DNA of 20,580 nucleotides from Barthelona sp. PCE (lineage: Eukaryota), in NCBI GenBank assembly GCA_040285745.1, contig JAUFOR010000002.1:2108001-2128580 (forward strand). Direction: 5' to 3'. Shown here in pieces: positions 1-20,580 of this stretch (its first letter is position 1; each line of letters starts with the position of its first letter). A program made the position numbers and the translations under genes. The notes beneath the pieces were generated by a model. It had not been told where the DNA came from, did not search any database, and was given only the letters and a program-made list of their open reading frames with translations.

Positions 1-435
1 GATGCAGCTAACGCCCTCGCACCCCTTGGTGCCATTGTCGGTGTGTGGCAGACCGAATCCATCGAGCTTGAGAACGCCATTCCCATGTGGGCTACTCTTC
101 TGACTGCTACTGGTATCATTATTGGTCTCCTTGTATTAGGTCACCGCGTTATTGGTACGATTGGTGAGGGTATTGCCTCAGTCTGCCCAAGATCCGGTTT
201 CGTCGCATCATTCGCCTCTACGCTTATGGTTTTGATTGGATCAGCTCTTGGTCTTCCTCTATCTTCCTCTCACATTCTCACAGGGTCAGTTGTCGGTGTA
301 TCCATCGCAAAGGGTGTCCCTGTTAAGTGGAAGCTCGTTGGTTCAATCGGTATCAGTTGGATCGTCACATTACCCGCATCTGCCGCCGCTACGGCAGGTT
401 TCTACGCCCTGATTAAACTTGGGCAGTCCTCATAG
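1..435 (+). CDS. Inorganic phosphate transporter, PiT/PHO4 (SLC20) family, C-terminal part (5' truncated by window)
   Basis: The frame is open from base 1: DAANALAPLGAI resembles the second PiT signature (GAND)VANAIGP. It also has GHRVIGTIGEGI, GLPLSSSHILTGSVVGV (PVSTTH motif) and SWIVTLPASA. It ends with TAG at 433-435. Confidence 0.92.
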   Translation, partial: DAANALAPLGAIVGVWQTESIELENAIPMWATLLTATGIIIGLLVLGHRVIGTIGEGIASVCPRSGFVASFASTLMVLIGSALGLPLSSSHILTGSVVGVSIAKGVPVKWKLVGSIGISWIVTLPASAAATAGFYALIKLGQSS

Positions 436-473
436 TCATATCCCCGCTGTTAATTGCAGTAAAAACTTGTTTT

Positions 474-1397
474 TTATTCACTTTCATCGTCGTCTTCCAG
501 CACTCTTTGCTGCTTCTTTTTGATTAGGTCAAAATCTTCGATATCGCTTTCGCTCGATAGTTCTCCGTCACTTTCATTGTAACCTCCAATACCATCCTCT
601 ACTACAATTGAGCTGATTAACTTCAGTTCTTCCTGTTGCTCCTTTGATTTCTGACGACGTACCTGTGACGCTGTACGTTTCTTCTCCATCTCAAACAGTG
701 GGATGGATGCTTCGTCGATAGGCTCGGGTTTTGGTTCTCTAAGTTTAGAAATATCTATATCGAAATCAATATCATCATCATTTACGCCAAGAGCTGTATT
801 CATCGGCATTTGCATCGGTAGAGAACTATCCAAAGGTGCCACTGGATCGAATGGAGCGTTAGGGATGAAAGGTTCGAACTCTTCATCAGAAAAAACAAGA
901 CTAGCATCATCTTCGTTACGGTGATGGTATAAATCATAGTGCTCCATGTTATATCCCCGCTGCTTGAGGGCTTCCAGCTGTGCTTCTGTGATTTCGGGAT
1001 CGAAACGACCCATCTCGGCAACATCTTTCAGTCGATTGCGAATCTTTGGGTTCTTGGCTTTTGTGAGGTTATAGATACCAAATGCAAATTTGGGAAAATC
1101 CTTGCCGCTTCTATTGTCGAAACGCATTGCCCAAGTACTGAAAAACTTGCTCAAGTACTCGAAAACTTGGCTTGGCCTCATTTTCTCCAATTTTTCAGGG
1201 GAGTAACAATATTTAAGCAGCCAGTTTACACCCACATCGGGGTCAAACAATCGCTCAGCCTTCTCACTAGCTGTTTGAGGTTTCTTACTGGTTTTTTTTT
1301 TAGCCGATTGAAGTTCATTCAGATCGAATGTATCATCGAGTAAATCACCCGGGTCCATGTCTATCATGGTATCTAGCATAGATGTTCTGTTGGTCAT
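474..1397 (-). CDS. Divergent Tipin/Swi3/Csm3-like replication fork protection protein (307 aa)
   Basis: The segment AERLFDPDVGVNWLLK...YLSKFFSTWAMRF...FPKFAFGIYNL...KIRNRLKDV follows the Swi3 domain pattern (ERLL...GL..L....WAHRLFPK..F.DF....L). Acidic low-complexity flanks are typical of Tipin. Confidence 0.55.
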   Translation of the reverse strand: MTNRTSMLDTMIDMDPGDLLDDTFDLNELQSAKKKTSKKPQTASEKAERLFDPDVGVNWLLKYCYSPEKLEKMRPSQVFEYLSKFFSTWAMRFDNRSGKDFPKFAFGIYNLTKAKNPKIRNRLKDVAEMGRFDPEITEAQLEALKQRGYNMEHYDLYHHRNEDDASLVFSDEEFEPFIPNAPFDPVAPLDSSLPMQMPMNTALGVNDDDIDFDIDISKLREPKPEPIDEASIPLFEMEKKRTASQVRRQKSKEQQEELKLISSIVVEDGIGGYNESDGELSSESDIEDFDLIKKKQQRVLEDDDESE

Positions 1398-1567
1398 TGC
1401 AATTTTGACGACATAGATGTGAAAAGGGATGTAAGTGCAATTACATGGAATATTGTCGCTGTATAGCTTCCTAATTACATTGAGACAGGAAGGAAGGGTG
1501 AATTATATTTTTTAAGTATATGTGGAAGTGTTTGTGAGTTTTTTTCTTATCTAACATCATTCAGCAC

Positions 1568-2479
1568 ATGAAATCAGCGGATCAAATCATCAAAGAGGCA
1601 AAGGAGCAGGTCCAAAAGGGGGATATTAGCAAAGCAGCTAATATTCTAGTAAGGGGTGTTGATTCATACCCTGAAAACATCACAATGCTTGAAACAGCAG
1701 CTGAAATATTCATGATGGGCCAGCTGGGGCCACAGGCGCTTTACTGTTTGGAACAATCTTTTAAACTGGACGATGAAGGAAAGCGTGCCACTCGTCATTT
1801 CCTTATAGGGCAACTGCTTGACGCAGAGTCCGCCGTTGAGCATCTTACATCAGCATTTGACATACTTACGAGTGGAATCGATGAAGAATTGTCGGAGAAA
1901 GAGATGGTTAGTCGTGTTGGCGATGTTTTGTGCGCTTTACTCGAGACTTACATCACCGATCTTGCCGAGAACCTGGATGAAAACGAGGGTTTCAAGGCTG
2001 CTGTGGAAGCAGCTGTCGAATACCTTGAAGATAATTCATCTTTTGACCTGTGTGTTACGCTGGGAGACTGTTACCTGAGCATGCATGATGGGGACAGTGC
2101 AGTGGAGTGCTTGGAGGCCGCATGGGAGCGCTTCGAGACAGATTTCGATGAATGTAACGAATCGCGCCTTTTCCGGTTTGGTCAACTTCTAGTTGAAATA
2201 CAGCAAGAGGATAAGGCCATAGAGGTCCTAAACGCCTCGGTGTCATACAACGAGGACAACATAGAGGTACTAGAACTGCTTGGCTCACTTTTATTGATGA
2301 ACAATGATGAAGACGCTTTGGAAATATGCCAAAAGGGATCAAACGTGTGTCGAGGCACGATTCGTGATTTACAGGATGCGGACGAGGTGGATACAGATCT
2401 CATTGAGTACTTTAGCGCTTTCAAACAACGTTTCGAGGCATTAGAAGACCACATTAAAAATTCTCCTGAAGACGAGTAG
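1568..2479 (+). CDS. TPR protein, Acl4-like (assembly chaperone of Rpl4), 303 aa
   Basis: Acidic helical TPR-like repeats. HFLIGQLLDAESAVEHL and DVLCALLETYITDL match the Acl4 motifs (YL.LAQL....A...F; LCS.AEIYMTDL). Confidence 0.7.
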   Translation: MKSADQIIKEAKEQVQKGDISKAANILVRGVDSYPENITMLETAAEIFMMGQLGPQALYCLEQSFKLDDEGKRATRHFLIGQLLDAESAVEHLTSAFDILTSGIDEELSEKEMVSRVGDVLCALLETYITDLAENLDENEGFKAAVEAAVEYLEDNSSFDLCVTLGDCYLSMHDGDSAVECLEAAWERFETDFDECNESRLFRFGQLLVEIQQEDKAIEVLNASVSYNEDNIEVLELLGSLLLMNNDEDALEICQKGSNVCRGTIRDLQDADEVDTDLIEYFSAFKQRFEALEDHIKNSPEDE

Positions 2480-2480
2480 A

Positions 2481-3038
2481 TCATTTGCATCTCCATGACT
2501 GGCTCTCGCGTGATATGCTGGCCGGGATATGGTAGCACTCTGGTGTGTATCTTCCGGCATTTGCCAATAAATCAAACAACGGTGCACACTTCAACTGAAC
2601 ACCCTGGGGTACCGTGAACGTCAAGTGCTCTGGGAGCTCGCACACATAGAAGTGTAGCGTCTGACGGGGAGATGTGCAATGCGGTGGAATGTATGGATAA
2701 AATCGAGGATCAAGAGAAGGTCTATAAAGGCATGCCACCTTCTTTAGCACCTGAATCGTGTTGCACTGCTCGCCGACCCACGGTTCAAGCGACTCAGTAC
2801 GCATTGTAAAGTTGTTATTGGCACGAATGATTGGAAAGTGGAAGAGACCGTTTGCCTCTGGTGTGCTGAACAGGAAAACATGCGGATGCTCGTAGTCGTG
2901 GCACAATAGTATGGGAATGTGACACTCAATACCCTCTCTAAGTTCCTTTTGAGTTGGAAAGGTTGGTATTTGGCGGTTTTGTTGTGCAATTGCATAATTG
3001 TCCTTCGAATAAAGGGTGATTGGCTGTTGGAATGACAT
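2481..3038 (-). CDS. NUDT21: Cleavage factor Im 25 kDa subunit (CPSF5/NUDT21), divergent, 185 aa
   Basis: ITLYSKDNY (cf. INLYPLTNY), LLCHDYEHPHVFL (cf. LIVHEHRLPHVLL), YRPSLDPRFYPYIPPHCTSPRQ (cf. [22 protein letters not shown]) and CAPLFDLLANAGRY (cf. AAPLFELYDNAPGY). Confidence 0.9.
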   Translation of the reverse strand: MSFQQPITLYSKDNYAIAQQNRQIPTFPTQKELREGIECHIPILLCHDYEHPHVFLFSTPEANGLFHFPIIRANNNFTMRTESLEPWVGEQCNTIQVLKKVACLYRPSLDPRFYPYIPPHCTSPRQTLHFYVCELPEHLTFTVPQGVQLKCAPLFDLLANAGRYTPECYHIPASISRESQSWRCK

Positions 3039-3104
3039 ATGAATTCACTTTGATATTGATGAAAAGGGTGTAATTCGATATCACACCTTTACTTCAGTGT
3101 CAAT

Positions 3105-4469
3105 ATGCCAGGACTGTCGTCAAATCTGCGTGCAAAGCGACAATCGACCTTCAGAACCAATATCCCACAGTTTAAGGGTAGCGCAAACGATGCGGATTTG
3201 CTTTCTCGTCTTGTTGGTCTTTGTGACGATCGAAAGATCCGTGAGAAACAGGAAACAGCTTGTATGACGGGAGAGCCAGAGGTTGAAGAACCAGTGTCAG
3301 ACGGTGAAGAGCAGGCAAAAGAAAGTGAGGAAATGTTTACATTTCCGCAGTTTAAGGCAGCAGAGCCAGCAACAGAAGTGTCCGATTCGCTGTACGAGAA
3401 CCCCACAAAGAAGAGGAAGCTCTTATTCAAAGTGCCTGAGGCAAAGAATAAGCCTTCTAAGGCTGATGATAGAAGCGTAATATCTTTATTGAGCGCACGT
3501 ACACACCATCTGGAGGTGCTTTTGAAGTCACGTGACGTCGAGATAGCGAGCCTCAAACTAGAGATCGACGAACTGCACCGCATCAAGCAGAACAGTGATA
3601 GTGTGGAGGTCAAACGTTTGCAGAACCAGTTGGTCGCGATGACGCAGTTTTTGGAGGACTATGGGCTCGTGTGGCTAGGAGGCGCCGAGGGAGCGAGACC
3701 ATCAGCCGTTGGCCCAGTCCCAGCAGCAGTCCAGCAGTTCCCTGTTGATTTTGCCAAGGAGTTCGTCTCTGCACTGAGGGGCATCAGCGCGGTGGCCGAT
3801 GAGCAGGTTGATGCGACTTTTGTTAGGGACGGAAAGGTGACGAAGCTGACGACCGCAGAGGTGCCCATTGTGGTGTTTAAGAACGGTTTCTCTGTGGATC
3901 GAGGCATGTTCCGTGCTTTCGACTCGCCTTCTTCTCTGGGATTCGTCCAGGATATCATGGAGGGGTACTACCCAACAGAGTTTAAGGAGAAATTTCCAAA
4001 GGGACTTGGGTTCGAGATCCACGACAGCTCAGACCAATCATATGAGGACTATAAGAGCGCAAGTACTGGTGTACACACCGTTCATAACGCCCCGCGTCCA
4101 CTCTCCCCCGGTGCACTGGTTGCTAAGCTTCCAACGAGCAAGAATGGAGTTTCTGTACGAAAAGATATTGAGGACAGTTTCGGGTTTGCCAAGAACGATA
4201 GCAGAGCCCAGTTACTACAGACGATCCGTCTGGACGATGCGTTGGATACAAACGTCGCTACTACTAAGATTCGTATTAAGACCGATACTGGTATCATTCA
4301 AATCCGTTTACCAATTACTGAGACGGTCCGGGCACTGCTGAACCATGTTATCAACCACGGCCATACTGGCCGTCGGGTGTTCTGCCCTGCAAAGAGGGCG
4401 GATCTTGAGTTGGATGCAACACTGCAAGAGTGTGAGTTATTCCCGCAAGCTTTTGTGATTGTGAATTAG
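3105..4469 (+). CDS. UBXN11: UBXN11/Socius-like p97 cofactor (coiled coil + SEP + C-terminal UBX-like domain), 454 aa
   Basis: A coiled coil ends in MTQFLEDYGLVWLG (cf. UBXN11 MERFLSDYGLQWVG). A SEP domain follows (VFKNGFSVDRGMFRAF...FVQDIMEGYYPTEF). The C-terminus is ubiquitin-like (TTKIRIKTDTG...TLQECELFPQAFV). Confidence 0.82.
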   Translation: MPGLSSNLRAKRQSTFRTNIPQFKGSANDADLLSRLVGLCDDRKIREKQETACMTGEPEVEEPVSDGEEQAKESEEMFTFPQFKAAEPATEVSDSLYENPTKKRKLLFKVPEAKNKPSKADDRSVISLLSARTHHLEVLLKSRDVEIASLKLEIDELHRIKQNSDSVEVKRLQNQLVAMTQFLEDYGLVWLGGAEGARPSAVGPVPAAVQQFPVDFAKEFVSALRGISAVADEQVDATFVRDGKVTKLTTAEVPIVVFKNGFSVDRGMFRAFDSPSSLGFVQDIMEGYYPTEFKEKFPKGLGFEIHDSSDQSYEDYKSASTGVHTVHNAPRPLSPGALVAKLPTSKNGVSVRKDIEDSFGFAKNDSRAQLLQTIRLDDALDTNVATTKIRIKTDTGIIQIRLPITETVRALLNHVINHGHTGRRVFCPAKRADLELDATLQECELFPQAFVIVN

Positions 4470-4690
4470 CATGGTGGAGGAGCTGCACTGCGACACCTTC
4501 GAATCTGTGGCATTGGGTTGTCTCTCACTTCTCTAGGTCTCTCTGAGCAGGCTTGGTATCGTTTCACGCCTCTTAGGAATAGCGGACTGTTGAAATGTGA
4601 CAGGTTCTTTGTGTCATCGGTTTTAAACGGTTTTTGGTCTCCTACAATGGGTGTAGGCATGTTTTCTTGCACAACAGGCGGTGTAGACAT
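4466..4690 (-). CDS. Small hypothetical protein (74 aa, Pro/basic-rich)
   Basis: ATG is preceded by AAA and a TTTTTCA Inr-like motif (4701-4707). The ORF exactly fills the gap between neighbours, and its stop overlaps the UBXN11 stop. No family recognised. Confidence 0.5.
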   Translation of the reverse strand: MSTPPVVQENMPTPIVGDQKPFKTDDTKNLSHFNSPLFLRGVKRYQACSERPREVRDNPMPQIRRCRSAAPPPC

Positions 4691-4751
4691 TTTGATGGGG
4701 TGAAAAAAACAAAAGCAAATACGAACTTTTCAATTGTGTTGTTTATTCTTG

Positions 4752-5453
4752 TTAGGATGCAAACTTGATGTATGCGTTTGTCATGCTTAGAGTATCTCTG
4801 TAGTTGATGTTGTCTGCGCGAAGCAGAGATACTAGCCCGTATTGTTCCTCGTATTCAGCAATGGTTTTAACGGTGCTCTGAGACTCGAAGAATTTCAGAA
4901 TGTCTCTCTCCATCATCGCGATTGTTGCCTCATCTACACCATGCGCCACTTCAACGTCAAGATAGAAAGATGGTTCCAGACCTAATTCCAGGATTTGTGC
5001 AGCAAGTTCAGGGTGTTTGTTCAGAATTCCATATTGTTTAGCACGTACTGATATGAGTAAGACATTATGCAATCTTTTCATGAGTTTGATGAATATTATA
5101 AGCTGTAAAAGTCGTAGTTTGACAGTATCATTGCTATGTGTGACTAATTGAAGATCAAGAAGAGAGAAATAGGGACTTTTGTTGAATTTGAACCTTAAAA
5201 TGTGCTCTGCAAACGCTAAAATCTCAGATGGCGTCCTATTATCTGGGTTTAACGTTGTTGGTGCCATTTTTATGAAATAACTTGACAATTTATGTGAAAA
5301 CCTAAAGATTACATAGTGAAACACTTCACTATAGATGCGTGCATCATTTCCCAACTGTTTGATATCTGAAAAAAGTGAACTAATTTCTTCCGGCGGCATT
5401 TTTAGAACTTTTAAATCGACTCTCAACGCATGGACAAGATCTATAACGTTCAT
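4752..5453 (-). CDS. CEP44-domain (centriolar) protein-like, 233 aa
   Basis: The N-terminal ~130 aa follow the CEP44 domain pattern: LRVDLKVLKMP, FHYVIFRFSHKLSSYF, AEHILRFKFNKSPYFS (cf. YKLLRDQFNYKPILT) and FIKLMKRLHNVL (cf. ILNCVMKKHKEL). Confidence 0.55.
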   Translation of the reverse strand: MNVIDLVHALRVDLKVLKMPPEEISSLFSDIKQLGNDARIYSEVFHYVIFRFSHKLSSYFIKMAPTTLNPDNRTPSEILAFAEHILRFKFNKSPYFSLLDLQLVTHSNDTVKLRLLQLIIFIKLMKRLHNVLLISVRAKQYGILNKHPELAAQILELGLEPSFYLDVEVAHGVDEATIAMMERDILKFFESQSTVKTIAEYEEQYGLVSLLRADNINYRDTLSMTNAYIKFAS

Positions 5454-5558
5454 ATGTCAAAATGAAGCGCTTCACAGAATTAAAAGAGTACAGAAAAGAG
5501 TTTGAATGTGTAAAACGATTTCTTTAAGTATACTATTTTAAGAGATTGAGCACTAAAA

Positions 5559-7697
5559 ATGACTGCAATGAGAAGGGAGGGAGCGGGTCATGTACCAGTA
5601 GATATTGGTGAAAATACCTCTATCTTGCTTATAAATCAAGATTCATTTATTGTTGCTCATGAAGATGGAAATAGCTTTGTTTTTGACACAGTCGGTGCCA
5701 GAAAGATATTAGACATTCACATGGAGTATCATAGTCTGGAAACCCCTGGTTGTTTACATTTCGTTAGGTGTTTTTCAGACTCAAGTGTTTTGGCAGTAAT
5801 CGATGGTACGAACATTAATTTTGTGACAGGTGACAATATGTCAACACACAAGTACGTAATTGAAGGTCAAGCAGGTCTGAAATTCAGGAGAGCATTCCTA
5901 TTAGATTTGCATGTGATTGTTTTCGAAATGAACCACACATTAAAAATTGTTTATTTCGATGATGAGTACCGGTCTACAGCAGTTAAACATATGGACTGGT
6001 GTACTGAAGAAGAGTACCAGCATTATCGTTACGGTTACAGGAACGTTTTAACCTTGGACAGCATTGCCTTTTGCAACGGAAAAGAGTTGGTGATATCACC
6101 AGCCATGTTACAGCGATGTGATGCTGATTTCGAGCTGACGCCTCGCGTTTTGGGGTTCACATCTCTGATGAGCGAAGATCGTGAACTCAGTGTGTTGCCT
6201 CTCGGTAATACAGATGGTTTCTTAACGTACAAATGGGGGGACAGTTGCGTTTCAGACATGACGCTGTGGCACTATGTAGACAACGAGTTGGTTCCCATTA
6301 GTGTCTCTGATATGGTTGGCCCGATCATGATGCCATCTGAGTTGAAGGCAGTGGACGCATTCATGTCATTGTCTGCTATCGACCCCCCACGTCGTGTGGA
6401 TGTTGTTGAGTTTTCTATGGAGATGAAGCGGATTAAGTTACTGTTTGAGTGCAAACGTGGAAAACAGCATTACCGTATGTTAACAGCCACAGCCGGAGAG
6501 GATTCTAGATTTGACATTCTTACCGGTTTAGATATGGTCTCTGATTTCTATCTTCCCTACACACCCTTCAAAACCGAGTTTTACGGTTTAAATCCTTTTG
6601 CGTTCTGTTTCGACAGGGAGAGAAGAAAAGTGCTTCAAGGAAAACTGTTTCCTTTCGATTTCAGTGCCCCTAGGTTATTTGACTTGGATAAGATGAACAG
6701 CTGTGCGCACAATGGTGTGTTTTACTGCAACGATAATGGGGTTTCCTTTTTTGATTTTGATAACTGTATTTTGTTTCATACAAGCGTTATGCCTCACATA
6801 GTTAAAGACTGTGGGGCCCACCTGTTCCCCCAAAAGGAGTGGTACATTGCTTCAGCCGGAGATACAGTTATTCATATTCAGGGAAGTGATAAGTTCGTGT
6901 ACTTGAAGAAAGACCAACATATCCTTGAAGAACCATTTTGGCAGTTCAAGACGAACGACACCTGCTCTTTGATCGGTCATGCGGAACCAAGAAACCTGAT
7001 AGCGAGTTATCCACGCGGTGGCGGATTGAGGTTCATCGATGCTTCGACGGGCGAGATAAACGACATTGCTGCAATCATTCACCGCTTTTATAAGCTGCTA
7101 GAGTACAAATTTGAGCATTTCATATTCCAGAGTTCTACCGAATATTATGTTGCGAGTTTATCGGACGGAGAGTGGGATGTGCGAAAGTCACACTGCGTTG
7201 AATGTGACAGGGATTCTACCGTGACATATAACGCTGATAGAGCCGGTCCGACCTGTTACTCGGTCCATAACCGGTATGGAAGGGGAGAAAGCTTTGATTT
7301 GTTTTTTGATAATTGCTTTATTAAGGTTAAGTGCAAGTTTCACTGTTTTCTAGATTCAAATCTTGTGCTAATTGACACTGGTATATTCTCATTCGATGAA
7401 AGTGGACTTCATTCTCAGCTAAAATTTGAACACTATGACCCTTCATTAAAAGTATGGTCGGGTTTTGCCTTTAAGAGTGGCTCAAATTTCTTCTATGACA
7501 GAGAGTCCAAACAATTGCGTATCTTTGTGTATGACGAAGGCATTCATTCCTTTAAAAGGTTTAATATTTCAATTGAGCACAACAGTGTATCAGAAGTGTA
7601 CGTTCATGTTTTTGAGTTGCGTGATTGGCTCCAAAAAGCTGAGATCAGATCTTTCCCTCACGTTGACCTTGACTATACGAACAAAAGGGTGAGATAA
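5559..7697 (+). CDS. Hypothetical 712-aa beta-rich protein, probable distant member of the family at 7743 and 11588
   Basis: Long uninterrupted ORF rich in F/H/C/D beta-strand patterns. Its C-terminal motifs (FFYDRESKQLRIFVYD; VHVFELRDWLQKAEIRSF) echo those of the neighbouring paralogues. Confidence 0.85.
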   Translation: MTAMRREGAGHVPVDIGENTSILLINQDSFIVAHEDGNSFVFDTVGARKILDIHMEYHSLETPGCLHFVRCFSDSSVLAVIDGTNINFVTGDNMSTHKYVIEGQAGLKFRRAFLLDLHVIVFEMNHTLKIVYFDDEYRSTAVKHMDWCTEEEYQHYRYGYRNVLTLDSIAFCNGKELVISPAMLQRCDADFELTPRVLGFTSLMSEDRELSVLPLGNTDGFLTYKWGDSCVSDMTLWHYVDNELVPISVSDMVGPIMMPSELKAVDAFMSLSAIDPPRRVDVVEFSMEMKRIKLLFECKRGKQHYRMLTATAGEDSRFDILTGLDMVSDFYLPYTPFKTEFYGLNPFAFCFDRERRKVLQGKLFPFDFSAPRLFDLDKMNSCAHNGVFYCNDNGVSFFDFDNCILFHTSVMPHIVKDCGAHLFPQKEWYIASAGDTVIHIQGSDKFVYLKKDQHILEEPFWQFKTNDTCSLIGHAEPRNLIASYPRGGGLRFIDASTGEINDIAAIIHRFYKLLEYKFEHFIFQSSTEYYVASLSDGEWDVRKSHCVECDRDSTVTYNADRAGPTCYSVHNRYGRGESFDLFFDNCFIKVKCKFHCFLDSNLVLIDTGIFSFDESGLHSQLKFEHYDPSLKVWSGFAFKSGSNFFYDRESKQLRIFVYDEGIHSFKRFNISIEHNSVSEVYVHVFELRDWLQKAEIRSFPHVDLDYTNKRVR

Positions 7698-7742
7698 GAT
7701 ATCACATTCTGAATTTAAAAAAAAAATTACTCTTTGTTATGA

Positions 7743-9818
7743 TCATGGTAATTGATACTCAAAGATGGACGCCTCCGCCATGAAAGATGGAAGGTGAAAT
7801 GTTTCGACTGTGGGATTCATCGATTCCGGGTCTTTATCAACGTTATATGTTTTTAAAATCATTGTCTTGGTTTCTTCTTCGTAAGACATATCTTGAACAG
7901 TGTTATTGGGTAGATTTGGATCGTGGCTTATCTTCATATCAGGAGAATATGGTAAATTGTCGTTTCTGAAAAAACGCGTCTTAATTGCACCTGCTTTGAC
8001 ATATGCTTCAATGATACCATCCTTAACGTGCATGTACGAATCTCCCACGAAATCTCGAAAAAAGTTGCCTTCCTCAATTTGTTCATGTTTGTAATACTGA
8101 AAAAGCAGAACAGGCTCTAAGTATCTTTCTGTTGACCAATCTAAACAATGTAAATGCTGTGTTTCTGCATTTATACTACCTGTGTATACAACAAACAGTT
8201 GATGATCAGCTGTTGCAGCCAATGGACGAGGATTGAAAAACACGTAACGAATATATTCGTTACGTTCACAAATAATGTGCTTTTGAATATCCACAACATA
8301 CCCGTTAATATTGAACCGAAAGAAATGGATTGCATTACTACACAGAATACACGCTGAATTATCAATATGTGAACCATGAGCACTTCTAACGGAAATATTC
8401 GGAGGAAGCTCCAAAATCACCTTACTGCCTAAATAAACCAAGCATGTATTATCTTCACGATAGTCAACATTAACGGGCAACCCTTGAATAAAACCAAAGT
8501 GTTTAGTGCCACAATGAGGTAAAATGGTTGTTGTGATGGGCATGGATTCTGGCCCACGCCAGTGAATTTTGATGTAAAACTCACCTTCTTCACTATGTTT
8601 CCATGCCACTACAAAAAAATCATCTCCTTCATCTGGTTGAACTGATTGGATCTCGTAGTTCGTACGTGATATACCCTTCAGAATAACAAGCTTCCTTTCT
8701 TTAAAACTGATGTAAAAATCATCATACACTTCCGCTATTCCATCAAAAAAAATTCCTGTTGGATTAAGACTTTTTAAATGCACAACCTCATTACCAACCT
8801 CACTGAATTTGATTGGGCCATAACGTCTTCTTCTATTCGCACCAAATAAAACACAACCTTCATCATGAAAGTAATTATCGTTCAAATCTATATGCTTCAA
8901 GTCATTGCAAAGTACATTATTAAGCTTCATTTCACCCTCTGACATCGTTAATTCACCGTTTTCGATATGAATCACCGTAAAACTTGATCCAATGAATACC
9001 ATAGACAGAACATCTTGGGTGAGCGTTAATAATGCAAAATTTGAGTTTCTGTTTAAAAACAAGCCCTTAAGCTGCGGAAACCTTTTTGTCAAGTTAACTC
9101 GGTTCCTTTGACTGTCAAATATTATTAGTTCATCAATTTCTTGATCGCGAAACCTGACTGAGCAAATACAATTACAATTTAAACAGTAAAAACAGTTAAT
9201 TATCTCATGTATGTGCTCAATATCAGGTTCATGTGACTCGTCCATGTCATCAACAGAAAAATTGTAATGCCATATGGAATCATCTTGGCAATTCCTCAAC
9301 AAAATGTAGTTTGGAGTTCTCACCGAAATTGAGTAATATTCTCCAAGACATCTATAATCATAGGTTATAACATTTAATATGTAGGATTGTATCACTCTTC
9401 TATTATTAACGGTTTCCCTAATGGCGAATAATAGATGATTTTCATCCATCGGAATTATTCTGCTTGATAGACTTTTGATCATCGGAAACGGAAAGGGTAT
9501 TCTCCTGCTTATATGTTCATCGCTCATGATATCATTAAACAATAAAATATCAAGATGGGTTAAAAAGTTACTGTCATAAAGCTCGTCAATTATCATGTAA
9601 GATTCTCCAGCTTTTAATTTGGATGTGTACTTAAGAGGCTCACCCGTGTCCTCCACATACCCAGCAAAGTCCTTGCCTTCAATGGCGCTTTCAATGAGGC
9701 TGATATCTTTGTTTTCTCTTGATGAAAGCAATCTTACGCCCTGGCCCTCAAATATAAGCTGCCCCTCAGGATACGCCTTCATTACAAGGTCATCCTCGAA
9801 TTTACGAACCCTGGGCAT
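7743..9818 (-). CDS. Hypothetical 691-aa protein, lineage-specific multigene family, copy A (intact)
   Basis: Uninterrupted ORF that is collinear along its whole length with the paralogue at 11588-13644. Confidence 0.9.
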   Translation of the reverse strand: MPRVRKFEDDLVMKAYPEGQLIFEGQGVRLLSSRENKDISLIESAIEGKDFAGYVEDTGEPLKYTSKLKAGESYMIIDELYDSNFLTHLDILLFNDIMSDEHISRRIPFPFPMIKSLSSRIIPMDENHLLFAIRETVNNRRVIQSYILNVITYDYRCLGEYYSISVRTPNYILLRNCQDDSIWHYNFSVDDMDESHEPDIEHIHEIINCFYCLNCNCICSVRFRDQEIDELIIFDSQRNRVNLTKRFPQLKGLFLNRNSNFALLTLTQDVLSMVFIGSSFTVIHIENGELTMSEGEMKLNNVLCNDLKHIDLNDNYFHDEGCVLFGANRRRRYGPIKFSEVGNEVVHLKSLNPTGIFFDGIAEVYDDFYISFKERKLVILKGISRTNYEIQSVQPDEGDDFFVVAWKHSEEGEFYIKIHWRGPESMPITTTILPHCGTKHFGFIQGLPVNVDYREDNTCLVYLGSKVILELPPNISVRSAHGSHIDNSACILCSNAIHFFRFNINGYVVDIQKHIICERNEYIRYVFFNPRPLAATADHQLFVVYTGSINAETQHLHCLDWSTERYLEPVLLFQYYKHEQIEEGNFFRDFVGDSYMHVKDGIIEAYVKAGAIKTRFFRNDNLPYSPDMKISHDPNLPNNTVQDMSYEEETKTMILKTYNVDKDPESMNPTVETFHLPSFMAEASIFEYQLP
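9592..9818 (-). repeat. Near-identical 5' header shared with 13418-13644
   Basis: Manual alignment gives about 11 substitutions over ~227 nt and no indels. Confidence 0.9.
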
Positions 9819-9883
9819 GTGGATGTGGTGAGAATTCCTGAAACAATGAACAAATTTTCATAACCTCTTTCAGCTCGAAATTT

Positions 9884-11308
9884 ATGAGCAGAAATGCATC
9901 GAGAGCACGAAAAATCGCGGATATAGCCCGGGAGGCGCCCAATTACGCTTCAAAATGCACGTTCAAACACGTTCATATCTTGCTCTCCCCGTCTGACGGC
10001 GGTGCGTGGAAAGTTACCCTGCACTCGAGCACAGGGGGCACGTTCATCGACACGCAGCTTAACAACGACGTGTCATCACTCATCAACGGAACAAATCCTG
10101 AAAAGGTCTTGATGTCGTGCGGTGACACGTACGGAGCCATCGGTATCGTCAACAATAGCAACAGAGATGGGGTGTGCGAGACGCACTTTGTTACTTTCAC
10201 ATACAACGATGATGGTATTGAAATTCTGAACCGTGTCGTTGTTCCGGAAGTTTGCACTCACATGTGCGTGTATGACAGGAATCTGGGCATCATCGGTGCT
10301 AACCAAAACGTCATAACCACTTACTTAGTACTTAACGACGGATCGCTCGTGAACAGAACCGAGCACCATCTTCCGTTTCCGATTATAAGTTTTTTCCTTT
10401 GCCCCCACAACTGGGTGATCGCCACCAAGCATCTGCATCTGAATGAGTCTATTATCGGCCTTTACAATATAGATTCTGGAGAGCATACGACTCTTCCGCA
10501 TATTGTGACTGAGCTGGACATTTCTATCTCAGCGAGCAACAGCTATTCGTTTGATGCCTGTAACATGGCAATGCGCGATGAGATTGTGTTTGTGACGCTT
10601 TCGTTTCCAAACAAGGAGATGTACACAATGAGCACTGCTAATGCTAACCAAAAGTACGAGACAACGGATGAATTGAGGATGAATTCCATTTCCAGTGAGG
10701 ATTACCAAACGCTAACAGTCGCTGATATAATTGAACCCAGTGCACCTTCATTTGGAGGAAGCGTTTCTGTGTGCGTTGATCTGGAACCGAAGCCTAAGAA
10801 GCAAAAACAACCAGAAAAGTCATTGCCCTCAATAGCTGCAACAATGCATGCGGCTGCGAACCGGAAGATGGGGGAAGGTGATGGGAAGGTGCTTACCAGA
10901 GATGGCAGCTTTGAATTGATGTCCAATGACGGAAAATTGATCTTAGTTAATGATGTCACAGGAGAGAGTTTTTCAACTGTAGAGGTTTATGAACCTGATG
11001 CTGCATATTTGATGAGGGTAAATGAACATTATATGGTTATTTGTGCCAATGTACCAAACTTTGAGGTTATCGGTTACAGTACTCTTTATTTGTATGGAAT
11101 TAGCAAGAACGGATGTTTTAAAATTGGCAAGAGATTTTTTGGTAACAAAGTCATTTCTGCAAAGTTTAGCCACAAAAACAGCATTTTTTTGGAATTTCCT
11201 TTAAACAAAATACATGCAAACATAACCATGCAAGGTTTAACCAATTTGGAGTATTCCCATAAGCCTATTGAGGATTGTGAAAAATGTACATTATATTCAT
11301 TTTTATAG
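9884..11308 (+). CDS. Hypothetical 474-aa beta-rich (possibly beta-propeller) protein
   Basis: Long ORF with TTTTCA/TTTCA motifs just upstream. It lies divergent from copy A across 65 nt. No family recognised. Confidence 0.8.
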   Translation: MSRNASRARKIADIAREAPNYASKCTFKHVHILLSPSDGGAWKVTLHSSTGGTFIDTQLNNDVSSLINGTNPEKVLMSCGDTYGAIGIVNNSNRDGVCETHFVTFTYNDDGIEILNRVVVPEVCTHMCVYDRNLGIIGANQNVITTYLVLNDGSLVNRTEHHLPFPIISFFLCPHNWVIATKHLHLNESIIGLYNIDSGEHTTLPHIVTELDISISASNSYSFDACNMAMRDEIVFVTLSFPNKEMYTMSTANANQKYETTDELRMNSISSEDYQTLTVADIIEPSAPSFGGSVSVCVDLEPKPKKQKQPEKSLPSIAATMHAAANRKMGEGDGKVLTRDGSFELMSNDGKLILVNDVTGESFSTVEVYEPDAAYLMRVNEHYMVICANVPNFEVIGYSTLYLYGISKNGCFKIGKRFFGNKVISAKFSHKNSIFLEFPLNKIHANITMQGLTNLEYSHKPIEDCEKCTLYSFL

Positions 11309-11587
11309 CTTTAGTTGTTATTATTTTTCTAGTATTAATTAAATAAATAAATTGGAACCTTAGGCATGTGAAAAATTGAACTACATTTGTTATTCTATTC
11401 TTTGTTTACTTTTACCAATTGTACTTGCGGGAATATGTCATTAGGTGTTGCCTGTCAGAAGCAGAAATGAATTATGCTGGATTAACAAATTTTGTTTCAT
11501 TATTACAACAAGTATGGCGTCTTCAACATAAAAGTGTGTCTGTTTTTATGCTAAGGTACTGAGCTATTCATTATTCATCTGGGCATG

Positions 11588-13644
11588 TTAATCTGGCATA
11601 TGGTACTCAAAGATGGACGCTTCCGCCAGGAACGATGGAAGGTGGAACGTTTCCACTGTGGGATTCATCGATTCCGTATCTTCCTCAACATTATACGTTT
11701 TCAACACCATTGACTTGGTCTCTCCTTCGTAAATAACTTTCTGAATAGTGTTGTTAGGTAGATTATGATTTTGGCTTAAATTCACAATAGGGAAACTATT
11801 GTTAGTGAAAAATCTTGTTTTGATAGCACCATCTTCAACGTATGCTTTAATAATACCATGCCATACATGTATGTATGAATCACCCACGAAATTAAGGAAA
11901 AAGTTACCTTCCTCCGTTCCATCATATGATCTCTTCCAAAGGAGAAAAGGCTCTAAGAAGCTTCCTGTTGACCAATCAAGACAATGTAAATGTTGCGTTT
12001 CTGCTTCTGCTTCTTCACTGTGTGAATGTACAACAAACAGCTGATGATCAGGTGTTTCAACCAATGGACGAGGGTTGAAGTAAAAATTAAAATATTCAGA
12101 TTCAAACACAATGTGATTTTGAACCTCCACGTCATACCCGTTGACATTGAACCGAAAAAAATGGATTGCTCCATAACATACAATGCAAGCTGAATTATCA
12201 AAATGTGAATCATAAACTTTTCTAACTTTCACATTCGGTGGAAATTCAAAAATCATCTTTTCTCCCAAATATACCAGACCACGGTCAACATTTAAGGGCA
12301 ACCCTTGAATGAAACCACGGTTTTCAGAGCCACAATGAGGCAAAATGGTTGTGATTGGCTTGGATTCTGAGCCTGTCCAGCATAATTTGCTATATGCACA
12401 ACCATGTACCTTTGCGAATACAACAAATTCATCTCCTTCATTTGGTTGAACTGATCGGATCTTACACCCACGCAGCACAATAAGTTTCCTTTCTTTGAAA
12501 AAAAAGTAACATCTTATCGAAGAGTTATCATCATTCACTTCAGCTATTCCATCAAAAAAAATTCGTTTTGGTTGAAGACTGTTCAAACTCACAACCTCAT
12601 TATCAACTGCTCTGAATTTGATTGGGCCATAACGTTCTGGTATTTTATCAACACTATAAAAAACACAATCTTCATCATGAAAGTAATTATTCAAGTCTAT
12701 ATGCTTCCAGCCATCGCAAATTACGTACTTAAAATTCAGTTTACCCTCTGACATCTTCAATTCACCGTTTTCGATATGAACCATTGTGAATCTTGAACCA
12801 ATGAGTACCATTGACAAAACATTTTGAGTGAGCGTTAATAATGCAAATTTTGAGTTTTCCTTAATATTCAATCCTTTAAGCTGCGGAAACCTTTCTGTCA
12901 AGTTAACTTGGTTCCTCTGACAGTCAAATATTATTAGTTCATCAACTTTCCCATAAGTAACCTGACTGAGAAAATGCAATCCGAGTTTAAGCACCCGAAG
13001 TGTTCTAAATGAACACCATGCAACTGCTCAATATCAGGTTCATGTGCTTCGTCCATGTCATCAACAGAAAAATTGTAATGCCATATGGTATCATCTTGGC
13101 ATTTCTTTAACAAAATGTAGTTTGAATTAATGATTGATTGAAAGCTAGATTGAAAGCTATACTCTCCAAGACATCGATATTCATCGGTTAGCACATTTAA
13201 TATGTAGCACAGAATCACTTGCCTGTTATTAACGGTATAACTAATGGTGAATAGTAGGTGGTTTTCATCCATCGGAAATATTCTGCTAATTTGAAACCTT
13301 CCTATGTTGTCAAAAGGGAAGCGTATTCTTCTGCTTGTATGTTCATCACTCATGATATGATCAAATAATAAGATATCAAGATGGGTTAAAATACGATCTT
13401 CAAAAAGCTTTTCGATGATCATGTAAGATTCTCCAGCTTTTAATTTGGATGTGTACTTAAGAGGCTTACACGTATCCTCCACATACCCAACAAAGTCCTT
13501 GCCTTCAATGGCGCTTTCAATGAGGCTTATATCTTTGTTTTCTCTTGATGAAAGCAATCTTACGCCCTTTCCCTCAAATATCATCTGCCCCTCGGGATAT
13601 GCCTTCATTACAAGGTCATCCTCGAATTTACGAACCCTGGGCAT
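11588..13644 (-). pseudogene. Family copy B, split by a 1-nt frameshift near 12955-12960 (pseudogene, assembly indel, or recoded gene)
   Basis: ORF 12934-13644 matches the N-terminus of copy A and ORF 11588-12994 matches the remainder. Copy A reads AGG TTT CGC GAT CAA GAA ATT GAT and copy B reads AGG TT- ACT TAT GGG AAA GTT GAT, so one base is missing. No other stops. Confidence 0.85.
13418..13644 (-). repeat. Near-identical 5' header shared with 9592-9818
   Basis: Same alignment as above; encodes MPRVRKFEDD...KLKAGESYMI. Confidence 0.9.
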
Positions 13645-13707
13645 ATATAGCTGTAATGAAGTAGGTGAATATTAAGATAGCTTGCATATATTAAATATTA
13701 GTGCTTG

Positions 13708-13861
13708 CACGTGGCATATAAAGATGATATAATACACGTGAAGCGTAAACAGAAAGCGCGAATGTGAAACAGGACTGCATTCGAATTTCTATCCCCTCAC
13801 AGATTTATTGATGTGGTTCGCAGGGCTTGTAGCGCGTGACACGTAAGATTGTTGGCACGTG
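13708..13861. promoter_or_regulatory. Cluster of CACGTG (E-box/G-box) palindromes
   Basis: CACGTG at 13708-13713, 13735-13740 and 13856-13861, plus a near match CACGTA near 13840. It lies upstream of copy B. Confidence 0.35.
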
Positions 13862-14189
13862 TAGGCATTGGCTTGGTTGTGGGGCACTTTTTAGCTGCGT
13901 TGTGGTACGATTTCAGATATATTTGAGTGTTTTGCAGATGAACTACAACCCAAATTTTATTCTTTTATGGTTTCCTATTTATTTTTTGTGTACTATCTTT
14001 ACTGAAATACTATAAACTTTCAGATGTAAGGACTTGAAGAAGGTAAGCCGCCTTTTGGGACGTGCTTCATTGCACATGCATAAGCATTCAGTAAACACCG
14101 CTGCATGCGTCACTGGATGCTGGACTGCGCCAAAACTTCTGTTTCCAAATTTTCAGCCAAATTCTCATCAGATTTTCCTGATTTACACG

Positions 14190-14440
14190 ATGCCAACCGT
14201 AAATCGCGAACGTGAGGACGATGATATCGACGTCCAAACGCCTTTTGAGTATGTGCTGGACTTGAATTATCCAGATACAACTCTTTTGGTGGCATTACGA
14301 AAGTCATGATGCCAATCTTGTCGCCAAAGATACCAATTTTGGTGACATATAGGAAGAGATCCGGTTGCTGACAGGATGTTCGACTGATGTATGTTTGTTG
14401 AAAGAGACGAAGGTTTAAAAATTGAATAATAAGAGGGAGA
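14190..14440 (+). pseudogene. Probable decayed gene start (MPTVNREREDD...), disrupted after ~39 codons
   Basis: ATG at 14190 follows TTTTCA/TCTCA motifs, and the start resembles the family start MPRVRKFEDD. Protein-like sequence continues in another frame (HDANLVAKDTNFGDI*EEIRLLTG) with stops. The 3' extent is uncertain. Confidence 0.4.
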
Positions 14441-15380
14441 ATCGAAATTCTATTTTTTATCCAAGGTATCGTTTCAAATGGATGTACGATATGGATGCTT
14501 CATAAGAATATTGTACAACTGCTTATGCTTACAAATCACTAATTTTCAGATTTGTATTTAATCACTCAGTCAGAGAATGTTGTTTTTAATGTTTTCTATT
14601 TCTTTATGTGGAATCGGGATATTGAGATATTTCATATGTTTTTGCAGTATCCCAGTGACACAATGTCTCTCATCATTGATTTGCATCATCATGGACAGTG
14701 AATAGTGAGAATAACTTGATGGCAATTATGAATATGCACTGCAGCAGTGGAATCAAAGTTTGCTGAGACCGTCAAGTTGGTACAGCGTGACCCCAGCGTT
14801 GTCTTATATCGATAATAAATGCGTGAATATTAAGTTTGAACTTTTTTGAAAACAGAAATGAAAGCATTCTTTTGTCATGACTGGTTGGAGCAGCATTTTG
14901 AATTCTTTTGAGTAAGCATTTTACCGTGTTATGCATGCGCTCATCCGTTGTAAGCCTGGCATAACTCGGTGCATACAGAGATACAGTTGCAGGTTCATGC
15001 ATGCGGCATCTCTGGCTATTTGAATGTGTTGTGCAATTGGTTAGTATGTGCTTATAAGTGGTGCAGCTCTGGTATAGCAATAAATTTGAGCTCAAAGAAA
15101 GAAAAAAATGTTGCGCGCACCTGCAATGCTCTGTGCATATTTCCGTCGTGATGGGGTTGATATATATGATATGTATTGCAGCGTGTAGCAGGACTGCGAG
15201 TGGAATCTCAATGGAAAAAAAGATACGTTTTTTCTCGGCGCTGCGTGGCTATTTCTTCATTTCAATCAAGTTTAGTGTTAGTATATGTGCTTCTTGTGTG
15301 TGGAGACCAATTTTGATTGGGAGCGTGAATTCTTAAGAGGAGAAATGAGCTCTTAGAAATTCTCAACTAGAAAGTTACCC

Positions 15381-15930
15381 CTAATAAGTCTGCTAATAAA
15401 ATGAGAGAAATGCTACCGTGGAAATTTGGTTTTGTTAATATTTTTATTAGTATTGGGTGTGAGTTGAGTTTTGGAAACCATTAATACGATACATCATAGA
15501 TGTGATATATACAATAGACATTATCAAATGCAAACTGTAATATATGATTTTATCAGGAATGGACCTTATTCTGATTTCACTAATATAATATATTAGCAAT
15601 TCTTTTAGATATTCGCGTGGAATTTAGTATTTACTAATATTTGTGTTTGTGAACTTTTTGAGTTCGCATCACTATTGTTAAGATTTTTTTGTGATGCCCA
15701 ACTTTTGGAATTCACTAATATTTTTATTAGCAATTCGCTTAAAGTGAGCACAAGCGAATTTTTTTATTAGGCGCTAATGAATTATATTAGGGAGAAAATG
15801 AATAATTGGCGAGAAATCCCCGTTTACTAACATTTTTATTACTAATATTTTTGAGATGGTCAAAACAAATCAAACTCCGCCGAAACGCGCATAGACCAAA
15901 AATCTTGGGTAGTAGTAAATAGTTTATTAG
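15381..15930. repeat. AT-rich array of CTAATA/TATTAG hexamers, several arranged as CTAATA-N4/5-TATTAG dyads
   Basis: CTAATA at 15381, 15393, 15580, 15634, 15715 and 15842. TATTAG at 15445, 15591, 15725, 15765, 15785 and 15925. Confidence 0.8.
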
Positions 15931-15995
15931 TTTTCGAGCAAGCTGTCCCGGATTCTCGTATGTACTGTTCCTTGGTCTTCTGCTAACTGTTAGTA

Positions 15996-17641
15996 TCAGA
16001 CTCTACGCCTGCTCCTTGCTGCCCTCATAATGTTCTTCATAGCATAAGCGTGAAAAGCAAATAGATGGTAGCTAAGACCTTTTTTAAGTTTCGTTCCACT
16101 GGTCTTAATTGATTGCGACGTTGATCTCTCGTTCAACGACTCGAGCACCTGTTCCCACGACGTGTAAGCTAGCTCGAAATTGTATTTCTCGCGTGCCTTC
16201 GACGTCGGTTCCCACAACATCGGATCCCAAATGGCTCCTCCGTGCGCAACGGCCATAATCTTGACCGGCGGGTCATCAAAGTTTTTGTACTTATTTAGCT
16301 TCTTGTAAAAATAGGCTGCACGTACGTGACCTCGATCTTTGCTCGTGAACGGCGATGTAGTCATAACATCCACCACAACCTTGGGTCCGCTTGCTTCCAG
16401 TATTGCAAAATCTGGTCGCTTACGTTCTTTCCGATTGGGGCACGACTCACCACTTTCGTACCGTTCATGTGTCCAACCCAATTGTACACGATGTATGTCA
16501 CTGTACTCCTCAAACTTTCTTTTAGGAATTGGCTTATCCAAGTTGAAAATATGAGCATTTCCTGATTTTCGAACAGTATCAACTGTTTTCTCAAGAATGT
16601 TGTTGTGCAGTTTGACGACAAGACCGTGATTTTTTGAACAAGAATAATGATGACTTCTTCTGTCCAAAACCTTCTCTCCACAGAAGTTGCACCGCCCAGA
16701 GGCGTACATTTCGCGAAGTTCAGGGAACAACAATTGGTATATACCGGCTAAAGCATAACCAAACATGTAACGCTCATCAAACATTGAATGAATATTGGCA
16801 ACTGACCTTTGGGGCCATGTGGCGACGGTAGCATCGAGTGACCAGGCAACAGAACGCTGAGACATCAAGGCGTCTCGGGATATAAATGATTCTGGATGGA
16901 AACGACAATGTTTGATCGCATAATCAAACAATTCGAAAAAACGTTTTGTGAGAATGTTTTGTAGTTTGCTTTTTTGACGCACAATATTAGTAGCCATACT
17001 GATCTCAACATCGTACGACTCCATCTGAGTGTGCTGCCCATAGTTTACGGCAAGCCACAGTAAATTTGAAGCAAATTCATGCTTTGTTTCACTGTTAAGA
17101 GAAACTGCTTCCACAAGTTTGTGTTGGCAATCCTCATCTTGGTAATGAGCATCCGGCATAAAGTAGGGTTTGTTATCTTTGTCATAGTTGAATCTAGCTG
17201 CGGCCAAATAACGTGGGCTAAGCCTAGTGAAATCCGACCACTCAATCAAATTGAAACGCTTGATTGAGCTACTTACCGAAGCGGTACTTGCCAAGTCAGC
17301 TATTTTGTGGAGAAACACAAAGTCTAGACAACCAGTCCCACCAAGAGACAAAGGATAACGGAGAGTTGGAGCTTCATCGATCGATAACTCATCGGCTCCA
17401 GGAATCATCTCAAGAAGTAAATTCTGTTTGATGGTCCTTTCCATATCATCAACTGCATCTTCAGTGAGAGTCACCGAGCGTACGTGATGAATGAGCATCT
17501 GATCAATCGACATAGAAGCAAGATACTTGAACAAAGCTGTCCCTGGACTTATATACTCGAGAAGTTGTTTGACGCCATTGCTAAATCTTGCGCATGCATG
17601 ACTAACATTAAAGTCGCCAATCTGAGTACCTAACAATTGAT
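15996..17641 (-). CDS. Retrotransposon ORF segment 3: RT domain 7/thumb, CCHC zinc knuckle and restriction-like endonuclease
   Basis: YQLLGTQIG (RT motif 7, KxLG..IG), PLSLGGTG (cf. P...GGLG), CNFCGEKVLDRRSHHYSC (C-x2-C-x9-H-x3-C), LHN (RHD/RHN motif), RPDF, VDV and KKLNKY. Confidence 0.9.
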
Positions 17642-18546
17642 AAAAAAGCTAAGCTTAAGTTGTGGGTAGCGATGTTCTCTTGCTCTTCACCTCTTGGAAA
17701 TATCCTTGAAGCGAAAGCAATACTCCCGGCTCCATACCCCACCAGCTCACACTTCTCAGCGTTCACTTTCAGGTTATAGAACTCGAGCTTACCCTTGATT
17801 ACATCAAAGGTTGACATGACAGTTGATGGTTCACCAACAATATAAATATCGTCAGCATACGCGTACATATTGACTGAATCTGGGGCTACGGCTTTCGTAT
17901 CCTTCAAAACTTCAGCAATAAGAAGAGCAAACAACAACGGAGACGTTGCGTTACCCTGTAACACGCCCATACAACTATCAAAAGGAAGGCGCTCTCCATT
18001 CGACCAAATCGGAATTGGCCTTTTGCACATCTGATGATATGCTTGGAAGCACCAAGGAGCATGTGCAGCGACAATATGCAGCAGCTTGTCACGACGAACG
18101 CTGTTGAAGGCGTTAGCAATGTCAATAACAAGAGCAACATTACGATCACTTCGCTTTAGATTAACATCCACGAGGTTTGCGACCAGAGCAGTAGCATCCC
18201 GCATCCCAGCACCGAATTGTTTGTGTTTAAACAAGTACTTTTTGACACGTTCAGACTGAAACTTCAGATCTTGACTCGCGATGATCTTATCAGCGATACC
18301 ACCGAGTGCAGAGGCAACTGCGATGGGGCGTACAGGCATATGCTCACCCTCTTGAAGCTCCTCCACATGCTTTTTGTTAAGAGCAATTAGTCGGATATTC
18401 CAAAGGGCCCACGGGCGCGATCCGAACGCATAATCATTGATAACTTGAGTAAAAGCATCCATGTAGCGATCGTTACGATAGATTTCAGCCACAAATAACT
18501 TAAGTAAATATGGCATCACTCCATCGGCACCGGCAGAAATGTACTT
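17608..18546 (-). CDS. Retrotransposon ORF segment 2: reverse transcriptase
   Basis: SAGADG (cf. SAPGPDG), VRPIAV, KQFGAG, DIANAFNSV, GVLQGNATSPLLF, YAYADD (YADD at 17859-17848) and LKVNAEKC. Confidence 0.95.
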   Translation of the reverse strand, partial: KYISAGADGVMPYLLKLFVAEIYRNDRYMDAFTQVINDYAFGSRPWALWNIRLIALNKKHVEELQEGEHMPVRPIAVASALGGIADKIIASQDLKFQSERVKKYLFKHKQFGAGMRDATALVANLVDVNLKRSDRNVALVIDIANAFNSVRRDKLLHIVAAHAPWCFQAYHQMCKRPIPIWSNGERLPFDSCMGVLQGNATSPLLFALLIAEVLKDTKAVAPDSVNMYAYADDIYIVGEPSTVMSTFDVIKGKLEFYNLKVNAEKCELVGYGAGSIAFASRIFPRGEEQENIATHNLSLAFLSIVRYSDWRL

Positions 18547-20319
18547 TTATTCTTTTTTGGTGGTCTCATACACCATATCTTTCGATATTATGAATTCCTC
18601 AGGGTCCCACTCACCTCTCTTGAAAGAACTCATGGTTTCGCGCAGAATCGCATCAGAAACTGGTGCACTGACTGGATGCTTTGATTGCATCTGTTCCAGC
18701 ACGTTAGTATCTGATAAAGGCATGGTACCTTGACTCTTTGCTAGCCTTATGGCCTTTCCTGGTTGGTTGGCGTCTGCGTACTTCTTCATACGAAGGCTTA
18801 CAGACTCCCTAGACTCAACGGATGGCTGATTGGAACGTTGCCTCGGCGTCTTACCAAAACATAGCGCAGAAGCTGCAACTATTAGAGCCTCGCCTATACA
18901 TCGTTGAGACTCACGTAATGGAGTATTCCGTATTAACAAACCAATCTTCAGGACACAGAAATATAGCTTTCTTGATTTCTTATCACCAATTAAATTATCT
19001 TGGTTCTCGATAACTTTCTGAAAAACAAACTCATTAAAAACTTCTAGAGCATCGTCTTTGTCTAGGTCTGGTCGTAAAGAATGTAGAGCCAGGACCCCGG
19101 ACAATTTGTTGACAAACTCCTTGATTCTCACAAGTGTTTCAATATTACCGCTCTGCCACTGAGGCAATCGCGGTGGATTAGCGCAATAAGCGCCCAGAAG
19201 TTCTCCAAAGAAATCTTCAGCAACTCTTCTCTCAGCAATTTCGCTATTACCGTCAGTTGCACAAAGTCGATTGAATCGGACCAGCGGGTCGTACAGTAAA
19301 ATGGGGAAAGTGTATTCCATACGAGAACTTGAAACTGGGTATGTAACATTGCTCATAATAGGAGGAGCTTGGTTGGTAACACTGCTCGTAACAGGAATTG
19401 AAGGCGTCGGGTTAGTATCTACCGGGTCAACATCCAATGTATGTGACTGTGACTGGTTCCGGTTAACCAATGCTGGCGCTCCAACTTCTTGGAAGACAGG
19501 ATCATGCGATTCTGGATCACTTTCCACCTTAAAAATATGACTGAGTAGAGGAATCATTCTACTACTAAAACATGGGAAGAGACGGTACAATTTTCTACTT
19601 CCATTGAATTCCAAACAGGCCTTGATAAACGCAAACATCACGAAATAGAAATTATCCGTGAACGGTTCTACATTCTGCCAATGATAAACATTCTGGCCAC
19701 GCGAGTCCATTCTGAATTTCATACAAGACACACTTCTAACGAAATTGATTGCTGCCGGATGTAAAATCCTGCAACGCTCATCTTCCTTTTCCTCAGAAGC
19801 GACACTCCTTATAGTGTCATCCAAATGTGTGAATCTCTCGTCTCCAAACTTCTCATTGATAGCATGTACAATCTCGTTTGCATCAACACCAGTGCTGCAT
19901 ACTTTCAGGATAGCATGTGCAATAACGAGTTGTCCTCGTGTACCTGGGCTTGAAAGACGTACACCAACGGTTTCCATCTTCTCACCTTCAATACTGCGTA
20001 AAGACAACCAATCTGCGTCAGTGCACAAGCCACTCCACTGATCATGAACATTTTGTCGAATTATTTCTATGGACGGGGCTCTCCTGTTGTTTGAAGAAAC
20101 TTTCGTCCTTTGAATTATTGACAACATCTGCTCACCGAACTCTGTTAGTTGGTACTTGACATCTTCCTTAAAATACATAATTGTTTGCAAAGGACTATGT
20201 GGCGTAGTATCACTTGGATTGGCTAACATTGTTTCGAGTTCCTCATATACCCTCTCTATTTCTGGATCGGTTACATAAGCTGCAGGAGGAGTCCTAGATA
20301 CTTCTTGCTCTTCATACAA
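18547..20319 (-). CDS. Retrotransposon ORF segment 1: N-terminal region plus pre-RT (domain -1/0) motifs
   Basis: The C-terminal part, ANQPGKAIRLAKS...VLEQMQSKHP, matches the pre-RT motif of CRE-type elements. It ends in TAA (18549-18547), and the same frame continues as KYISAGADG. The start codon is uncertain (the track uses TTG). Confidence 0.75.
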   Translation of the reverse strand: MYEEQEVSRTPPAAYVTDPEIERVYEELETMLANPSDTTPHSPLQTIMYFKEDVKYQLTEFGEQMLSIIQRTKVSSNNRRAPSIEIIRQNVHDQWSGLCTDADWLSLRSIEGEKMETVGVRLSSPGTRGQLVIAHAILKVCSTGVDANEIVHAINEKFGDERFTHLDDTIRSVASEEKEDERCRILHPAAINFVRSVSCMKFRMDSRGQNVYHWQNVEPFTDNFYFVMFAFIKACLEFNGSRKLYRLFPCFSSRMIPLLSHIFKVESDPESHDPVFQEVGAPALVNRNQSQSHTLDVDPVDTNPTPSIPVTSSVTNQAPPIMSNVTYPVSSSRMEYTFPILLYDPLVRFNRLCATDGNSEIAERRVAEDFFGELLGAYCANPPRLPQWQSGNIETLVRIKEFVNKLSGVLALHSLRPDLDKDDALEVFNEFVFQKVIENQDNLIGDKKSRKLYFCVLKIGLLIRNTPLRESQRCIGEALIVAASALCFGKTPRQRSNQPSVESRESVSLRMKKYADANQPGKAIRLAKSQGTMPLSDTNVLEQMQSKHPVSAPVSDAILRETMSSFKRGEWDPEEFIISKDMVYETTKKE

Positions 20320-20580
20320 ATAATAATCATCATCATAAGTCCACTCTGGAAGTGGGGAGGTGAGTCTACAGTATCTGAAAATGTATCTGATAATGTATTG
20401 TGAAGAGAAAGGGTCACAAGGTTGAGCTGTGACTGTCGGTAGAGATATTCTACCACACTACTTGTCAGTTTTAGCGACAGAACACGACACAGTTGCAAAA
20501 CGCACGAAACCATGAAAATAGCGTCGTGGCATGCATATAATGATAACACAGTGTCGTGGGGGACAGCTTGGGCCCGTGTG

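What the first reader, a model, noticed from the sequence alone, without database searches (positions are those of the whole stretch)
15381..15930. Array of CTAATA-N4/5-TATTAG dyads at the retrotransposon's 3' end
Seen: 12 exact CTAATA/TATTAG hexamers in ~550 nt, where roughly one is expected at this AT content. They form five dyads: TTAATA-TTTT-TATTAG (15435), CTAATA-TAATA-TATTAG (15580), CTAATA-TTTT-TATTAG (15715), CTAATG-AATTA-TATTAG (15774) and CTAACA-TTTT-TATTAC (15827). The first three are ~140 nt apart, and two share the flanks TTCA...CAATTC. Spacers are not conserved, so this is not a simple satellite. Known: CRE/R2-type elements are often site-specific for repeated targets. Inference: iterated binding sites for a dimeric protein (centromere- or origin-like boxes). 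They may be the host target of this element or part of its 3' UTR; either could be an undescribed element-target pairing.
Basis: partly seen in the sequence, partly recalled or inferred. Interest (0 to 1): 0.75.

Follow-up and report, generated by a model that had tools for sequence, protein, structure and literature searches.

The report
Subtelomeric palindrome array at chromosome ends
A ~500-base cluster of six near-identical palindromes recurs, whole or cut short, at many ends of this single-celled eukaryote's genome, just inside the telomere repeat or a retrotransposon joined to the end, and likely serves as a landing pad for a paired DNA-binding protein that organises chromosome ends.

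Summary
In detail: 12 CTAATA/TATTAG hexamers against a shuffle mean of 0.8 (maximum 5). One lies inside the retroelement, and a sixth dyad was missed. The array is not the element's 3' UTR and not its fixed target. The window is the right end of contig C2, and the array is a subtelomeric core found whole or truncated at 8 of 16 contig ends. At C4-right it runs into (GGTCTATAT)x12, the telomere repeat, with no element. All 14 matches of the RT/REL retroelement lie near contig ends with their 3' ends inward. They join at six different points in or just beyond the array, and five other junctions have no array. Outside the array copies the dyad occurs at control level. A diverged copy keeps the motif block (31/36) amid barely alignable flanks; constraint among near-identical copies is not significant. 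Best reading: an iterated binding platform for a dimeric protein at chromosome ends, like Plasmodium SPE2 arrays. Binding is untested, and a neutral subtelomeric repeat remains possible. The telomere repeat is published; I found no report of the array or of this end-joined element.

The parts
15381..15908 (.). Subtelomeric dyad array (telomere-associated sequence); 11 exact CTAATA/TATTAG hexamers, six RCTAAYA-N4/5-TRTTAGY dyads
   Evidence: copies at 8 contig ends and a relic at G000:C3:1198720
15548..15908 (.). Core shared at 93-98% by ends with three different inner contexts (gene-family upstream region; tRNA-Leu/Pro at C5-right; tRNA-Val at C5-left)
15417..15452 (+). Composite unit CGTGGAAWTT + dyad 1 (dyad 15435-15450); kept at 31/36 in a diverged C5-right copy
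15580..15596 (.). Dyad 2, perfect 8-bp arms; kept (4-nt spacer) in the C3 relic
15616..15649 (+).
15715..15730 (.). Dyad 4; spacer varies between copies (TTTT or TCAT), arms invariant
15774..15790 (.). Dyad 5; perfect in C5-right
15827..15842 (.). Dyad 6; a retroelement junction falls in its left arm at C8:58063
15891..15908 (.). Truncated terminal hairpin with 9-bp arms (complete at C4-right) made of telomere-like words; the window's element junction lies in its right arm
15909..15995 (-). 3' terminus and 3' UTR of the retroelement (terminus 15912, with one extra 3-nt tail unit in this copy); holds the 12th hexamer
15996..20457 (-). Non-LTR retroelement coding region (RT, CCHC and REL endonuclease motif); three frames in this copy, a 1472-aa relative P0004 and open frames of 1559-1580 codons in two other copies
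14046..15380 (.). Inner subtelomeric segment shared by five other ends in full or part (89-97%)
11588..13671 (-). Member of an end-associated multigene family (about 700 aa, no Pfam family), pointing away from the end; paralogue at 7743-9857

Best explanation
The array is a conserved subtelomeric core that sits just inside the chromosome end, and its six inverted RCTAAYA pairs likely act as iterated binding sites for a dimeric DNA-binding protein that organises end chromatin. Shown: it lies at 8 of 16 contig ends; it leads into the telomere repeat at C4-right; the retroelement is joined outside it at variable points, 3' end inward, and is not needed for it. Inferred: a protein dimer reads the two half-sites across an A/T-rich 4-5 nt spacer, and six sites in 400 nt give cooperative loading that sets a silencing or boundary domain between the telomere (or retroelement array) and the end-associated gene family. 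Also inferred: the RT/REL element adds itself to ends by target-primed reverse transcription from a 3' OH on the telomeric strand, with some preference for telomere-like words, eroding the array in some ends. The binder is unknown; the three homeodomain proteins are the first candidates (TAAT cores; recalled rule, untested).
For: Location. Telomere repeat only at contig ends: 12 of 12 pattern hits are at C4-right and C8-right; the repeat is reported as telomeric for Barthelona sp. PCE in PMC11316075; a telomerase-like ORF is present. Motif confined to array copies: 15 of 18 exact dyads vs control 3, 19 of 22 degenerate dyads vs control 2, 10 of 10 composite units vs control 0. The same half-site recurs in unrelated flanks (identity 0.27-0.33 beyond 10 nt, random 0.29), and inverted repeats in general are not enriched (p 0.26-0.71), so the signal is this sequence and not hairpins as such. 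Footprint: C5-right keeps the 36-nt dyad-1 block at 31/36 while the flanks barely align (p 0.03 and 0.06 against shuffles); the C3 relic has 0/19 mismatches in half-sites vs 20/141 elsewhere (p 0.067). The core shared by three different inner contexts begins 30-50 nt inside dyad 2.
Against: No binding data. In 7 near-identical copies half-sites are not significantly less variable (5/72 vs 45/407 sites, p 0.40). The relic test is not significant, and the footprint rests on one diverged copy and one relic. The C7 end has element and telomere-like repeats but no array; C1-right keeps one dyad; at C8-left the array is 58 kb from the end, so it is not required next to the tip. A homology gradient from the tip is expected from end recombination alone. 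Yeast X elements, a close analogue, proved dispensable (PMC11042809 abstract). One draft assembly with noisy ends; no second species could be examined.
Confidence: 0.5

Rival explanations
1. Neutral subtelomeric repeat: an old duplicated ~36-nt unit decayed, and recombination between ends spread it; the dyads bind nothing that matters.
For: The composite unit occurs twice per copy, showing old duplication. The constraint test on near-identical copies is not significant (p 0.40). The array is absent or cut short at some ends. [quoted passage not shown]
Against: Identity is confined to the motif and ~10 nt of flank instead of decaying evenly, though this is partly ascertainment. The C5-right block is kept amid barely alignable flanks. 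No long-period tandem repeat was found.
Confidence: 0.3
2. Subtelomeric replication origin or origin enhancer, as with the ARS in the yeast X core.
For: AT-rich (GC 0.32), iterated sites, present at most resolved ends; the analogy is recalled.
Against: No match to the recalled yeast ACS pattern. The dyad is not enriched anywhere inside 0.1-2 Mb contigs, which need internal origins.
Confidence: 0.07
3. Recognition target of the retroelement: the REL endonuclease or its DNA-binding part reads the dyads.
For: 6 of 11 intact 3' junctions are in or just beyond the array.
Against: Junction positions vary over ~400 nt, only 1 of 6 lies in a half-site, and 5 of 11 junctions have no array. 4 of 9 junctions with a known uninterrupted sequence fall in a telomere-like word instead (background about 1%; post hoc).
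Confidence: 0.05
4. Structure-based element: hairpins or cruciforms in DNA, or a structured telomeric RNA.
For: The core folds better than shuffles as DNA (z -3.5) and as RNA (z -2.6).
Against: The excess comes from the dyads; other inverted repeats are at chance level. Structure would not need one recurring sequence. No Rfam family matched two array-bearing ends. The one stem with changes on both sides (15740 and 15752) becomes G-G.
Confidence: 0.05
5. Centromere box array, or the element's own 3' UTR.
For: Iterated dyads in AT-rich gene-free DNA; adjacency to the element.
Against: The array is at both ends of C2, C5 and C8. The element's 3' end maps to 15909/15912 in all 11 intact junctions, and the array exists without the element at C4-right.
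Confidence: 0.03

Closest known systems
Plasmodium falciparum SPE2 arrays bound by PfSIP2 (PMC2829057; abstract seen)
   Same: Clustered bipartite motifs almost confined to chromosome ends (94% there; 15/18 and 19/22 here), lying upstream of an end-associated multigene family.
   Different: Different sequence; inverted symmetry here (SPE2 as a direct repeat is recalled); binder unknown; AP2 family not searched; no silencing data.
S. cerevisiae core X / subtelomeric repeats (PMC11042809 abstract; listings)
   Same: A few hundred bases conserved at nearly all ends, with an optional mobile unit (Y' there, a retroelement here) between core and telomere repeat.
   Different: No match to the recalled ACS pattern; no sequence likeness tested or expected; the distal unit is an RT/REL retroelement.
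Giardia GilM/GilT telomeric retrotransposons (PMC10999387 and PMC10088271 passages)
   Same: Applies to the neighbouring element: telomeric LINE-like copies oriented so that reverse transcription runs toward the end, in a genome with telomerase, with rDNA nearby.
   Different: No sequence link shown (homologue searches gave one outside protein at 27% identity); no dyad array is mentioned in the passages read.
MoTeR / FoTeR fungal telomeric REL elements (PMC12857005 passages and section 19)
   Same: RT plus CCHC/REL motif, end-restricted, many truncated copies.
   Different: FoTeR 3' ends are always followed by 3-7 telomere repeats; here 0 of 11 intact 3' junctions carry a full repeat unit on the inner side.

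Membership tests
Telomere-associated (subtelomeric) sequence | Lies next to the telomere repeat | tested here: met
   C4-right: array, ~20 nt, then 12 repeat units to the contig end; the repeat occurs only at contig ends
Telomere-associated (subtelomeric) sequence | Shared by several chromosome ends, rare inside | tested here: met
   8 of 16 contig ends; one internal relic
SPE2/X-type protein-binding subtelomeric array | Iterated bipartite motif concentrated at ends | tested here: met
   15 of 18 and 19 of 22 dyads lie in array copies
SPE2/X-type protein-binding subtelomeric array | Motif more conserved than the sequence around it | tested here: inconclusive
   31/36 block vs barely alignable flanks; relic p 0.067; near-identical copies p 0.40
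SPE2/X-type protein-binding subtelomeric array | Bound by a specific protein in vivo, with a chromatin effect | not testable with these tools
   needs pull-down and ChIP
3' UTR of a non-LTR element | Travels with every intact 3' end | tested here: not met
   5 of 11 intact junctions lack it; the others include different lengths of it
Site-specific retroelement target (R2/CRE type) | One fixed cut position in the repeat, with the target continuing on the far side | tested here: not met
   Six different positions; the interrupted sequence did not continue distally in 4 of 4 cases checked
Regional or point centromere | One site per chromosome | tested here: not met
   Both ends of C2, C5 and C8; depends on the assembly being right
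Regional or point centromere | CenH3 occupancy | not testable with these tools
   needs ChIP
MEF2/CArG sites (patterns recalled) | 10-bp YTA(W)4TAR or CC(W)6GG | tested here: not met
   0 matches in 15381-15911
CRE-type REL retroelement (neighbour) | RT followed by CCHC and RHD/N...R/KPD..D/E motif | tested here: met
   RVT_1 E 4e-20; CX2C-X10-HX2C-X10-HN-X61-RPD-X13-D in P0004, with longer spacers than the pattern quoted in PMC12857005
CRE-type REL retroelement (neighbour) | Groups with CRE elements in an RT tree | not tested
   no named CRE sequences were returned
MoTeR/FoTeR mode of insertion (neighbour) | 3' end followed by several telomere repeats | tested here: not met
   0 of 11 junctions

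The most novel reading that the evidence does not exclude
In a lineage whose telomere repeat has become G-poor (GGTCTATAT), end identity has moved partly into the subtelomere: a dimeric protein, perhaps a homeodomain protein, loads on the dyad array, marks the DNA beyond it as a chromosome end, and steers both telomerase and an end-adding REL retroelement there. The array would then be a telomere-seeding element, and the retroelement a second end-healing system that cuts or primes at telomere-like words and caps broken ends.
Probability: 0.12. Interest if true: 0.8.

Novelty: new member of a known kind. Interest (0 to 1): 0.5.

Why it matters
The paper that reported this odd telomere repeat says its significance is unknown (PMC11316075), and no shelterin component is known in Giardia (PMC10999387). 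A short motif confined to chromosome ends gives ready bait for finding the end-binding proteins of a free-living metamonad. The neighbouring element extends Giardia-like retrotransposon-built ends to a related lineage, with a junction pattern unlike the fungal telomeric elements. If the array proves neutral, it is an ordinary subtelomeric repeat.

Tried and rejected
Tandem-repeat origin: TRF found only 12-15 nt two-copy rows in the array. Paper search for six 9-mers of the telomere repeat: 30 of 725 listed, none on telomere repeats by title; the report was found through the genus name. Metagenome scan with a 30-nt array pattern: 0 hits, uninformative on relatives. Sequencing runs: 3 listed, no RNA holder listed; two contigs covered only the element, from 15916 and 15925 on, and none covered the array, which proves nothing on absence or expression. 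Rfam on four stretches including two array-bearing ends: only a 5S gene. Recalled MEF2, CArG and yeast ACS patterns: no match; one TACTAAC (branch-point-like, recalled) at 15825, rejected because half-sites lie on both strands. The first junction test used two wrong anchors and a looser rule; one search is the corrected run, and its word rule was set after seeing the junctions. Searches of solved structures and of the protein atlas gave no named clade for the element and no family for the 700-aa genes. The scan's earlier findings held nothing. POT1/TRF, AP2, ARID, ORC and CenH3 were not searched.

Full report
1. Observation. The 12 hexamers are at the stated places. Local dinucleotide shuffles of 15381-15930 give a mean of 0.77 and a maximum of 5 in 3000 runs; dyads with 0, <=1 and <=2 mismatches number 2, 4 and 7 against means of 0.0003, 0.013 and 0.25. 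The half-site is RCTAAYA (9 exact vs 0.43). Their spacing is irregular. The twelfth hexamer belongs to the retroelement.

2. Setting. The window is G000:C2:2108001-2128580, the last 20.6 kb of its contig, in a 10.2-Mb, 8-contig genome. The closest named proteins to the RT (57-97% identity) are labelled Barthelona sp. PCE by their source, a free-living metamonad according to PMC11316075.

3. Copies of the array. The 15250-16000 stretch has 82-97% copies at C2-left, C8-right, C8:58 kb, C4-right, C5-right, C5-left (the contig stops inside it) and C1-right (cut after dyad 1), plus a 130-nt relic inside C3. I looked at about 10 kb at each of the 16 contig ends. Eight carry the array. One (C7-right) has element and telomere-like repeats without it. 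Four (C1-, C3-, C4-left, C3-right) stop inside the end-associated gene family or its upstream region, one stops in rDNA, and two show no match to the window. So 8 of the 9 ends that reach a terminal structure carry it. Genome-wide, 15 of 18 exact dyads (control 3), 19 of 22 degenerate dyads (control 2) and 10 of 10 composite CGTGGAAWTT-plus-dyad units (control 0) lie in these copies. Outside them the motif is at control level.

4. The empty site. At C4-right the array is followed, after about 20 nt, by 12 copies of GGTCTATAT up to the contig end, with no retroelement. A two-unit pattern of this repeat hits only C4-right and C8-right (12 of 12); a degenerate form ends C7. PMC11316075 reports two contigs of Barthelona sp. 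PCE ending in an unusual telomere repeat written TATATGGTCT and says its significance is unknown (passages). A telomerase RNA-binding domain lies in a long open frame with an RT-like region at C3:19934. The array is therefore subtelomeric.

5. The retroelement. All 14 DNA matches lie within 58 kb of a contig end with the 3' end pointing inward, and all 27 matches of its C-terminal part fall in the same copies. It has an RT and a CCHC/REL motif. Eleven intact 3' ends (the window plus 10) begin at the same terminus, window 15909/15912. Six join the array region, at window-equivalent 15515, 15827, 15895, 15908 and two near 15920. Five join other DNA: the element's own 3' UTR, its own 5' UTR, the rDNA spacer (two copies of one event) and a single-copy coding stretch on C7. 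In 4 of 4 cases checked the interrupted sequence does not resume beyond the element. At C8-right a truncated copy is capped by telomere repeats. This fits addition to chromosome ends, or cutting with loss of the distal piece (inferred). Four of 9 junctions with a known uninterrupted sequence fall in a telomere-like word of 6-8 nt, against a background of about 1%. This test is post hoc, two of the four lie in the terminal hairpin, and one junction is ambiguous, so it is a lead: if the element has a sequence target, it is the telomere repeat and not the dyad.

6. Are the dyads constrained? For: the same half-site recurs in flanks that are unrelated beyond 10 nt, and inverted repeats in general are not enriched. 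C5-right, whose inner context is a tRNA region, keeps the dyad-1 block at 31/36 while the 113-144 nt to dyad 2 and the 77 nt upstream barely align (p 0.03 and 0.06). The C3 relic has 0/19 mismatches in half-sites and 20/141 elsewhere (p 0.067); it also lost one arm of dyad 3 in a deletion. Against: across 7 near-identical copies 5/72 half-site positions vary, against 4/26 in spacers and 45/407 elsewhere (p 0.40). Some ends lack or truncate the array. The evidence leans toward constraint and does not prove it.

7. Mechanism. Shown: position, copy pattern, motif confinement, independence from the element. Inferred: a dimeric protein binds the inverted half-sites, and the cluster sets up a chromatin domain or boundary between the tip and the end-associated gene family, which points away from the end. 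The genome has 3 homeodomain and 11 Myb matches at 8 loci; that homeodomains read TAAT cores is recalled, and no binding was tested. Confidence is about 0.9 for 'subtelomeric core independent of the element' and 0.5 for the binding-platform function.

8. Comparison. It works most like the SPE2 arrays bound by PfSIP2 (PMC2829057, abstract) and is placed like the yeast X core, which proved dispensable (PMC11042809, abstract). It is a member of the class of telomere-associated sequences, not of either family. The element resembles Giardia GilM/GilT in position and orientation (PMC10999387 and PMC10088271, passages) and differs from FoTeRs, whose 3' ends are followed by 3-7 telomere repeats (PMC12857005, passages and section 19). 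Clade membership was not tested by tree.

9. Novelty. The main text of PMC11316075 has no word starting with subtelomer, retrotranspos or centromer, nor do its 6 searchable supplements; one supplement, a 3-page picture PDF, could not be read. Eight library searches listed no paper on this array or element; most subscription journals are not covered, and only the top listings were seen. The scan's own index held nothing.

10. Limits. One draft assembly; terminal stretches are noisy and a 23.5-kb unit at C8-left is duplicated, so end counts and pairings could be affected by misassembly. No relative's subtelomere and no RNA data were available.

Verdict: real, a new member of a known kind, interest 0.5.

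Noticed in passing
G000:C8:1-58063 (L046-L049, L052, L040): A 58-kb terminal array of six retroelement copies mixed with a 5S/rDNA spacer fragment and a second mobile-looking element with long frames on both strands; a 23.5-kb unit is duplicated at 98%.
   Followed up: partly
G000:C7:127200-127883 (L050): The element is joined to a single-copy coding stretch with no array, then 5' UTR repeats and degenerate telomere repeats: looks like a healed terminal break.
   Followed up: partly
G000:C4:1423024-1423131 (L039): The telomere unit is 9 nt (GGTCTATAT, 12 copies); the published form is written with 10 letters.
   Followed up: yes
G000:C3:19934-20278 (L067): Telomerase reverse transcriptase candidate in a frame of about 900 codons; its RNA template was not sought.
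   Followed up: no
G000:C6:1-10000 (L057): Tandem rDNA units of about 7.6 kb with a 5S gene in the spacer; this is the intact form of the spacer broken at two C8-left junctions.
   Followed up: partly
window 7743-9857 and 11588-13671: A ~700-aa multigene family without Pfam match sits next to most ends, pointing inward; weak atlas leads to beta-propeller clusters at or below 0.85.
   Followed up: partly
window 13910-14045: A 136-nt insertion relative to other ends, itself matched at many internal places: a small dispersed repeat.
   Followed up: no
G000:C8 spacers between element copies: The element's 5' UTR is built of ~700-nt tandem repeats, and new copies join inside them.
   Followed up: no
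G000:C5:760440-761420 and C5:669-1110 (L042, L044): Short repeats shared with the second C8-left element lie beside tRNA genes just inside the array at both C5 ends.
   Followed up: no
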